Source: an uncultured Acidimicrobiales bacterium (GTDB lineage Bacteria > Actinomycetota > Acidimicrobiia > Acidimicrobiales > VFJN01). Taken from it: a stretch of DNA of 64,000 nucleotides. The DNA lies in NCBI GenBank assembly GCA_963830865.1, contig CAWHNU010000011.1, positions 605,210 through 669,209 on the forward strand, in the 5' to 3' direction. The translations under genes and the position numbers were made by a program. Positions within the stretch are counted from its first letter, which is position 1, and each line of letters begins with the position of its first letter. Below are positions 1-64,000 of the stretch, piece by piece. The notes beneath the pieces were generated by a model, which worked only from the letters and a program-made list of their open reading frames with translations, did no database searches and was not told where the DNA came from.

Positions 1-2
1 GG

Positions 3-551
3 TACGGCGACCGCTTCGAGCTGTCGGCGGCGTTCACGAGGTTGGCGCCGGAGTCCCGCCGCTCACGCTTCTTCGACGCGCACGACCAGCTGACACCGGA
101 CGAGCTCGAGTACCTGACCAACATCGACTACCGCGACCACTTCGCCTGCGTCGCGCGGCTGCCGGGTCGGCCGCTGCCGAACGGTGTCGGCGTCGGCCGG
201 TATGTCCGCGACCCCGCCGACCCGGCGGTCGCCGAGGTCGCCGTCGTCGTGGTCGACGCCCACCAGCGGCGCGGGATCGGCACGCTGCTGACGCGCACGC
301 TCGCCGAACGGGCGGTCCGGCTCGGCATCCGCACGTTCGTCTGCTACGTCCAGTGGGACAACGAGGTGACGATCGGCATGCTGACCGCCGAGGGCGCCCG
401 GGTCGTCCCGGCGGAACCCGGCGTGGCCCGCATCGAGCTGGATCTGCCCGCCCCGGTCGACGAGCTTCCCGACACCCTCGCCCCGGAATCGGTGGCCGCG
501 CCGCCGCGGCCCGCCGGGCTCACGGGATGTATTGCTCTTCGATCGCGGTGA
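3..551 (+). CDS. GNAT family N-acetyltransferase (5' end outside window)
   Basis: Frame is open from the window edge to TGA 549-551. Acetyl-CoA motif HQRRGIGTLLTRTL. GC3-rich codons. Confidence 0.8.
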   Translation, partial: YGDRFELSAAFTRLAPESRRSRFFDAHDQLTPDELEYLTNIDYRDHFACVARLPGRPLPNGVGVGRYVRDPADPAVAEVAVVVVDAHQRRGIGTLLTRTLAERAVRLGIRTFVCYVQWDNEVTIGMLTAEGARVVPAEPGVARIELDLPAPVDELPDTLAPESVAAPPRPAGLTGCIALRSR

Positions 552-771
552 TGGTGTCGTCGCGCACCGTCAGCCAGAACGGGTTGTGCCACAGCGACTG
601 GTCGTCGGGCCAGGCGTCACCGGCCAGGAACGCGGGCAGGTCGTCGAATGCGATGTGCATGGGCGTGAAGCCGTGCTCGAGCACGGTGACCGGGACGTCG
701 GCAGCCACGGGGAGCACCCGCAGCCGCGGGTTCTGGTTGAGGATGTAGTAGTCGTTCGGCGGGACCGCCAA
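520..771 (-). CDS. hypothetical protein, 83 aa (TTG start)
   Basis: MAVPPNDYYILNQNPRLRVLPVAADVPVTVLEHGF... Near-100 percent GC3 and normal amino-acid composition, unlike shadow ORFs. No family recognised. Confidence 0.5.
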   Translation of the reverse strand: MAVPPNDYYILNQNPRLRVLPVAADVPVTVLEHGFTPMHIAFDDLPAFLAGDAWPDDQSLWHNPFWLTVRDDTITAIEEQYIP

Positions 772-839
772 CGGCCAGAGGCAGTTGCCGGAGGGACGAT
801 CGTGCCGGTCGCCGGGACCTCAGGCCATACGGGATCACG

Positions 840-977
840 GTCTGGTCGCCGGACGGCTCACCCTGGTTCGAGTACATCGAGTTCGGGGTGCCCCGGGTCC
901 GGTGGTTCCAGGTCGTCGCCTACAACGCCGCCGGGGACGCGACGCCGTCAGTGGCCGTCAGCGGCTCGCCCCCGTGA
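840..977 (+). pseudogene. fibronectin type III-like C-terminal remnant without a start codon
   Basis: Frame +3 reads WSPDGSPWFEYIEFGVPRVRWFQVVAYNAAGDATPSVAVSGSPP*, a typical FN3 end (VxAxNxAGxSxPS). The frame is closed upstream by TGA 738-740, with no ATG/GTG before the motif. Confidence 0.4.
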
Positions 978-1258
978 CGCAGCTGTGTTCAGGCGTCGCG
1001 GCGGTAGTCGGCCGCCCCACGCAGCGCGGTGGCGCGCAGACAGGGCGAGCGGGCGACGGTTATGCTCGGCGGAGCCGGGGCGCGACACGACGGGAGGCCT
1101 GCGGCCTCCCCGGGCACGGACGGAGCGCCATGGACCGCAGACGGCCAGAGGGGCAGCTAGGAAGGCGGCCTCACCCCGGGCCGGGGCACGCCGTCGACGA
1201 CGACTCGGCGGTCGCCACCCTCGTCCGGAGCATGCGCCCGCCACCCGAGAGTCGGGGC

Positions 1259-2176
1259 ATGGCACCGACGCTCATCGACCTGCAGCGCCGGGCCGGGAAC
1301 CGGGCCGTCGGCCGCATGATCCTGCAACGCCGCGCGGCCGCGCCCGCGCCCCCGCTGCCCGCCACCGCCAAGGTCATGGGCGACGAGGAGGAGCTCGCCA
1401 AGGGCACGGCGGACTGCGGGGTGCGGTGTGGATGCGCCCGGTGCGGGTCCGAACGGGCGGACCGCGAGGTCGACGTCGAGGTGGCCGAGACGGCGGCGTC
1501 GCACGACCTGGTCGGCAGCGACGCCGGGCTCGCCAAGGCCACGACCTCGGTCGGCGCCGGAGCCGCGCCGAGCATGGGCCTCGGGCCGGGTGTGTACGGC
1601 CTCACGTACCCCGAGAAGGTCACGCCGACCATCGGCGCCAAGCTCGATAAGGCGGCCGGAACGTGGAGCCCCAAGGTCGCCGCGCTCCGCGGGGCCTACT
1701 CCCTACAGGCCCGGCTCCTGCCGGGCCAGGCCGAGATCACCGGTCCCGGCGGCAACACGACCAAGGCCAACCATTGCGACCAGGCCACCAACCTAAAGAC
1801 CCTCGGAAACACCGCCGGTAACGGGTGGTACATGCTCGCCGCCGTCCGGCGGCACGAGCAGGTGCACGCCAAGAAGTTCGGCAAGGCGCTGAAGAAGGCG
1901 GAGCCCGCCATCACCGCCGCCCTCGCAGCGGTGACGATCGCGCACGTCAAGGGGATGACCGCCACGAAGGCGGTCACGGCCCTGAAGGCGGACGCCACCT
2001 ACCAAGCGGCGGTGGCCGCCGCCCAGTCGACATGGCTCGCGGCGGTCCTCGTCGAGGTCGCGGGCGACCACGCCGGGCCAACCGACGCCGCGGAGCGGAC
2101 CGTGACCGAGCCGATGCGCCGGGTCATCTGCGCCCACGCCAAGCGGAACAAGTGGCCCGCGTGCCCCGCGTGCTGA
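1259..2176 (+). CDS. secreted/effector-like protein with LQRxAGNRAV leader and HExxH motif
   Basis: MAPTLIDLQRRAGNRAVGRM at the N-terminus, the leader seen on DUF4157-type proteins. Cys clusters CGVRCGCARCG and CPAC. HEQVH present. An alternative in-frame ATG lies at 1232. Confidence 0.6.
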   Translation: MAPTLIDLQRRAGNRAVGRMILQRRAAAPAPPLPATAKVMGDEEELAKGTADCGVRCGCARCGSERADREVDVEVAETAASHDLVGSDAGLAKATTSVGAGAAPSMGLGPGVYGLTYPEKVTPTIGAKLDKAAGTWSPKVAALRGAYSLQARLLPGQAEITGPGGNTTKANHCDQATNLKTLGNTAGNGWYMLAAVRRHEQVHAKKFGKALKKAEPAITAALAAVTIAHVKGMTATKAVTALKADATYQAAVAAAQSTWLAAVLVEVAGDHAGPTDAAERTVTEPMRRVICAHAKRNKWPACPAC

Positions 2177-2742
2177 TGGAGCCGTTCACCGATATCCCGG
2201 GCGGGCCGGCCCCGGCCCGGCTGGCGCCGCTGGGCGGAGGCCTGGCCGCCGACGCCGAACAGTCGGGTGACCGCCTGGTGGTCACCGTCGTGCTGGCCAA
2301 CAACGGCGACGAGGATCTGCGGCTCCTCAACCCGCTCGACACGCTCCGCTTCGATGTGCGGGACGAGGGCGGCCACGCCCGGGCGGTGCCCCAGGCGCCA
2401 CCGAGCTCGCTCGTCCACGTGGCCGGCGGCGCCCCTGGCTGGACCGCGGCCGCCAGCACGGTCCCGCTCGTCGCGGTTCGCCGCGACGGCGAGGTCGTGT
2501 CCACCGGCGCCCTCGACGGCGAGACCGTGGCGCTCCCGGCGCACCGGCGCTGGGACGTGACCTTCGCTATCGACCGGATCGCGGCCCCGGGAAACTCGCC
2601 GGCCGGCGGCGGATACGCGGCCCCCGCCGCGGGCACGTACACCGTCGCGTCGATTGTCACCGCCATTGACGCCGGCGAGCGCGACCAGGCCCGCATCCTC
2701 CATACGGCGCCGGTCGACATCCGTCTCACGCGACCGCGCTGA
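2176..2742 (+). CDS. small beta-rich protein translationally coupled to the HExxH protein (possible inhibitor/immunity)
   Basis: ATG overlaps the upstream TGA (TGATG). 188 aa. LVVTVVLANNGDEDLRLLNPLDTLRFDVRDEGG and AAGTYTVASIV resemble single-domain beta-sandwich (BsuPI-like) patterns. Not verified by search. Confidence 0.6.
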   Translation: MEPFTDIPGGPAPARLAPLGGGLAADAEQSGDRLVVTVVLANNGDEDLRLLNPLDTLRFDVRDEGGHARAVPQAPPSSLVHVAGGAPGWTAAASTVPLVAVRRDGEVVSTGALDGETVALPAHRRWDVTFAIDRIAAPGNSPAGGGYAAPAAGTYTVASIVTAIDAGERDQARILHTAPVDIRLTRPR

Positions 2743-2968
2743 CCGGCCTGTGGCGTCCGCGCCGAGCAGATGCACGAGCGCGTTTGCCCGTCGGGAAACG
2801 GGGGAACCACTGGTGCGTTCGTGCTGATCGGGTTCGCCGCCGCGGACCGCAGCCTGGGCCGGCCGCCGATGGCCAATGGTGTCCCTCGGCGGCCGGCTTT
2901 GCCCGAAGCCTGCTCGCCGGGGGCCGTGCCGACGTGTAGTCCGGCTGCGGCGCGGGCACACGTAGACG

Positions 2969-3934
2969 ATGACGGTGATCGGCTACCACGCATCGCACGA
3001 GCAGCATCCGCCGAGCGCGTTGGTGGCGGCCGTACAGGCGGCCGCCGACGCCGGATTCGGGGCGGTGTCCTCGTCGGACCATGTGACACCGTGGAGCCGG
3101 GTCCAGGGCGAGTCGGGGTTCGCCTGGTCCTGGCTGGGGGCCGCGATGGCGGCCGTGCCGCTGCCCTTCGGGGTGGTGAACGCCCCGGGGCAGCGGTATC
3201 ACCCCGTGATCGTCGCCCAGGCCATCGCCACGCTCAGCGAGATGTTTCCGCAGCGACTGTGGGTGGCGCTCGGCTCGGGCGAGGCGTCGAACGAGCATGT
3301 CACCGGGGCTCCATGGCCGCCCAAGCCGGTGCGCAACGCGCGCCTGCGCGAGTGCGTCGACGTGATCCGCGCGCTGTTGCGGGGCGACGAGGTGAGCGTC
3401 GACGGCCAGGTGCGGGTCGACCGGGCCCGGCTCTGGACGCTGCCGGCCGTCATGCCGCCGCTGGTGGGCGCGGCGCTCAGCGAGTCGACGGCGGCCTGGT
3501 GCGGCGGGTGGGCTGACGGACTGATCACGGTCCACGCGCCGGTCGAGCGGCTGCGGCGGGTGATCGATGCCTTCCGATCGGGCGGTGGCGAGGGGAAGCC
3601 GGTGCGCGTGCAGGTCAAGGTGGCGTGGGCCCGTGACGAGGACGAGGCGCTCGCGGGTGCGCACGAGCAGTGGCGCACCAACGTGTTCGACCCCGTGCTC
3701 ATGGCCGATCTGGAGACGGTCGATCAGTTCGAGGCGGCGGCCGCGCACGTTCGCCCCGACGACGTGCGGGCCGGCGTGCTCGTGTCGTCCGATCCCGGCC
3801 AGCACGCGGCCTGGCTGCGCGAGACCGTCGAGTGCGGCGTCGACGAGGTGTACATCCACCAGGTCCCCCGCGAGCAGCGCCGGTTCATCGACACGTTCGG
3901 CCGCGAGGTCCTGCCCGAGGTGACGGGACGATGA
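2969..3934 (+). CDS. LLM class (luciferase-like) flavin/F420-dependent oxidoreductase
   Basis: MTVIGYHASHEQHPPSALV...SSSDHVTPW...GSGEASNEH is the typical LLM/TIGR0388x-like N-terminus. 321 aa. Confidence 0.9.
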   Translation: MTVIGYHASHEQHPPSALVAAVQAAADAGFGAVSSSDHVTPWSRVQGESGFAWSWLGAAMAAVPLPFGVVNAPGQRYHPVIVAQAIATLSEMFPQRLWVALGSGEASNEHVTGAPWPPKPVRNARLRECVDVIRALLRGDEVSVDGQVRVDRARLWTLPAVMPPLVGAALSESTAAWCGGWADGLITVHAPVERLRRVIDAFRSGGGEGKPVRVQVKVAWARDEDEALAGAHEQWRTNVFDPVLMADLETVDQFEAAAAHVRPDDVRAGVLVSSDPGQHAAWLRETVECGVDEVYIHQVPREQRRFIDTFGREVLPEVTGR

Positions 3935-5601
3935 CCGTCGCGTTCACGAGTGACCAGTGGTGGAAGAACGGGGTCCTGTACTGCCTCGACGTGCAGACCT
4001 TCCTCGACAGTGACGGCGACGGCGTCGGCGACATGACCGGCCTCGTCGAGCGCATCGACTACCTGGCCGGCATCGGCGTCTCGACCCTGTGGCTCATGCC
4101 CTTCTACCCGACGCCCGACCAGGACGACGGCTACGACGTCAGCGACTTCTACGGCGTCGATCCCCGGCTCGGCTCGCTCGGCGAGTTCGTCGAGGTCGTC
4201 CGCACCGCCCGCGACCGGGGGATGCGGGTCATCGTCGACCTGGTCGTCAACCACACCTCCGACCAGCACCCGTGGTTCCGCTCCGCCCGCTCCGATCCCG
4301 AGTCGCCGTACCGGGACTGGTATGTGTGGGCGGACGAGCGGCCGCAGGACCCCGACCTGACCGAGACGTTCCCCGGCGACCAGGGCGGCGTGTGGACCTA
4401 CGACCGCAAGGCCCGGCAGTACTACCTGCACCGCTTCTACAAGACCCAGCCCGACCTCAACATCGCCAACCCGGCCGTGCGCGAGGAGATCGCCCGCATC
4501 GTCGGCTTCTGGCTCCAGGTGGGCGTCAGCGGGTTCCGGGTCGACGCCGTGCCCTTCCTCATCGAGCTCGACGGCATCGCGGGCGCCCCGTCGGTCGATC
4601 CGCATCGCTATCTCAAGGAGCTCCGATCGTTCGTGGAACGCCGCCGCGGCGACGCGATCCTGCTCGGAGAGGTGAACCTGCCGCCCGAGCAGCAGCGGGA
4701 GTTCTTCGGAGACGAGGACGGCGACGAGCTCAACCTCGTCTTCAACTTCTCGGTCATGCAGCGGATCTACCTGGCGCTGGCCCGCCAGGACGCGACGCCG
4801 GTCGAGCAGGCGCTGGCCGCGCTGCCCGCGGTGCCGTTCGACTCGCAGTGGGCGACCTTCCTGCGCAACCACGACGAGCTGACCCTGGACCAGCTCAGCG
4901 ACGCCGAGCGCCAGGAGGTGTTCGACGCCTTCGGCCCGGACCCCGGGATGCAGCTCTACGGCCGCGGCCTGCGCCGGCGGCTGCCACCGATGCTCGGCGG
5001 CGACCCGCAGCGCCTCCGCATGGCGTACAGCCTGCTCTTCTCCCTCCCGGGCACACCCGTGCTGTTCTACGGCGAGGAGATCGGCATGGGCGAGAACCTC
5101 GACGTGCCCGATCGCCGGGCGGTGCGCACGCCGATGCAGTGGTCCGACGAGCCGGGCGCCGGGTACTCGACCGCGGCGCCCGAGCGCTTCCCCCGGCCGG
5201 TCACCGAGGGCGAGTTCGGGCCGCTGGCGGTCAACGTCGCCGGGCAGCGGCGGGACGCCGGCTCGCTGCTCAACTGGTTCGAGCGCCTGATCCGGCGGCG
5301 CCGGGAGACGCCCGAGATCGGTCTCGGCACCTGGGCCGTCGTCGCCAACGACGCTCCCGGGGTGCTGGCCCACCGCTGCGACTGGGACGGCTCGACCGTC
5401 GTGGCCGTGCACAACTTCGCCGCCGAGCCGTGCCGCGTCGAGCTGCGACTCGACGACGTCGACGACGCGGCGGGCGCCGACGACCTCCTCGACGGCAGTG
5501 CCGAACACCCCCTCGACGAACCGGTCCTGCACCTCACCCTGGCGGGCTACGGCTACCGGTGGCTCCGCATCCGCCGCCGCGGCCAGCGGCTCTCGCCCTG
5601 A
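3931..5601 (+). CDS. GH13 alpha-amylase family enzyme (trehalose synthase / alpha-glucosidase-like)
   Basis: ATGA overlap with the upstream gene. WWKNGVLYCLDVQTFLDSDGDGVGDMTGL, DGYDVSDFY, VDLVVNHTSDQHPWF, GFRVDAVPF. Confidence 0.9.
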   Translation: MTVAFTSDQWWKNGVLYCLDVQTFLDSDGDGVGDMTGLVERIDYLAGIGVSTLWLMPFYPTPDQDDGYDVSDFYGVDPRLGSLGEFVEVVRTARDRGMRVIVDLVVNHTSDQHPWFRSARSDPESPYRDWYVWADERPQDPDLTETFPGDQGGVWTYDRKARQYYLHRFYKTQPDLNIANPAVREEIARIVGFWLQVGVSGFRVDAVPFLIELDGIAGAPSVDPHRYLKELRSFVERRRGDAILLGEVNLPPEQQREFFGDEDGDELNLVFNFSVMQRIYLALARQDATPVEQALAALPAVPFDSQWATFLRNHDELTLDQLSDAERQEVFDAFGPDPGMQLYGRGLRRRLPPMLGGDPQRLRMAYSLLFSLPGTPVLFYGEEIGMGENLDVPDRRAVRTPMQWSDEPGAGYSTAAPERFPRPVTEGEFGPLAVNVAGQRRDAGSLLNWFERLIRRRRETPEIGLGTWAVVANDAPGVLAHRCDWDGSTVVAVHNFAAEPCRVELRLDDVDDAAGADDLLDGSAEHPLDEPVLHLTLAGYGYRWLRIRRRGQRLSP

Positions 5602-5603
5602 GA

Positions 5604-5624
5604 GGCTGCGCCGAAGGCGTAGCC
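5604..5624 (+). terminator. hairpin directly after the GH13 stop codon
   Basis: GGCTGCGCC-GAA-GGCGTAGCC (9-bp stem including one G-U) starts 3 nt after TGA 5599-5601. No U-tract, as is common in high-GC actinobacteria. Confidence 0.4.
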
Positions 5625-5839
5625 GTGGCCCGAGCGGCCCGCTGCGAAACAGCAAGAGCGGGAATCACAGACCACGGTGGCCGCGATGACGTGTCCTATC
5701 CACGCACGTTCTGAGGCCCGGCCGCTGATCGGCGCCTTCCTTACCGCTCGCCCGTCGATTGCCCGGGCGTATCTCGGTTTGGCGTCCGTGAGCCGCGGTA
5801 GCTCGCGGTGGGCGGATGACGAGCGCAAGGAGGCGTTCC

Positions 5840-6076
5840 ATGAGCACCGCCGAGACCGGCGACATCACTGGCACCAAGGACAAGGACTACAACGTCATCT
5901 GGTTCACCGAGGTGTGCCTCAGCAACGTGCTCCGCCTGCACACGTACATCCAGGATGCCGAGCGCGAGGGCGACAGCGAGCTCGCCGAGTTCTTCCGCAA
6001 GGCCCAGGCCGAGAGCCGCAAGGGCGCAGAGCAGGGCAAGGCCCTCCTCGCGTCCCGCCTGAGCGCCAGCAACTGA
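5840..6076 (+). CDS. small conserved hypothetical protein, 78 aa
   Basis: AAGGAGG lies 7 nt upstream of ATG 5840. MSTAETGDITGTKDKDYNVIWFTEVCLSNVLRLHTYIQDAEREGDSELAEFFRKAQ. Confidence 0.7.
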   Translation: MSTAETGDITGTKDKDYNVIWFTEVCLSNVLRLHTYIQDAEREGDSELAEFFRKAQAESRKGAEQGKALLASRLSASN

Positions 6077-6249
6077 CGCGGATGCTGCCGGTGTCCGGGG
6101 CCTCGGCGACCATGGCCGCCGCCGGCCTCGGGCTCCTGGCCGCCCCCGCCGCGAGTCCGCCTCGGTCCGGCGCCTCGAGTGAGCGCTGAGCACCGCCAGT
6201 ACGTCTCACGGGTCTAGAACCGGCCCTCCGGTGGTACAAATCGGTCGGC

Positions 6250-6909
6250 ATGGAGACCGCGGCCGAGCTCAGGGTGCATTTCCGCCATCAGCTGGCGGTG
6301 ATCGAGGAGCGGGTCACCCAGCTGTTCGCGCTCGTGTCCGAGAGCATCAGCGCGGCGACCGAGTCGCTGCTCGCCGCGGACGGCGAGGTGGCTCGCGAGG
6401 TGACGGGCCGCGACGCCCTGGTCGACGAACTGGAGCGTGAGCTCGAGGAGCTCACGGAGATCCAGCTTCTCACCCAGTCCCCGATGAGCGGCGACATGCG
6501 CTACCTGGTCACCGTCCTGCGGATAGTTCCGCAGCTGGAGCGCTGCGCCGACCTGGCCGACCACGTCGCCCACCGGGGCATCACCGGGCTCGCCACCAGG
6601 GTGACGCCGGAGCTCCGGGGCCTGTTGGACGACATGGGCGCTCGGTGTGTCGCGATGTGGCAGGAGGTGGGCCGGGCCTGGACCGAGCGCGACGAGTCCG
6701 CGGCGGCCCGGCTCGACCTGGCCGACGACGAGCTCGACCTCCTGCACGACCAGCTGACCGCCAGCCTCGCCGTCGCCGAGATCGAACGGGTCGACCTGAT
6801 GCAGGCGACGCTCGTTGGGCGGTTCTACGAGCGGCTCGGTGACCACGCCGTCCACGTCGCGGAGCGCATCTCCTACGTGACCTCGGCGCGGCGTCCCCGT
6901 TCGGGGTGA
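6250..6909 (+). CDS. phoU: PhoU family phosphate-signalling regulator
   Basis: Two PhoU repeats, with E..D...D motifs and LERCADLADHVA / YERLGDHAVHVAERI. Confidence 0.9.
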   Translation: METAAELRVHFRHQLAVIEERVTQLFALVSESISAATESLLAADGEVAREVTGRDALVDELERELEELTEIQLLTQSPMSGDMRYLVTVLRIVPQLERCADLADHVAHRGITGLATRVTPELRGLLDDMGARCVAMWQEVGRAWTERDESAAARLDLADDELDLLHDQLTASLAVAEIERVDLMQATLVGRFYERLGDHAVHVAERISYVTSARRPRSG

Positions 6910-6983
6910 TCGGCGTGGCCGGGCCCGGCCGCGTGTACCAGCTGCGGGCCAGGGGTACCCGGGGGTCCGAGGAGGCGGTACCG

Positions 6984-7328
6984 ATGGACCATCCCCCCGA
7001 CGAGACGGACCTCGCGGCGCGCGTCGAGCTGCGCCGCCGACAGCAGGACGAGGCGGCCCAGTCCTGGCCCGGTCTCGGCTCGGTCACCGACGCCCAGATG
7101 AAGGGATCGATCTTCGGCATCGTGGCGGGTGTGGTGGTCGGCGCGGTCCTCTTCCTGCCCCTGGCGCTCATCCCCTGGGAGGGGATGGCCGTCGGCTGGC
7201 GCCTCGTGCTCGCTGCGGTGTGCGGCGCGGTGGCCGGAGCTGTGGCCCTGGCCGTGTACTTCGGTGGCCGGGAGCCGGAGCGCGAGCGTGAGGCTGAGGG
7301 CACCCCGCCCATCCACCCGCCGACCTAA
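6984..7328 (+). CDS. small membrane protein
   Basis: GAGGAGG lies before ATG 6984. Two predicted TM helices (GSIFGIVAGVVVGAVLFLPLALI, WRLVLAAVCGAVAGAVALAVYF). Confidence 0.6.
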   Translation: MDHPPDETDLAARVELRRRQQDEAAQSWPGLGSVTDAQMKGSIFGIVAGVVVGAVLFLPLALIPWEGMAVGWRLVLAAVCGAVAGAVALAVYFGGREPEREREAEGTPPIHPPT

Positions 7329-7560
7329 GGTCTGCGGCAACGACTACGACAAGGCCTTCGAGGTCACGGCCGCAGGGACCACCCATGTGTTCGACAGCTT
7401 CGAGTGCGCTGTCCACCTGATGGCACCTGTCTGCGAGCACTGCGGGTGCAAGACCATCGGCCACGGCATCGAGGCCGACGGCCGGTTCTTCTGTTGCGCT
7501 CACTGCGCCCGTGCCGCAGGCGTGGCGGCGCAGGACCGCGTCGACTCCCCGCTGTTCTGA
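7288..7560 (+). CDS. Cys/His-rich metal-binding small protein (start uncertain)
   Basis: KVCGNDYDKAFEVTAAGTTHVFDSFECAVHLMAPVCEHCGCKTIGHGIEADGRFFCCAHCA. The nearest in-frame start is GTG 7288, which overlaps the previous gene. Confidence 0.6.
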   Translation: MRLRAPRPSTRRPKVCGNDYDKAFEVTAAGTTHVFDSFECAVHLMAPVCEHCGCKTIGHGIEADGRFFCCAHCARAAGVAAQDRVDSPLF

Positions 7561-7629
7561 CGCGTCCCTCGCGCGGACTCGGCCTGCACGTGTTTGGCCG
7601 TCTTCCAGGTGGGTACCTAGTCGGCCTGT

Positions 7630-7646
7630 GACCGCGATGCGCGGTC
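7630..7646. promoter_or_regulatory. perfect 7-bp inverted repeat upstream of the hemerythrin gene
   Basis: GACCGCG-ATG-CGCGGTC, 25 nt before ATG 7672. Confidence 0.25.
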
Positions 7647-7671
7647 GTCCCGATGAGAAAAGGAAGACCGT

Positions 7672-8241
7672 ATGGACGGACTCAAGCTGCTGATCGCCGA
7701 CCACAACCGGGTCCGGGGGCTGTTCGCCCGCTATGCGGCCGCCGAGGAGGCCGGCGACAGCGACGCCATGGCGAGCCTGGTGCGGGACATCGACCGGGAG
7801 CTGACCGTCCACACAGACATCGAGGAGACCGTCTTCTACCCCTGGGCCCGCCGCCTGTCCGACGACATCGCCGAGACAGTCGACGAGGGCCTGCAGGAGC
7901 ACCACGTCGCCAAGGTGCTGCTGGGCGAGATCAAGGGTCTGCCTGTCGGTGAGGACGACTGGGTCGCAAAGGTCAAGGTCCTGATCGAGAACGTCGAGCA
8001 CCACGCCGGCGAGGAGGAAGAGGAGCTGTTCCCGCCGGTCCGCGGGGCATCCAACGCCGACGCGCTCCGGCGCCTGGCGGACGACCTCGAGGCCCGCAAG
8101 GCCGAGTTGGGCGCCCCGACCCTTGCCGACAAGCAGGACCTGACCAACGAGCAGCTTCACGAGCTGGCCACGGCCCAGGAGATCCCCGGCCGCTCGGGCA
8201 TGGACCACGACGAGCTGGCCGCCACCGTGCGCCCCGGCTGA
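7672..8241 (+). CDS. hemerythrin domain protein with C-terminal Rho_N/SAP-like helix-extended segment
   Basis: LIADHNRVRGLF, HTDIEETVFYP, EHHVAKVLL and VEHHAGEEEEELFP are the His ligand pattern. C-terminus LTNEQLHELATAQEIPGRSGMDHDELAATV. Confidence 0.85.
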   Translation: MDGLKLLIADHNRVRGLFARYAAAEEAGDSDAMASLVRDIDRELTVHTDIEETVFYPWARRLSDDIAETVDEGLQEHHVAKVLLGEIKGLPVGEDDWVAKVKVLIENVEHHAGEEEEELFPPVRGASNADALRRLADDLEARKAELGAPTLADKQDLTNEQLHELATAQEIPGRSGMDHDELAATVRPG

Positions 8242-8292
8242 CGGCGCCGACCAACTGACCGTCGCCGACGCCGCCGACACCAGGAGACGCCC

Positions 8293-9249
8293 GTGGTCGA
8301 GTACGCCTATGCCCTCTCCAGCGAGGAGCACGACGCCCGGACCCTGGTGGCCGCCGCCCAGCGGGCCGAGCAGGCCGGATTCCGCTCGGTGTGGATCTCC
8401 GACCACTACCACCCGTGGATCGACCGACAGGGCCAGTCGCCGTTCGTCTGGGCGGTGATCGGGGGCATCGCCGCAACCACCGGGCTGACCGTGACCACCG
8501 CGGTCACGTGCCCGCTCGTCCGTATCCATCCGGCGATCCTGGCCCAGGCGACGGCGACTGCCGCCAACCTGCTGCCGGGCGGCCGGTTCCGGTTCGGGGT
8601 CGGGACCGGCGAGGCGCTCAACGAGCACATCCTGGGCGATCGGTGGCCGCTGGCAGCCGAGCGGCTGGAGATGCTGGCCGAGGCGATCGCGGTGATCCGG
8701 GCGCTGTGGTCGGGCGAGCCGGTCACCCATCGCGGCGACCACTACCGTGTCGATAACGCCCGCATCTACACGGCGCCCGACGGCGAGATCCCGGTGATCG
8801 TGTCGGCATTCGGGCCCCGGGCCGTGGACCTGGCGGCCCGCCACGGGGACGGCTGGATGACCACGAGCCCCGACCGCGAGCTGCTCGACCGCTACCGGTC
8901 GGCCGGCGGGGCGGGACCGGCGCTCGGGGCCCTCAAGGTGTGCTGGGCCGAGGACGACGGCGATGCCCGCAAGCTGGCGCACGAGCTGTGGCCGACCAGC
9001 GGCATCCCCGGCCAGCTCCACCAGGACCTCCCGACCCCGGCCCACTTCGAGCAGGCCGCCTCCCTCGTCAGCGAGCAGGTGGCCACCAAGGGGACGCCCT
9101 GCGGTCCGGACCCCGACGCCTACGTCGCGGCCGCGCGCGAGTACACCGATGCCGGGTTCGACGAGGTCGCCCTGACGCAGATCGGGCCGGACCAGGAGGG
9201 GTTCTTCCGCTTCTTCGAGCGCGAGCTGCGGCACCGGCTGCCCACCTGA
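8293..9249 (+). CDS. F420-dependent glucose-6-phosphate dehydrogenase-family LLM oxidoreductase
   Basis: YALSSEEHDARTLV...VWISDHYHPW...GVGTGEALNEHILG...GPDQEGFFRFF. Confidence 0.9.
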   Translation: MVEYAYALSSEEHDARTLVAAAQRAEQAGFRSVWISDHYHPWIDRQGQSPFVWAVIGGIAATTGLTVTTAVTCPLVRIHPAILAQATATAANLLPGGRFRFGVGTGEALNEHILGDRWPLAAERLEMLAEAIAVIRALWSGEPVTHRGDHYRVDNARIYTAPDGEIPVIVSAFGPRAVDLAARHGDGWMTTSPDRELLDRYRSAGGAGPALGALKVCWAEDDGDARKLAHELWPTSGIPGQLHQDLPTPAHFEQAASLVSEQVATKGTPCGPDPDAYVAAAREYTDAGFDEVALTQIGPDQEGFFRFFERELRHRLPT

Positions 9250-9379
9250 CGTGCGACGGCCGTCACCGGACGGGCGTGAGATCACCCGCCTGTGGGGCGG
9301 CCGGTCGGGGTCGGCCGCCGACGGCCAGTGCGTCCGCGCCGCGGGTGTCGAGCACCGTGCCGGTGGGTACGCGGGAGCC

Positions 9380-9979
9380 ATGGCGCCGAGCGACACGCTG
9401 GTCGCGCTGGCCGCGGAGGCGGCCGGCTGCACCCGCTGCGAGCTCTACAAGCGGGCGACCCGGACGGTGTTCGGCGAGGGCGATCCGGCGGCCGCGCTCA
9501 TGCTGGTGGGCGAGCAGCCGGGCGACCGGGAGGACCTGGCCGGGCACCCGTTCGTCGGGCCCGCGGGAGCCGTGCTCGACGCCGCCCTGAGCGATGCCGG
9601 TGTCCCGCCGGAGCGGACGTGGACGACCAACGCGGTGAAGCACTTCAAGTGGACGCCGCGAGGGAAGCGGCGCATCCACCAGAAGCCGAGCGCCAGCGAG
9701 ATCCAGGCCTGCCACACCTGGCTGGAGCAGGAGATCGACCTGGTGCAGCCGGACGTCGTCGTGTGCCTCGGCGCCACCGCGGCCCGGGCGGTCCTCGGCC
9801 GGCCGACGACGATCCGGGACGTGCGGGGCCAGGTCCTCGACGGTCCGGGCGGCCGTGCGGTGGTCGTGACCATCCATCCGTCCGCGGTGCTGCGGGCGCC
9901 GGACGAGGACCGGGACGACCTGCGGGCCGGCCTCACGGCCGACCTGGCGCTCGCCTGGTCCCTCAGCCGCTCGCGCTAG
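9380..9979 (+). CDS. udgX: UdgX-type family 4 uracil-DNA glycosylase
   Basis: CTRCELY, GEGDPAAALMLVGEQPGDREDLAGHPFVGPAG, and the diagnostic KRRIH loop (NAVKHFKWTPRGKRRIHQKP). HPSAVLR. Confidence 0.85.
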   Translation: MAPSDTLVALAAEAAGCTRCELYKRATRTVFGEGDPAAALMLVGEQPGDREDLAGHPFVGPAGAVLDAALSDAGVPPERTWTTNAVKHFKWTPRGKRRIHQKPSASEIQACHTWLEQEIDLVQPDVVVCLGATAARAVLGRPTTIRDVRGQVLDGPGGRAVVVTIHPSAVLRAPDEDRDDLRAGLTADLALAWSLSRSR

Positions 9980-10048
9980 GCGGGCGGAATAGCACGGCGC
10001 CGCGACGAGTTCCGTTCCGCGTGAAGCACCGCGGACACCGGCACCGAG

Positions 10049-10549
10049 TTGCGTCATGGCCCAGGCGTTGACCGGCCGGCCATACTGGCGCCTGTGGCGG
10101 GGAGCAGCGACCCGCGGTTGGAAGCCGGGGACGGCCCCGACCTGATCCTGGTCGGTGTCGACGGCTCGGAGACCTCCCTACGGGCGGGAGCGTACGCCGC
10201 CGGTCTTGCGCGCCGGCAGCAGGCCCGACTGGTCGTCCTCTACGTGGCGACAGCCTCCGGCATGACCGGATTGGCGCCCGGCGCGGCCGGACTGGCCGCC
10301 GAGGCTCAGCTGGACTCCACGCGCGAGATCCGACGACTCGTCGACGAAGGCGCCGCCTACTACAGCGTCCCTGCGACCTTCGAGGTGCGCCACGGCGACC
10401 CGTACACCGTGTTCGCCAACATCGCCGACGAGTTGCGAGCGGACTCCGTTGTCGTCGGCGCCTCGATGCACGCCGGTCACCGGCTGATCGGGTCCCTCGG
10501 CGTGAAGCTCGTCCGCGCCGGCAAGTGGCCGGTCACCGTCGTGCCCTGA
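10049..10549 (+). CDS. universal stress protein (UspA family); start uncertain (TTG 10049 or GTG 10094)
   Basis: ILVGVDGSETSLRAGAYAAGLA...VVGASMHAGHRLIGSLGVKLVRAGKWPVTVV. Confidence 0.8.
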   Translation: MRHGPGVDRPAILAPVAGSSDPRLEAGDGPDLILVGVDGSETSLRAGAYAAGLARRQQARLVVLYVATASGMTGLAPGAAGLAAEAQLDSTREIRRLVDEGAAYYSVPATFEVRHGDPYTVFANIADELRADSVVVGASMHAGHRLIGSLGVKLVRAGKWPVTVVP

Positions 10550-10600
10550 CCTCGTGTGCCCCCGTCCTGTCAGCCGGAGTCGCCGGGAACCCGACGTCGC

Positions 10601-11056
10601 TCAACTCGCGCTCGGCACGCGGAAGCGGTCCCGCTCCCCGGGGTCGTCGAAGCCGATGACGGCCCATGTCTCGCGCCCGCCGCTGCGGCGGACGCCCTCG
10701 ACCCGGTGGTTGCCGTCCTCCAGGTACAGCTCGCCGTCGCGATACGACGCGATCACCGGCGGCGGCTCCCAGCCGTCGCGCACCTTCTCCTCCAGGTCCT
10801 CGACGTCGTCGCGCCAGTAGTCGTCGTCGACGGCGACGATGACCGGCTCGCCGGGAGGGCCGGCCAGGCGGTTGAGCTGCTCCAGCGGGATCTCGACCGG
10901 GCCGAGCCACCAGCGGGGTCGACCCGTGAGCGCCGCGGCCAGCTCCTCGTTGTCGCTGCCCGGGCTGGCGAGGAACTCGGCCACCCATTCGTTGAGCTCG
11001 TCGCGCTCGGCCGCGGCACGGGCGGCGTCGAGCGAGTGCCTGGCATGATCCGTCAC
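10601..11056 (-). CDS. ParB/Srx-fold (DGNHR motif) domain protein
   Basis: 151 aa. ELYLEDGNHRVEGVRR. ATGA-type overlap with the upstream phosphatase gene. Confidence 0.65.
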   Translation of the reverse strand: MTDHARHSLDAARAAAERDELNEWVAEFLASPGSDNEELAAALTGRPRWWLGPVEIPLEQLNRLAGPPGEPVIVAVDDDYWRDDVEDLEEKVRDGWEPPPVIASYRDGELYLEDGNHRVEGVRRSGGRETWAVIGFDDPGERDRFRVPSAS

Positions 11057-11694
11057 GTCGCAGCCCTACCCGGCAGGACGTGGCAAGTTTCGTTGAACGA
11101 GCGCAGCGTCCACTGCCCCGGTCGAGACTGCCACTCCCACTCGGTGAGCCCGGTGTTCGCCGGCGCGACGCGTGTACCGGTTCCCGGTCGCTCGATGCCG
11201 AGGAGCACCCGCAGCGACGCCTGGATCACGCCGGCGTGGCACACGGCCACGACCGTGCGCTCGTCGTAGGTCCGAGCGAGCCGGTCGAGCACCTGCCGGA
11301 CGCGCTCGTGGAAGCTGTTCCAGCTATCGCCCCCCGGGGCGAAGATCCGGTCGGGCTCGGCCTCCATGTCGAAGGACCCGTAGCGGACGCCCCACTCGGC
11401 CCACTCCAGGCCGTCAGCCTCGCCCGTGTGCACCTCGCACAGGTCGCACTCGCGGCCGAACGTCTCGATCCCGAGGCCGGGCGCGATGATCTCCGCCGTC
11501 TCGATCGCCCGCGGGATGACGCTGGAGAGCAGGACGTCGGCCCGCACCCGGCCCGAGGCCGCGAGGTGGTCCCGCAGGGCCGCCGCCTGCCGGCGGCCGC
11601 GATCGGTCAGACCGGCGCAGCCCCTCGGTCCCCCGATGGCCCCCTGGAAGCCGGCGTACGCATCTCCGTGGCGGACGAGGACCAGGCGCATCAC
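11053..11694 (-). CDS. histidine phosphatase (phosphoglycerate mutase) family protein
   Basis: LVLVRHGDA (RHG motif), AIETAEI, VAVCHAGVI. Confidence 0.9.
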   Translation of the reverse strand: MMRLVLVRHGDAYAGFQGAIGGPRGCAGLTDRGRRQAAALRDHLAASGRVRADVLLSSVIPRAIETAEIIAPGLGIETFGRECDLCEVHTGEADGLEWAEWGVRYGSFDMEAEPDRIFAPGGDSWNSFHERVRQVLDRLARTYDERTVVAVCHAGVIQASLRVLLGIERPGTGTRVAPANTGLTEWEWQSRPGQWTLRSFNETCHVLPGRAAT

Positions 11695-11741
11695 CGCTCA
11701 CCGTAGGGGAGCCCGCGAGATCAACGCGACGGCGGCGGATC

Positions 11742-14529
11742 TCAGGGGGCGGGCCCGGCGAGGGTCAGCGTCCTGGCGGCCTGGTAGGGGCACCCCGCGG
11801 TGTCGAATGCGGTCGCGGTCGCCAGGAGCTGCTCGCGATCGTCACCGAGCAGGGCTTCGGCGCGCTGCACGATGGCGGTGGCGATCGGGTTGCCTGCGAC
11901 GACCGTGCCGGCGGCCGCCAGCTGGCTGCGGGCGCGGGGATCTGCGGCCAGGACGGCGGCCTCCGCTCGCAGCGCCACGTACCAGTGCAGCCAGATCCAG
12001 GCGATCCACTTGCTGGGCGCGGGTTCGCCCGGCTCGGCCGCGAGCCGCTCGAGGGCCAGGGCCGCCTGTCCTCGGTGGAGCAGGACGATGGCGTCGAACG
12101 TCGGGCCGTAGCCGGCCATGCGCTCGGGGGGCACGCCCAGCTCGTCGACGACCGCCAGCCACTCGGCCCGGGCGTCGTCGTCGCCGCGCAGCCCGTGGAC
12201 CATCGCGACCGCGGCGGCCGTGGTGCCGAGGCTGGGTACCCGGGGCCGGCCCGATCGGGTCCAGCTGTCGAGGAACCGGTCGCTGTCGGCGAGCGTGTCC
12301 TCGACCTCGCCGGCCAGCGCTTCCGCCACCAGGAGCCGGGACGTGGCGTAGTGGGCCACCTCGGCCAGCAGCGGCAGGTCGCGCATCTGCCGGCCCCATC
12401 GGCGGGCTGCGTGCAGATCACCCACGCCGATGCTGGTCTCGACCGCCATGATCAGCGTGTCGACGAGCTCGTGGGCGCTGACGGGCGTGACCGGCTCGGA
12501 CGACAGCATGTCGACGCGGCGACGCGCCGTGGCCGCGGCGGCGAAGCTGTCGCCTGCCCGGTGTTGGGCGCCCGTGAGCGCATCGAGCGCTGCGCACTCG
12601 GCGAGCGGGTCGTCCAGCTGGCGGGCGAGCTGAACCGCCCGCTCCGCGAGCGCGGTCGTCTCCGCCGTCGGCTGGGGTTCGGCCCGGTCGGCGTAGAACG
12701 CGTCGCCGAGGACGCCGCACTCCGCCAGCGCGACCGCGGCCCTCGCCGCGGGATCGTCGCCGGCCAGCTCGCGCGCCGTGGCGAGGAGCGCGCCCGCCTC
12801 GCCGGGCAGGGGGAGCCGAGCGAACACGCCGGACATGCGGTAGAAGGCCGTCGCCGCCGTGGCCAGGTCCTGGGCGGCGGACGCGGTGTCTCCGGCGCGT
12901 CGCGCCTCGTCTGCAGCCTCCCGGAGGAGGCGGTACGTGTCGTCTGCGCTCATCCGTAGCGCCGCCACCCCTGCGGCAGAGCGGAGTGCCGCCACTGCGG
13001 CTGGCGGGTCGTCGATGAGGCCGGCGGCCTGCTCGTACCGCTGCTGGGACTCACCGGTCAGGTTGCGAGCGAAGGTCAGGTCCGCCAGCGCCGAGGCCAG
13101 GGCCCCGGCCTCCGCCCGGTGGTCGGGCCGGTCGGCCGCCCAGCCGAGCGCGGCCCGGATGTCGTCGGCCACCTCGTCGACGCGCACCCGCCAGGTCCCG
13201 ATCGCCGGCTGGGCCTCGTGCGCCAGCCCAGCTGCGGTGGTCAGGCACCAGCGCAGGTGTCGAGATCGGGTGGCGTCGAGGTCGCCGGCGTCGACCAGCT
13301 GCTCCATGCCGTACTGGCGGATCGCCTCCAGTGCCCGGTAGCGGATGCTCCCCGAGGACGGTGCCGGGATGAGAAGGCTCTGCTCGGCGAGGCGGGCCAG
13401 GCCGTCGGCGACGGCGTCCGGTCGCTCCAGTGGCGTGAACCCGGCCACCTCGGCCGCGGCGTCGACGGTGAACGGCGCCACGAAGACCGCGATCCGGCGG
13501 AACACGGTCTTCTCGGCGCTGGTCAGCAGCCCGGCGCTCCAGTCCAGCATCGCCCGCACCGAGCTGTGCCGCTCGTCGGCCCGGCGTCCACCGACCAGCA
13601 GCCGCAGGTGATCGGACAGGCCGGCGACGAGCTCGTCGAGGCCGAGCGTGGGCAGGCGGGCAGCCGCAAGCTCGATGGCCAGCGCGATGCCATCCAGCTT
13701 CCGGCAGACCTCGGTGACCACACCCCGTTGCTCCTGGGCCACGGGCCACCCCGCGGCGGCGGCCCGATCCATGAACAGCGCGACCGCATCCGCCCCACCA
13801 CCGTCCTGGCCAGGGTCGCCGTCCAGCGACAGCGGGGGCACGGTGAAGACGTGCTCGAAGGGCACCATGAGCCGGGCCCGACTGGTCGCCAGCACGGTGA
13901 GGCGCGGGCAGCCGGCCAGCAGCCGCTCGACGAGCGGCGTCACGCCGTCGCGCACGTGCTCGCAGTTGTCCAGCACCAGCAGGGCGTGGCGATCCGCCAG
14001 TGCGGTCACCACCGACTCGGACAGGCTGCGGCCCTGCTGCTCCCCGAGGCCGAGCGCCGCCGCGACTGCCCCCGCCACCATCGCCGGATCGGTGACGGGG
14101 ACCAGGGCGACGAACCACATGCTGTCGGCGAACTCGGCCATGGCGTCCGTCGCGACCGCCAGCGCCAGCCGGGTCTTGCCCACCCCGCCCGGGCCCACCG
14201 CGGTCACCAGGCGGTTCGCCCTGAGCGCCTCGCCGAGCGCGGCCCGCTCGTGCGCCCGGCCGATGAAGGACGTCAGCGGCGACGGAAGGGACGCGAGCGC
14301 CTCGCTCGACCGGTCGGCCCTGGCCAGGTCGCCGGCCGCCAGGGCGAGCGCCCGACGGTCCGGGACGCCGAGCTTGCGGAGCAGCGAGGACACATGTGCA
14401 CTCGACCGTGCGCACGGAGATGAAGAGCTGGGCACCGATCTCGGCGTTGCTGCGATGCTCCCCGACCAGGGCCAACACCTCGGCCTCCCGAGGCGAGATG
14501 CCCTCAGCGGCGGACGGCTGCGTCGACAC
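11742..14529 (-). CDS. LuxR-HTH + NB-ARC/AAA ATPase + TPR regulator, interrupted by one frameshift near 14400
   Basis: GISPREAEVLALVGEHRSNAEIGAQLFISVRTVE in one frame continues as (A)HVSSLLRKLGVPDRRALA in the next. Walker A GPGGVGKTRLA. LVLDNCEH. Long helical-repeat C-terminus. Confidence 0.8.
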
Positions 14530-14676
14530 GCGTCCATTGTCCTGCACCGAGCGTGCGCCTGACGTGCGCCCGGCTCCGTGGTCGAGCCCGTGGCCGGATC
14601 CGTGGTCGGCCCCGATGCGGGGACGGCCGGTGGCGGGAGACGCTGCTCGCACCACACCAGAAGGAGCGCAAGCGTC

Positions 14677-15012
14677 ATGAACACCGGCATCCACACCGTC
14701 ATCTACCCGGTCAAGGACATCGCCCGCGCCAAGGCGCTGTACCAGTCCCTGCTGGGTGTCGAGCCCTACGTGGACGAGCCCTACTACGTCGGCTTCCGCG
14801 TCGGCGACCAGGAGTTCGGCCTCGACCCCAACGGCCTCCACCAGGTGATGACCACCTACTACCACGTCGACGACATCGAGGGCCTCCTGGGCCAGCTCCG
14901 CGAGAGCGGCGCATCGCAGCAGGGCGACGTCCGCGACGTCGGCGGGGGCAAGCTGGTGGTCACGCTGACCGACCCCGACGGCAACGTCTTCGGCCTGTCC
15001 CAGGAGCCGTGA
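14677..15012 (+). CDS. VOC (glyoxalase/bleomycin resistance) family protein
   Basis: GAAGGAG lies 10 nt before ATG 14677. MNTGIHTVIYPVKDIARAKALYQSLLGVEP...TLTDPDGNVFGL. Confidence 0.85.
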   Translation: MNTGIHTVIYPVKDIARAKALYQSLLGVEPYVDEPYYVGFRVGDQEFGLDPNGLHQVMTTYYHVDDIEGLLGQLRESGASQQGDVRDVGGGKLVVTLTDPDGNVFGLSQEP

Positions 15013-16137
15013 GTGTCCGCTCAACTGAAGTTCGTTCCCTACCAGCTCCTCGACGGGCGGCCGAGCGTGATCCTCGACGGGTCGCCGGCGCCGGGGACCG
15101 TGCTGACCGTGACGCACTGGCCGGGGTACCCGCCGCCGGCCGGGATCGAGGACGACCTGTCCGCCCAGATGGCGTTCCGCCTGCTGGAGCGGCCCGACCT
15201 GGTGCCCGACGAGGCCGAGGCGGTGTCGAACAACCACTTCGACCAGGACGGGCTCGTGTCGCTCTACGCCCTGGTCGCCCCCGACGACGCCGTCCGGCGC
15301 CGCACGTTCCTGGAGGACGTCGCCTCCGCCGGCGACTTCGCCCTCTGCCGGAACCGGGACGCGGCGCGGGTGTCGATGGTGCTGGCCGCGCTCGGCGACC
15401 GCGACGACCTGCCCGCCGACTACACCGAGCGCACCGGCGTCCTCTACGAGGACGTCCTCGGCCGGCTGCCCGAGCTCTGCGACCACGTCGGGAGGCACCG
15501 CGACGCCTGGGGCGACGAGGACGCCACGCTCGCCGCCAGCGACGCCGCCTTCGAGGACGGCCGGGCCGTGATCGAGGAGCGGCCCGACCTCGACCTCGCC
15601 GTCGTCACCGTGGCCGACGACGCCCCCGACTCCGGCGGCCACCGCTTCGGAGGCGACTGGATCAGCGGGCTCCACCCGATGGCGGTCAACGCCCGCACCG
15701 AGCGGGTCACCCTCGCCCGGCTCCGGGGCCGGCGCTACGACGTGGAGCTGCGCTACGAGGGCTGGGTCCAGATGCGGAGCCGGCCGGTCCGGCCGCGCCG
15801 TGACCTGGCCCCGCTGGCCGCCCGCCTCCAGGACGAGGAGACCGGCGACGCCGTGTGGTCGGCGACGCCGGTCAGCGGCATCCTCCCCCGGCTCCACCTG
15901 GGCGACGGCCAGGAGAGCTCCATCGCCCCCGACCGCTTCGTGGAACTGCTCACCGACCACCTCGCTCACTGCGCCCCCGGCCTGGGACCCGTTCGTCCCG
16001 AAGCACTGACGCCGCGCCGCGGTCAGGCCCGCGCTTCGAGCACGGCGAGGTCGCGCACCGCGTACCGGTGGTGCTCGCACTCCTCCTGCATGACGACCCG
16101 CAGGCACTTCCCGACCGTGCGCGGCTCCTCGGGGTAG
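15013..16137 (+). CDS. hypothetical protein (3' end uncertain)
   Basis: GTG lies immediately after the VOC stop codon. The composition is good up to about 15990. The last ~115 nt overlap the convergent DinB gene and look out of frame. Confidence 0.6.
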   Translation: MSAQLKFVPYQLLDGRPSVILDGSPAPGTVLTVTHWPGYPPPAGIEDDLSAQMAFRLLERPDLVPDEAEAVSNNHFDQDGLVSLYALVAPDDAVRRRTFLEDVASAGDFALCRNRDAARVSMVLAALGDRDDLPADYTERTGVLYEDVLGRLPELCDHVGRHRDAWGDEDATLAASDAAFEDGRAVIEERPDLDLAVVTVADDAPDSGGHRFGGDWISGLHPMAVNARTERVTLARLRGRRYDVELRYEGWVQMRSRPVRPRRDLAPLAARLQDEETGDAVWSATPVSGILPRLHLGDGQESSIAPDRFVELLTDHLAHCAPGLGPVRPEALTPRRGQARASSTARSRTAYRWCSHSSCMTTRRHFPTVRGSSG

Positions 16138-16778
16138 CCCGGTGCCGGGGTGCGTGCGCACAGCCGCTCGAGCTCGTCGTCGGTCAGGCCGTCCACGATG
16201 CGGCGCACCACGGCCATGCGATCGGCCCGGACGTCCATGACCTCGTCGAACGACGGCCGTGCTTCGAGGTCGACGCCGAGCGCCGCCGCGTCCGCGGGCG
16301 GGTAGGAGCTGTAGGGGTAGCCCAGCCGGTCGTAGGGCATCGGTTCGTCGAGCACCGTGCGACTCGCCCAGGCGTCGGTGCAGAACACCAGGTGGCGCTG
16401 CGTCTCGACGAACGACCACTCGTCGTCGACCCGCTCGTGCCGAGCCGGCTCGGGCAGTCGCCGCGCGCGGGCGACCGTGTCCGACCACAGGCGTTCGATC
16501 GCGTCCCACATCGCGCGGTGGTCGTCGGCCGTGCGCATCTCCCGGACCTGGGCCCGCTCCGGGTGCCGCCGGTCGAGCTCGGCCTCCACGAACGCGGTGA
16601 CGTCGACGTCGTTCACGACGACGTTGTCGATGAGCCCGGAGACGTTGACGTCGACGAGCAACGAGTCGACGACCTTCAGCTCGCGCAGGTCGCAGTCGCG
16701 GAAGATCGCGCCGGTGAAGTCGGCGCCGGTGAACCGGGCGCCCCGGAACCGGGCCGTGTCATGGTGCTCGTCGTCCAT
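16023..16778 (-). CDS. pentapeptide-repeat + DinB-family protein
   Basis: ARFRGARFTGADFTGAIFRDCDLRE pentapeptide repeats. DinB-like His triad region (RHLVFCTDAW, ECEHHRYAVRDL). Confidence 0.85.
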   Translation of the reverse strand: MDDEHHDTARFRGARFTGADFTGAIFRDCDLRELKVVDSLLVDVNVSGLIDNVVVNDVDVTAFVEAELDRRHPERAQVREMRTADDHRAMWDAIERLWSDTVARARRLPEPARHERVDDEWSFVETQRHLVFCTDAWASRTVLDEPMPYDRLGYPYSSYPPADAAALGVDLEARPSFDEVMDVRADRMAVVRRIVDGLTDDELERLCARTPAPGYPEEPRTVGKCLRVVMQEECEHHRYAVRDLAVLEARA

Positions 16779-17037
16779 CGCGCCATCGTGCCGGATACGA
16801 CCCTGCTACTGGAGGCCTGTTGACCCCCACGCTGTTCTCCACCACCGTCCTCGCCGACGACGTGGCGACGACCGCCCAGTTCTACGTCCAGCACTTCGGG
16901 TTCGACACTCGGCCCCGCCGGCACGCTCATCGACGTCGTACAGGTCACGACCCCGGACCCGGCCGGCTCCGGGCGAACGGCCTGGCGGGCGGGTGACCGG
17001 CGGGCCTGACCCCCGCCCGCGGGCGCCGGTCGGTACC

Positions 17038-17247
17038 GTGGCCGCAGAGCGGCGTGCCTACACGAACAGCCGGGTCATCGAAGCGCTCGCCAGCGAGGGC
17101 TACGTGGTGAACGCGCGGTTCATCGCACGCCGCGGCGCCTGGGTCTGCAATGTCACCGTGCATGAAAACGATGCGGTGGCCCCTGCCCTCACCCCCGAGC
17201 AGGAGGCGGCCGGCCTGTCCGTCCTCACGGCGCTCTGCGACCTGTGA
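17038..17247 (+). CDS. small hypothetical protein, 69 aa (GTG start)
   Basis: VAAERRAYTNSRVIEALASEGYVVNARFIARRGAWVCNVTVHENDAV... GC3-rich. No family recognised. Could be a remnant. Confidence 0.35.
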   Translation: MAAERRAYTNSRVIEALASEGYVVNARFIARRGAWVCNVTVHENDAVAPALTPEQEAAGLSVLTALCDL

Positions 17248-17251
17248 TCGC

Positions 17252-17981
17252 TCAGCGTTCCCGGGACAGGGGGCGCAGCGGGGCCTCGCCCCGGACGCGG
17301 GTGCCGTTGCGGGCCACCTCGACCGCCAGGCGGTCGCCCGGGACGGCGGGCGATCTGGAAGGGCCAGAGGTCGGTGCGCTCGAAGATGGGGACGCCGTCG
17401 ACGTAGAGGACGATGTCGCCCACCTGCACGCCGGCCTCCTCGGCCCAGCCACCCGGCTGCACCTCTGTCACCCGCAGGCCCGGGAACGTCGCGGTGAGGA
17501 ACATCCCCAGGTCGCAGTGCCAGCGGGAGAAGAACCGCTGCGCCACCGTCCCCGTCTCCAGGTAGAGCACGAGGTCGCGCAGCGACCACAGCCAGCCCTG
17601 CCGGTGCCCCTCCAGCTGGTCCTGCCAGCCGGCGCCGGTGCCGAAGCCCGACTGCACCACCGTGATGCGGGTGCCCTCGGCGACCGACGTGAACGTCACG
17701 GTGACCCTCGTGGCGGCGTCCAGGATCCCGTTGCCCTCGGTCGCGACGAGCCGGCGGTACGGCTCGACCTCCAGGACCTCGCCGTCGACCGGGTCCCACG
17801 GCGGTATCCGCCAGCGGAGCTTTCCGCCCGGCCGGGGATCGATCGCGTACTCGGGGGCCTCCCACCGCGACCGCTCGGCCCCGTCGGTGAACGCCTGCCA
17901 CGCCCGCTCGACGCCGACGGCCACCACGAAGGTGTGCTCGACCCGCTCGTCGGCGCCTGCGCCTGCGTCGGCGCCGGTCAT
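17252..17981 (-). CDS. SRPBCC (AHSA1-like) + PDZ domain protein, one frameshift near 17340
   Basis: VEHTFVVAVGVERAWQAFTD...ITVVQSGFG...LRVTEVQPGGWAEEAGVQVGDIVLYVDGVPI. The final PDZ strands (GDRLAVEVARNGTRV) are in the adjacent frame after a CCCGGG run. Confidence 0.75.
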
Positions 17982-18683
17982 GCGACCGCCGCCGCGTCCG
18001 AGCGTGACCCGAAGATGGCCGTTCCCTGGTGCAACTCGCCGCCGCGGATCCACGACGCGGTCGCCTCCCGGCCGGGCGGCGTGGCCCGGGCAACGGTCCA
18101 CAGCTCGCGGTAGCCGAACACCGGCGCGCCCCCGACCTCGACGAGCAGGTCGCCGCGCTCCAGGCCCAGGCGGGCCCCGAACGCCCCGGGGTCGACAGCG
18201 TGCACGACCAGGCCGGCCGGCACCTCCCGCGCCCGGATGCCGTGGTAGCTGCGCTCGATCGGATGGCGGGGGAAGCCCACCCCGGTCTCGAGGTAGAGGA
18301 TCAGATCGGCGACGCTCTCGTCCGCCCCGCAGCTGACGGACTCCAGGGCGGTGGCCCAGTCGTCGCCGTCGCCGAAGCCGGAGTGGACGATCGTGATGCG
18401 GGTGCCGGTGTCCTCGGCCTCGAAGGTCATGCAGGTCTCGATGGGCCCGGGCAGCGCGGGCGGACCACCCCCGCCGTGGCGGTACCGCAGCCGGTGCGGC
18501 CGGTCGGCCTCGAGGATCGTCCAGGTCACCTCGGTGCCGAACAGGTCGAACCGGGACTCGTCGCCGTCGCCGCCGGTGGGGGTGAAGAACCACCGGGCCA
18601 GCTCGTCCGGGTGGGTGCAGGCGCGCCAGGCCCGCTCCACCGGGACGGAGACGCGAGAAGGTCCGCTCGTAGGTGCCGCTCAT
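17978..18683 (-). CDS. SRPBCC (AHSA1-like) + PDZ domain protein (paralog), frameshift near 18653
   Basis: AAGGAGG plus ATG 18683 gives MSGTYERTFSR, then the frame changes to VSVPVERAWRACTHPDELARWFF...ITIVHSGFG...PDZ (GLERGDLLVEVGGAPV). ATGA overlap with the arsR stop codon. Confidence 0.75.
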
Positions 18684-19288
18684 GTGCCCTCCTTGTCCGA
18701 GGCATCGGGATACGCCGCGAGCGCCACCCGGTAGGGCTCGCCCGCGTTCGTGCTGTACTTCCGCAACAGCGGGCCGACGGCCGCGAGGTACTCGTCGAGG
18801 AACGCCGCCCGGTCGGCCTCGCCGGCGAAGCGCACCTCGGCCACGACCGCGGCGCTGGCGATCTCCTCGGCCTCGAACGCGGCCCGGTCGAGCAGCACCG
18901 CGGCGTCGCGGGCCAGCCGCTCGCCCAACATGACCAGGTTCTCGAGCGAGACCTGGTCGGCCATCGCCGCCAGCCGCCGGGGGTCGCCCCACGCCGCCCG
19001 GGGCAGCACGACGAGCGTGCGGGCGGCCGACCGGTAGAGGCTCTCGACGAAGTTGCCGCTGCGCCGCTCGCCCGCGGCCACCACCAGGCCCGAGCGCTCC
19101 AGCTCCTTCAGGTGGTAGTTGACCTTCTGGCGGGTCTCGCCCAGTCGCCGGGCGACCGCGGCCGCCGAGTCGGGGTGGCGCAGGGCGTCGAGGATCCGCA
19201 CCCGGAGCGGGTGGGACAGCGCCTGGAGCGCCTCGGGGTCGTCGATCGTCTGCACCGCCTGCACATCCGGGAGTCCGGGTGGGGACAT
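18680..19288 (-). CDS. ArsR/SmtB family transcriptional regulator with extended C-terminal domain
   Basis: LQALSHPLRVRILDALRHPDSAAAVARRLGETRQKVNYHLKELERSGLV is the wHTH. Start taken at ATG 19288. Confidence 0.85.
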   Translation of the reverse strand: MSPPGLPDVQAVQTIDDPEALQALSHPLRVRILDALRHPDSAAAVARRLGETRQKVNYHLKELERSGLVVAAGERRSGNFVESLYRSAARTLVVLPRAAWGDPRRLAAMADQVSLENLVMLGERLARDAAVLLDRAAFEAEEIASAAVVAEVRFAGEADRAAFLDEYLAAVGPLLRKYSTNAGEPYRVALAAYPDASDKEGT

Positions 19289-19301
19289 GCCGGCATCATG
19301 C

Positions 19302-19336
19302 GACAAGAATTCTGTCTTGACAAGTTTTTTGTCAAG
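19302..19336. promoter_or_regulatory. AT-rich divergent promoter/operator region with two palindromes
   Basis: GACAAGAATTCTGTC followed by CTTGACAA-GTTTT-TTGTCAAG (perfect 8-bp arms). This is the only AT-rich stretch between the arsR operon and the ATPase gene. Confidence 0.5.
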
Positions 19337-19367
19337 GGGTGCTCCGCTCTCGCGGTTGACCCGGCCG

Positions 19368-19388
19368 ATATACCCCCCTAGGGTATCT
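19368..19388. promoter_or_regulatory. CsoR-type operator-like inverted repeat in front of the copper ATPase gene
   Basis: ATACCC-CCCTA-GGGTAT (core CCCTAGGG), 17 nt before ATG 19405. Same TACCC-N5-GGGTA layout as the B. subtilis copZA CsoR box, as I recall it. Confidence 0.4.
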
Positions 19389-19404
19389 AGCGGAGGTCGT
19401 CGCG

Positions 19405-21453
19405 ATGTCCCATGCGGATCACGACAAGCACGGGTCACGACAAGCACGCGGTCACGACAAGCACGCGGGTCACGACAAGCACGCGGGTCACGACAAGCAC
19501 GCGGGTCACGACCCGGAGATGTTCCGGCGCCGGTTCTGGCTGAGCCTCGCGCTGACCGTCCCGCTGGTCGTCACCAGCGAGATGGTCATGGACTGGTTCG
19601 GGTACTCGCTCGACTTCACCGGCATGGCGGCGCTCGGCCCGGTCCTCGGGTCGATCGTGTTCTGGTGGGGCGGATGGCCGTTCCTGGCCGGCGGGGTGGC
19701 CGAGCTGCGCCATCGGCAGCCCGGGATGATGCTGCTGATCTCGATGGCGATCGTGGTGGCCTACGCCGCCTCGATGGCGTCGAGCCTGGAGTGGTTCGAC
19801 CTGGACTTCTGGTGGGAGCTCTCCGCGCTCGTCACGATCATGCTGCTGGGCCACTGGCAGGAGATGAAGGCCGTCGGCCAGGCCCAGGGTGCGCTGGCGG
19901 CGCTGGCCGAGCTGCTCCCCGACGATGCCGAGCGCGTTGGTCACGACGGTCAGGTCGCGACCGTGTCGCTCACCGACCTCCGGCCCGGCGATGTCGTGCT
20001 GGTGCGGGCCGGGGCCCGGGTGCCCGCCGACGGTGCGATCGTCGAGGGCGAGGCCGATCTGGACGAGTCGATGATCACCGGCGAGTCGCGCCCCGTCCCC
20101 AAGCGCCCCGGCGACCGGGTGGTCGCGGGCACGGTGTCGACCGACTCGGCGATCCGGGTGCGGGTCGAGGCCGTGGGGGAGGACACCGCGCTGGCCGGCA
20201 TCCAGCGGCTGGTGGCCGAGGCCCAGGCGAGCAGCAGCCGGGCCCAGGACCTCGCCGACCGCTTCGCCGCCCTGCTGTTCTACGTCGCCACCGCCGCGGG
20301 CGTCGTCACCTTCGCCGTGTGGTGGGCCCTCGGCGACCTCGACAACGCCGTCGTGCGCACCGTGACCGTGCTCGTGATCGCCTGCCCCCACGCCCTCGGG
20401 CTGGCGATCCCGCTGGTGATCGCCATCTCGACGGCGGTGGCGGCGCGGGCGGGCATCCTCGTCAAGAACCGGCTGGCGCTCGAACGCATGCGCACCATCG
20501 ACGCCGTGCTGTTCGACAAGACCGGCACGCTGACCCACGGCGCCCACGTCGTCACCGGAGTGGCCGGCGCCCCCGGACACGACGAGGACGAGGTCCTGCG
20601 CCTGGCCGGCGGCGTCGAGTCGGACAGCGAGCACCCCCTCGCCCGGGCCATCGTCGCCGCCGCCCGCGCCCGCGGCCCCGTGCCGATGGCCCGTGACTTC
20701 CGGTCCCTGACCGGCCGCGGCGTCGAGGCGACCATCGACGGCGCGCCCTATGCCGTGGGCGGGCCGGCACTGCTCCGCGAGCGCGACCTCGCACCGCCGC
20801 CCGAGCTGGCCGACCGCGTCGCCGCATGGCACGCCCGGGGGGCCGCCGTGCTCTACCTGGTCCGCAAGGACGAGGTGATCGGCGCGCTCGCCCTCGAGGA
20901 CGAGATCCGCCCCGAGGCCCGCGAGGCCGTGCGGGACCTCCGGGCCGAGGGCGTCCGGGTCATGATGATCACCGGCGACGCCCGCCAGGTCGCCGAGGCC
21001 GTCGGCCGCGAGCTCGGCATCGACGAGGTCTTCGCCGAGGTCCTGCCCGAGGACAAGGACACGGCCGTCGCCGGGCTGCAGCGCCGGGGCCTCGCCGTGG
21101 CCATGGTCGGCGACGGCGTGAACGACGCCCCCGCGCTCGCCCGCGCCGACGTCGGCATCGCCATCGGCGCCGGCACCGACGTCGCCATCGAGTCGGCCGA
21201 CGTCGTCCTCGCCTCCAGCGACCCCGACGCGGTCGTCGGCGTGATCCGGCTGTCGCGGGCCAGCTACCGCAAGATGGTCGAGAACCTGGCCTGGGCCGCC
21301 GGCTACAACGTCGTCGCCATCCCGCTGGCCGCCGGCGCGTTCGCGTGGGCCGGCGTCACGCTGTCGCCCGCGGTGGGCGCCATCCTCATGAGCGCGTCGA
21401 CGATCATCGTCGCCCTCAACGCCCAGCTGCTGCGACGAGTATCGCTCTACTGA
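19405..21453 (+). CDS. copB: heavy-metal (copper) translocating P1B-type ATPase with His-rich N-terminus, CopB-like
   Basis: N-terminal (HDKHAG)n repeats. TGES, the CPH transmembrane motif, DKTGTLT, MITGD, GDGVNDAP. Confidence 0.9.
   Translation: MSHADHDKHGSRQARGHDKHAGHDKHAGHDKHAGHDPEMFRRRFWLSLALTVPLVVTSEMVMDWFGYSLDFTGMAALGPVLGSIVFWWGGWPFLAGGVAELRHRQPGMMLLISMAIVVAYAASMASSLEWFDLDFWWELSALVTIMLLGHWQEMKAVGQAQGALAALAELLPDDAERVGHDGQVATVSLTDLRPGDVVLVRAGARVPADGAIVEGEADLDESMITGESRPVPKRPGDRVVAGTVSTDSAIRVRVEAVGEDTALAGIQRLVAEAQASSSRAQDLADRFAALLFYVATAAGVVTFAVWWALGDLDNAVVRTVTVLVIACPHALGLAIPLVIAISTAVAARAGILVKNRLALERMRTIDAVLFDKTGTLTHGAHVVTGVAGAPGHDEDEVLRLAGGVESDSEHPLARAIVAAARARGPVPMARDFRSLTGRGVEATIDGAPYAVGGPALLRERDLAPPPELADRVAAWHARGAAVLYLVRKDEVIGALALEDEIRPEAREAVRDLRAEGVRVMMITGDARQVAEAVGRELGIDEVFAEVLPEDKDTAVAGLQRRGLAVAMVGDGVNDAPALARADVGIAIGAGTDVAIESADVVLASSDPDAVVGVIRLSRASYRKMVENLAWAAGYNVVAIPLAAGAFAWAGVTLSPAVGAILMSASTIIVALNAQLLRRVSLY
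19420..19512 (+). repeat. tandem 18-nt repeat (CACGACAAGCACGCGGGT) x5 encoding HDKHAG
   Basis: Units of 16, 17, 18, 18 and 18 nt plus a partial unit. The two short units together restore the frame. Confidence 0.9.
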
Positions 21454-21584
21454 AACGGTGGGACCTTCGGCCCGGGTCGGTCGCCGAGTTCGGGGACCTT
21501 CGGCACTGGGGCGACGCACCGCCCGTCCGTACCGTCGAAAGCATCCGGATCAGGCGATCCGGCACGGAACGGGAGGTGAGCAGG

Positions 21585-22226
21585 ATGAGCGTCACCGAGG
21601 TACCCGCACCCACCGTCGTGACCCACGCGGACGACGAGGTGCACCTGCGTCGGCGATCGATCGACAAGGTCCTCGTCGGCATGGGGATCGTCGCGGCGAT
21701 CGTGTTCGCCGTGGCCGGGGGGCTGCTGATGTGGGGTTCGAACTTCGCGAAGGACTACGTGCACGACGAGTTGTCGTCGCAGAAGGTGTTCTTCCCCGAC
21801 GCAGCGGCGCTGCGCGAGGAAGGGCGCAACGACCTGGTGAAGTACGCCGGCGAGCAGGTCACGACCGGCAGCGAGGCCCAGGCCTACGCCGGCTTCATCG
21901 CCGGCCACATGGAGGGCATCGCGGACGGCAAGACGTACGCCGAGATCGACGACCGGGGCGCAGCCCAGGCCGTCGAGGACGCCAAGGCGGCCGGCGCACC
22001 GCAGGCCGAGATCGACGAGCTCCAGGCCACGGCCAACCAGCTCAAGGGCCAGCGGGACTCGCTGTTCCGGGGCGAGACGCTCCGGGGCCTGCTGCTGTCC
22101 AGCTACGCCTGGGCCACGATGGGCGTGATCGCCGGCATCGCCGCCTGGGTCGCCTTCGGGGCGGCGGCCGTGATGGTCGCCCTGGTGGTCGCCGGGTTCT
22201 TCCACCTGCGGGCCATGCACGCCTGA
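21585..22226 (+). CDS. membrane protein, two TM helices, unknown function
   Basis: GGGAGG lies before ATG 21585. N-terminal TM VLVGMGIVAAIVFAVAGGLLMW and C-terminal TM IAGIAAWVAFGAAAVMVALVVAGFF. Confidence 0.7.
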   Translation: MSVTEVPAPTVVTHADDEVHLRRRSIDKVLVGMGIVAAIVFAVAGGLLMWGSNFAKDYVHDELSSQKVFFPDAAALREEGRNDLVKYAGEQVTTGSEAQAYAGFIAGHMEGIADGKTYAEIDDRGAAQAVEDAKAAGAPQAEIDELQATANQLKGQRDSLFRGETLRGLLLSSYAWATMGVIAGIAAWVAFGAAAVMVALVVAGFFHLRAMHA

Positions 22227-22270
22227 CCCCCGGGTTGCGCCCGCTCGGCGGGCCGCAGCCACGGCAAAGG

Positions 22271-22302
22271 ACGATCGCCGGGAACTCGGTCCCGGCGATC
22301 GT
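22271..22302 (+). terminator. perfect 13-bp stem hairpin downstream of the membrane protein gene
   Basis: ACGATCGCCGGGA-ACTCGG-TCCCGGCGATCGT, 45 nt after TGA 22224-22226. Confidence 0.5.
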
Positions 22303-22531
22303 TCGCGTGCCGCGTCGTGCGCAGGACCGCGGCCGCACCGAGCGACGGCGCCGCGCGCTGCCCGGTCCCGCCCACGGTCGGGCCGAACGACCCTGGTCAC
22401 CCGTCCGGGCGTGGCGGATGCTTCGCGTGGAGCCGAGCGAAGGGACGGTTGATGCAGACACTTCCGGTCCGGCCCGTACGCGCGTCGGAGCCGACCACGG
22501 TGCCGCCCTGCTGAGGTTGAGAGACCCGCGT

Positions 22532-22577
22532 TTTCTACGCGGTAGCGGTCGCCATAGCGACCACTACCGCGTAGAAA
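22532..22577. repeat. 46-nt palindromic element E1 (21-bp stem, 20/21 paired)
   Basis: TTTCTACGCGGTAGCGGTCGC-CATA-GCGACCACTACCGCGTAGAAA, preceded by GCGTTTTC. Related to E2 at 62711-62765. Confidence 0.7.
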
Positions 22578-22592
22578 TCAGGCGTTTGGCCG

Positions 22593-23024
22593 TCAGACGC
22601 CGAAGTTGACGATGCGGATCTGGGGGTCGCCCGAACCCGCCCGGAACTCCAGCCGGTAGGCGCCCCTCGGCGCCGCGTCCAGGCTTACCGTGATCTTGGC
22701 GACGTGATCGCCCGCAGCCTTCGCCTGGGCGGATCTCTTCTTGTCGATGTGGACCGTCACCGGCGTCGCCGGGCCGCCGTCCAGCGGTAGCCTCACGGCC
22801 GACACCGTGAGGTCGGGAACCACATCGCCCGCCCTGGTGACCTCGGCCGGATGGAGGAACACGTTCGTCGCCCTCCTCTTTAGCTCTAACTGCTCCAGGT
22901 ACGCCGTCTCGGCCACCGTCCGCCACAGATCGAGCAGCATCCCCCAGATCTGGTCCAGGGCGGCTGCCTGCGCGCCGATGACCGACGCGGCCGAGGGAGC
23001 GAATCCGGGCTTGTCCCCGGCCAT
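22593..23024 (-). CDS. hypothetical protein, 143 aa (helical N-terminus + beta-rich C-terminus)
   Basis: ATG overlaps the upstream TGA (TGATG). MAGDKPGFAPSAASVIGAQAAALDQIWGMLLDLWRTV...APRGAYRLEFRAGSGDPQIRIVNFGV. Confidence 0.65.
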   Translation of the reverse strand: MAGDKPGFAPSAASVIGAQAAALDQIWGMLLDLWRTVAETAYLEQLELKRRATNVFLHPAEVTRAGDVVPDLTVSAVRLPLDGGPATPVTVHIDKKRSAQAKAAGDHVAKITVSLDAAPRGAYRLEFRAGSGDPQIRIVNFGV

Positions 23025-24337
23025 CAGTGACCTTCCAGGTTGCCGAGCCGGCGTAGGATCCGTCGCCATGCGCCGAGCGTCGCTCCGGTCATCGCGACCG
23101 CACCGTCGGCCATGCCGACGAGGTCGTTGATCCACCGAGGGTCGTGCTGCGGTGCCAGTACCCGTCGCGTCACGCTCTTGGCCGTCGCGCCGTGGTTCGC
23201 GAGGGTTTTGCTCGCCAGCTTGATCCAGGCGTCGATCTCCTCCTCGATCATCGCGGTGATCGGACCGAAACCCGGCGGATCCGGCTGCGCGACGGCCGCC
23301 GACGGTTGCAGCGTCGAGGTGACGCCGGCGCCGTTCAGCGCCATGTTGATCATCATGTACACCCAGCCGCCGTCGCAGGCGAGATCCGGCAGCCGGTTGA
23401 GCCGCGGGTCCGTGAACCGGATCGCCTTCGCACCCTCGACCAGCGTTCTTTCGCCGTGGTCGCCGTACGTGTCGGTGGTGACGGCCAGGAAGCCGCTGTC
23501 GAACGTCACCTGGCCGTACGGGTCGACCGGCGACAGGTCGTAGTCCAGACGGACCAGATTCCCCTGCACCCGGTACTTAACGTCGAGACGCACCCGGAGG
23601 GTGGTCAGCGGCAGGTTGACGATCTCGTCGAAGGTCGCGTCGTAGTCGAGGGGGTTCGACGTCGGCATCGTCCGCTCGCCCACCTGCAGCACGTCGGACC
23701 AGAACGGCGCACCGTATTCCTTCCATTTCGTCGGCTCGACGAACTTTGCCATTGCATCGAACTCGTAGGTGGTCCAGAAGCGGGAGATGATGACGGCCGC
23801 ATCGCCGTCGTCGGTGCCCACCGTCTCCCCGTCGTTGCAGCCGGGCATGCTGATTAGTCGCGTCGCACCGAGCGCCTGCTCGGGTTCCTCCTCCTCCTCC
23901 TCCTCCTCCTCCTCCTCCGCGTCGAGCCCGATGGACCGGAGGAACTGGTGCCAGCGTTCCGGCGTGAGCCTGCCCGCGTCCTGCTGGTCCGCCTCCTGCT
24001 GCTGCTGATTGGCGAAGGCAATCAGCCCTTGCTCGACCACGTCCCTGTCGGTGTCATCGGTCATGATCGCGGATGCCAGAAGGGACGCGTCGGGCCGCCC
24101 CTCCGCCAGCGCCGGCTTGCGCACGAGTGCGCTCGCCACCGCGTGAAGCTTGTACACCCGCTGGACCGGGGCGTCCCGCATGTTGCTGGACATTTGCACC
24201 AGATCGAGATGGTCCACGTCGGGGAACTGGGCGAGCAGCACCGCCGGCAGGCTCAGGAGGTAGAGGTTGTGGAACGGCCGCCTCACCTCCTCGGGCGTGG
24301 GCGCGTCCGATGGGGCTTGCATGGGTGGTTCGGGCAT
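23024..24337 (-). CDS. hypothetical protein, 437 aa, with internal poly-Glu tract
   Basis: GAGGAG lies 8 nt before ATG 24337. Normal composition. GC3 about 78 percent in a sampled stretch, lower than in neighbouring genes. No family recognised. Confidence 0.7.
   Translation of the reverse strand: MPEPPMQAPSDAPTPEEVRRPFHNLYLLSLPAVLLAQFPDVDHLDLVQMSSNMRDAPVQRVYKLHAVASALVRKPALAEGRPDASLLASAIMTDDTDRDVVEQGLIAFANQQQQEADQQDAGRLTPERWHQFLRSIGLDAEEEEEEEEEEEPEQALGATRLISMPGCNDGETVGTDDGDAAVIISRFWTTYEFDAMAKFVEPTKWKEYGAPFWSDVLQVGERTMPTSNPLDYDATFDEIVNLPLTTLRVRLDVKYRVQGNLVRLDYDLSPVDPYGQVTFDSGFLAVTTDTYGDHGERTLVEGAKAIRFTDPRLNRLPDLACDGGWVYMMINMALNGAGVTSTLQPSAAVAQPDPPGFGPITAMIEEEIDAWIKLASKTLANHGATAKSVTRRVLAPQHDPRWINDLVGMADGAVAMTGATLGAWRRILRRLGNLEGH
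23885..23917 (-). repeat. (GAG)10GAA trinucleotide tract encoding 11 Glu
   Basis: CTC run on the plus strand. Lies in frame within the 437-aa ORF (residues 141-151). Confidence 0.95.
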
Positions 24338-24399
24338 CAGCCGGCTCCTCTCGGTCGGGGGTAGCCTGCGCGCGCGTGGATGTTCCCCGTGCCCGCCCG

Positions 24400-24864
24400 A
24401 TGAGCCCGTACCAGGAGCGCGTCGGGCGGCTGACGGTGCAGTGGATGACGTTGGTCAACCTGGTGGCCTACCGGCTGAGCGACGGCCGTGTTGGCGGGGC
24501 GGTGCCGGGGGGTGCGCCCATCGGGCTCGTCACGACGACCGGTCGGCGGTCGGGGCGTCCGCGCACCGTGCCGCTGCTGTGCCTCCCGGACGGCGACGAG
24601 GGCCTGGTCCTGGTCGCCTCGCGCGGCGGGATGAGCACCAACCCGGCCTGGTACGGCAACCTGCGCGCCGATCCCCGCGTGACCGTCGAGCTGGACGGCC
24701 GGCGGCGGGACATGGTGGCGCGGGACGCCTCGCCCGAGGAGCGCAAGCGGCTGTGGCCCGCGCTGACCGCCGTCTATCGGCACTTCGACGCCTACCAGCG
24801 CCGGACGGATCGTCGCATCCCGCTGGTGATCCTCCGGCCCGCCCCCGACCCCGACCCCGCCTGA
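24400..24864 (+). CDS. DDN/nitroreductase-family deazaflavin (F420H2)-dependent oxidoreductase
   Basis: LVTTTGRRSGRPRTVPLLCLPDGDEGLVLVASRGGMSTNPAWYGNLRADPRVTVE...YQRRTDRRIPLVIL. Confidence 0.85.
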   Translation: MSPYQERVGRLTVQWMTLVNLVAYRLSDGRVGGAVPGGAPIGLVTTTGRRSGRPRTVPLLCLPDGDEGLVLVASRGGMSTNPAWYGNLRADPRVTVELDGRRRDMVARDASPEERKRLWPALTAVYRHFDAYQRRTDRRIPLVILRPAPDPDPA

Positions 24865-24882
24865 TCTCCCGCCCGGCATCCG

Positions 24883-25407
24883 TCAGCCCGCCGCACCGTC
24901 GTTCTCGGGCGGCTCGTCGGCCTGGGCTGCCCTCGCCAGCAGCGTCAGTGCGGCGGTCGCGTCCCGGGCCGCCATCCCGAGCCAGTTGAACCAGTCGTCG
25001 ACCAGGTCCTCGGAGCGATACTCGCCGGCGGAGAGCTTGGTGCTGGCCGACTCCCACAGGTCGGCGTAGCGCGCCAGGCGGTCGGCCGGCTCGCCGCCGC
25101 CGGCGTCGGCGCGCCGGCGGGTGGATGCCGCCGTCGGCGGCGCCACCGGTGGCATCGTGCGTTGCACGAGCTCCAGCCACAGGTCGATGCCCTGCCCCGC
25201 CAGCGGTGTGATCTGCTCCCACGTCTCGATCGCGTCCGCGGTCATCGTGACCGCGGTCCACTCCTCGTCGCCCAGCGACCGCTCACCCCACAGCTCGGCG
25301 AGCTCGGCGTTGGCCCGGGCCGTCTCCGCTAGCAGGTCGCGCACGCGCTCGACGTAGCCGCCGAGCCAGTCGCTCTGGTCGTTGGCCCCCGCGTGTGCTG
25401 CCATCAT
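24883..25407 (-). CDS. hypothetical helical protein, 174 aa
   Basis: Good composition (WLGGYVERVRDLLAETARANAELAELWG...DDWFNWLGMAARDATAALTLL). Lies downstream of, and on the same strand as, the FAD oxidoreductase gene. Confidence 0.6.
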   Translation of the reverse strand: MMAAHAGANDQSDWLGGYVERVRDLLAETARANAELAELWGERSLGDEEWTAVTMTADAIETWEQITPLAGQGIDLWLELVQRTMPPVAPPTAASTRRRADAGGGEPADRLARYADLWESASTKLSAGEYRSEDLVDDWFNWLGMAARDATAALTLLARAAQADEPPENDGAAG

Positions 25408-25506
25408 CCGCCCCCGACGACGTCCCCCGTCATGGGCGCCGGCGACGACCTCGTGACCGGCTGATGCGTACTATACGTGACCCGAGGTGGCCTCTCCGCG
25501 GCGAAC

Positions 25507-27624
25507 CTAGCGGAGGTCGTAGGGCGTGACACGGTGGTTGCGGGCGCGGCCGACGACGGCGTTGGCGGCCTGGAGCCCAGACAGGGTCGCCGCCTCGATG
25601 CACCCGGCGTTCAGGCCGGAGTCCGTCCAGTCACCGGCCAGGAACAGGTTGTCGTACCCGCTCTCGTCCGGGCGCAAGCGATGGGCGCTGGTGCCGGGGA
25701 GCGACTGCACGTAGCGATCCGACGGATCGACGTTGGCGGTCCAGAACTGCGAGTCGAACGCCGCATCCCCGGTGCGGCCATCGCGCCCGCACAGCAGCTC
25801 CCACCGGAAGCCTCCATGATCGCGCCGCACGCCGGGCAGGAGATGGTGGAGGTCCCCCTCCAGGAAACGGACGGCGTTGTCCCGCACGCGGCGGCGGAGG
25901 CGCCGGGCGCCGGCGAGATCGGGGCGCTCCTCGCCCGGGCCGGGCGTGGGGAGCACGCTGCAGAAGTAGGCGATCGCCCGGGGCCGCTCCTCGCCCTGCC
26001 AGGGCTCGGCGTCGAGCAGGTGCGGCATCGACGCCCACGTGTCGAACGGGGTCGCGAAGGCACTGACGGTGGTTCCGGGCATCGGCCAACCCAGCGCGAG
26101 CTCGTCATCGGCGAGCCAGACCTGGAACGACTGGGTCGCCACCGTGGCGACGTTCGCGACCATCGCCCGCCACTCCGGGCGGTCCTCGACCAGGTCACGG
26201 CACACCGTGGCGGCGGCACCGACGGACAGCGCCAGCACCACGACGTCGAAGTCGCGCCCCTCGCGGAGCACCCGGCGCTCGGCATCGGGCCAGGCGCACC
26301 AGGACGACTCCAGCGGCTCGCCGGCGATGCCGTCGGCGCCGGCGAGCTGCTCGACGAGCGGCGTGGCGGGGAAGCACGGGAGCCCGCCCACGCGCACCAG
26401 CGGCTCGTAGCGGTCCGCACCCGGCCGGAGCCGGACCTGTCGGCCGAGCGAGATGGATTCGATCCGGCGGCGAGCGGGGTCGAGGTGCAGCGTGTCGATC
26501 CGGCTGAAGAACTCGAACTCGACGCCGCGCGCCCGCAGCGCCTGGTAGAGGGGCGCGAACACGACGTCGCCCATGCCGGCCGCCATCTTCCAGAAGATCG
26601 CCCCGTCGTAGTCGAGCAGCATCTTGACGGTGATGAGGATCGCCGTGCCGGCGGCGAAGGCGGGACGATCGGGGTCGCCCCGCTCGTAGGCGAGGACCAG
26701 GTCGTACATGCCCCGCAGGAAGGCGCCGTCGACGGCCTCCGGGGCGGCGCCGTGGCGCGCCATCCAGGCGAGGAAGTCCTCGCGGTCGAGGCGGCGCAGC
26801 TCCCGGGGATCGGCGAGCACGCCGTCGGCGACCAGGCCCCGGACGAGGGCGATCGACAAGGACACGTGCTGCCAGCCCCGGCGGAGGCCGGCGTCCTCGT
26901 CGACCAGCCGGCCCAACTCCCGGTGGAGGCGGTCCAGGGCGTCGACGAGCCTGTCCGCCTGCGCCGCCTCCGCCGGGCGTCCCGCGACGGACCGGAGCAG
27001 GCGCACGGCTTCCAGCAGCACGGCCGGCATGAGCACCCGGGCGCCGGCCACGAGCGTGTCGGCCCGCGCGGCGGGAGGACTCGCCGCGGCGCTCACGACG
27101 ACGTCCGGGCCCGGCAGGTGGTCCGGCGGCCCCGGCAGGGCGTCGACGAAGTCGAGGATCATCCGCAGAGCCCGCCGGACGTACTCGACCAGCGTCGGTT
27201 GGATCCGGGTGCCGAGTGGCGCGCCCGGCTCCCGATCGTTGGTCGAGAAGGCCGCCAGCCAGTGCTCCCAGCCGTCGCCGTGGCGGTCCTCGATGCCGAT
27301 GTGGTCGGTCGGCCACAGCGCCTCGCGCCAGGTGCTGATCGGCGCGTCCGGGTCGGTCGTGAGGCGGTCGAGCTCGTCGTAGCACTCGCGCAGCAGCCGG
27401 AAGCTGTTGTCGTAGAAGCCCAGCCACAGGTGCAGGCCATGCTCCTCGATCCTGCCGTGCCGGCCGCGGCTGCTCGCCCCCTTGCCGCCGAGGCGCCAGC
27501 CTCGCTGATGGACCGTGATGCTCGCGAACCGCTCGCGCCACCCCGGCTCGCTGAGGCGCCACGCCGCGGCCATGCCGGCCATGCCTCCGCCGAGGATGGC
27601 GACGCGCGGCTTGTCGGCGATCAC
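25507..27624 (-). CDS. FAD/NAD(P)-binding oxidoreductase (amine oxidase/desaturase-like, COG3349-like)
   Basis: Rossmann motif VAILGGGMAGMAAAWRL. C-terminal NLFLAGDWT. 705 aa, uninterrupted. Confidence 0.85.
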   Translation of the reverse strand: MIADKPRVAILGGGMAGMAAAWRLSEPGWRERFASITVHQRGWRLGGKGASSRGRHGRIEEHGLHLWLGFYDNSFRLLRECYDELDRLTTDPDAPISTWREALWPTDHIGIEDRHGDGWEHWLAAFSTNDREPGAPLGTRIQPTLVEYVRRALRMILDFVDALPGPPDHLPGPDVVVSAAASPPAARADTLVAGARVLMPAVLLEAVRLLRSVAGRPAEAAQADRLVDALDRLHRELGRLVDEDAGLRRGWQHVSLSIALVRGLVADGVLADPRELRRLDREDFLAWMARHGAAPEAVDGAFLRGMYDLVLAYERGDPDRPAFAAGTAILITVKMLLDYDGAIFWKMAAGMGDVVFAPLYQALRARGVEFEFFSRIDTLHLDPARRRIESISLGRQVRLRPGADRYEPLVRVGGLPCFPATPLVEQLAGADGIAGEPLESSWCAWPDAERRVLREGRDFDVVVLALSVGAAATVCRDLVEDRPEWRAMVANVATVATQSFQVWLADDELALGWPMPGTTVSAFATPFDTWASMPHLLDAEPWQGEERPRAIAYFCSVLPTPGPGEERPDLAGARRLRRRVRDNAVRFLEGDLHHLLPGVRRDHGGFRWELLCGRDGRTGDAAFDSQFWTANVDPSDRYVQSLPGTSAHRLRPDESGYDNLFLAGDWTDSGLNAGCIEAATLSGLQAANAVVGRARNHRVTPYDLR

Positions 27625-30600
27625 GCGGGGGCGAGCCGTCGCATGTCGCGGGCGATGCGCGCCTCGAAGACCGTGGCGCCCTGCTCCCGGGCGAGGGCGA
27701 GGGCGGCCCGTAGCTCGTCCTCAGCATCGCGATCGTCGTCGGGCCGGGCGAGAGCGCGGATCCGCAGGAGCTCGGCATCGTAGAAGCACATCCCGGTCGT
27801 CGCCGCCAGCGCCAGCGCCTCGTCGACGCGGGCCCGCGCGCCCTCGGCGTCGCCGGCGCCCGCACGCAGGCGGGCCGACACACCCATGTAGAACGGCGCG
27901 AACACCGCCACGTCGTGCGCCCGCCACATCGCGATCAACCCGTCGAGCACCTGGCCCCGGCCAGCCAGGGCGGCCGCGCCGGCACCCGCCTCCAGGTCGG
28001 CGAGCCCGTCGACGGTGGCCCGCTGCAGGGCCGCGGCCAGGGCCATGATGTCGAAGCCGTGCTGGTCGACGAGCCTCGCCACCTCCTCCACCGCCGCCAG
28101 GGCGGTGCCGAGGTCGCCCCGCTCCACCAGTATCCAGACGTTGTAGAGATGGACGGTCGCGGCGGTGGTCGGTCCATGGGGGAACTCGATCTCGTCGCAA
28201 CGCCGCAACGCCGCCCGGACCTGCTCGTCGGCACCGGCGTCGTCGCCTCGCACCGCGCGGGCCAGCGCGAGGAACACCTGCGTCGACGCCCAGCCGTCGG
28301 TCGGCAGGAACCACGTCCGCGCATAGTGCTCGCCGCTGCCCCGGGCCGTGAGCGCGGCGACGGCGGACTCGAGCCGTGCGCTCGCCTCGACGAAGTCGCC
28401 GCCGTACCACGCCAGCGTGCCGAAGGCGCCCTCGTTCTCCGGCGCGTACGGTGCCCGCTCGCCGTCGAGGTTCGCGCGGAGCAGCTCGACCACCTGCCGG
28501 GCCCGGACCAGGTCGCCGCGCATGACGTAGTGACCCCACAACGCGATCAGGGTGCCGAACATCGCGTCGCTCGTCGGGTCCGACACCGTCAGCTCGAGGC
28601 AGCGCTCGTAATCGTGGGCGGCGTCGACCGAGCTGTTGCCCTCGGCGGCCACGGCGATGACGGCCCGGCGCAGCCGCAGCGCGACCTCGCTCCGCCCCCG
28701 CACCCGGCCGTCCGGCAGGCGCGCGACCAGGTCGATGGCCCGCTCCAGCAGGGAGCGGGCCTGGCCGAGGGCGCCGAGCCGTTGCGCCCCGTCGGCCGCC
28801 CGCTGGTAGGCCGGGACCGCCTTGTCGGGGCGGTCGGCGTCGTCGTAGTGCCGGGCCACCAGCCGCCAGTCGACGGCGTCGTCCGTGCCGGCCCGGTCGA
28901 CGAGCGCGTCGGCGACGCGGGCGTGGAGCCCGCGGCGGCGGGAGGGCGGCTGCAGCTCGTAGGCGACCTCCCGCAGCAGCTCGTGGCGGAAGTGGTAGCG
29001 CTCGTCGCCGGCTGCCCGTTCGAGGATGAGGGCGCCGAGCAGGTCGACGAGCGCCTCGCTGAGCTGCGACTCGGGCAGGTCGACCACGCTGGCCAGCACC
29101 TGTCGGTCGACGTCGCGGCCGATCGTGGCGGCGGCTGCCGCCACCGGCACGGCGGCCGGTGTGGCGTAGAGCCGACTGACGAGCGGTTCGTACAGAACGT
29201 CGGGGACGGCCTCCGGCAGAGCCCCGAGCGGCGCGGCCACGTGTGGCTCGGGCGCCCCGACCCCGTGGGCGAGCTGCTCCAGGAACAGCGGGACCCCGTC
29301 CGCCGCGGGCGACGACCGCCTCGCAGGTCGAGGCGTCGACCCCGCGCGGCGAGCGAGAGCACCAGCTCGCGGGACCGGTCGACCCCGAGGGGCCCGAGCG
29401 GGACGACCTCGCCACCCCGCAGGGCGGCGGGCAGCGCGAGGTCACGCGAGGTCGTCAGCACAAGCAGGTGGGCACGCTCCCGCGCAGCACCCGGCCGAGG
29501 ACGTCGAGCGTCGACTCGTCGTACCAGTGCACGTCCTCGGCGACGATCACGGCAGGGCCGGGACCAGCGCACGCCAGGAGATAGACCGCCGCACCCTCGA
29601 CGATCGCCTCGTGGAGCTTGCGGCCCTCGGCGGGGACCGGCTCGAACTGGCCGTCGAGAGGAACCCCGATGATCGCGGCGAGCCGGGGCACCGCCTCGTC
29701 CGGGGCCAGACCGACACTCGCGACGTCGCGTGCGAGGCTCGCGAGCCGCCCTTCCCCGCGCGCGTCCACGGCGGTCCTCGACTCGACCAGACCGCGCACC
29801 GGGCGCAGAACCGCGTCGGCGTGGAGCGGCGAGCCGGCCAGCTCGACGCACGTGGACGCCTCGGCGTCGAGCCCGAGGAGGAACGCCGTGCAGAGGCGCG
29901 ACTTGCCGATCCCGGGCTCGCCGGTGATGTGGACGCCCAGCGGACCCGATCCCTGCTCGACCCGCTCCCATGCCGCCCGGAGCGTCCCTAGTTCGGCGGC
30001 TCGGCCGACGAACGGCCCGGCCGTGCTCCTGCGCGGTTGCTTTGCCTGGGTGCGCACGCCGATCACCCGCATGGGCCGCAGCGGCTGCGAGACGCCCTTG
30101 ACCTGTCGGGCCGGCTCTTCGACCACCGCGAAGGTGTCGCCAACGATGGCCCGCATCTCGGCGGAGATGACGACCGTGCCGGGGTCGGCCAGGCCGTGCA
30201 ACCGGGCGGTCACGTTGGCGGCCAGCCCGTAGACGTCGTTGTCCTCGAGGTCGAGGTACACGATCCCCTTGTGCACGCCCGACCGTGCCGCCAGGCGTTC
30301 GCCGACGGCGCGCTCGACCTCGGCGGACAGGGCCTCGAGCTCGCTCGTGATGTCCAGCGCGGAGCGGACGGCGCGCTCCGCGTCGTCCTCATGCGGTGTC
30401 GGCAGACCGAACACGGCCATGAGGCCGTCGCCGGCGATGTGGGAGATGAATCCGCCGTAGCGGTCCTCGATGACGGCCCGGCACACGGCCTTGTAGCGAC
30501 GGATCACACTCCGGTAGAGCTCGGGCTCGTGGCGCTCCGAGAGCTCGGTCGAGCCCACGAGGTCCACGTAGAGCAGCGAAGCGCGCCGCATCTCCCCGGT

Positions 30601-30802
30601 CGGCGTCGACTCGGCGAGGAGCGCGGAGGCGTCCTGGTTGACGCCGTCGGTGGCGAGCACCGCGCCGGCGAGCTCGACGCGCCGTCTCGTGATCCCCCCG
30701 GTTCATCGCCGCCACGGCCTGGTCGAGCAGCGCGTCGACGGAGGTCGCCGCGGCGGGCGACCGGGCGCCCGAGGCTGTCATACCTGCCGCTTCTTCGCTC
30801 AT
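27621..30802 (-). pseudogene. class III adenylate/guanylate cyclase + AAA ATPase + TPR regulator, about 4 frameshifts
   Basis: LLYVDLVGSTELS...GDGLMAVFG cyclase domain. Walker A GEPGIGKSRL. DGVPLFLEQL. TPR tail. Frame breaks occur near 30680, 29485, 29343 and 29302. Confidence 0.8.
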
Positions 30803-31039
30803 GCGTCCTGCGGGGCGACCCTGCGCTCGCCATTCGACCCCTGTCCAGCGGTCGCCGACCGCGAAGCGAGCGTACTTCGACCACCCGGCGTTCCCAAGCA
30901 GGGATTATGGTCGACGTGCGCAGCCCTAGGAGCACGGCGAGGGAGAGGGCGTTGGGGGAACCGGAGGACAGCGACGGCCAGGGCAGCCGCGGACCGCGAG
31001 GCACGGCCACGGTGGGCGAGCCCGAGGGCGTTCGTCGAC

Positions 31040-31633
31040 GTGCAGCGCCGCGGGCTGGAGGCGGCGACGAACCTCGTTGACCGGCTGATCCGTTCCGTCG
31101 ACGGCGACGCCCGCAGCGGTGCCGACGAAGACGGCGATCGTGCCGGCGCCGCGGGACCCACGGAGGACCTCGTTCGTCTGTGGGTCGAAGTCGTCCGGAT
31201 GGGGCTCGACGCGTTCGGCCAGTTCCTGCCGGCGGCGGCCGCGGGAGGCGACAACGCCACGCTCGACATCCACGACGGAGGATCGCGGGGGATCGTGCGT
31301 GTCGAGGCCAACGCGCCGGGCCAGGCCGGGGACACGACCGACAGCGGTCTCCCGACGGAGCTGTGGCTGCACAACGGGAGCGCCCGGAGCTATTGCGACG
31401 TGTCGCTCCTGTGCGGCGACCTGCGGGCGGCGGACGGCGCCACGCTGCCGGCTGCGGCCGTGCGGTTCGAGCCGGCCGTCGTCGACCTGCCCCCGCGGTC
31501 GAGCCGCGGCGTCGTGGTCTCGATCCGCCCCGACGCGCCGCCCGGCACCTACCGGGGTGTCGTCCTCGTCGGGGGCGTGCCCGACTCGTGGCTTCCGATC
31601 GAGGTGGCCGTGAACTCCCTCCCCGAGGTGTGA
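31040..31633 (+). CDS. hypothetical protein (helical N-terminus + beta-sandwich-like C-terminus), start uncertain
   Basis: GTG 31040. ...LVRLWVEVVRMGLDAFGQFL...PPGTYRGVVLVGGVPDSWLPIEVAV. The stop codon abuts the ATG of the polyprenyl synthase gene. Confidence 0.6.
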   Translation: MQRRGLEAATNLVDRLIRSVDGDARSGADEDGDRAGAAGPTEDLVRLWVEVVRMGLDAFGQFLPAAAAGGDNATLDIHDGGSRGIVRVEANAPGQAGDTTDSGLPTELWLHNGSARSYCDVSLLCGDLRAADGATLPAAAVRFEPAVVDLPPRSSRGVVVSIRPDAPPGTYRGVVLVGGVPDSWLPIEVAVNSLPEV

Positions 31634-32683
31634 ATGATCGTCGCCGGCCCCGATCTCGCCACGCACGCCGTCGAAGAACGGCTCGCGGCGGTGGCCCGCG
31701 AGATCCGGCGGAGGATGCTCGACGCCGTGCCGGACGCGGAGCCGCACGACCGGCTCTACCGGCTCGTGCGGTCGTATCCGAGCCGCCCGGGCAAGGCGAT
31801 CCGGCCGGCCCTGTGCCTGGCGACGTGCGCCGCGTTCGGTGGGCGCGACGAGGACGCGATGGGTGCGGCGGTCGCCATCGAGTTGCTCCACAACGCGTTC
31901 CTCGTCCACGACGACGTCGCCGACGGCAGCGAGCGACGCCGGGGCCGGCCCACGCTGCCGTCCGAGTACGGGGTCGGCCTCGCGCTGAACGCCGGCGACG
32001 CCTTGGCCATCCTCGCCAACCAGGTGGTTCGGCGGCACGCCCGGGACCTCGAGGACGGTCTGGCGGACCGCTTGTTGGGCGAGTTCGACACGATGACACT
32101 GCGCACGCTCGAGGGCCAGGCGACCGAGCTCGGCTGGCAGCGGGAGGCGGTCGCCGACCTCCGGCCCGAGGACTACCTCGACCTCATCATGCACAAGACG
32201 TGCTGGTACACGACGATCCACCCGCTGCGGGTGGGCGCCCTCCTCGGATCGCGGGGCCGGGCCGACCTGCGGCCGATGGTGCGGTTCGGGTTCCACCTCG
32301 GCGCGGCGTTCCAGATCCAGGACGATCTGCTGAACCTGCTGGGCGACGAGGCGCTCTACGGCAAGGAGATCAACGGCGACCTGCGGGAGGGCAAGCGGAC
32401 GCTCGTGCTGATCCATCTCGCCGCGAACGCCCGCGGTGCCGACCGTGCGGTCGTGGGTCGCTACCTGCGGCTCTCGCCGGCCGCGCGCACGCCCAAGGTC
32501 ATCGCCGAGATCCGTGAGCTGATCGGCGTCTACGGGAGCGTCGAGTTCACCCAGGCGTACGGCGCGGGCATCGCCAGCGCGGCGGTCGACGCGTTCGAGA
32601 TCGCTTTCGCCGCCGCCCGCCCCGGTCCGGAACGGGACTTCGTGCGGGCCATGATCCCCTACATGCTCGACCGCCGGCGCTGA
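31634..32683 (+). CDS. polyprenyl (geranylgeranyl) diphosphate synthase family
   Basis: FLVHDDVADGSERRRG (first DDxxD) and FQIQDDLLNLLGDEALYGK (second DDxxD). Confidence 0.9.
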   Translation: MIVAGPDLATHAVEERLAAVAREIRRRMLDAVPDAEPHDRLYRLVRSYPSRPGKAIRPALCLATCAAFGGRDEDAMGAAVAIELLHNAFLVHDDVADGSERRRGRPTLPSEYGVGLALNAGDALAILANQVVRRHARDLEDGLADRLLGEFDTMTLRTLEGQATELGWQREAVADLRPEDYLDLIMHKTCWYTTIHPLRVGALLGSRGRADLRPMVRFGFHLGAAFQIQDDLLNLLGDEALYGKEINGDLREGKRTLVLIHLAANARGADRAVVGRYLRLSPAARTPKVIAEIRELIGVYGSVEFTQAYGAGIASAAVDAFEIAFAAARPGPERDFVRAMIPYMLDRRR

Positions 32684-32699
32684 CCGGGCGGTCGCCGCC

Positions 32700-33623
32700 C
32701 TACTGCTTCGTCGGGCAGGTCAGGTCGGCGAGGCAGTCCAGCAGCCAGTCGCGCACGACCGGGACGTCCACCCGCTGGTAGCCGCCGAGGTAGCGACAGT
32801 TGTTGGTGTAGCCGTAGCTGTCGTCGCCGACCACGAAGCCGTCCCGGATGATCGGCCCGCCCGAGTCGCCGAAGCAGCTGCCGCCGCCGGCCCGGATGTC
32901 GTTCTCGTTGCCGTTGGTCTGGAGGATCTGGGGCGTCAGCTTCTGGCCGATCTCGGTCGTGTAGCGGCGGACGATCGGCTGGCGCATGGGTGTCGGCGTC
33001 TGCGGGCCGGAGTCGGCCTTGCGGACCTCGGTGCCGTAGCCGAGGGTCAGGAAGTCGGTGCTGTTGAGCTGCGGCTGCGCGAACCGGTCGAGGTAGTTGG
33101 CCGGCGCCAGCGGCGCGACCGGCAGGCCCGGCGCCAGGTCGAGGATCACGACGCCGGTGTCGTTCCAGTTGTCGAGGTCGGTGAAGTCGCTGTACTGCGG
33201 GTGCGTGCGGGGCGTGCCGAGGAACCACGTCTGCTCGCCGGCGTAGCGGGGCGGCGTGATGTCGGCGGCGGTGAAGCCCACGGCCGAGACCGCGTCGTCC
33301 GGACCGGTGTCGTCGGCGGCGCGGGGGATGTCGCGCTCGGCCTCGGCCTCGGTGCGGGAGATCACCGGGTCGAACGTGACCACGACCTGGCCGATGTCCT
33401 GGAACGTGCAGTGCGCGGCGGTGAGCAGCACCCGAGGCGCGACCAGCGTGCCGGAGCAGCGGAACCGCCCGTCGGGTTGGTAGAAGACCACCATGCCGAC
33501 GTTCGAGTAGGTGTTGTTCACGTCCTCCGTGCCGCCGGTGATGGCGTGCGACGGTGGCGCCACGGTCAGCAGCGCGGCGACTGCGACGGCGGCGGCGACG
33601 GCGGCGCGGACGAGTCTCGGCAT
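32700..33623 (-). CDS. secreted trypsin-like (S1) serine protease
   Basis: Signal peptide MPRLVRAAVAAAVAVAALLTVAPPSHA. Catalytic motifs TAAHC and GDSGGP. Confidence 0.85.
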   Translation of the reverse strand: MPRLVRAAVAAAVAVAALLTVAPPSHAITGGTEDVNNTYSNVGMVVFYQPDGRFRCSGTLVAPRVLLTAAHCTFQDIGQVVVTFDPVISRTEAEAERDIPRAADDTGPDDAVSAVGFTAADITPPRYAGEQTWFLGTPRTHPQYSDFTDLDNWNDTGVVILDLAPGLPVAPLAPANYLDRFAQPQLNSTDFLTLGYGTEVRKADSGPQTPTPMRQPIVRRYTTEIGQKLTPQILQTNGNENDIRAGGGSCFGDSGGPIIRDGFVVGDDSYGYTNNCRYLGGYQRVDVPVVRDWLLDCLADLTCPTKQ

Positions 33624-33763
33624 GGTTCCCTCCCCGGGCTGGCCCAAGGCGGCGACCATAACGCGGCCGGTGGTCGCCGCGCCGCGGCCATGAGCCGGCG
33701 ATGATTCCGGGCCGCGTGGGGCGTCACATACGACGACGCCCCCCTACTGGCAGGAGAGCCACC

Positions 33764-34375
33764 ATGGGCAAGCTCGTCGTGACCGAGTTCGTGACGCTGG
33801 ACGGCGTGGCGCAGGCGCCGGGGGAGCCCGACGAGGACCGCGACGGCGGCTTCGCCCACGGCGGGTGGCAGGCGCCGCTGCTGGACGACGAGTCCGGCCG
33901 TGCCATGTTCGAGCAGGCGCAGGGCATGGACGCGCTGCTGCTGGGCCGGACGACCTACGAGATCTTCGCCGACTACTGGCCCAAGGCGCCGGAGGAGATC
34001 CCCTTCACGGGCCTGCTCAACGCCGTCCCCAAGTACGTGGCCAGCCGGACGCTTGCCGGCCCCCTCGACTGGCGGGGTTCGACGCTCGTGGAGGGCGACC
34101 TCGCCGCCGGCGTCGGCGCCCTGAAGGAGCGCCACGACGAGGTCCACGTGATCGGCAGCCTGGACCTGCTGCAATCGCTCCTGCGGCTCGGCCTCGTCGA
34201 CCGGCTGGACCTGTGGCTGTACCCGCTGCTGCTCGGCGACGGCAAGCGCGTGTTCGGCGACGGGACCGTGCCCGCGGCGCTGCGCCTGACCGACTCGGTC
34301 ACCTATCCCAACGGGGTGCTCCACCTGGTGTACGAGACCGCGGGCGCCCCGACCTACGGCAACCTGGCCGTCTAG
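33764..34375 (+). CDS. dihydrofolate reductase-like (RibD C-terminal domain) family protein
   Basis: MGKLVVTEFVTLDGVAQAPG...LLLGRTTYEIFADYWP...VIGSLDLLQSLLRLGLVDRLDLWLYPLLLGDGKRVF. Confidence 0.85.
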   Translation: MGKLVVTEFVTLDGVAQAPGEPDEDRDGGFAHGGWQAPLLDDESGRAMFEQAQGMDALLLGRTTYEIFADYWPKAPEEIPFTGLLNAVPKYVASRTLAGPLDWRGSTLVEGDLAAGVGALKERHDEVHVIGSLDLLQSLLRLGLVDRLDLWLYPLLLGDGKRVFGDGTVPAALRLTDSVTYPNGVLHLVYETAGAPTYGNLAV

Positions 34376-34426
34376 CCTCGACGAGGCGGGCCGAGACGGC
34401 CCTGCGAATCGGTGGGGGAGTATGGA

Positions 34427-36214
34427 TCAGCGGAAGGCGAGGCCCTCGAAATCGCCGCTGCTGCGCCACCCGTCGAGGTACGCGAAGTAGGCCGACGCGC
34501 CCATCGGGTAGCCGATGAACGTCCACGCGCCCGGACCGCCGGGCTGGCCCTCGTTGTTGTAGTAGCCGGGCGTGCAGTCCGCCGAGCCGAGCATCATGCC
34601 GGGGCCCGAGGCCAGCAGGTCGAGCCACTCCCGCTCCGCGTCCTCGGTCACCTCGACCTGGTCGTGGCCGCGGTCGCGCGCGTGCTTCACGACCAGGGCG
34701 ATCGTCGTGCCCGCCTCGACCAGGTTGTGGGGGATGTTCGAGATCAGGTTGGCGCCCTGGGTCGGCTGCACGAGGAACAGGTTGGGGAACCCGTGCACGT
34801 GGGTGCCGTGCTTGGTGCGCATGCCCTCGGCCCAGTGCTCGGACAGGAGCCTGCCGTCGCGCCCGCGGGGGTCGTAGCCGTTGCGGCTCTCGAAGGGCGT
34901 GCCGACCTCGAACCCGGACGCGTAGATGATGCAGTCGACGGGGTACTCGACGCCCGCGACGACCACGCCGGTCTCGGTGATCCGCTCGACGCCCTTGCCC
35001 TCGGTGTCGACGAGCCGGGTGCCCGGCTCGTTGTAGGCCTGCAGGTACTCGTCGTGGAAGCACGGCCGCTTGCACAACTGGCGGTACCAGGCCTTCAGGG
35101 CCTGGGCCGTGTCCCTGTCCTCGACGATCGTGTCGACCCGGGCCCGGATCTCCTCCATCTTCTCGAAGTCGGAGTCCTCGAACGCCGCCATCATCTTCTC
35201 GGGCACCATGTCCTCGGGCGGCAGGGCCATGATGCGGCTGCGGATGCGGCGCGACAGGTCGGTCCAGCCGTCCATGACGAGGTCCTCGTCGGCGAGGCCC
35301 CCGGTCTGGTTGGCGGTGAAGTTCTCCAGCCAGCGCCTCTGCCAGCCCGGCGTGGCGATCTCCTCGAACCAGTCGGGGTCGGTCGGCCGGTTGTCACGCA
35401 CGTCGACCGAGCTGGGCGTGCGCTGGAACACGTAGAGCTGCTCGCAGGCGCGGGCAAGGTGGGGGACGCACTGCACCGCCGTGGCGCCCGTGCCGATGAT
35501 GCCGACGCGCTTGTCCGCCAACTTGTCCATCGGCGCCCCGGACGGATCGCCGCCGGTGTAGGCGTAGTCCCACCGGCTGGTGTGGAAGGAGTGCCCGCGG
35601 AAGTCCTCGATCCCCGGGATGCCCGGCAGCTTGGGGACGTGCAGCGGGCCGGTGCCCATGCCGAGGAACTGGGCGGTGAAGCGGTCGCCGCGGTTGGTGG
35701 AGATGATCCAGCGCGACGCGTCGTCGTCCCAGGCCAGGTCGGTGACCTCGGTGTGGAACAGGGCGCCGTCGTAGAGGCGGAAGTGCTTCCCGATGCGCTC
35801 GCAGTGCTCGAGGATCTCCGGGGCGTGGGCGTACTTCTCGGTCGGCATGTGACCGGTCTCTTCGAGCAGCGGCATGTACACGAACGACGCGGTGTCGCAC
35901 ATGGCCCCCGGGTAGCGGTTCCAGTACCACGTCCCGCCGAAGTCGCCGCCCTTCTCGACGATGCGCACGTCCTCGATCCCCGCCTCCTTGAGACGGGCGC
36001 CGGTGACCAGCCCGGCGAAGCCGCCGCCGATGAACGCGAACGTCACGTGGTCGGTCAGCGGCTCGCGCGGCACGACCGGGGTGTAGGGATCCTCCAGGTA
36101 GCGCTCGAGGTGCGTGCCCTTGAGCCGCCGGTACTGGGCGTTGCCGTCCGCCCGGAGCCGCTTGTCGCGCTCCGCCCGGTACTTCGCCCGGAGCGCCTTC
36201 TTGTCGATCGCCAT
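34427..36214 (-). CDS. Baeyer-Villiger (flavin-containing) monooxygenase
   Basis: [11 protein letters not shown], the BVMO fingerprint [16 protein letters not shown], and [11 protein letters not shown]. Confidence 0.9.
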
Positions 36215-36221
36215 GCCCAAT

Positions 36222-36239
36222 CTTGACCGGACGGTCAAG
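36222..36239. promoter_or_regulatory. perfect palindrome directly upstream of the BVMO gene
   Basis: CTTGACCG-GA-CGGTCAAG, 8 nt upstream of the BVMO start codon, in the divergent region shared with azlC. Confidence 0.4.
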
Positions 36240-36391
36240 GCGGGACAAGCGGCAATGACGCTTCTGTCAGTGGCCAGTGCCGTGGTGGCGGACAGCCACT
36301 GTCGGTTCCGCCCGGGGACCGGCGGCGGGATCCACCCTTTCTCCACGTCGCCTCCAAGCATGCGTCAAGCGGCCGGGCGCACTCTGGGCGC

Positions 36392-37132
36392 ATGGTCGCC
36401 CTCGCCCGCCCCCGCCCCCGACTGGCCGTCCGGCCCGGGCACGTGGCCGGCGCCCGGGCGATGGCCGCCTGGCTGCCCGGCATGGCCACGTACGGCCTGG
36501 TCGTGGGGGTCGCGGCCGGCAAGGCCGACGTGCCGGCGCTGGCGGGCTGGTTGACCGGGCCGCTCGTCTACTCGGGCGGTGCCCAGGTCGCGGCGCTGGG
36601 GCTGCTCGACGCCCGGGCCGCGACCCTCGTCGTCGTGGCCACCGTGCTCGCCATCAACGCCCGCCTCCTCGTCTACTCGGCGGCCGCCGGCGCCCGCTGG
36701 CGCAACACGCCGCGGTGGTGGCGGGTGCTTGCGTGCTACCTGCTCGTCGACCCCAGCTTCGCCGTCGGCGCGGACGGCTACGCCCGGGCCGACGCCGCGG
36801 GCGCGGACGCTGGCGCGATGGCCGAGGCCCACGATCACTACATGGGTGCCGCCGTCACGCTCTGCGCTACCTGGCTGCTGGCCACCGGCATCGGGGTCCT
36901 GACCGCCGACGCCCTCCCGGCCCGCCTGGAGCTGGCCTTCGTCGTCCCGCTCTTCCTGCTGGGCGAGACCCAGCGCCGCGCCAAGGGGCGCGTCGCGTTC
37001 CGGGCCGTGGTCGTCACTGTCACGGTCGCGACCCTCGGCCGGGCGATGCCCCTGCACCTCGGCGTCCTCGCCGCCATCGTGGCCGGCCTGGCCGTCGCCG
37101 CGCTCACCCCCACCCCGGAGGACCACCGATGA
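36392..37132 (+). CDS. azlC: AzlC family branched-chain amino acid exporter subunit
   Basis: Multi-TM protein. GGAQVAALGLL and INARLLVYSAA motifs. Followed by azlD. Confidence 0.8.
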   Translation: MVALARPRPRLAVRPGHVAGARAMAAWLPGMATYGLVVGVAAGKADVPALAGWLTGPLVYSGGAQVAALGLLDARAATLVVVATVLAINARLLVYSAAAGARWRNTPRWWRVLACYLLVDPSFAVGADGYARADAAGADAGAMAEAHDHYMGAAVTLCATWLLATGIGVLTADALPARLELAFVVPLFLLGETQRRAKGRVAFRAVVVTVTVATLGRAMPLHLGVLAAIVAGLAVAALTPTPEDHR

Positions 37133-37223
37133 CCGAGCGAAGCGAGGTCCATAAGCACAGTCGTGTTATCGCCACGAAGTGGCGATCCGGTCACCGGTGC
37201 GCCCGAAGGGTGCACCAGTGACC
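37129..37223 (+). repeat. 95-nt structured intercistronic cassette, copy 1 (MIRU-like)
   Basis: 94/95 identical to the reverse complement of 51706-51800. Starts ATGACC, overlapping the azlC TGA. Ends GTGACC, which is the azlD start. Contains two GAA-loop hairpins. Confidence 0.9.
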
Positions 37224-37544
37224 GTGTGGCTCACCCTGCTGGTCGCCGGCGCGGCCAGCTACGCGTTCCGGCTCGTGCCGGCCGTGCTCGTCGACCGTGT
37301 CGGTGCGCTCGGCCGGGTCGAGCGGATCTCGGCCTACGCCGTGCCGGTGACGTTCGCGGCCGTGGCCGCCGACGCCGTCGTGGCGCGGGCCGCGGCCGCG
37401 ACGGGCGGTCCGCTCGACGTGCTCGCGCCCGTGGCGGCCGCCGCGGTGGCCGTCCTCGCCGCCCGCCGGACCGGCTCGTCGCTCGCCGCCATCGCGGCCG
37501 GCCTGCCCGTCCTCTGGGCCCTGACGTGGGCGGCAGGCCGATGA
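37218..37544 (+). CDS. azlD: AzlD family branched-chain amino acid exporter small subunit
   Basis: VTVWLTLLVAGAASYAFRLVPAVLV... About 108 aa, hydrophobic. The GTG lies inside the cassette 3' arm. Confidence 0.75.
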   Translation: MTVWLTLLVAGAASYAFRLVPAVLVDRVGALGRVERISAYAVPVTFAAVAADAVVARAAAATGGPLDVLAPVAAAAVAVLAARRTGSSLAAIAAGLPVLWALTWAAGR

Positions 37545-38356
37545 CCGCCGTCGTCCGCACCCCGGCGGACGCCGCCGCGCTGGGGACCGTCCTCGGCGTC
37601 TGGGCCCACCCCGACGACGAGACCTACCTCTCGTCGGGGCTCATGGCCCTGGCCCGCCGGGCCGGGCGGCGGGTCGTGTGCGTCACGATGACCCGGGGCG
37701 AGCACGGCACCGACGACCCCGTCCGCTGGCCGCCGCAGCGCCTGGCCCGCACCCGCGACCACGAGGCGCGGGCGGCCATGGCGATCCTGGGCGTCGACGA
37801 GCATCGCTGCGTCGGCCTCGAGGACGGCACGCTCGCCGACATCGACCGGGGCGCCGGCGTTCGCCTCGTCGCCGACCTCGTGGCCGACGTCCGCCCGGAC
37901 ACGATCGTGACCTTCGGTCCCGAGGGCATGACGGGCCACCCGGACCACCGGACGGTCGCCGCCTGGGTCGAGGCCGCCTGGCGGTCGATCCGCCCCGCAC
38001 GCCGGCCCCGGCTGCTGCGGGCGACGACCACCGAGCGCTTCGCCGAGCGCTTCGCCGACGTCCACGCCGAGCTCGGCGTCTTCGGCCCGGGGCTGCCGCT
38101 GCGCACGCCGGACGCCGACGTCGCCGTCTCGGTCCGCCTCGACGACGAGCTGGCCGACCTCAAGCTCGCCGCTCTCCGGGCCCAGGCGACCCAGACCGCA
38201 CCCGTGCTGGCCGCCATGGGCGAGGACCGCTACCGGGTCTGGTTCGCGGAGGAGACCTTCTCCGAGACCGCCAGCACGGGCCCCGGCGCCGTCCCCGGAT
38301 CAGGGCGCCAGGGCGTCGAGAGCGTCGAGGGCGTCGTAGCAACGCTGGGCGTCTAG
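37541..38356 (+). CDS. PIG-L/LmbE family N-acetylglucosaminyl deacetylase
   Basis: ATGA overlap with azlD. VLGVWAHPDDETYL, HEARAAMAILGV, GMTGHPDHRTV. Confidence 0.85.
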   Translation: MTAVVRTPADAAALGTVLGVWAHPDDETYLSSGLMALARRAGRRVVCVTMTRGEHGTDDPVRWPPQRLARTRDHEARAAMAILGVDEHRCVGLEDGTLADIDRGAGVRLVADLVADVRPDTIVTFGPEGMTGHPDHRTVAAWVEAAWRSIRPARRPRLLRATTTERFAERFADVHAELGVFGPGLPLRTPDADVAVSVRLDDELADLKLAALRAQATQTAPVLAAMGEDRYRVWFAEETFSETASTGPGAVPGSGRQGVESVEGVVATLGV

Positions 38357-40940
38357 CGGCTGGCCGGCCACGTCGAACAGCCCGGCGGCCTCGTCGAGGA
38401 GGCGCCGGGCGGCCGGCTCGTCGCCCTCGGCGCGGACCAGGTGGGCCCGGGCCTCGCGCACCGCCGCCTGCCACGCCGTGCCCTGCCACAGCGCCGCCGA
38501 CACCTCGGCCTCGGCGAGCCAGGCGCGGGCCTCGTCCAGGCGTCCGCCCTCGGCGTAGGCGATCGCTGCGGGAACGGCGATCATGACGTGGCACATGATG
38601 CACGTGGTGTGCTCGTCGGCGGCCTCGATCGACTCCTCGACGACCGCCATCGCCGCCTCCGTGTCGGGCGCGGCCGCCACGAGCGTGCCGTAGATGCGCT
38701 GGAGCAGGTGCGACGCCAGCGGCGTCCACCGGGCGATGAGCAGGGCCCGGCGCAGCAGGCGCCGCGCCTCGGCCGGGTCGCCCTCGATCAGCTCGAGCTC
38801 GGCCAGGCGCTGGAGGGCGTGGGACGTGCCCATGTCGGCCCCGAGCTCGGTGTGCATGGCGATCGAGTCGGTCAGGTCGCGCCGGGCGGCGTCGAGGTCG
38901 CCGGCGAGCAGCTCCGCCTCCCCCGTCACCGCGGTGGCGAACGCGGCCGCCGGCCGGGCCCCGAGCTGCTCGGCCTGGCGGCGCAGGTTCGTGACGAGGC
39001 GGATGACCTCGTCGTAGGGCGTCGGCCCGTAGAGCAGGTACTCGGCGACGCACAGGTGGGAGTCGAACACCGCGGTCGCCAGGGCCGGGCTCTCGCTGGT
39101 GGCCCGCAGCTCGCGGCCGAGGCGGTCGAACCACTCGCCGCGGTTGTGGGCGACGAGGCCCTGGAGGGTGATCCCGTCGAGCACCTTGACCGGGGCCCCG
39201 CCCGCGACCGCCAGCCCCCGGATGGCGTCTCCGGCCGCGCCGGCGGCGTCGAGGTCGCCGGAGAAGTAGGCGAGCATGCCCTGGGCGTGCAGCACGCCGG
39301 CGTCCTCTGGCCCGCCGTCGGGCGCCAGGCCGTCGAGGGCCTCACTCGCCGTCGCCACGTCGCCGGCGTACAGGGCGGCGCGGGCCAGGCGGGCGCGCAG
39401 CCCCCGGGCGGCCGCCGGCGACGCGAGGTCCAGGGCGGCGCGGTAGGCGATCACGGCGCCCGGGTCGCCGACGCAGAACAGCGCGTCGGCCCGCAGCGTG
39501 CGCAGCTCGGAGTCGTCCTCGTCGGTCACGTGGCCGCGGGCCACGTCGGTCCAGCGCAGGACCTCGCGGTGGAGCTGGACGCCGGCGGCCCGGCGGGCGG
39601 CGGCGAGCGCGTAGGGCGCGGCGTCGGGCAGGCAGCCGGCGGCGACGAAGCGCTCGGCCACGCGTGCCGGGTCGGCGCCGAGGTCGGCCAGCCCCCGTGC
39701 GATCGCCTCGAGGGCCTGCGCCCGGCGGGGCGCCGACAGCCCGGCGACCAGGGCGTCGACCGTGCCGGCGGTGGCGAAGCGGTAGCCGTCGGCGTCGGGC
39801 GCGACGGTGCAGGACCGCAGCACGGCCTCGACCAGCCGGTGCGCGCTCGGCCTCGTCGAGCCCGGTGGCGGCCCGGACGTCGACGTCGTCGAAGCGGTCT
39901 CCGGCGAGGGCGACGAGGCGCAGCGCGTCGATCATGTCGGTCGGCAGGTCGGGCACGGTCGCCGGTCGTTCGCCGTCGGTGCCGGCGGACGGGTCCGGAC
40001 CAGTGGCGTCTGCGCCGAGGTCGACGACGTCGAACCAGTCGGCGACGGTCCGCGACCAGGCGTCGGGCCCGCCGTGCGGGCGACCGGCGATGACCACGCT
40101 GATGCGGTGGCTGCGGGTCAGGCGGGCGACGTCGTCGATGAGGGCCAGCGCCTCGGGCGGCGCGTGCTCGACGTGATCGACGAGCAGCACGACCCCGGTT
40201 CGCTCCGCCGCGATCATGAGCAGCTCGCGGACCGCCACGAGCCAGCGCTGGCGGGTGCTCGGCCCCTGCCCGTCGAACACCCGGTCGAGCTCGGTCCGGC
40301 ACCGCTCGGGCACCTCGTCGAGGAGGGAGGGCCGCCGCTGCGTCATCTCGTCGAGCGCGTCGGCGACGCACGCGAAGGGGTCGCTGGCGGTGATCGACGG
40401 AGCCGACATGCCGACCGCCAGGCCCCGCCGCCGGCCGTCGTCGGCCAGGCGGTGCAGCAGGTCGGTGCGGTCGGCCCGGGACGAGCCCTCGATGCGCACG
40501 GCCACGCCGCGCCCGTCGGCCAGCGCGTCGAGCACCTCGGCGACCCGGGTGGATGCGCCGGCGGCCCCGGGTGGCGCCGCAGCTCTGGACGCGGCGGGGG
40601 CGGCCGCGGCCGCCGCCGGGGGGTCCGCGGACTCGCTGACGTCGGCGACGAACCGGTAGCCCCGGCCGTGGATCGTCCGGATGACGCGCTGGTCGCGCCC
40701 GGTGTCGCCGACCGCTCGCCGGGCCGACTTGATGCGGCTGGTGAGCGCCGACTCGGACACGAACCGGTTGCCCCAGACCTCGTCGAGCAGCTCGGTCTTG
40801 GGCACGACGCGGTCGCGGTGGACGAGCAGGTACGCGAGAACGTCGAAGACCTGGGGCTCGACGGGGACCGCCTGACCGTCCCGCCGAAGCTCCAGCCGCT
40901 CGAAGCTGAGCTCACATGTCCCGAACCGCACCGCCGACAT
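38300..40940 (-). CDS. OmpR-type winged-helix + AAA ATPase + TPR regulator, one frameshift near 39840
   Basis: RDGQAVPVEPQVFDVLAYLLVHRDRVVPKTELLDEVWG...IRTIHGRGYRF. ...GLDEAERA then continues as HRLVEAVLRSCTVAPDADGYRFA in the next frame. TPR-like tail. Confidence 0.8.
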
Positions 40941-41001
40941 GGTGGCACAGGGGTCCCCGCCGGGACCCCTGTGCCGCGGTTCCGCCGTCGTCACGCCGCC
41001 G

Positions 41002-41394
41002 TCACGCCGGCGGCGCGAACAGCTCCAGCGCGACGTTGTCCGGGTCCCGGAACGACAGGCCCGAGCCGTAGTGGGCGTCCACGATGTCGCTGTGGGCCAC
41101 GCCCATCTCGTCGAGCCGGTCGGCCCACGACTCCAGCTCGGCCCGGTCGGGCACGCCGAACGCGATGTGGTCGAGGCCCACGTTGCGCTCGTCGAACCGC
41201 CCGACCGCGCCGGGAGAGGGGTGCTGGTGCAGGCCGAACAGCATGTCGCCGAGGGCGAAGACGGTGTGGTGGAACGGGCCGGTGTCCTCGTCGAGGACCG
41301 GGTCGCTACCCAGCAGTGCCTTGTACCACGGGACGCTGACCCGAAGGTCGCTCACCGTCACGGCCACGTGCGTCATGGTCGGGAAGTCCGCCAT
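41002..41394 (-). CDS. VOC (glyoxalase) family protein
   Basis: MTHVAVTVSDLRVSVPWYKALLG...GLDHIAFGV...GLSFRDPDNVALELF. Confidence 0.85.
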   Translation of the reverse strand: MADFPTMTHVAVTVSDLRVSVPWYKALLGSDPVLDEDTGPFHHTVFALGDMLFGLHQHPSPGAVGRFDERNVGLDHIAFGVPDRAELESWADRLDEMGVAHSDIVDAHYGSGLSFRDPDNVALELFAPPA

Positions 41395-41830
41395 CTGTAC
41401 TCCTGTGTGTGTTGTTGGGTGTGTCCGCTGTGGGGGGCAGCGGCTCCGACCAGGTGACGGCCTTGCCGTCGAGGACGATGCGCCCGTCCTGATCGGTGAT
41501 CGTGGTCCGGAGGGTGGTCACCGGCTTGTCGTCGCGCAGGCCGATGACCTCGACCTCCGCGGTGATCTCGTCGCCGGGCTTCACGGGGGCCAGGAAGCGC
41601 CAGTCGGTGTGAAGGAACACCGTGCCGGGGCCGGGGAGCTCCTCGGCGACGACGGCGTTGAGCAGGCCGGAGGTTACACCGCCCTGGACGATGATGCCGC
41701 CGAACCGGGACGCGGCCGCGACCTCCTCGTCGTAGTGCAGCGGGTTCCGGTCCCCCGTGAGCTCGGTGAACAGTTCGATGTCCCGCATCGTGACGATGCG
41801 GGTCCGGCGGGCGATGTCGCCGACGCGCAT
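41306..41830 (-). CDS. MaoC-like (R)-hydratase/dehydratase; 3' end overlaps the VOC gene by 89 nt
   Basis: CAGGAGGA lies before ATG 41830. FTELTGDRNPLHYDEEVAAASRFGGIIVQGGVTSGL. The tail after about residue 145 looks non-native. Confidence 0.75.
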   Translation of the reverse strand: MRVGDIARRTRIVTMRDIELFTELTGDRNPLHYDEEVAAASRFGGIIVQGGVTSGLLNAVVAEELPGPGTVFLHTDWRFLAPVKPGDEITAEVEVIGLRDDKPVTTLRTTITDQDGRIVLDGKAVTWSEPLPPTADTPNNTHRSTDGGLPDHDARGRDGERPSGQRPVVQGTAG

Positions 41831-42014
41831 GGGTCCTCCTGGGTCGCACGGCTGGGCACGGGGCCAGCATCCACGCCCGCGGGGTCCGGGTCTTGGAGAC
41901 GGGGTGGAGATGCGGTGGAGGCGACCGCGGCGGGCGCCGGGCGGGCATCGCCGCTGGCCCCGACGTACGGTTCCCGCAGCTAGTACCAACGGCAGACACC
42001 TGGGAGGGGACGAC

Positions 42015-42401
42015 ATGCCACATGTGTTCTTGTCCGACGACTGGTTCGATGCGGTCGATGGGCTCCGCGACGAGATGCCCGAGCCGCCCGCCGCCGCCAA
42101 GGACCTGACGATCAACATCGTCGTCGCCGGGGGCCCCGAGGGGGACCGCGAGATCCACATGACCGGCGGCCGGTTCGAACGGGGTCTCGCCGCCGACGCC
42201 CCGACCAAGCTCACGGTCCCCTTCGACGTGGCTCGCTCGATGTTCATCGAGGGCAACCAGCAGGCCGGCATGCAGGCGTTCATGTCGGGCCAGATCAAGG
42301 TCGAGGGCGACATGTCCAAGCTCATGGCGATGCAGGCCGGCGGGGGACCGACACCCGAGCAGATCGCCATCCAGGAGAAGCTGAAGGCGCTCACGTCCTG
42401 A
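42015..42401 (+). CDS. SCP2 sterol-binding domain protein
   Basis: MPHVFLSDDWFDAV...QQAGMQAFMSGQIKVEGDMSKLMAMQ. Confidence 0.85.
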   Translation: MPHVFLSDDWFDAVDGLRDEMPEPPAAAKDLTINIVVAGGPEGDREIHMTGGRFERGLAADAPTKLTVPFDVARSMFIEGNQQAGMQAFMSGQIKVEGDMSKLMAMQAGGGPTPEQIAIQEKLKALTS

Positions 42402-42469
42402 GCGCCGCTGTTCTGGCGCGCGCTGCGGGGCCGCGGACCGCGGCCCCGCAGAAAGAACGCGCTCGCGGG

Positions 42470-42754
42470 CTACGCCGTGCGACCCGTCCGGCGGCCCAGC
42501 GCCCAGTTCGCCGCCAGCAGCACCAGGACCGATCCGATGACGGCGCCGACGATGCCGCCGAGGTCGAAGGCGTCCGTGTCGCCGATGCCGAGCAGGCCGG
42601 CGAAAATCAGCCAGCCGACGAACGCGCCGACGACGCCGAGGACGATCGAGACGAGCCACGATTTGACGCCCTCGAGATGCTCGAAGGCGTCGCCCGGGAT
42701 CAGCAGGCGGGCGACTGCGCCCGCCACGATGCCGAGGATGAGGGCACTGATCAT
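42470..42754 (-). CDS. GlsB/YeaQ/YmgE family stress-response membrane protein
   Basis: AAGGGAGG lies before ATG 42754. MISALILGIVAGAVARLLIPG...GIVGAVIGSVLVLL. Confidence 0.85.
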   Translation of the reverse strand: MISALILGIVAGAVARLLIPGDAFEHLEGVKSWLVSIVLGVVGAFVGWLIFAGLLGIGDTDAFDLGGIVGAVIGSVLVLLAANWALGRRTGRTA

Positions 42755-43011
42755 GAGTGCCTCCCTTAGCTCAGTTGGGTTGAGACACCCGGTCTGACCG
42801 CCGGCGCCGGCGGTGGTTACCGCGCGTTCGCGTGTCGGTGTGTGGCGAACCCGCTCTGGACCCGCGTGGCGCGTGCGCGGTGCGCAAGGGGGCCGGTCCA
42901 CCCGGGGGAGGGGCGGGCAGGGGTCGGCGCAACCGGGGCCATCACCGGGGCGAACCGGTCGGTACTCTCCTCTCCCGTGCCGCAGCCTCTGCGCAACCGC
43001 ACGCGTGGTCG

Positions 43012-46000
43012 GTGTCCCTCGTCGGCCGGACCGGGCAGCGTGCGGCGCTGCGGCAGTGGGTCGGCGACGCCTGCGCCGGGGAGCTCCGGGTCGTCGACAT
43101 CTCGGGGCCGACCGGCATCGGCAAGTCCCGGCTGCTCGAGTGGGCGGCGGAGGAGATGCGCCGGCGGCGCGGGCTCGTGTGCGTCGGCCGCTGCGTGCCC
43201 GGGCTGTCGCACCCGTTGGGCCCGATCGTCGACGCGCTCGGCGCCCTCGGCGCCCGGCTGCCCGTGCCGGCGGGGCCCGCGCCGGGCGACCTGCTGCTGC
43301 CCGCGTCGGCGATCGACCAGCCCGGGCTCGGCGTCATCCGGTCGCTCGCCGACCTGCTGCTGCAGCAGGCGGCCACCCGTCCGGTGCTGCTCGCACTGGA
43401 GGACCTGCAGTGGGCGCAGGCCGGGACGCTGCACGGGTTCGAGCAGCTCGTCTACATGCTGGCGGCCGGGGGTGGGCACGGCCGGATCATGGTGGTCATG
43501 ACGCACCGCCACGTCGAAGGCGACGACGGGGCGGCGGGCACTGTGGCGCGGCTGGTGCACGAGCCCGCGTTCCGGGACCTTCCGCTCGACCCGCTGTCCG
43601 AGGTCGAGGTGTACGAGCTGCTGCGCCGCCTGGCGCCGGACGCGTCCGATCCCCGGCTGGCGCGCGACGTCTACGACACCTCGCACGGCAATCCGCTCGT
43701 GGCGATCGTCGCCACCGACGAGGCGACCGCCACCGGCCGACGGCTCGACCGGCTCGGCCGCCGGCCGTCCGCCGAGTCGCCGGACGACGTGATCGCCCGG
43801 CGGTTCGCACGGCTCTCGACCGCCGCGGTCGGCGTCGCCCAGGCCCTGGCCGTCGGCGGGGGCGGACTGGCGCTCCGCGACCTCGTCGTGGTCGCCGAGC
43901 TGGCCGACGAGGACGTCCTCGCCGGGCTGGACGAGCTCGAGCGGGCCGGACTCGTCCACGTCGGCGGCACCCGGGCGGAGCTGGCCTATTCCGAGATCGT
44001 CGAGATGGCGCTCGGGGCTGCGAGCTCGCGCACCCGCTGGTCTCTGCACGGCCGGATGGCCGAGCTCGTCGCCATGCGGCCGGGCGACGACACCGACCTC
44101 GTCGAGCTGAGCCACCACCTCGAGCGGGCCGGACCGGCGCACACGCACCAGCTCGACGGCGTCGCCGCGGCCGCTGCGGACCAGGCGTTCGCCGCCGGGG
44201 CGTGGGGCCGTGGCGGCGCACCTCTACGAGATCGCGCTGGCGGCGGCGCCGGCGCCAGGGGAGGCGCCACCGGACGCCCGGGCGCTGGCGGCGCTGGAGG
44301 AGAAGGCCGGCATCGCCTGCTTCCGGGACTTCGACGGCGCCGGCTGCGCCGCGGCACCTGCGCCGGGCGGCGGACCTGGCCGGCGCCGCGGGCGACGCGG
44401 CCACCGCCGCCCGTGCCGACGCTCTGGCTGGTCCGCCGCAGCTTCACCGCCGGCACGGAGGCGATCGGGCGGTCCGTCGACGTCGGCCCGGTCGAGGCCC
44501 TACTCGTCCCGGGCGAGCCCGGCCGAGATCCGGGCGCAGGCCCACGGGTTGCTGGCGGAGGTGGCGTTCCAGGCCAACGACCTGCCCCGGGCGCACGACC
44601 ACGCCGCCGAGGCATCGGCGCTGGCGGGGCTGGTCGGCGAGGACTTCGTGCTGTTCACCGTGGCGTTCGCCCGGGGCCTCACCCAGCTCGGCCTCCTGGA
44701 GGCCGAGGCGGCGGCGGCGAGCTTCGGCGAGGCGGACGCGCTGTGTCCGGCGCAGGGGCCGGACGTTCCAGGCCGCCGCTGGCGCCACCCGGTTGGCGGC
44801 GGCCGAGCTGGTGCGAGGCGACCTCGCCGCGGCGGAGGAGGCGGCGTCCTCCGGCGGCGACGATGCGCAGCGGGTCGGCGAACTGGGCCGACCACGCCCT
44901 CGCCCACACGATGTCCACGGTCGTGTCGGGGGTGACCGGCCGTTTCGACGATCAGGAGGATCACGCGGAGCTGTCCCGCATCAGCTGCGGGCGGTCGGGG
45001 ACCACGTTCCCGCCGCTAGTGCTGCACCCGGCCATCGCCTGGGGCCGGGCCGCTCGGGGTGACGTCGACGGCGCCCACGCGGCGCTGGCCGAGCTCGACG
45101 CCGCCGGCGGCCGGGCGGCGCGCTACGCCGCGGCGGTCGACGTCATGGCGGACGTACCGGGAGGTGCGAGGTCGACCTCGACCGGTCACGAGTGGCGGGC
45201 CCATCCCGAGGAGCTGACCGCCTACGACGCGGGCGCGGACGCGGCCCAGCTCGAGCTGGCCATCCACGCCGGCGACGCGCGACCAGGTCGCCGCCGGCCT
45301 CCGACTGTTCGAGCGGCTGCACCGGCGGGGCATCCGCGTCGTGCTGGAGTGGCCGGTCCTCGTGTCCCGGCTGGTCGCCGAGGCCCACGCCTGCCTCGAC
45401 CATGCGACCGAGGCCGGCGAGTGGGTTGCGCCTGGCCAGCGCGGAGGCGGACGCGGCCGGCGCCCGGCCCGAGTCGGCACGCGTCGACCTGGTCGAGGCG
45501 GGCAGGCCTGCTGCTCGCCGCAGGGGCACGACGAGCCCGTCCGGGCCGGCGTCGAGCTGATCGACCGGGCGACGGCGGCCTTCGACGCCCTGGGCATGCT
45601 GCCGTTCGCCCGGCGGGCCCAGCGGCTGTTCGATCGGCCGCCGGTGATCGACGCCGTCCGGGCGGCGGCTCCGGCCCCGGACGGTGCTGTTCACAGACAT
45701 CGTCGACTCGACCGCCTGGAACGTGCGGCTCGGCGACGACCACTGGATGGTGCTGCTCGCCGAGCACAACCGGCTGGCGCGCTCCGAGGTCCGGCGGTGG
45801 CGGGGCGCCGTCGTGAAGACGACCGGCGACGGCATCTGCGCCTGGTTCGGGGACCCGACCGACGCGGTCGACTGCGCCGAGTCGCTCCAACGCTCGTTCG
45901 ACGAGTTCACCCAGACCCACCCGGACACGCCGATCGCGCTGCGCTGCGGCCTGGCGGTGGGCGATGTGTACGACTTCGACGGCGACCTGGCGGGACTGGC

Positions 46001-46195
46001 GGTGACCGAGGCGGCCCGGATCTGCGCCGTGGCCACCGGCGGCCAGGTCGTCACCTCCGCGGCGGTGACGGACGTCGACCGCCGGGCCGAGCGCACCTAC
46101 CACGAGCTCGGGCGCCACGTGCTGAAGGGCATCCCGGACGCGCAGCCCCTATTCGGGTCATCGTCGGACCGGACGAGACCACCGGGGTGGCATGA
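43012..46195 (+). pseudogene. AAA ATPase + TPR + class III adenylate/guanylate cyclase gene, at least 10 frameshifts in 44.2-46.2 kb
   Basis: Intact over 43012-44205 (Walker A GPTGIGKSRLL, LLALEDLQWAQ). After that the recognisable protein text hops between all three frames. Cyclase domain VLFTDIVDSTAW...TTGDGICAWFG at 45684-46155. Confidence 0.75.
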
Positions 46196-46238
46196 CGTCC
46201 ACCGGCATGAGGAGGCGGACAGGAGGGAGAGGGGGCCG

Positions 46239-47441
46239 ATGGGATTCATGCCGTACCCCTGGGAGAAGGGTTTCTTCCCCACGGCCGTAGAGCACTGGTT
46301 CAACGAGGACCTCGCTGAGTGCAGACCTCAACGACACGCTGCAGCAGATCCTCGCGGGAAGGGTCCCGAGCGGCGGCTGCGGGCGATCTGGCGCTACGCC
46401 GACGTCTGCCGCAGGCTGCGCCTCGGCGAGGCCGGGAACCCGGGCCCAGATCCGGACGGTGACCGCCGAGAACTCGATCATCGAGTCGGCCCTGTTCGCC
46501 GACGGCAAGGTCACGGCCAACCCGGCGTGGCTTCGGCAGAAGGTGTGCCGAAGACTGGTTCGGCAGAGATGCAGAAGATCGGCAACACGTGGTACCGCCA
46601 GGACCCGGGCACGTGGGCGCCCGAAGTCGCTCGGGCACTGGAACGGCTACTTCGGCAACGTCGAGCTGATCGTCTGCGAGACGCTCCAACGGATGCTGGA
46701 GCTGTCGCTCGGGGTCGAGCACCTCGTGCTCGCCACACACCGACGCGGCGACGAGATCCACGACATCGAGGAACGTCTCCGGGACCACGCCACCGGGTCT
46801 GGCCGGTCTACATGTTCCTGAGCTGTCCCAACCCGTGGTTCGAGGGATGGGTGACGTGGCAGTGCCACGCCACCAACTCGCCCCTGCGGGGGCAGGTCAC
46901 GGTGACGCTCTCGACGCCCGGCCACGCCCGGGCCGTCACGCCGTCCCCGATCGACGTCGAGAAGGACAAAGACACGCTGACGATCCCGGGCAAGGCCACG
47001 GCGCCCAACCCGTACTACCTGCACGGACGCGAGCCGGACGCCCAACCGCGGCTACAGGGGCGACTACATCACGATCACGAACGCCTTGGCGTTGAGCGCC
47101 GCCGGTGACGTGGTGCCACGACCTTCAGTCGCAAGCGGGACGCACCGACTGGCGACGGCGTCGTCAAGGGCGAGGCGCGCCCCACTATCACCAGGGCATG
47201 TGGCTGGTCACCCACGCCAACCACGACAGCACGATCGTGTGGAACAACTTCCCGGAGCCGACGTCGCCGACCTGGAACCAGCCGGATGTCGAGTCGTGGG
47301 ACCTTCCGCCCTTCGCGGTGCACCGGTGCGCCGCTCAGGGAGCGCCGGGACCTGGGTGGGAATTCCGACCCGGCGACGCTGACCGGCCTGTACGACGTGG
47401 TCGTCGTGCAGCCGGCCTCGCGCGACGGCGGCGTGTGGTGA
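46239..47441 (+). pseudogene. unknown ~400-aa gene broken by about 10 frameshifts
   Basis: GGAGGGA plus ATG 46239 gives MGFMPYPWEKGFFPTAVEHWFNEDLAE. Protein-like segments then alternate between frames, for example HWNGYFGNVELIVCETLQRMLELSLGVEHLVLATH, VYMFLSCPNPWFEGWVTWQCHATNSPLRGQVTVTL, and MWLVTHANHDSTIVWNNFPEPTSPTW. Confidence 0.45.
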
Positions 47442-47461
47442 GTCGAGAGGAAGGAAGCGAC

Positions 47462-48022
47462 ATGGCGAGCAAGCAAGGGTCCGGTCAGGGCGACGGCGAC
47501 ACGGCGGAGCGGATCGCCGAGGTCAAGGGCGACGTCGAGCGCCTCTTCGGGAGGTACATCACGGCCGACCCGGAGGTCGGGGGCGAGGGCTTCGAGCTGG
47601 AAGCAGGGTTCGGGGACGGCGGATCCGTCACCGGATCCGCGGCGACGGGCCAGTTCACTTTCGTCCGGTGGCGGTGGCGGGGCCAGCACACCGGGAAGGT
47701 CGGCCGGTTCGACGGCGAGACGTTCGACAAGCGCAACCCGGACTTCTTGATGGCCCAGGGCACGGGCAACGCGGTCACCGTCGAGGGGCTCACCATCCTG
47801 GAGGAGCGGCCCGACGGCATCTACCCCCGCCGCTTCGTCGACTGGCTGAGCGTCTACTCGCAGCTGGGCATCGTCGCACCGGCCCGTCCGATCGGCCGGG
47901 CCAGCACGGAGCTGCGCGACCCTGCCAGACCCCAGCACCCTCAAGCCTCCCGTCGACCCCCGGGACGGACTGGACGACGGGAGGCCACCGGCCAAGACAG
48001 CGTCGTAAGCGTGACGACCTGA
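47462..48022 (+). CDS. SnoaL-like/NTF2-fold (ester cyclase-like) protein
   Basis: GAGGAAGGAAG lies before ATG 47462. FTFVRWRWRGQHTGKVGRFDGETFD...NAVTVEGLTILEERPDGIYPRRFVDWLSVYSQLG. The C-terminal ~45 aa are of poor quality. Confidence 0.6.
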   Translation: MASKQGSGQGDGDTAERIAEVKGDVERLFGRYITADPEVGGEGFELEAGFGDGGSVTGSAATGQFTFVRWRWRGQHTGKVGRFDGETFDKRNPDFLMAQGTGNAVTVEGLTILEERPDGIYPRRFVDWLSVYSQLGIVAPARPIGRASTELRDPARPQHPQASRRPPGRTGRREATGQDSVVSVTT

Positions 48023-48111
48023 CTCCGGGTCACCCAGTCCCGCCGCGTCGCCAGGTCACGCCCCGGCTGTGCCGCGGTCGGCGCCGCCGTCGGCGGGCGG
48101 CCCGCAGCCGG

Positions 48112-48169
48112 GGAACTGGCAGCGGATTCGTACCGCCGGGGCATTGAGCGCTGCCAGAACCGGTGCGCC
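48112..48169 (+). repeat. intact REP-like hairpin unit (empty IS target copy)
   Basis: GGAACTGGCAGCG...CGCTGCCAGAACC arms (9 bp + 2 bp). A second unit is split into 48182-48215 and 49726-49749 by the IS. Confidence 0.75.
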
Positions 48170-48314
48170 GCGGTGCGGCCCGGAACTGACAGCGGATTCA
48201 TACCGCCAGGGCACTGATGCGATGAAGGAGCGGGGCCTCCGCTCCCCGTGAGAACCCAGGTCGGGGAGACTTGGGGCTTCTCACAGCATGTTCCTCACGA
48301 CGAGGGAGGCCCCT

Positions 48315-49328
48315 ATGGGACGACAGTATGTCGGGATCGATCTGCATCGGCGCCGGTCGGTGATCGTGCGGATGACCCAGGCGGGTGAGGTGCTCGACAC
48401 GGTTCGGATCGATAACGATCCGGTGGCGTTGTCGTTGGCGGTCGCCGAGGCGGGACCGGAACCTGAGGTGGTCCTGGAGGCGACCTACGGCTGGTATTGG
48501 GCCGCGGATCTGCTAGAAGCGAACGGTGCCCGGGTGCATCTGGCGCATCCGTTGGGGATGAAGGGCTTCGAGAACCGGCGGGTGAAGAACGACACCCGCG
48601 ATGCCCGGGACTTGGCGGACGTGTTGCGCATGGGCCGGCTGCCCGAAGCGTGGATCGCCCCACCGGAGCTGCGGGAGTTGCGCGAGCTGGTCCGCTATCG
48701 CGCCAAGCTCGTCGCTTTACGCTCAGGGCTCAAGGCACAGGTGCACGCCACGATCGCCAAGCTTGGCGTCCCGGTCCGGGTCACCGATCTGTTCGGCGTG
48801 GCTGGCACCGCCATGCTCGATGACCTCGAGTTGCCCGGCGCGTATGCCCATCGGGTCGGGTCGCTGCGCCATCTGATCGCCGGGTACGACAGCGAAGTGA
48901 CGAGGTTGTCGGAGATGATCGCCGGCGAGCTCGAGGGCCACACGGGCTACCAGGCGGTGCAGGCCATCTGCGGGGTCGGGCCGGTCCTGGCGGCGGTGTT
49001 CGTGGCCGAGATCGGCGACGTGACCAGGTTCCACGGTCCCCGCCAGCTGGCATCGTGGGCCGGGCTCACGCCCCGCCACCACGAGTCCGACACGACCGTG
49101 CACCGCGGGCACATCACCAAACAGGGTTCCCGGCTGGTGCGCTGGGCGGCGCTGGAAGCGGTTGCCCGCCAACGAGGCGGCACCTACCTCCAGGAGCACT
49201 ACCGGGCCCTGACCGAGCGGCGTAACAGCAAGGGCATCGCCAAGGTCGCTATCGCCCGGCGGCTGTTGCATCTCGTGTACTACGGCCTGCGAGACGGCGA
49301 GATCCGCTGCCTCGCCGAGACCGCATGA
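48315..49328 (+). CDS. IS110 family transposase (DEDD/RuvC-like N-domain + C-terminal Tnp domain)
   Basis: GGGAGG lies before ATG 48315. YVGIDLHRRRS, EATYGWYW, KNDTRDARDLA, ICGVGPVLAAVFVAEIGDVTRF, AGLTPRHHESDTTVHRGHITKQGSRLVRW. Confidence 0.9.
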   Translation: MGRQYVGIDLHRRRSVIVRMTQAGEVLDTVRIDNDPVALSLAVAEAGPEPEVVLEATYGWYWAADLLEANGARVHLAHPLGMKGFENRRVKNDTRDARDLADVLRMGRLPEAWIAPPELRELRELVRYRAKLVALRSGLKAQVHATIAKLGVPVRVTDLFGVAGTAMLDDLELPGAYAHRVGSLRHLIAGYDSEVTRLSEMIAGELEGHTGYQAVQAICGVGPVLAAVFVAEIGDVTRFHGPRQLASWAGLTPRHHESDTTVHRGHITKQGSRLVRWAALEAVARQRGGTYLQEHYRALTERRNSKGIAKVAIARRLLHLVYYGLRDGEIRCLAETA

Positions 49329-49725
49329 CCCGGTCCGGACGCAGCCAGAGCGCGAGCCCGCGCAGCGCTCTGATCCCCCACCCGGCGCGATCGCCCATCT
49401 GATTGAGCCCGCCTGGCTGCGGCCGCAACCGCTCCATGCCGAACCTCACGGCGAAGGGATGAGCAGGCACCCGGACCGGGACAGCCTCAAACACCTGATC
49501 GACACGGGTTCTGGAGACGGCCACCACGCGTCCACCCGACGCCCACATCGCCGATTCCGTCGCCGGCCTCAAGGTCGTTCGTCCTCGCTCCGCTGCGGGC
49601 GCTCCACCTTGACCCCGCCGACTCCACCGGCGCGCCCGCACCCAACCCCCCGGCCCTACGGGCCGGCGGAAACGGCCTCGACGTGGTCGACACAGCCCCT
49701 TGCCAAACCCCACTCCTTCAGGGAT
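49329..49725 (+). ncRNA. candidate bridge/seeker RNA region in the long 3' non-coding end of the IS
   Basis: 397 nt with no credible ORF. Contains CAGCGCTC (complement of the right target flank) and ATTGAGC (identical to the target across the insertion point). The assignment is inferred from published IS110-family biology. Confidence 0.3.
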
Positions 49726-49760
49726 GAGCGCTGTCAGAACGGGTGCGCCCCTCGCCGGAC

Positions 49761-50543
49761 CTACAGGCCCTGCCACGGGGGCTTGCCCCGCCACGTCTCC
49801 CGGTAGTGGTCGGCGAGCGCCAGGGCGGACGCCGCCGGCTCGTCGACCACGACCGTGACGTGGGGGTGGAGCTGGAGGGCGGACGCCGGGACCATCGCCG
49901 TCACGGGGCCCTCGACCATGCCGGACACCGCGTCCGCCTTCGCGTCGCCGAAGGCGACGAGGACGAGGTGCCGCGCCTCCAGGATGGTGCCGACCCCCTG
50001 GGTGACGACGTGGCGGGGGACCGCGTCGGGGTCCGGGAAGAAGCGGGCGTTGTCGGCCCGGGTGCGGGCGGTGAGCGTCTTGATCCGCGTCCGGGACGCC
50101 AGCGACGAGCCCGGCTCGTTGAAGGCGACGTGCCCGTCGCTGCCGATGCCCAGCAGCTGGAGGTCCACGCCGCCCGCCGCGGCGATGGCGGCCTCGTAGG
50201 CGGCGCACGCCGCCGGCAGGTCGGCCGCCGTCCCGTCGGGGCCTCGGATCGCTCCCGGGGCGACGTCGACGTGGCGCTCGAAACGATCCCCGACGAACCG
50301 GCGGTACGACTGCGGGTGGTCGGGTCCCAGGCCGACGTACTCGTCGAGCAGGAACCCGCGCACCCGGGCGAAGCTCAGCTCGCCCGCGGCGTGGCGGCGG
50401 GCCAGGTCGCGGTAGACGGCGAGCGGTGAGCTGCCCGTCGCCAGGCCCAGCACCGCGTCCGGCCGTGCCCGCACGAGCGCGGCGATCGCGCCGCCGACCA
50501 GGGCGCCGGCCTCGTCCGGGCAGCCGACGATCACGACCTCCAC
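49761..50543 (-). CDS. nagB: glucosamine-6-phosphate deaminase
   Basis: GAGGAGG lies 7 nt before GTG 50543. LGLATGSSPL, LDEYVG, LLGIGSDGHVAFNEPGSS. Confidence 0.9.
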   Translation of the reverse strand: MEVVIVGCPDEAGALVGGAIAALVRARPDAVLGLATGSSPLAVYRDLARRHAAGELSFARVRGFLLDEYVGLGPDHPQSYRRFVGDRFERHVDVAPGAIRGPDGTAADLPAACAAYEAAIAAAGGVDLQLLGIGSDGHVAFNEPGSSLASRTRIKTLTARTRADNARFFPDPDAVPRHVVTQGVGTILEARHLVLVAFGDAKADAVSGMVEGPVTAMVPASALQLHPHVTVVVDEPAASALALADHYRETWRGKPPWQGL

Positions 50544-51711
50544 GACGCGGCCTCCTCGCGGCGGTCGTCGGCGACGCGGCCGGCGGCGACGGTGGCGACC
50601 AGCCCGCCGCCGGCGTCCACCAGCACGATGTCGGCGACCGCGCCCGGGGCGATCGTGCCCCGGTCCGTCCGGCCCAGCGTGGCCGCCGGGGCCGCGCTCG
50701 CCGCGGCCAGCGCGTCGGCCAGCGGGACGCCGGCGAAGGCGACCAGGTTGCGGACCGCCCGGTCGAGCGCCAGCGTGCTGCCGGCGAGCGTCCCGTCCGG
50801 CAGGCGGACGCCGTCGTCGCCGGCCTCGGCCCACTGCGACGCCAGGCGGACCGGCCCGCCCGGCGCGCCCAGCGCCGCCACCGCGTCGGTGACCAGCGTG
50901 AGCCGGTCGCCCAGGGCGCGGGCGGCGAGGGCGACCACCGCCGGGTCGACGTGGACGCCGTCGGCGATCACGCCGACCCGCACCCGCTCGTCGGTGAGCG
51001 CCACGCCGGGCAGCCCCGGCTCGCGGTGGCCGAGCGGGACCATGGCGTTGAACAGGTGGGTGACGTAGCGGACCCCGGCGTCGATCGCGGCCCGGGACTC
51101 CGCGGCGGTGGCCGACGAGTGGCCCGCGGCCACGACGATGCCCGCCTCGGCCAGGTCGCGCACCACGCCCAGCGCCCCCGGCAGCTCGGGAGCCAGCGTC
51201 ACCAGGGCGACGCCGTCGGACCAGCCCTCGTCCGCGGGCAGCGCCGGGTCCGGCGGCACGAGCCGGTCGGCCGGGTGGGCGCCCCGGCGCTCGCGGGCGA
51301 GGAACGGCCCCTCCAGGTGGAGGCCCAGCGGCACGGCCCGCGGCCGGTCGTCCCCGGGCGGCGGTCCGCGCGCAGCGCCGCCAGCGCCCGGCGGCGCATC
51401 TCGGCCGGCCCGGTCACGATCGTCGGCAGCCACGCCGTCACGCCCCAACGCGGGAGCGCGGCCGCCACGTCCCACAGGCGCTCGGGCTCGCTCGACAGGT
51501 CGACCCCGACCGCCCCGTTGCACTGCAGGTCGACGAGCCCGGGGGCGACGAGCAGCCCGGTGGCGTCGAGCGCCGGCCCGGGCGGGCCCGGCGAGCCCGG
51601 CGGGTCGATGTGGGCGATGCGGCCGCCGGCGATCGCCACGTCGGCGCGGATCGGGCCCGCAGGCGTGAGCACCGTGCCGCCCGCGACCACGAGGTCGGGC
51701 GGCCCGGTCAC
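50531..51711 (-). CDS. nagA: N-acetylglucosamine-6-phosphate deacetylase, one frameshift near 51355
   Basis: GLVDLQCNG, then after a CCCGGGG run LGLHLEGPFL, GHSSAT, VTHLFNAM and DGVHVDP in the adjacent frame. GTG 51711 lies inside cassette copy 2. Confidence 0.8.
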
Positions 51712-51800
51712 CGGTGCACCCTTCGGGCGCACCGGTGACCGGATCGCCACTTCGTGGCGATAACACGACTGTGCTTATGGACCTCGCTTCGCTCGGTCAT
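51706..51800 (-). repeat. 95-nt structured intercistronic cassette, copy 2
   Basis: The reverse complement is 94/95 identical to 37129-37223. ATG overlaps the TGA of the ROK kinase gene, and the terminal GTGACC starts nagA. Confidence 0.9.
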
Positions 51801-52771
51801 GCCGGGTCGACGACCGGGCGGAGGTCGCCGTCGCGGTGCCGGTTCCGAGCCAGCACCGCCGCGCCCAGGGCGCCCGCGGGCACGCCGGGCGGCACCAGCG
51901 CCACCCGGTCGGCCAGGTCGATGGCGGCGAGGACCGGCGAGCGGCCGGCCCGGCGCCGCAGCGCGGCCCGGACCGCGTCGAGCAGGCCGGCGCCGGCCTC
52001 GGCCACGCCGCCCCCCAGCACGACCACCTCGGGGTCGACCGTCTGCGCCAGGAGCGCGACCGCCCCGGCCAGGTGGCCGGCCACCTCGTCGAGTAGCGCC
52101 GTCGCCGCGGGGTCGCCGCTGCCGGCCGCCGCGAGCAGCGACGCGGCCGCGGTGACCTCGCCGTCGCCGGACGGCCAGCGGGCGGCGATGGCCGCGCCCG
52201 ACGCCAGCGCCTCCAGGCAACCGCGTTGGCCGCACTCGCAGAGCGGTCCCTCCGGGTCGATCGGCAGGTGCCCGATCTCGCCCGCGGCGCCGTGGGCGCC
52301 GCGGCGGATCCGCCCGTCCAGCACGAAGCCGGCGGCCAGTCCCGTACCGACGCTCAGGTAGGCCAGGTCGCCCCGGCAGTCGAGGGCGACCGCGGCGCCG
52401 AGCGCCGCCAGGTTGACGTCGTTCTCGACCACGACGGGGGCCCCGGCGAGCTCGGCCAGGTGGTCGGCCAGCCCGACCGGGTCGGCGCCCAGCCCGAGGT
52501 TGACCGCGTGGCGCACGGTGCCCGCAGCCCGGTCGACCAGGCCGGGGACGCCGACGCCGACCGCCGCGAACCCCGCGGCACCCAGGCCGGCGGCCTCGGC
52601 CAGCTCGGCGAGCACCGCGCCGGTCGACGACAGCAGCCCGTCGCCCCCGCCCCCGGTCGGCCGGCGGACGGTGGCGAGCACGGTGCCGCTCCCCGCGTCG
52701 ACGGCGACCGCCAGCGTCTTGGTGCCGCCGACGTCGAGGCCGGCGACGACGGGCGGGGTGGGCTCAGGCAT
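51797..52771 (-). CDS. ROK family sugar (N-acetylglucosamine) kinase
   Basis: VAGLDVGGTKT, GEIGHLPIDPEGPLCECGQRGCLEA (ROK zinc motif). No HTH domain. Confidence 0.85.
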   Translation of the reverse strand: MPEPTPPVVAGLDVGGTKTLAVAVDAGSGTVLATVRRPTGGGGDGLLSSTGAVLAELAEAAGLGAAGFAAVGVGVPGLVDRAAGTVRHAVNLGLGADPVGLADHLAELAGAPVVVENDVNLAALGAAVALDCRGDLAYLSVGTGLAAGFVLDGRIRRGAHGAAGEIGHLPIDPEGPLCECGQRGCLEALASGAAIAARWPSGDGEVTAAASLLAAAGSGDPAATALLDEVAGHLAGAVALLAQTVDPEVVVLGGGVAEAGAGLLDAVRAALRRRAGRSPVLAAIDLADRVALVPPGVPAGALGAAVLARNRHRDGDLRPVVDPA

Positions 52772-53966
52772 CGCCGCGGCCCCTGTCGCCGGGCGCCCGC
52801 AGCGACAGGCCGGACTCGGCGTCGAACAGGTGGACGCTCCCCACGTCGACCGCCAGCTTCACCACGTCGCCGGGCGCCCACCCGGTGCGGGGACCGAGCC
52901 GGACCACGCCCCGGCCGCGCCGGTCCAGCACCTGGCGCCACGACGGGGACGCGTCGGGACCGGCCGCCGGCGGGGGATCGCTGAGCGCCACGTGCACCAT
53001 CGTCTCCGCACCCAGCGACTCGACCAGGTCGACGGTCGCCTCGATCACCCGGTCGGCCGGGGCGCCCGGCTCGCTGGCCACGTCGCCGAACGACTCGGGC
53101 CGGATGCCGACCGCCACCGGCCCGCCGGCGCGGTCGGGCAGGCCCGGGTGGGCCGCCACCGTCGCGGCGTCCAGCGCCAGGCGGTGGGGGCCGATCCGCA
53201 GCGCCCACCCGCCGCCTGCGGCCTCGACCGTGCCGGGCAGCAGGTTCATCGCCGGCGAGCCGATGAACGTGGCGACGAACTGGTTGACCGGCTCGTCGTA
53301 GAGCCGCTGGGGCGTGTCGACCTGCTGCAGCCGCCCGTCCCGCAGCACGGCCACCCGGGTGCCCATCGTCATGGCCTCGGTCTGGTCGTGGGTGACGTAG
53401 ACGGTGGTGACCGCCAGCTCGCGCTGGAGCCGGGCGATCTCGGCCCGCATCTCGACCCGCAGCTTGGCGTCGAGGTTCGACAGCGGCTCGTCCATGAGGA
53501 ACGCCCGGGGGTGGCGGATGATCGCCCGGCCCATCGCCACCCGCTGGCGCTGGCCGCCCGAGAGCTGCGCCGGCCGCCGGTCGAGCACCTCGGTCAGCTG
53601 CAGGACCTCCGCCACCTCCTCGACCCGCCGGGCGGCCTCGTCCCGGGGCGTCCGGGCCAGCTTGAGCGGGTAGCCGATGTTCCGGCGCACGCTCATGTGC
53701 GGGTAGAGGGCGTAGCTCTGGAACACCATGGCGATGTCCCGATCCTTCGGCTGGGCGCGGGTGACATCGCGGCCGCCGATGGCGATCGTCCCCGCCGTGA
53801 CCTCCTCCAGGCCGGCGATCATGCGCAGCAGCGTCGACTTGCCACACCCGGACGGCCCGACGAGCACCAGCAGCTCGCCGTCGGCGACGTCGAGGTCGAC
53901 GGTGTCGACGGCCGGCGTCCGCCCGTCGTAGGACTTGGTGACGCCGCGGACGGCGATGTCAGCCAC
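52764..53966 (-). CDS. sugar ABC transporter ATP-binding protein (MsiK/UgpC/MalK type)
   Basis: GPSGCGKST, LSGGQRQRVAMGRA, FLMDEPLSNLD, plus a C-terminal TOBE-like domain. Confidence 0.9.
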   Translation of the reverse strand: MADIAVRGVTKSYDGRTPAVDTVDLDVADGELLVLVGPSGCGKSTLLRMIAGLEEVTAGTIAIGGRDVTRAQPKDRDIAMVFQSYALYPHMSVRRNIGYPLKLARTPRDEAARRVEEVAEVLQLTEVLDRRPAQLSGGQRQRVAMGRAIIRHPRAFLMDEPLSNLDAKLRVEMRAEIARLQRELAVTTVYVTHDQTEAMTMGTRVAVLRDGRLQQVDTPQRLYDEPVNQFVATFIGSPAMNLLPGTVEAAGGGWALRIGPHRLALDAATVAAHPGLPDRAGGPVAVGIRPESFGDVASEPGAPADRVIEATVDLVESLGAETMVHVALSDPPPAAGPDASPSWRQVLDRRGRGVVRLGPRTGWAPGDVVKLAVDVGSVHLFDAESGLSLRAPGDRGRGDA

Positions 53967-55419
53967 GGGGGTTCCTTCCGAGGAGCAGGCGGGCGGCGGC
54001 CTCGCCGCAGGCGGGCGACGCGCCGAAGGTGGTGATGCGGGCGGCCGCGGGCGGGAGCGTGTGGCCGCCGGGCCAGCCGGTGTCGACCAGCACGGCGTCG
54101 GGGCGGGCGGTGAGCAACGTGCGCAGGGCCGCGGCCTGGGCCGGGCGCCGGGCCGCGTCGCGGGCGACGACGACGAGCGGGCGGCCGCGGGCGGCGAGCA
54201 GGGCGGCGGCCAGCGCCCGGTCGTCGCCCTCGGGCACGCAGGCGAGCGTGGCGCCGGGATCGTGGCGGCAGAGCGCGGCGGCCACGCCCGCCGGCACGGG
54301 CCCGGCCGCGATGGTGTCCGGGCGTTGCAGCTCGACCACCACCGCCCCCGTCATGGCGGCGGGCACGGCGCCGTCGACCCGCAGGGCGCGGCGGGCGGCC
54401 GCGGCCCCGAGGGCGGCGAGGTCGCCGGCCGCGGCGCCGGGCGGGGTGGGGAGCCACGCCCGCAGCCCGGCCACCCGCGTGGCGGCGTCGTGCACCCGGT
54501 CCGCCGGCAGCTCGCCGGCGTCGACCGCGGCGGTGACGGCGTCGACGCATGCGGCGACCAGGGCGTCGTCGTTGTCCGGCCCGAGGCAGCACAGGTCGGC
54601 GCCGGCCGCCAGCGCCCGGACCACCGCGTCCGGGATCCCGGCCGGGCCGCCGATGCCGCCCATGTCGAGCGCGTCGGTCACGATCAGGCCCGCGAACCCC
54701 AGCTCGGCCCGCAGCAGGCCGGTGAGGACGCGTCGGCTCACCGATGCCGGCCGCTCGCGGTCGAGCGCCGGCACCAGCAGGTGGCCGGGCATGACCGCGG
54801 CAACGCCGGCGGCGATCGCGGCCCGGAACGGCGCCAGCTCCCGGTCGTACAGCACCGCGAGCGGCGCGGTCACCGTGGGCAGGGCCACGTGCGAGTCGAC
54901 CGCCACCGCCCCGTGGCCGGGGAAGTGCTTGGCGCAGGCGGCGACGCCCGCGGCCTGGAGCCCGATCACGAAGGAGGCCGTGTGCCTGGCCACCAGGTCG
55001 GGCTCGGCGCCGAACGAGCGCACGCCGATGATCGGGTTGGTCGGGTCGCTGTTGATGTCGGCGCACGGCGCCAGGTCGAGGGTCACGCCCAGCGATCGCA
55101 GCCGGGCGCCCAGGGCGCCGGCCACCGCCGCCGTCAGCTCGACGTCGTCGGCCGCGCCGAGCGCGGCGTTGCCCGGCAGCGGGCTGCCGGCACCGGCGTC
55201 CAGGCGGGTGACGTCGCCGCCCTCCTCGTCGAGCGCCAGGACCGCCGGCGCCACGGCCTCGGCCACCGCCGCCACGTCGGCGTCGCGGTTCGACCCGTAC
55301 AGGCACACGCCGCCCAGCCCGCCGGCGGCGCGGCGCACCAGCCAGTCCGGGACCGCCTCGCCCGGGAACGACGCCAGCAGCGTCCCCGCCGCGGCCTGGC
55401 GCAGGGTCCGTGCGGTCAT
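53959..55419 (-). CDS. glycoside hydrolase family 3 (beta-N-acetylhexosaminidase-like)
   Basis: ATGA overlap with the permease gene. ALDEEGGDVTRL, ADINSDPTNPIIGVRSFG, KHFPGHG, IVTDALDM. Confidence 0.85.
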   Translation of the reverse strand: MTARTLRQAAAGTLLASFPGEAVPDWLVRRAAGGLGGVCLYGSNRDADVAAVAEAVAPAVLALDEEGGDVTRLDAGAGSPLPGNAALGAADDVELTAAVAGALGARLRSLGVTLDLAPCADINSDPTNPIIGVRSFGAEPDLVARHTASFVIGLQAAGVAACAKHFPGHGAVAVDSHVALPTVTAPLAVLYDRELAPFRAAIAAGVAAVMPGHLLVPALDRERPASVSRRVLTGLLRAELGFAGLIVTDALDMGGIGGPAGIPDAVVRALAAGADLCCLGPDNDDALVAACVDAVTAAVDAGELPADRVHDAATRVAGLRAWLPTPPGAAAGDLAALGAAAARRALRVDGAVPAAMTGAVVVELQRPDTIAAGPVPAGVAAALCRHDPGATLACVPEGDDRALAAALLAARGRPLVVVARDAARRPAQAAALRTLLTARPDAVLVDTGWPGGHTLPPAAARITTFGASPACGEAAARLLLGRNPRG

Positions 55420-56232
55420 CCCTTCACCGCCCCGGCGGTCAGGCCCGACGCCACCCGGCGGTGGACCAGCAGGAAGAACACGATCACCGGCAGCGTGATC
55501 AGCACCGAGCCGGCCATCACGCCGCCCCAGTCGGTCCCCCGGGCGCCGAAGTTGAAGGCCTGGAGCCACACCGGCAGTGTCTCGCGCTCGGGCCGGTCCA
55601 TGATCACCAGGGCGAAGGTGAACTCGTTCCAGGCCTGGATGAAGGCGAAGATGCCGGTGGCCACCAGCCCCGGCGCCACCAGCGGCAGCGTGACCGTGAA
55701 GAACGCCCGCATCTTGCTGGAGCCGTCGACCATCGCGGCCTCCTCCAGCTCGCGGGGCACCCCGCCCACGAAGCCCCGCAGCGTCCACACGGTGAACGGC
55801 AGCACGAAGGCCACGTACGTGATGGTCAGGCCGACGATCGAGTTGCGCAGGTCCCAGCCCTCCAGCACGCGGACCACCGAGATCATCAGCGCCTCGGCCG
55901 GGACCATCTGCACCAGCAGCACGACCACGAGGAACATCACCCGGCCCCGGAACCGGAAGCGCGACACGGCCAGGGCGGCGAGGAACGCCGTGAACAGCGC
56001 GAACACGACGGTCAGCGTCGTGACCTGCAGGCTGTTGGCGAACGACGACCAGAAGTGGTCCCGCTCGAACACCGACCGGTAGTTCTCCAACGTCGCCGAT
56101 CGGGAGGAACCGGGGCGCCGTGCGGATCTGGCTGTTGGGCCGGAACGACGTCACGAACATCCAGTAGACGGGGAAGGCGACCACCGCCATCACGGCCAGG
56201 GCGAGCACGTTCCACGGCCAGCGGCGGCGCAT
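55416..56232 (-). CDS. carbohydrate ABC transporter permease, one frameshift near 56093
   Basis: MRRRWPWNVLALAVMAVVAFPVYWMFVTSF then shifts to TLENYRSVFERDHFW... EAA motif region EEAAMVDGSSKMRAFFTVTLPL. Confidence 0.8.
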
Positions 56233-57206
56233 CACACCTCCTCCTGGCGGAACATCTGGCGCAGGTGGATCAGCGTGGCGAGCAGCGTGATGCCGACCAT
56301 GACCAGCGCCACGGCCGCGCCCCGCCCGAAGTCGTTCCCCGCGGAGGTGCGGTAGGCGTAGACGCCGAGCGTGTTGGTCTCGCGGTTGATGCCGCCGGCC
56401 TGCTGGAGCACGTAGACCTGGGTGAACACCCGCAGGTCCCACAGGGTGCTGAGCGCCGCCAGCACCACGAAGATCGGCTTGAGCGCGGGCCACGTCACGT
56501 CCCGGAAGCGCTGCCACGGGCCGGCGCCGTCGATGGCGGCCGCCTCCATGACCTCGCCGGGGATCTGGGTCATGCCGGCGTACAGCAGGAACGCCACGAA
56601 GGGCACGCCCATCCACACGACGATCAGCGTGGCCACGAAGTAGAACGACAGCGGGCTGCTGAGCCACGAGTGGCCCTCGAAGTCGCCGCCCAGCCGGGTG
56701 AGCAGCCAGTTCACCACCCCGTAGCGGGGGTCGAAGATCCACTGCCACACGATGGTGGCGGTCAGCGCCGGGGTGGCCCAGGCGAACAGCAGCGCCACCG
56801 ACAGGGCGGCGCGCATCACGGTCCCCAGCCGGGCGAGGAGCAGCGCCACCAGCGTCCCCAGCACGAGCGTCAGAGCGACGCTCACGGCGCAGAACACGAG
56901 CGAGCGCCGCAGGACGTCCCAGAAGTAGGAGTCGCCGAAGATCGACGCGAAGTTGTCGCCGCCGACATAGGGGGCGGGGGCGCCGAACTGCTGGCGCATG
57001 CCGAACTCCTGGGTCGACATGACGACCAGGCGCACCAGCGGGTAGCCCAGGCCGGCACCCAGCGCCACCAGCGCCGGCACCAGCAGGGCGTAGGGCAGGA
57101 GCCCCGCCCGCCTGTGGCGGGGCAGGCGGGCGGGGCGGTCGGGCCGCCGCCCGTCCGGGAGGGAGGGCGGGGCGCCGGTTCCCTCCTCGGACAGGACGGC
57201 GGTCAT
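56232..57206 (-). CDS. carbohydrate ABC transporter permease
   Basis: MEAAAIDGAGPWQRFRDVTWPALKP (EAA loop). Six TM segments. Confidence 0.9.
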   Translation of the reverse strand: MTAVLSEEGTGAPPSLPDGRRPDRPARLPRHRRAGLLPYALLVPALVALGAGLGYPLVRLVVMSTQEFGMRQQFGAPAPYVGGDNFASIFGDSYFWDVLRRSLVFCAVSVALTLVLGTLVALLLARLGTVMRAALSVALLFAWATPALTATIVWQWIFDPRYGVVNWLLTRLGGDFEGHSWLSSPLSFYFVATLIVVWMGVPFVAFLLYAGMTQIPGEVMEAAAIDGAGPWQRFRDVTWPALKPIFVVLAALSTLWDLRVFTQVYVLQQAGGINRETNTLGVYAYRTSAGNDFGRGAAVALVMVGITLLATLIHLRQMFRQEEV

Positions 57207-57241
57207 GGTTTCGTCAGGGTGTCAGACCGTCAGGGTGTCGG

Positions 57242-58549
57242 TCAGCCGTTGAGGATCTCGACGATGGCATCGTCGGCCCTCGTCGCCTCGGTCTGCACGT
57301 CGGCCCCGGCGGCGATGGCGGCGCCCATGTCGTGCAGGATCGTGCCCGACTCGACCTCCGCCCAGAATTCGCTCGACGGGACGAACCGGGTGACCTCGGC
57401 CGCCTGGGCCTGGGCCTGGGCGGCCTCGTCGCCCTGGACCTCGCTCAGCAGCGACTTGCGCACGGGGATCAGGCCGTTCTCGGCGAACATCGTCTGGTAC
57501 GGGTCGTCGGTGAGCACCTTCAGGAACGCCAGCGCCAGGCCGGGGTTGTCGCTCTCGGCCGAGATCCCGAGGTTCGACCCGCCGAGGAACGACGGGGCCA
57601 CGTCGCCGTCGCTGCCGGGCAGCGGGAAGGCACCGAGCACGGCGTCGTACTTGCCGGGGCAGCCGTCCTCGCCGGTGATCTGGCCGGTCTTCCAGCCCGG
57701 GCCCATCAGCATGCCGACCTCGCCGTTGCAGAAGTCGAGGTAGTCCTCGGCGTCGTCGGTGTCGGCGGGGGCCGCGTTGGCGTTCAGCATGATGTCCTGG
57801 ACGGTCTCGAGCCCGGCGACCGACTCGGGCGAGTCCAGCTCACCGACCCACTCGCCGTCCTCGTTGACCGCGATGTCGCCACCGGCGTCCCAGATGAACG
57901 ACAGCGTGGCCTGCCAGTTGCGGCCGGGGAAGTAGATGCCCGAGAAGTTGGGGACGTCCGCGTTGTCGGCCTTCAGCTTCTTGCCGGCGGCCACGAACTC
58001 CTCCATCGTCGTCGGGATGGACAGGCCCGACTTCTCGAACAGGTCCTTCCTGTAGACCACGATGCGGGCGCCGCCGTAGTACGGCACGCCGTAGAAGCTG
58101 CCCTCGTACGTGCCGGCCTCGACCAGGCTCTCGACCAGGTCGTCGCCGCCGAGGTCGCCCTGGGCGTCGCTGAGGTCCACCAGGGCGCCGGCGGCCTCGA
58201 ACGCCTGCGCCTGGGTGTTGCCCATCTCGACGATGTCGGGGCTGTCGTCGGTGGGGAGCACGTTGGTGAGCCGGTCGACGATGCCGTCCCACTCCTGGCG
58301 CTCGACCTCGACCGTGACGTTCGGGTACTGCTCGGCGAACGTCTCCTTGGCGGCGTCGATCATCTCGTCGGGCGTGTCGGGCCCGTTCAGCCACACCCGG
58401 AGCGTGGCCTCGGTGTCGGCGGACGGCGCTTCGAGCGAGGCGCCGCCGGCCTCCGAGTCCGAGCTGGCCCCGTCGTCGTCATCGGAGCCGCAGGCGGCCA
58501 GTGCAAGCACAGCCGCAAGCGATATCGCTGCGACCTTCTTCGTCTTCAC
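57242..58549 (-). CDS. sugar ABC transporter solute-binding lipoprotein (GlcNAc/chitobiose type by context)
   Basis: GGGAGG lies before GTG 58549. Lipobox LALAAC. 435 aa family-1 SBP pattern. Confidence 0.9.
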   Translation of the reverse strand: MKTKKVAAISLAAVLALAACGSDDDDGASSDSEAGGASLEAPSADTEATLRVWLNGPDTPDEMIDAAKETFAEQYPNVTVEVERQEWDGIVDRLTNVLPTDDSPDIVEMGNTQAQAFEAAGALVDLSDAQGDLGGDDLVESLVEAGTYEGSFYGVPYYGGARIVVYRKDLFEKSGLSIPTTMEEFVAAGKKLKADNADVPNFSGIYFPGRNWQATLSFIWDAGGDIAVNEDGEWVGELDSPESVAGLETVQDIMLNANAAPADTDDAEDYLDFCNGEVGMLMGPGWKTGQITGEDGCPGKYDAVLGAFPLPGSDGDVAPSFLGGSNLGISAESDNPGLALAFLKVLTDDPYQTMFAENGLIPVRKSLLSEVQGDEAAQAQAQAAEVTRFVPSSEFWAEVESGTILHDMGAAIAAGADVQTEATRADDAIVEILNG

Positions 58550-58601
58550 GTCGTCCTCCCAAATGTCGGGCGGCGAGCCCCCCTCGGGATCGTCGCGTGT
58601 C

Positions 58602-59753
58602 TCATGCGACGCCCAGCTCTCGGTCGAGAACGAGCATCGCGGCGCCGAGGAGGACGTGGTCCTCCCCGAGCGAGCTGAACCGGATGTCGGCGTGGTCGCC
58701 GACGGCCGGCATCGTGCGGGCCCGGACCGCGGCGAGCGCCGCGGCCCGGAAGGTCTCGTCGAGCACGTCGAGCGGTCCCGACAGGACGACCTCGCGCAGG
58801 TTGAGCGTGCTGATCACCGGCGCCAGCGCCTCGCCCAGGCGGGTGCCGGCCTCGATGCGGGCGGCGTGGGACGCATCCGGGTCCAGCCCGGCGAGGCGGC
58901 GCCGGAGGCGGGGCGCGGCGATGGTGGCCTCCAGGCACCCCCGGCGCCCGCAGGCGCACGGCGGCCCGTCGGGATCGACGACGACGTGGCCGATCTCGCC
59001 GGCCGCGAACCGGTCGCCCACGACCAGCCGGCCGTCGAGCACGAGCCCGGCGCCGACGCCGTGGGCGACCTTGACGCACAGCAGGCTGCGGTCCGCCGTC
59101 CCGGCCAGCCCCAGCTCGCCGAGGGCGAGGGCGTTGGCGTCGTTGGCCACGTGCACGGGGATCGGGCCGGCCAGGTGGGCGGCGAGCGAGGCCGCCAGGT
59201 CGAGGTCGTGCCAGCCCAGGTTGGGGGCCTCCAGCACGGTCCCGGCGGGACCGACCACGCCGGGGCTGCCGACGCCCACGCCGAGCAGCGGCCGCTCGGT
59301 CGCGTCCGCCAGCTCGGCCGCGAGCGAGCACGCCAGGTCGAGGGCGGCGGCGCCGGTCCGCCCGTCCCGCTCGGCGGTCCGGCGGGCCCGGACCTTGCCG
59401 GCCAGGTCGACGAGGGCCGCCCGGAACCGCTCCTCGTCGCTGAGGTCGAGGGTGAGCGTGTACCGGGCGTCGGGGACGACGCCCAGGAGGGTCGCCGGCT
59501 TTCCCACCCGCTGCCCGACCCGGGTGCCCAGCTCCTCGACGAGCCCCTCGGCCAGCAGCTCGGCGGCCAGGTCGCTGGTGGTCACCCGGGTGAGGTGGGT
59601 CTCGCGGGCGAGGTCGGCCCGGCTCAACGGCCCGTCCCGGAAGATCGTGCGCAGGACCAACGCCCGGTTGTGCCGCCGGGCGTCGCCCGGCCCGGCCTTC
59701 CGGCGCGCCCGCCCCCGGGCGAACGGCTCGTGCGGCGACGTGTCGCTGGTCAC
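58602..59753 (-). CDS. ROK family transcriptional repressor (NagC/Mlc-like)
   Basis: N-terminal wHTH NRALVLRTIFRDGPLSRADLARETHLTRVTTSDLAAELL, plus the ROK domain with GEIGHVVVDPDGPPCACGRRGCLE. Confidence 0.85.
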   Translation of the reverse strand: MTSDTSPHEPFARGRARRKAGPGDARRHNRALVLRTIFRDGPLSRADLARETHLTRVTTSDLAAELLAEGLVEELGTRVGQRVGKPATLLGVVPDARYTLTLDLSDEERFRAALVDLAGKVRARRTAERDGRTGAAALDLACSLAAELADATERPLLGVGVGSPGVVGPAGTVLEAPNLGWHDLDLAASLAAHLAGPIPVHVANDANALALGELGLAGTADRSLLCVKVAHGVGAGLVLDGRLVVGDRFAAGEIGHVVVDPDGPPCACGRRGCLEATIAAPRLRRRLAGLDPDASHAARIEAGTRLGEALAPVISTLNLREVVLSGPLDVLDETFRAAALAAVRARTMPAVGDHADIRFSSLGEDHVLLGAAMLVLDRELGVA

Positions 59754-59754
59754 A

Positions 59755-59779
59755 TTTGTTTGTCTAACTTACAAACGAA
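59755..59779. promoter_or_regulatory. AT-rich palindrome abutting the ROK regulator start codon
   Basis: TTTGTTTGT-CTAACTT-ACAAACGAA (8/9). No SD lies between it and GTG 59753, which suggests a leaderless mRNA with an autoregulatory operator. Confidence 0.4.
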
Positions 59780-59821
59780 CTGTCGTCAAGCTGGTCGTCG
59801 CCGGCCGGTGCGGGGACGTGG

Positions 59822-60166
59822 CTAGCGCCGCGAGTCCCGCGCCGCGGCCAGCAGGCCCGCGAGCGCCAGGCAGGCTCCGAGCGTCCGGGCCGGGCTCGAC
59901 GAGCCGCCCGGGCCGCCGGCCCCGCGCACCGCGCCCGACGCGCCGACGGACAGGATCGCCCCGCTCGACCCGATGGACAGGATCGACCCGCTCGACGCGA
60001 TCGACAGGATCGACCCGCTCGACGCGATCGAGGCCAGCGAGCCGGACGACAGCGCCGAGCCGGCCGACAGCACGGAGCCCACGGAGCCCGCCGACAGCGC
60101 CGAGCCCAGCGAGCGCCACGAGAGCACCGACCACGCGGATGCGGACGACAGCAGCGACCGGGCCAC
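59822..60166 (-). CDS. Ser/Gly/Leu/Ile nonapeptide-repeat small protein with hydrophobic C-terminus (strand and start uncertain)
   Basis: ...SLASIASSGSILSIASSGSILSIGSSGAILSVGASGA...TLGACLALAGLLAAARDSRR*. The repeats lie fully inside this ORF. The opposite-strand acidic ORF shares wobble positions. Confidence 0.4.
   Translation of the reverse strand: MARSLLSSASAWSVLSWRSLGSALSAGSVGSVLSAGSALSSGSLASIASSGSILSIASSGSILSIGSSGAILSVGASGAVRGAGGPGGSSSPARTLGACLALAGLLAAARDSRR
59949..60029. repeat. 27-bp tandem repeat x3 (degenerate copies continue to about 60130)
   Basis: GACAGGATCG(A/C)CCCGCTCGAC(G/C)CGAT(C/G) repeated head to tail. Confidence 0.9.
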
Positions 60167-60225
60167 GCCGTGACCGTACCAACCCGCCGCGTCATCCGGC
60201 CCCGGCCGGCGCCGGCAGCGGCACG

Positions 60226-62524
60226 TCAGCGGCGACGCAACTCGTACGCGGGGTTGAGGATGGCGAGCCGGCCGCTGCGCTCGCCGACGGTGCCGGCGAC
60301 CCGCATCCGCACGCCGACGTCGATCCCGGCGACCTGGCGGCGGCCGAGGAAGATGATCGACAGCGCGCCCGTGCCGTCGGTCAGGACGCACTCCAGGGCG
60401 CTGACGTCGCCCAGCTGGCGCACCTCGAGGGAGCGGACGCGACCCTCGACCACGACCGTGTCGCGCCAGCGCACCGCGGCCATCGGCCAGACGCCGTCAC
60501 CGTCGCCGCTCGTCCGGCGCCCCGCGGCGGCGGGGTCGGGGTCGGGGGCGTCGCCCGGGCGGGACCCGTCCCGCGCCACCACGAGGGGAAGCTCGACCGG
60601 GATCACCTGGTCGGGCCGCTGCGGGCGCCGGCGGGCGAAGTGGAACGGGACGAGCGTCACGCTGGCATGCGCCAGCTGGGAGACGTCGCGGACGATCGCG
60701 TCGGCCGTCTGGTCGTGCAGGATCCGGTGCCACACGCCGCGGTACTTGCGCTCGGGGAGCAGCACCGACACCTCGGTGTCGCCGCCGGCCACCTCCCGGG
60801 CGACGGTCTCGACCGCGGCGCGGGTGATGCGCCGGTCCGGGCAGTCCACGATCTCCAGCGGGACCCGTTCCAGGCCCGGGGCGGTCCACGCCGCGGTGAG
60901 CTCGTGGGCCTGGTGGGGATCGGCGGCGAAGTGGACGGCCCGCAGCTCGTCGGGCGTGAGGTTGCGGGCGTACTGGATGGCGCGGGCCACGGCCACGTCG
61001 AGGCGGTCGACGAAGAGCAGCACGACGTGGCGCCGGAGGATCGGCGCGGCGACCGCCTCGGCGATGTCGGCCTCCAGCTCCTCGGCCTCGGCCGCGTACT
61101 GGCCGGCGAGGCGCACGAGGAACGCGACCATCAGCGGCACGAGCAGGATGATCAGCCAGGCCCCGTGGGCGAACTTGGTGACGGCGATGATGAGGTCGAC
61201 CACGAGCGACAGCACCGCGCCGATGCCGTTGATGACGATGCCCCGCCGCCAGCCCGGCTCGCGGTGGGTGAGGTGGTGGCGGGCCATCCCCGCCTGCGAG
61301 AGCGTGAACGACGTGAACACGCCGATCGCGTAGAGCGGGATCAGCCGGTCGACCTTGGCGCCCGTGGCGACGACCAGCACGATCGCGGTGGTGGCCAGGA
61401 ACACGATGCCGGTGGAGAACACCAGCCGGTGCCCGCGCTTGGTGAGCTGGCGGGGCATGAAGTTGTCGCCGGCGTGGAACGATGCGAGGCGGGGGAAGTC
61501 GGCGAAGCTGGTGTTCGCCGCGAGCACGAGGATGAGCATCGTGCCCGCCTGGAGGGCGAAGAACAGGATGCGGCCGGCGCCCCCGCCGTACACCAGGTCC
61601 CCGATCTGGGCGATCACCGTCGGCGTGCCCTCGGCGAACGGCGCGACGTGCATGTGGGCGGCGAGCACCGACAGACCGAGGAACATGACGCCGAGCAGGC
61701 TGCCCATGATCACGAGCGTCTGGCGGGCGTTGCGCCACGCCGGCTGGCGGAACGCCGGCACGCCGTTCGAGATCGCCTCGACGCCGGTCACCGCGGCGCC
61801 GCCCGAGGCGAACGCGTGCAGCACCACGTAGAGCGAGGCGCCCATGAGCAGGCCGCCGCTGGCGCCGCCGAACGGGAGGACCCCGGCCTGGCTGTGGTCG
61901 GCCGTGGGCAGCGTGCCGGCGAGCCATCCGGGTCAGGCCCAGGGCGAGCAGCACCACCATGTTGGCGATGAAGAAGTAGGTCGGCACCGCGAAGATCCGC
62001 CCGGACTCGCGCACGCCCCGCAGGTTGCCGAACGCGATGAGCACCACGAACCCGACCGAGATCGGCACCGCCTCGCCGGCCAGCGCCGGCACCGCCGAGA
62101 TCAGCGCCGCGGTGCCGGCGGCCACCGACACCGCCACGGTGAGCACGTAGTCGGTGAGCAGCGCCACCCCGGCGACCTGGGCGGGCAGCAGCCCGAAGTT
62201 GTCCCGGGTCACCATGTAGGCGCCCCCGGCCGTCGGGTAGGCCTTGATCGTCTCCCGGTAGGACAGGATCAGGAAGGCGAGCACGACCAGCATGGCGACG
62301 GTGATGGGCACCACCAGGGCGAACGCCGCGAGACCCACGGCCGGCACCAGGACCCGCAGGATCTCCTCGGTGGCGTACGCCGACGACGACAGGTTGTCGG
62401 AGGCGAACACGGCGAGCGCGGTCGGCTTCCCCAGCCGCTCGTCCTCGAGCTGGTCGGTGTGCAGCGGCGGACCGAGCAGCCGCCGCTTCACCCGGTAGCC
62501 GAGCCCGTCGGGCGGCAGCGGCAC
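60226..62524 (-). CDS. APC-superfamily permease fused to a C-terminal OB-fold domain, one frameshift near 61930; start uncertain
   Basis: ALAVFASDNLSSSAYATEEI...(shift)...HAFASGGAAVTGVEAISNGVPAF. The C-terminus VVVEGRVRSLEVRQLGDVSALECVLTDGTGALSIIFLGRRQVAGI...ILNPAYEL matches the small actinobacterial OB-fold proteins as I remember them. Confidence 0.8.
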
Positions 62525-62710
62525 CTCGACGCGGTGACGCGGCGGCGCCGGACGCGCCGGCCGGCTCGGCCGGCTCCTCGGTTGGCTGCGGGGTGACGAT
62601 CGTGGCCATGCCCGTCCTCGCTCGCGGGGTCAGCCTCAGCACACCCCACGGGCGGCCGCCCGCCCCGCTAAGAACCCGCGCCCCCGCGTCGAGATCGCGT
62701 CAACATCACA

Positions 62711-62765
62711 GCGTTTTCGTCCCCGGAATCGGTCGCCAGGGCGACCGATTCCGCGTACAAAACGC
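62711..62765. repeat. palindromic element E2 (perfect 13-bp inner stem plus 7-bp outer stem)
   Basis: GCGTTTT-CGTCCCC-GGAATCGGTCGCC-AG-GGCGACCGATTCC-GCGTAC-AAAACGC. Shares GCGTTTTC, CGGTCGCCA, GCGACC and CCGCGTA with E1. Confidence 0.7.
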
Positions 62766-62779
62766 GGATCGCGTGGGCG

Positions 62780-63223
62780 CTACGAGCCGCCCTCGCCGGA
62801 CATGCCGTCGTCCTCGTCGTCGTCGCCTTCGAGCAGCTCGTCGCCGACGTCGAGGCCGGTCAGCGACCCGCCGGTGCGGGCCTCGGCGTAGTCGGCGCCC
62901 AGCCGCAGCGCCATGCCGACACCGGCCACGAGCGCGGCGTAGATCAGCAGCGCCAGGCTGTTGACGACGAGGTCGATGCGGTCGGTGAAGTCGGGATCGG
63001 AGGGTGCGCCGCCGCCGATGGAGATGCTCGCGGCGTCGCCGATCTCGCCCTGCGTGCGGACGGTCAGCCAGGCCCAGCCCAACGCCGCGATGGCACCGAT
63101 CACGATCCCTACGGTGCCGGCGAGCCGGGCGAACGCCGTCGTGCGGGCGATCGCGGCGCGGTTGAGCCCGGCGACGTCCGCTTCCGTGACGAGGTCGGGT
63201 CCCGGGGTATCTGTCGTGCTCAC
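62780..63223 (-). CDS. small membrane protein with acidic C-terminus
   Basis: GTG 63223. Two TM helices (TVGIVIGAIAALGWAWLTV, LALLIYAALVAGVGMAL). Tail ELLEGDDDEDDGMSGEGGS. Confidence 0.6.
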   Translation of the reverse strand: MSTTDTPGPDLVTEADVAGLNRAAIARTTAFARLAGTVGIVIGAIAALGWAWLTVRTQGEIGDAASISIGGGAPSDPDFTDRIDLVVNSLALLIYAALVAGVGMALRLGADYAEARTGGSLTGLDVGDELLEGDDDEDDGMSGEGGS

Positions 63224-63246
63224 CGGGTGAGCTTCGCACGCACCGG

Positions 63247-64000
63247 TCAGAGAAAGCGCGCGGCGTAGGGCGCGTAGCGGGCCCGGAGGTCGGCGAGGTC
63301 GAGGCCGACGTCCTCGGCCCGGTAGTCGATCCGGCCGAGTCGGCCCCGTCGGTGGCCGGCGAGGTAGGCGGCCATGGCCGCCTCGACCTCGGGCGTGACG
63401 GGCTCGCCCGCGAGGGCGAGGACCCGGCGGGCCGTCGCCAGGTTGTCGGCCATGAAGTCGTCGAAGCGGACGTCGAGCGAGCGGTCGGCGGTCAGGGTCT
63501 CGCGGTCGCGGACACAGGCGGCCAGCATCCGCTCCACGCGGTCGGCCCACCAGCGGCCGATCCGCACCGGGTCGACCGGCGACGCGTGCATGCGGGCGGT
63601 GTACGCCACCATCGTCGCCAGCGAGACCACCACCTCGGCCGGGTCGCGGTGGGTGACCACGACCGTCGCCCCCGGGAACACCTCGGCGAGCACCGGGAGC
63701 TGTTCCAGGTGCTGGGGCGACTTCAGCAGCCAGCGGCCGCCGCCCCGCACGTGGAGCAGCGCCTGGAGCAGGGTGCGCAGGTAGCGGTAGTGGGGCGTCT
63801 GGTCGTGCGCCCGGTAGTAGTCCGCCCACGCCGGGACCGACGCCAGCGTCTCGAAGAACATCGTCGAGAAGTCGATGGCGAGGAGCTGGATCTCCTCGTG
63901 GACGTGGTCGGTGGTCATCTCGTGCATCAGGGGGAACAGCGGCATGGCCTCGTTCATGAACCACACCGCCGCGTCCGTCCGGGCCCGCCGGGGGTCGGGC
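63247..64000 (-). CDS. sulfotransferase family protein (5' end beyond window)
   Basis: RWLLKSPQHLEQLPVLAEVFPGATVVVTHRDPAEVVVSL. The frame stays open to the window edge. Confidence 0.8.
   Translation of the reverse strand, partial: PDPRRARTDAAVWFMNEAMPLFPLMHEMTTDHVHEEIQLLAIDFSTMFFETLASVPAWADYYRAHDQTPHYRYLRTLLQALLHVRGGGRWLLKSPQHLEQLPVLAEVFPGATVVVTHRDPAEVVVSLATMVAYTARMHASPVDPVRIGRWWADRVERMLAACVRDRETLTADRSLDVRFDDFMADNLATARRVLALAGEPVTPEVEAAMAAYLAGHRRGRLGRIDYRAEDVGLDLADLRARYAPYAARFL

Follow-up and report, generated by a model that had tools for sequence, protein, structure and literature searches.

MIRUs, reportedly described by Supply et al. in 1997, are short repeats of Mycobacterium, and to our knowledge neither their movement nor their placement at start codons has been explained since that year. 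A 2025 review describes MIRUs as insertions into start codons that carry a coupled ORF with a spacing of -4 (PMC12548453), and one M. tuberculosis MIRU has been described at the junction of FHA and PP2C phosphatase genes (PMC3184786). REPs are palindromes of 20-40 nt that lie outside genes and bear a GTAG or CGTC tag (PMC3733652), and Neisseria REP2 provides a ribosome-binding site (RBS) and an ATG for downstream genes (PMC3184786). Our literature search found no description of a MIRU-like element outside Mycobacterium. Here, we describe a repeat element of uncultured soil Acidimicrobiales that constitutes a new, strongly hairpinned family behaving like MIRUs. In our judgement it is probably a non-autonomous mobile repeat that relays ribosomes by termination-reinitiation, as has been proposed for MIRUs.

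The element was recognized in a 64,000-nt stretch of DNA, hereafter the window (assembly GCA_963830865.1, contig CAWHNU010000011.1, positions 605,210 to 669,209 of the forward strand). The window contains two 95-nt copies, measured from the occupied start codon through the end of the 3' TGACC, that are identical at 94/95 positions and have unrelated flanks; one lies at the azlC/azlD junction and the other between the ROK kinase gene and nagA (Table 1). Searches of the window with element sub-motifs returned these two copies only, with about zero matches expected by chance. The initial annotation of this DNA had described the same pair, with the same identity, unrelated flanks and positions, and re-examination agreed; both copies do open with ATGACC, the ATG overlapping the upstream TGA, and close with GTGACC, the GTG overlapping the TGA of a 30-codon ORF. 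The annotation was right that a single base varies between them, which it had placed at element position 88; the sole difference is at position 89 (37217 in copy 1, 51712 in copy 2). The flanking genes were also correctly named, with Pfam matches to AzlC, AzlD and ROK, and nagA identified by tblastn with an orthologue; a match to NagB was likewise obtained among the genes flanking copies. Orthologues of azlD encode 108 aa beginning ATGACCGTGTGG. The nearest AzlC and ROK relatives carry the name Acidimicrobiales bacterium, and an exact look-up of the window ROK protein returned no record. The nagA gene 3' of copy 2 is broken across two frames near 51367-51397.

Table 1. Coordinates of the two element copies, their neighbouring genes and the features of the element within the window.
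Feature	Position	Strand	Remarks
Copy 1, azlC/azlD junction	37129..37223	+	116.6 bits with covariance model R1
Copy 2, ROK kinase gene/nagA junction	51706..51800	-	114.9 bits with model R1
azlC, 5' of copy 1	36392..37132	+	Pfam AzlC, orthologues; putative start codon
azlD, start codon occupied by copy 1	37218..37544	+	Pfam AzlD
ROK-family sugar kinase gene, 5' of copy 2	51797..52771	-	Pfam ROK
nagA, start codon occupied by copy 2	50531..51711	-	tblastn with L055 NagA orthologue; ROK-nagA-nagB synteny in L053, L055
Left TGACC direct repeat	37130..37134	+	TGA is the azlC stop; with A37129 gives the relay-ORF ATG
Right TGACC direct repeat	37219..37223	+	TGA is the relay-ORF stop; with G37218 gives the azlD GTG
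Relay ORF, copy 1	37129..37221	+	30 codons and stop, MTERSEVHKHSRVIATKWRSGHRCARRVHQ*
Relay ORF, copy 2	51708..51800	-	…RRVHR*; ATG overlaps ROK stop, TGA overlaps nagA GTG (51709-51711)
Hairpin 1	37131..37149	+	GACC-GA-GC[GAA]GC-GA-GGTC, core GCGNAGC
Unpaired block	37155..37163	+	GCACAGTCG; at most 2/38 copies deviate at alignment columns 28-35, the GCACAGTC part
Hairpin 2	37168..37186	+	ATCGCCAC[GAA]GTGGCGAT; core CGCCAC/GTGGCG kept
Hairpin 3	37189..37223	+	GGTCAC-C-GGTGCGCCC[GAA]GGGTGCACC-A-GTGACC

A comparison of filled and empty sites bears on how the element came to lie at these junctions. In the syntenic relatives L048-L052, whose AzlC proteins are 82-85% identical, the azlC-azlD junction is an empty, uninterrupted overlap (ATGACCGTGTGG). 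These loci read ...ggaggaccaccgATGACCGTGTGGCTC, exactly the empty site predicted in the initial annotation, in which removal of the element together with one TGACC restored an ATGA junction. The same site is filled in the window and in the L047 contig (99% identical), where an extra 89 bp lies between TGACC(G) repeats. In relatives, ROK and nagA simply overlap in a GTGA without the element, so that empty sites, which the annotation had proposed to look for, are present for both copies. Because both junctions are empty in relatives and filled in the window, and azlC/azlD is filled in L047 too, the sequences support the reading of the element as an insertion at azlC/azlD and ROK/nagA; the size earlier given for that insertion, 95 nt, is replaced by a net gain of 89 bp. 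The competing idea that the sequence is ancestral at its junctions, or that recombination or gene conversion spread it with no insertion at all, would fit some junctions at which each of two diverged genomes carries a copy (L035/L039, L027/L041 and L022/L046). We hold it to be very improbable, given that syntenic relatives have empty sites with perfectly intact overlaps, that flanks are unrelated among copies, and that the extra DNA is bounded by short direct repeats.

The border repeat is TGACC, often extended to TGACCG, and occurs once in the empty azlC/azlD site. A 5-bp duplication of TGACC had been suggested for the window copies, and repeats do stand at both borders, but the two members of the pair differ in 10/44 copies, in which the 3' TGACN is unlike the 5' TGACC. 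A true target duplication and a sequence common to the target and the element end look alike in sequences, and TGACC may be either.

Further copies, another item that the initial annotation had listed for checking, were found in other genomes, at about 40 additional gene starts. The family now comprises 47 copies at about 40 sites, drawn from two Acidimicrobiales MAGs (L001 and L002) and soil metagenomes, and L001 holds three copies within 8 kb. The reference-genome scan, which returned the two MAGs only, was too specific, because its query was the 21-mer of the window hairpin 2 and most copies carry TGCGCC...ATTC at that site. Among 72,556 plasmids, blastn with the 95-mer returned nothing beyond partial matches at chance level, and two scans of viral contigs gave no match. 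Five of the metagenome matches contain the hairpin-3 core alone: L017, a 62-nt variant that differs in its 5' part; L036 and L042, either remnants or different elements; and L009 and L031, probably hairpins that arose by chance or resemble terminators. The two window copies have in common a private linker variant, which suggests that they were amplified within the genome.

The placement of these copies is uniform. Position 1 is A in 36 copies and G in 8, never C or T, and in all of them it is the first base of a start codon; the orientation of every copy is that of the gene whose start codon it occupies. All 45 assessed copies are followed by an ORF that runs from the terminal GTG or ATG with a GC3 of 0.84-1.00 and extends for at least 68 codons, except in one copy whose contig ends 9 codons into the ORF. 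No theme unites the downstream genes (azlD, nagA, PP2C phosphatase, aroQ-like, thiolase-like, lipoprotein and VOC-like genes). The contexts 5' of the copies include ATGA overlaps, short spacers with a Shine-Dalgarno (SD) sequence and a divergent promoter region; both window copies and most others overlap the upstream gene in an ATGA, and some are preceded by an SD sequence in DNA that is truly intergenic, or stand at the gene that opens a transcription unit. The earlier description of the element as an insertion into ATGA overlaps thus holds for the window copies, but in the family as a whole the common factor is the start codon. No copy was found at a non-start TGACC, and intergenic non-start TGACC sites outnumber start sites by about 3 to 1. 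Their absence there is a puzzle for which selection against harmful insertions by itself fails to account, and it may speak for active targeting of start sites over mere survivorship.

The occupied start codon opens an ORF within the element, here termed the relay ORF, whose stop overlaps the restart codon (GTG or ATG) in 42/43 copies; in the exception (L001 576-668, 93 nt) the ORF is fused in frame with the gene. Frame 1 is free of internal stops in all 43 complete copies, which alone is weak evidence because, in these GC-rich sequences, most copies lack stops in frames 2 and 3 as well (stops in 2/43 and 11/43 copies). Length variants differ by -33, -3, +3, +6, +24 or +51 nt, or carry compensated +1/-1 pairs, and there are partial duplications in the form of a 24-nt internal repeat (L046), a 51-nt tandem unit (L030) and, perhaps, a 22-nt repeat of the 5' end (L021). 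Where G90 is replaced by A, C66 is replaced by T, so that both the base pair and the start codon, now ATG, are retained (L006, L046, L030b). These copies show that the element has spread to many unrelated gene starts in several genomes with its frame, its stop/start overlap and its stems kept.

If the element were instead a small-protein gene, with the basic 30-aa peptide as the selected product, an ORF that is open in all copies would be expected, as would the recurrence of M(T/S)ERSE at the N-terminal and RRVH(Q) at the C-terminal end of the peptide, which extends to diverged copies. These conserved ends, however, coincide with hairpins 1 and 3, and the middle of the peptide (ATKWR, SARSA, SARRA) changes freely as hairpin 2 changes by compensation. 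Variation per column at codon positions 1, 2 and 3 is 3.1, 3.9 and 3.0, without a third-position excess, and is governed by stem status instead (0.75 in stems versus 5.8 in unpaired columns). Copies also tolerate the loss of 33 nt and the duplication of 24 or 51 nt. The GC3 of the ORF is 0.73 against 0.95-0.96 in azlC and azlD, much as first estimated (about 73% versus more than 90% in host genes). The peptide has no match in Pfam, and a profile that joined it to the frame-3 translation matched three of 5.8 billion database proteins; as a route to more copies it failed, apart from leading to L046. The relay peptide is thus not conserved as a protein, in line with the earlier opinion that it is probably not the selected product, and a small-protein gene is an explanation to which we give almost no credence.

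What the copies do retain is a set of three hairpins. The RNA of the element has a predicted fold of -50.8 kcal/mol (z = -6.5 versus shuffles), which fits its first description as a structured cassette. All three loops have the form C-GNA-G, with the middle base free (A, C, G or T) among copies. The diverged copies L040 2438-2535 and L030 1958-2058 carry compensatory variants of hairpin 2, CGGCAC/GTGCCG and CGGCCC/GGGCCG, and hairpin 3 shows double compensatory changes at pairs 61/95, 62/94 and 66/90. Overall, 98.7% of alignment cells are paired, a degree of stem conservation that is inflated because the pattern used to search metagenomes preset stem positions 68-88 and because the model served to fit alignment A4. 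Two-sided changes occur at 8 pairs, compared with 1.1 +/- 0.9 after shuffling (none of 500 shuffles reached that number) and no more than 2 with slid partners. Template-switch 'correction' can also produce compensatory changes in palindromes, without any selection. Where two genomes carry copies at the same gene (L035/L039 and L020/L032), these differ at 10-11 unpaired columns and, in the stems, by one compensated pair; the flanking third codon positions of L035/L039 are just 67% identical. Wobbles that could assign the structure to one strand conflict, G73.T83 pointing to the sense strand and C67.A89 to the antisense strand; in copy 2 the G at position 89 (51712, minus strand) closes the C67-G89 pair.

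Such stems might point to an element that is mainly a cis-regulatory RNA recruited by the host, in which the leader gates translation through the action of a protein, a ligand or temperature on hairpin 3, and mobility has only assembled the regulon. The stems kept with compensated pairs at same-gene copies despite diverged flanking synonymous sites would fit a function of this kind, as would the position of the restart codon and an SD-like GAAGGG buried in hairpin 3 (for azlD, the GTG at 37218-37220) and the conserved unpaired GCACAGTCG, a candidate binding site. The downstream genes are too disparate for a regulon with a theme, however, close relatives lack the element at the same junctions, and near-identical copies occur within a genome, as after a recent burst. 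Nor does the element belong to an Rfam family: the window gave no match at the gathering threshold, its best permissive match scoring 19 bits against cut-offs of at least 95. We therefore think regulation unlikely to be the main role of the element and prefer to regard it as a mobile repeat.

No transposase or full-length parent element for the repeat was found among the loci examined. The only transposase gene in the window is of the IS110 family; it was considered as the mobilizer and rejected, as the other loci contain one distant partial relative (L012, 36% identity) and IS110 ends are unlike those of the element. A tentative proposal, compatible with the mobile relay reading, is that the element moves as folded single-stranded DNA by means of an HUH (Y1) transposase of the IS200/IS605 or RAYT type. 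Insertion would then occur beside a fixed TGACC without true duplication, TGACC being both the target and the right end of the element. The element has subterminal hairpins, a fixed penta- or hexanucleotide at each border and no terminal inverted repeats, and at 89 nt it would be implausibly small for a double-stranded circle. The C-GNA-G of all three loops is also suggestive, and hairpin 1 holds the 'mini-hairpin DNA' motif GCGNAGC, which is stable for any N and markedly more so as DNA than as RNA (PMC13037366, PMC3201870). Against this mode of movement, no Y1 or RAYT gene was noticed in an unsystematic look at about 360 kb of sequence drawn from many genomes, the wobbles disagree on which strand would be active, and the border repeats are mismatched in the copies noted above. 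The hairpins of the element, moreover, overlap the putative cleavage sites, a geometry different from that of IS608, in which they do not.

Like REPs and REPINs, which RAYT (TnpA-REP) transposases mobilize, the element is a short, GC-rich, hairpin-forming dispersed repeat that lacks a transposase gene and classical terminal inverted repeats and is suspected of mobilization through recognition of single-stranded hairpins. REPs, however, sit after genes, whereas the element occupies start codons, would be read through by ribosomes, and combines three unlike hairpins with a frame constraint; no GTAG or CGTC tag is visible in the element alignment. The IS200/IS605-derived PATEs are also without terminal inverted repeats and have subterminal hairpins and a fixed 4-5 nt target beside one end, but in the element an identical pentanucleotide stands at both borders and the hairpins overlap them. 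A relative of TnpA or TnpB was not found, and we know of no IS200/IS605-derived element with an exclusive start-codon location. Classical MITEs (Correia/NEMIS, Nezha, MITEAba12) are small and non-autonomous, occur in several copies per genome and have short flanking direct repeats, stable stem-loops and demonstrable filled and empty sites, as does the element. It differs from them in its strict orientation, its start-codon insertion and the lack of a related IS, and its 5' end (ATGACCGAGCG) does not match its reverse-complemented 3' end (GGTCACTGGTG), hence it is without terminal inverted repeats of the MITE type.

The mobile relay reading would work as follows. The element would target (A/G)TGACC, that is, a start codon followed by the common second codon ACC, and its insertion would add 89 bp and leave a filled site flanked by TGACC(G) direct repeats. 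The resident start codon, fed by an overlapping upstream stop (ATGA) or by its own SD sequence, would now open the 30-codon ORF of the element, and the TGA of this ORF, overlapping an element-borne GTG (GTGA), would restore the displaced gene as Met-Thr-.... Hairpin 3 would otherwise bury the SD-like GAAGGG and the GTG, and ribosomes on the relay ORF would melt it. Termination followed by reinitiation would keep the gene expressed and still coupled to the start signals it had before. The three hairpins with GNA triloops, whose conservation is at the level of nucleotides, may serve mobilization, possibly as folded single-stranded DNA, the gating of the restart codon, or both. Termination-reinitiation we infer purely from the architecture of the element, and the role of the hairpins and the identity of the moving enzyme are likewise part of what we infer. 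Rickettsia palindromic elements (RPEs) and Neisseria REP2 also coexist with the translation of host genes. RPEs insert in frame within genes and join the protein, and REP2 carries its own promoter and RBS; unlike both, the element would seize the resident start codon and return ribosomes through the overlapping stop and start.

It is the MIRUs that the element resembles most closely, and the parallel drawn in the initial annotation is apt, since start-codon insertion and a coupled ORF are described for MIRUs themselves (PMC12548453). Both are short (40-100 bp) Actinomycetota repeats that lie between cistrons or at gene starts and share the orientation of the genes around them, and the start and stop of the internal ORF overlap the stop and start of the neighbours (ATGA type, -4 spacing). 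Filled and empty sites and short direct repeats are known for both, the repeats measuring 4 nt for MIRUs (PMC3184786) and 5-6 here, and the unit length is 2 modulo 3 in each case (53 bp for MAP MIRU292, 89 bp for the element). One copy of the element (L046/L022) lies between FHA protein and PP2C phosphatase genes, the junction at which the M. tuberculosis MIRU was described. When MAP MIRU292 is rotated, it starts with ATGAC, encodes MT...AERSD and has in common with the element an 11-nt block, GAGCGCAGCGA, in the same frame. This is the one MIRU unit compared (PMC7977185), and its local alignment does not clearly exceed shuffles (p values of 0.008-0.2), without significant likeness beyond the 11-nt block. 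The two differ in host, uncultured Acidimicrobiales for the element and Mycobacterium for MIRUs. The element unit is also longer, is nearly always single where MIRUs form tandem VNTR arrays and, unlike MIRUs, has three strong, covarying GNA-triloop hairpins as its dominant feature. We can only speculate that there is a wider actinobacterial class of elements, MIRUs included, that targets start sites, moves as single-stranded DNA with GNA mini-hairpins and is kept by its hosts as obligatory relay or gating modules. If such a class existed, the ATGAC borders and the GAGCGCAGCGA block in common with MAP MIRU292 might, no less speculatively, be remnants of common ancestry.

The element family represents a second, independent and much cleaner case than the MIRUs, with exact empty sites, a defined border repeat of 5-6 bp and about 40 insertion sites that are all on start codons, and its strongly constrained hairpin architecture can be used to search for the enzyme that moves it. 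For annotation, the relay ORF is almost never called by gene callers, as the three matches among 5.8 billion proteins indicate, and the downstream gene may be mis-started at in-frame GTGs within the element. If the relay is true, the element would be a natural, portable bicistronic-design cassette for high-GC bacteria, and it would provide direct evidence that termination-reinitiation is robust enough to sustain selfish DNA.

Comparison of loci within and beyond the window establishes the insertion, dispersal and orientation of a 95-nt element resembling the mycobacterial interspersed repetitive unit (MIRU), the conservation of its reading frame and stop/start overlap, and the compensated conservation of its stems. 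A search of the whole window for a third copy found none besides the two listed below, which are 94/95 identical and whose likeness breaks off sharply at either border. Their sole mismatch is an A/G difference at element position 89; the initial annotation was right about the one-base difference but placed it at position 88. Each copy begins with ATGACC, whose ATG overlaps the TGA of the upstream gene, and ends with GTGACC, where the TGA of a 30-codon ORF (the relay ORF) overlaps the GTG of the downstream gene. The GC content of the element is 62% versus 73.6% for the window, and relay-ORF GC3 is 0.73 versus 0.95-0.96 in the adjoining genes. The sequence comparison thus agrees with the earlier account of near-identical copies with unrelated flanks at the azlC/azlD and ROK/nagA junctions, of their overlapping ends, and of an ORF GC3 of about 73 percent against more than 90 percent in host genes. 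Flanking genes were identified with Pfam, nagA by tblastn, and the ROK-nagA-nagB order by synteny with relatives.

Coordinates of element copies, variants and hairpins (L, compared loci; R1, covariance model of the element)
Feature	Position	Strand	Remarks
Element copy 1	window 37129-37223	+	separates azlC and azlD
Element copy 2	window 51706-51800	-	separates ROK kinase gene and nagA, within ROK-nagA-nagB operon
Diverged subfamily copy	L030 1958-2058	-	model R1
Diverged subfamily copy	L040 2438-2535	+	model R1
Short 62-nt variant	L017 2136-2206	+	open frame and hairpin 3 kept; 5' part different
Short 62-nt variant	L025 348-409	+	open frame and hairpin 3 kept; 33-nt in-frame deletion removes hairpin 2
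Hairpin 1	element 3-21		GACC-GA-GC[GNA]GC-GA-GGTC
Hairpin 2			core CGCCAC[GAA]GTGGCG
Hairpin 3	element 61-95		GGTCAC-N-GGTGCGCCC[GNA]GGGTGCACC-N-GTGACC

That the element is an insertion, as first proposed, is borne out by empty sites at both junctions. In related loci L048-L052, which have AzlC orthologues 82-85% identical and the common synteny FMO-azlC-azlD-PIG-L, the junction reads ...ggaggaccaccgATGACCGTGTGGCTC, in which the 4-nt overlap of azlC and azlD is intact. At this point 89 extra bp are present in the window and in the 99%-identical contig L047, and the filled site has TGACC (here TGACCG) at either border, against a single occurrence in the empty one. At the ROK/nagA junction, relatives with 82-86% identity have a plain GTGA overlap and no element. 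It follows that both insertions in the window postdate the divergence from these relatives; this, together with a private linker variant common to both copies, points to recent amplification of the element within this genome.

Several other features of the window were observed. The minus-strand nagA gene is divided over two frames near 51367-51397, residues 15-112 lying in one and 123-393 in another (tblastn with an orthologue), and is either a pseudogene or affected by an indel error of long-read assembly; broken genes also occur in relatives from sample ERZ25039531 (L046, L054). Just 3' of nagB is an IS110-family transposase gene (48288-49328, plus strand; Pfam DEDD_Tnp_IS110 and Transposase_20). 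A 25-nt direct repeat, TGAGCGCTGNCAGAACNGGTGCGCC (48145-48169 and 49725-49749), lies on either side of it, and a 36-nt motif, GGAACTGNCAGCGGATTCNTACCGCCNGGGCAYTGA, occurs twice ahead of it (48112-48217). GC drops to 0.67-0.70 across 46-49.5 kb, and no link between the IS110-family gene region and the 95-nt element was evident. Two very long ORFs, one of 994 aa containing a P-loop-like GPTGIGKS and the other of 474 aa, overlap in different frames (42832-47108, plus strand) and may be a single large regulator gene split by frameshifts.

The search for further copies that the initial annotation had proposed yielded 47 copies at ~40 sites. A reference-genome scan with the hairpin-2 21-mer alone, too narrow a pattern, gave complete copies in two MAGs of uncultured Acidimicrobiales, and a metagenome scan matched the hairpin-3 core in 43 contigs, most from soil, of which 38 have the element in full or in a shortened form. 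A covariance model made from these copies recovered others that the patterns had missed, among them two in the 8-kb locus L001 and the two diverged copies, and a protein-route match gave one more, in L046. Most loci are short metagenome contigs; the nearest relatives of the window AzlC and ROK proteins carry the name Acidimicrobiales. The element matches no family in Rfam. An exact hairpin-3 core 21-mer in an AT-rich contig (L009 31-89, plus strand), with A and T runs beside it as in an intrinsic terminator, is probably a chance match; by our estimate, a collection this large should contain ~2 matches to 20 fixed bases.

A high-GC3 ORF opens at the terminal GTG or ATG of every copy, the single short one being cut by a contig end. 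Element position 1 is A in 36 copies, G in 8 and C or T in none, a usage resembling that of native starts in related loci (53 ATG to 36 GTG), and position 90 is nearly always G. Upstream contexts vary from an ATGA overlap with a real gene to a 5-55 nt spacer with a Shine-Dalgarno (SD) sequence or a divergent gene (L023), so that the shared feature is a start codon followed by ACC rather than a stop/start overlap. The flanks are biased toward C at -1 (28/37) and G at +1 (33/38), the latter making the border repeat often TGACCG, and C60 is able to pair with a flanking G. Gene calls on 89.5 kb of related DNA show (A/G)TGACC at the start of 13 of 90 genes and 42 TGACC sites that are entirely intergenic. 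If TGACC were the only target and coding insertions were simply purged, the majority of survivors would be expected at intergenic, non-start sites; contrary to this, 0/47 copies lie at such a TGACC.

The predicted fold comprises three hairpins (-50.8 kcal/mol, z = -6.5), each with a G-N-A loop, C-G closing and a freely varying central base. Hairpin 1 contains GCGNAGC, a 'mini-hairpin DNA' motif that is stable whatever N and considerably less so as RNA (PMC13037366). The block GCACAGTCG (positions 27-35) is unpaired yet conserved. Across 44 copies, 98.7% of cells are paired, and both-side changes occur at 8 pairs versus 1.1 +/- 0.9 in shuffles (0/500 reach 8) and at most 2 in a slid-partner control, in an alignment (A4) that was fitted to the model and whose positions 68-88 the search pattern had preset. 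Compensation is seen at pairs 61/95 (C-G in L014, T-A in L035), 62/94 (C-G in L032) and 66/90 (T-A in L006, L046 and L030b), and hairpin 2 of the diverged copies reads CGGCAC/GTGCCG and CGGCCC/GGGCCG. The wobble pairs conflict, G73.T83 favouring the sense and C67.A89 the antisense strand, and do not identify a single active strand. The GNA hairpins, small size and lack of terminal inverted repeats suggest that the element may move via a single-stranded DNA route.

Where two genomes carry the element at the same gene, the copies differ at 11 (L035/L039) or 10 (L020/L032) unpaired columns, and the stems within each pair differ by one compensated pair and nothing else; third codon positions in the L035/L039 flanks are only 67% identical. 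This likeness fits selection on the stems where copies reside, although it could also have arisen from separate insertions at one hot spot, or from palindromes being corrected by template switching. In L020 (460-554) and L032 (719-813), both on the minus strand, the element lies at the start of apparently the same gene, a candidate type II dehydroquinase by resemblance (N-termini ...VVLLLSGPNLNLL and ...TVLLLNGPNLN). The upstream contexts are unrelated; either this gene start is a hot spot that was hit more than once, or the element was inherited long ago and its surroundings were later rearranged.

Judged from its sequence, the element's ORF is probably a relay rather than a protein gene. Per-column variation comes to 3.1, 3.9 and 3.0 at codon positions 1, 2 and 3, and 0.75 in stems versus 5.8 in unpaired columns, and compensatory change in hairpin 2 always alters the middle of the peptide; the earlier view that the peptide is probably not the selected product stands, with constraint on the stems and no codon-position skew. 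The relay frame is free of internal stops in all 43 complete copies, and 42 of them finish in a TGA overlapping the terminal GTG or ATG; the remaining one, of 93 nt, is fused in frame with the downstream gene, as is a further sequence, P0003. Because frame 2 is also open in 41/43 copies, the absence of stops alone is weak evidence, and the argument rests on the conserved stop/start overlap and the indel pattern, the length variants being -33, -3, +3, +6, +24 and +51 nt or compensated +1/-1 pairs.

The diverged subfamily scores 44-55 bits with model R1, starts with (A/G)TGAGCGAGCGCAGCGAGCGAA and is compensated in hairpins 2 and 3; one copy restarts at ATGA, not GTGA. Two partial duplications keep the frame and recall the tandem arrays of MIRUs: a 51-nt 5' half-unit placed in tandem ahead of the diverged 101-nt copy (L030 1958-2110, minus strand) and a 24-nt internal duplication (L046 8727-8845, plus strand; peptide ERSEVQGA-ERSEAQGA). 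In L021 (~4700-4885, minus strand) the downstream gene, encoding a lipoprotein-like signal peptide with a lipobox-like LASGC, opens with the element's own 5' 22 nt (GTGACCGAGCGGAGCGAGGTCC, MTERSEV...), which looks like a second, truncated unit joined in frame.

The initial parallel with MIRUs holds, the behaviour of the element being that described for them: start-codon insertion with a coupled ORF at -4 spacing (PMC12548453), and filled and empty sites, tetranucleotide direct repeats and ORFs overlapping neighbours (PMC3184786). One copy (L046/L022) lies between FHA protein and PP2C phosphatase genes, a junction at which an M. tuberculosis MIRU is reported (PMC3184786). The one MIRU unit compared, MAP MIRU292, when rotated starts ATGAC, is 53 bp long (2 modulo 3, as are the 89 bp of the element), encodes MT...AERSD and, in the same frame, has GAGCGCAGCGA in common with the element; its alignment to the element is not significant. 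Unlike MIRUs, the element occupies another host clade, occurs singly instead of in VNTR arrays, and is dominated by hairpins. A classical MITE is ruled out by the lack of terminal inverted repeats, and a REP by the lack of a tag and the non-extragenic location. On the sequence evidence, the element is a real, hitherto unannotated family of the MIRU kind. Once inserted, its ORF would be opened by the resident start codon, and ribosomes translating it would unwind hairpin 3, which is predicted to bury an SD-like GAAGGG and the GTG. These ribosomes would halt at the TGA and reinitiate at the overlapping GTG, and the displaced gene would thereby retain its expression and coupling.

Follow-up and report, generated by a model that had tools for sequence, protein, structure and literature searches.

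Guide RNAs encoded by insertion sequences of this kind have been described in two groups. Siddiquee et al. (2024, PMC11187229) described seeker RNAs for the IS1111-family elements ISEc11, ISPa11, ISKpn4 and ISPst6, and in the parts of their account drawn on here the transposase mRNA and the seeker RNA are held to be transcribed together from a promoter at the circle junction and then processed. Durrant et al. (2024, PMC11208160) and Hiraizumi et al. (2024, PMC11208158) described the bridge RNA of IS621, which belongs to the IS110 group. We believe that a further RNA of this kind lies in the window, by which we mean the whole 64,000-nucleotide stretch of DNA that was analysed. Positions 49330-49516 on the plus strand very probably encode the guide (bridge/seeker) RNA of an intact IS1111-group element at 48217-49726. 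The RNA appears to belong to the IS1111-type guide mechanism described in 2024; what is new is this member, which is well supported. The sequence-only reading had proposed the 3' non-coding end of the element as a candidate bridge/seeker RNA, and this is borne out by a covariance-model match, by base-pair covariation and by covariation of the guides with the flanks. The RNA is confined to the first ~187 nt of that 397-nt end.

The points of agreement with the published seeker RNAs, as set out in those parts of PMC11187229, are several. There, as here, the guide that pairs with the top strand is placed 5' of the one that pairs with the bottom strand, with an overlap between them where the element inserts. 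The sizes are comparable, with a target module of ~80 nt and an RNA of ~187 nt here and published forms of 70-100 and 145-170 nt. In both, the promoter is at the circle junction and none is internal. REP sequences are a target of ISPa11 as well, and ISEc11 and ISXne4 are a case of natural retargeting between relatives. The differences are that our transposase falls in another, actinobacterial clade and that the RNAs have no sequence similarity; an Rfam 15 scan of 47900-50000 with E up to 10 returned noise only and no bridge-RNA match. We also find a guide for the donor tip with a two-base extension into the flank, whereas the same parts of PMC11187229 describe target matches only. The element here is known by computation alone.

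Like IS621, the predicted system has an RNA of two modules, one for the target and one for the donor (PMC11208160), and a recombinase with DEDD + Ser catalytic residues. However, the RNA is in the 3' end here and in the 5' end in IS621, the two target guides come in the opposite order, TG takes the place of CT as the core, the donor module forms a three-way junction where that of IS621 is a simple internal loop, and there are long subterminal repeats here. ISPpu9 and ISPpu10, IS110-family elements of Pseudomonas putida, are also described as inserting into repetitive extragenic palindromes and as having a small RNA gene downstream of the transposase gene (PMC12288879, PMC11208160, in the parts of these papers used). 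This likeness is by description only, and the host phylum and the REP family are different.

The stretch 48217-49726 is an intact IS1111-group insertion sequence, and its features are on the plus strand. The transposase gene (48315-49328) encodes a DEDD / IS110 family protein of 337 amino acids, inside the IS1111-group range of 330-350. A Pfam scan finds PF01548 (DEDD_Tnp_IS110, RuvC-like) at the N-terminus and PF02371 (Transposase_20) at the C-terminus, and the protein scores 216 bits against NCBIfam NF033542, 'IS110 family RNA-guided transposase', for which the cut-off is 140. It retains 131 of the 134 clade-conserved positions, defined as those at least 95% conserved among 80 relatives, including D9, E55, D93, D96 and S258. 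Its C-terminus, GLTPRHHESD, has the Gly, Leu, Pro and Ser of the IS1111 motif GL-P----S(t)G with Asp after the Ser, and this ESD is conserved across the whole clade. The left end (48217-48314) consists of a terminal extension, ATGCGA (48217-48222), a subterminal inverted repeat, TGAAGGAGCGGGG (48223-48235), and a leader with a GGAGG ribosome-binding site. The right end (49708-49726) has the other repeat, CCCCACTCCTTCA (49708-49720), an extension GGGA (49721-49724) and the right copy of the core TG (49725-49726). Both ends were placed by an inverted-repeat search and by comparison with relatives. The two 13-bp repeats agree at 12 of 13 positions, the IS1111 criterion being 7-17 bp. The left copy of the core is at 48215-48216, from the junctions of 30-41 relatives; TGA is ambiguous in this copy, and we place the crossover within TG because elements with the right flank TGC... 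exist among the relatives. With 98 nt before the start codon and ~397 nt after the stop codon (49329-49725), the long non-coding side is downstream, as in the IS1111 group. Three mechanical open reading frames overlap this non-coding end, at 49459-49806 (plus strand), 49487-49693 (minus) and 49249-50208 (minus); the first and the last have no Pfam match and both cross the boundary of the element. The right neighbour (49761-50834, minus strand) has a Glucosamine_iso / 6-phosphogluconolactonase-type domain (E 2e-21), and its 3' end faces the element.

The case for the RNA depends on relatives. A DNA search of 80 genomes of the same family found the first ~145 nt after the stop codon conserved at 71-80% beside related transposase genes. 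A scan of one genome per species then gave 80 loci with transposases 64-71% identical, carried by Acidimicrobiia, Mycobacterium, Mycolicibacter, Rhodococcus and other, mostly actinobacterial, genomes. Among annotated relatives the closest are genes on Rhodococcus plasmids that bear no label beyond 'IS110 family transposase', and no IS name was obtained. Most of the relatives share a left end of the form ...yTGA-TGCGA-TGAAGGrGCGGGG and a right end of the form CCCCGCyCCTTCA-GGGA-TGA.... When 34 distinct 3' ends are aligned there is a conserved block of ~165 nt directly after the stop codon, interrupted by a few sharply variable segments.

We built a covariance model from 33 relatives, leaving this window out. 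Against the window it gives a single match, at 49330-49491 on the plus strand only, which is full length and scores 106.4 bits (E 3.7e-24); the next best match within the 64 kb has an E of 0.05. Across 82 sources the model gives 70 matches, one in this window and 69 in relatives, and every one of them follows the transposase stop codon directly. In the covariance-model alignment 92.5% of pairing cells can pair, compared with 30-43% when the partners are slid by 1-3 columns. Both-sided (compensatory) changes occur in 27 of the 36 base pairs, and none of 500 shuffles reached any of the five pairing measures. The covariance-model match and a long-range helix, CUCCA/UGGAG, together give the RNA a span of ~49330-49516, or ~187 nt.

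The structure that RNAalifold produced from a plain MAFFT alignment was poor, so we derived the helices P1-P7 by hand and then checked them by pair counts on the relatives. The predicted RNA folds as two modules, the first with an internal loop between P3 and P4 and the second a three-way junction closed by CUCCA:UGGAG. The target-binding module (49341-49420) is made of P1 (49341-48 with 49413-20), P2 (49350-52 with 49410-12), P3 (49356-59 with 49405-08) and the P4 hairpin (49371-75 with 49389-93), these positions being the consensus structure mapped onto this copy. There are compensatory changes in every helix of this module, and across P1-P7 many pairs have changed in this way among the 33 relatives. 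The donor-binding module (49432-49516) is closed by P5, in which CUCCA (49432-36) pairs with UGGAG (49512-16), and encloses the P6 hairpin (49438-52), the donor guide, the P7 hairpin (49465-87) and a joining strand of 24 nt. P6 and P7 covary, and P5 has four compensatory variants in the relatives: CUUCA/UGAAG, CACCA/UGGUG, UUCCA/UGGAA and CCCCA/GGGG. All helices are intact in this copy.

Single-sequence folding gives a different picture. The stability of the sequence is not above that of shuffles (z -1.37), and the fold pairs the right-target guide with 49347-53, burying it in a stem. We have set this fold aside for the comparative structure, which is only ~5 kcal/mol above the minimum-free-energy fold.

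Three loop segments of the RNA covary with the DNA around the element across 41 independent insertions. It is important to realize that this comparison, and not the matches visible in any one copy, is what decides the matter. The sequence-only reading had noticed three short matches and cautioned that 6-8 nt could match by chance. In 5000 dinucleotide shuffles of the non-coding region, the first match has P ~0.02 when that very 8-mer is required and 0.08 when any 8-mer from the 20-nt flank counts, the second (ATTGAGC) has P ~0.05 and the third (CATCGC) P ~0.5, so none of them is convincing alone.

The first match survives the comparison. This is CAGCGCTC (49363-49370), the reverse complement of GAGCGCTG at 49726-49733, and it lies in a variable loop that covaries with the right flank. 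In the relatives the right-target guide immediately precedes the P4 stem on its 5' side; it is 8-10 nt long and reads as the right flank in reverse complement. In this copy it reads CAGCGCUC and pairs with the top strand at GAGCGCTG over 8 bp, a match that grows to 9 nt on the intact target unit when G49362 is included. Over the seven flank positions beyond TGA, guides match their cognate flanks at 4.85 of 7 and non-cognate flanks at 2.35 of 7, and none of 20000 permutations reached the observed match, whether in the 27-site or the 41-site set; the guide of this copy scores 6 of 7.

The left-target guide, CAUCUGA (49396-49402; CATCTGA in the DNA), covaries with the left flank in relatives. It sits just 5' of a conserved UUGAC/UUGAGC and reads in the same direction as the left flank with the core. 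Among cognate pairs 3.48 of 5 positions match and among non-cognate pairs 2.08 of 5, again with none of 20000 permutations reaching the observed value. In this copy the guide fits its site only over CUGA (4 bp), with 1 of 5 further positions matching where the clade mean is 3.5. The second of the three matches lies next to it. ATTGAGC does occur at 49402-49408 and is identical to 48143-48149 of the intact unit; as a left-target guide it fails. A49402 is all that it shares with the guide; what follows is UU and then the 3' strand of P3 (GAGC, 49405-49408). The homologous GAUUGAC/GAUUGAGC is kept regardless of the target, and its GAGC/GACC changes in step with the 5' strand of P3. The third match, CATCGC, is present at 49546-49551 and is complementary to GCGATG at 48219-48224. 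It is at chance level, its surroundings, 30 nt past the end of the RNA, are not conserved, and it is not the donor guide. In the comparative structure the first match is in the P3/P4 internal loop and ATTGAGC is mostly stem.

The donor guide lies between hairpins P6 and P7. It is a left-donor guide, AGGGAUG followed by AG and by C49464 (49455-49464), equal to the right tip of the element plus the core and then to bases of the flank. In the window the guide is AGGGATGA at 49455-49462, and with the two flank bases (AG, 49462-49463) it is AGGGATGAG = AGGGAUGAG at 49455-49463. The donor 7-mer equals the right IS tip + TG in 41 of 41 sites, the tip being identified independently by the inverted repeat that precedes it, and four versions of the guide (AGGGATG, AGGAATG, AGAGATG and ATAGATG) vary together with the tip. 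The two bases after the 7-mer agree with those that open the right target flank, the first at 41 of 41 sites and the second at 40 of 41, and they mismatch the left IS end, the sequence next in line in the circle. In this copy the identity runs to 10 nt, AGGGATGAGC at 49455-49464 equalling the right junction at 49720-49729; C49464 matches here, yet the third flank position does not covary across the relatives (5 of 30). Two relatives, L066 and L120, have an aberrant right tip, CTTCAGACATCCCAGGGGCCAGGAATG, and in both a match to the donor guide (AGGAATG) lies ~20 nt beyond the inverted repeat, where the right-target guide mismatches the flank.

A second donor guide is suggested by most of the relatives, which have CAUCA on the 3' side of P7, within the joining strand. 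It complements TGATG, made up of the core and the beginning of the left end, and could be a right-donor guide. The motif is absent from 49488-49511 of this copy. We considered CUCCAU in this role and ruled it out, as it forms helix P5.

The clade's code, as these comparisons give it, is a right-target guide of 8-10 nt, a left-target guide of 5-8 nt, a donor guide of 7 nt with two flank-reading bases, and a TG core. Extra dinucleotides match the partner DNA across the crossover, as do the 'handshake guides' of IS621 (PMC11208160, PMC11208158, PMC13626964), except that here they are on the bottom-strand guides, whereas in IS621 they stand beside the top-strand guides. One tentative reading, which we would not bet on, is that both bottom-strand guides of the clade carry two extra bases that read the product junctions, a mirror image of the handshake bases of IS621; the donor guide would do so by its two bases from the right target flank, and the left-target guide by running on into the opening bases of the left IS end. 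If that were true, IS1111-type recombinases could exchange bottom strands first, and the same RNA could be tuned to recognise integrated junctions for excision.

The insertion splits one unit of a REP-like hairpin repeat. The left half of the interrupted unit is at 48181-48214 and the right half at 49727-49750, both on the plus strand and both recognised by their match to an intact sister unit at ~48110-48170. The assembly holds 22 REP-like units containing TGAGCGCTGYCAG. The repeat (48110-48217, 49725-49750) has arms CTGRCAGCG and CGCTGYCAG, and the element stands at the base of the 3' arm. In most relatives the insertion site is yTTGA|CA; in this copy and in one further element (L113) the right side reads TGAGC.... 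The predicted right-target guide is naturally retargeted here, from the clade's usual yTTGA|CA to the right arm of a REP-like unit.

The usual target invites some observations of its own. The yTTGA|CA seen at most relatives (loci L043-L122) resembles a -35 hexamer, and the right junction, ATGACA, nearly restores the TTGACA hexamer that those insertions split. Relatives at this target each carry their own TTGACA, 17-18 nt from a -10 box that spans the junction, and one of them (L087) is inserted into the TTGACA at the right end of another copy.

We found no sigma-70-like promoter in the linear element. There is a -35 box, TTGCCA, at 49700-49705 on the plus strand, and its -10 box, GATGAT, is completed only by the left end. 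The reconstructed circle junction here reads TTGCCA-17 nt-GATGAT, and that of the relatives TTGACA-17/18 nt-GATGAT, so the -35 box of this copy is one base off the consensus. Such a promoter appears in 29 of 29 elements as a circle; across the right junction of the integrated form it appears in 0 of 29. We suppose that the RNA would be read together with the transposase gene from this promoter, which exists only in the excised circle, and that the joint transcript would then probably be trimmed to the RNA. This fits the published view of co-transcription and processing, in the parts of PMC11187229 drawn on here. By analogy with IS621 and ISEc11, the transposase and the RNA would bring the circle junction and the target together and recombine them at TG, with the two bases after the donor guide reading the right target flank.

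In the rest of the non-coding end (49517-49707), a conserved hairpin of 46 nt (TCAAGGTCG...CACCTTGAC) lies at 49569-49614, plus strand, downstream of the RNA, and is 93-98% identical in other loci. Several of these loci adjoin IS110-type transposase genes of only 23-30% amino-acid identity, and a few copies stand alone. The distant IS110-type lineages that share the hairpin have no match to the RNA model at E below 0.001. Its stem shows compensatory changes in relatives, some of which are without the hairpin altogether. One of the supporting loci (L127, genome G290) comes from an unpublished genome; no other result rests on unpublished data. We considered a general genomic repeat and rejected it, there being one copy in the element's own genome and an occurrence in 5 of 401 genomes of the class. 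The hairpin might serve as a terminator, as a site of processing or as a module that binds protein. A motif UGAnCCC(C), conserved in relatives, occurs three times in the non-coding end: at 49371-79, in the 5' strand of P4; at 49403-11, following the left-target guide; and at 49608-16, in the 3' arm of the hairpin. It could be a protein contact. About 15-30 nt after P5 (49530-49545) is a CACAAC-like motif that hardly varies among relatives (CCCACAACC) and has diverged in this copy (CGACGCCCACA).

The explanation that competes best with ours concerns this copy rather than the clade. The RNA homologue would be present, but the copy would be stranded and poorly functional or non-functional, its guides no longer specifying the site that it occupies and its matches mere relics. 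We judge this unlikely as a whole, and there is something to be said for it. The weak left-target guide, the missing CAUCA-type right-donor guide and the altered -35 box all point this way. So does the fact that no repeated site fitting both guides was seen in the element's own genome or in 80 family genomes: an 'ideal' site for both target guides does not occur in the own genome even with 1 mismatch allowed, and it is present once in each of 4 of the 80 family genomes with no sign of a repeat. The element is also single-copy in its own assembly (5.1 Mb), and on that account it may be poorly mobile. However, at only 67% completeness the assembly may lack further copies. The transposase still has its conserved positions and all of its catalytic residues, no helix is broken, and the right-target guide and the extended donor guide fit the junction perfectly over 8 and 10 nt. 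Taking both sides, this copy may be a poor or stranded one, as judged from its sequence, and the guide RNA remains our reading of the locus.

The conserved 3' region might instead be a cis-acting element of the transposase mRNA (stability, attenuation, translational control) with no part in choosing DNA sites. It stands directly after the stop codon, is probably co-transcribed, is without its own promoter and is conserved in structure, all of which suits such an element. Nevertheless there would be no reason for its loops to track the host flanks and the IS tip over 41 independent insertions, and we regard this as very improbable. Least probable of all is that the conservation marks double-stranded DNA sites for the transposase near the right end, for although IS1111 subterminal repeats are thought to be protein-bound, the region begins 380 nt from the right tip, the model matches one strand only, and the covariation keeps the bases paired, also through G-U pairs, which on the opposite strand would read A-C. 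The near-invariant U-G pair in P4 likewise fits an RNA from this strand and not DNA.

We believe this work would extend RNA-guided target choice to a large clade of IS1111 elements in the Actinomycetota, with members in Acidimicrobiia, Mycobacterium and Rhodococcus, that goes unnamed in the annotations examined. The clade's code is defined by 41 natural guide-and-target pairs. This set may be useful for designing IS1111-type recombinases for hosts of high GC content, and it helps to annotate the ends of IS1111 elements, which are hard to find. For the window itself, the result is a full annotation of the element and an account of why it is located in a REP-like unit.
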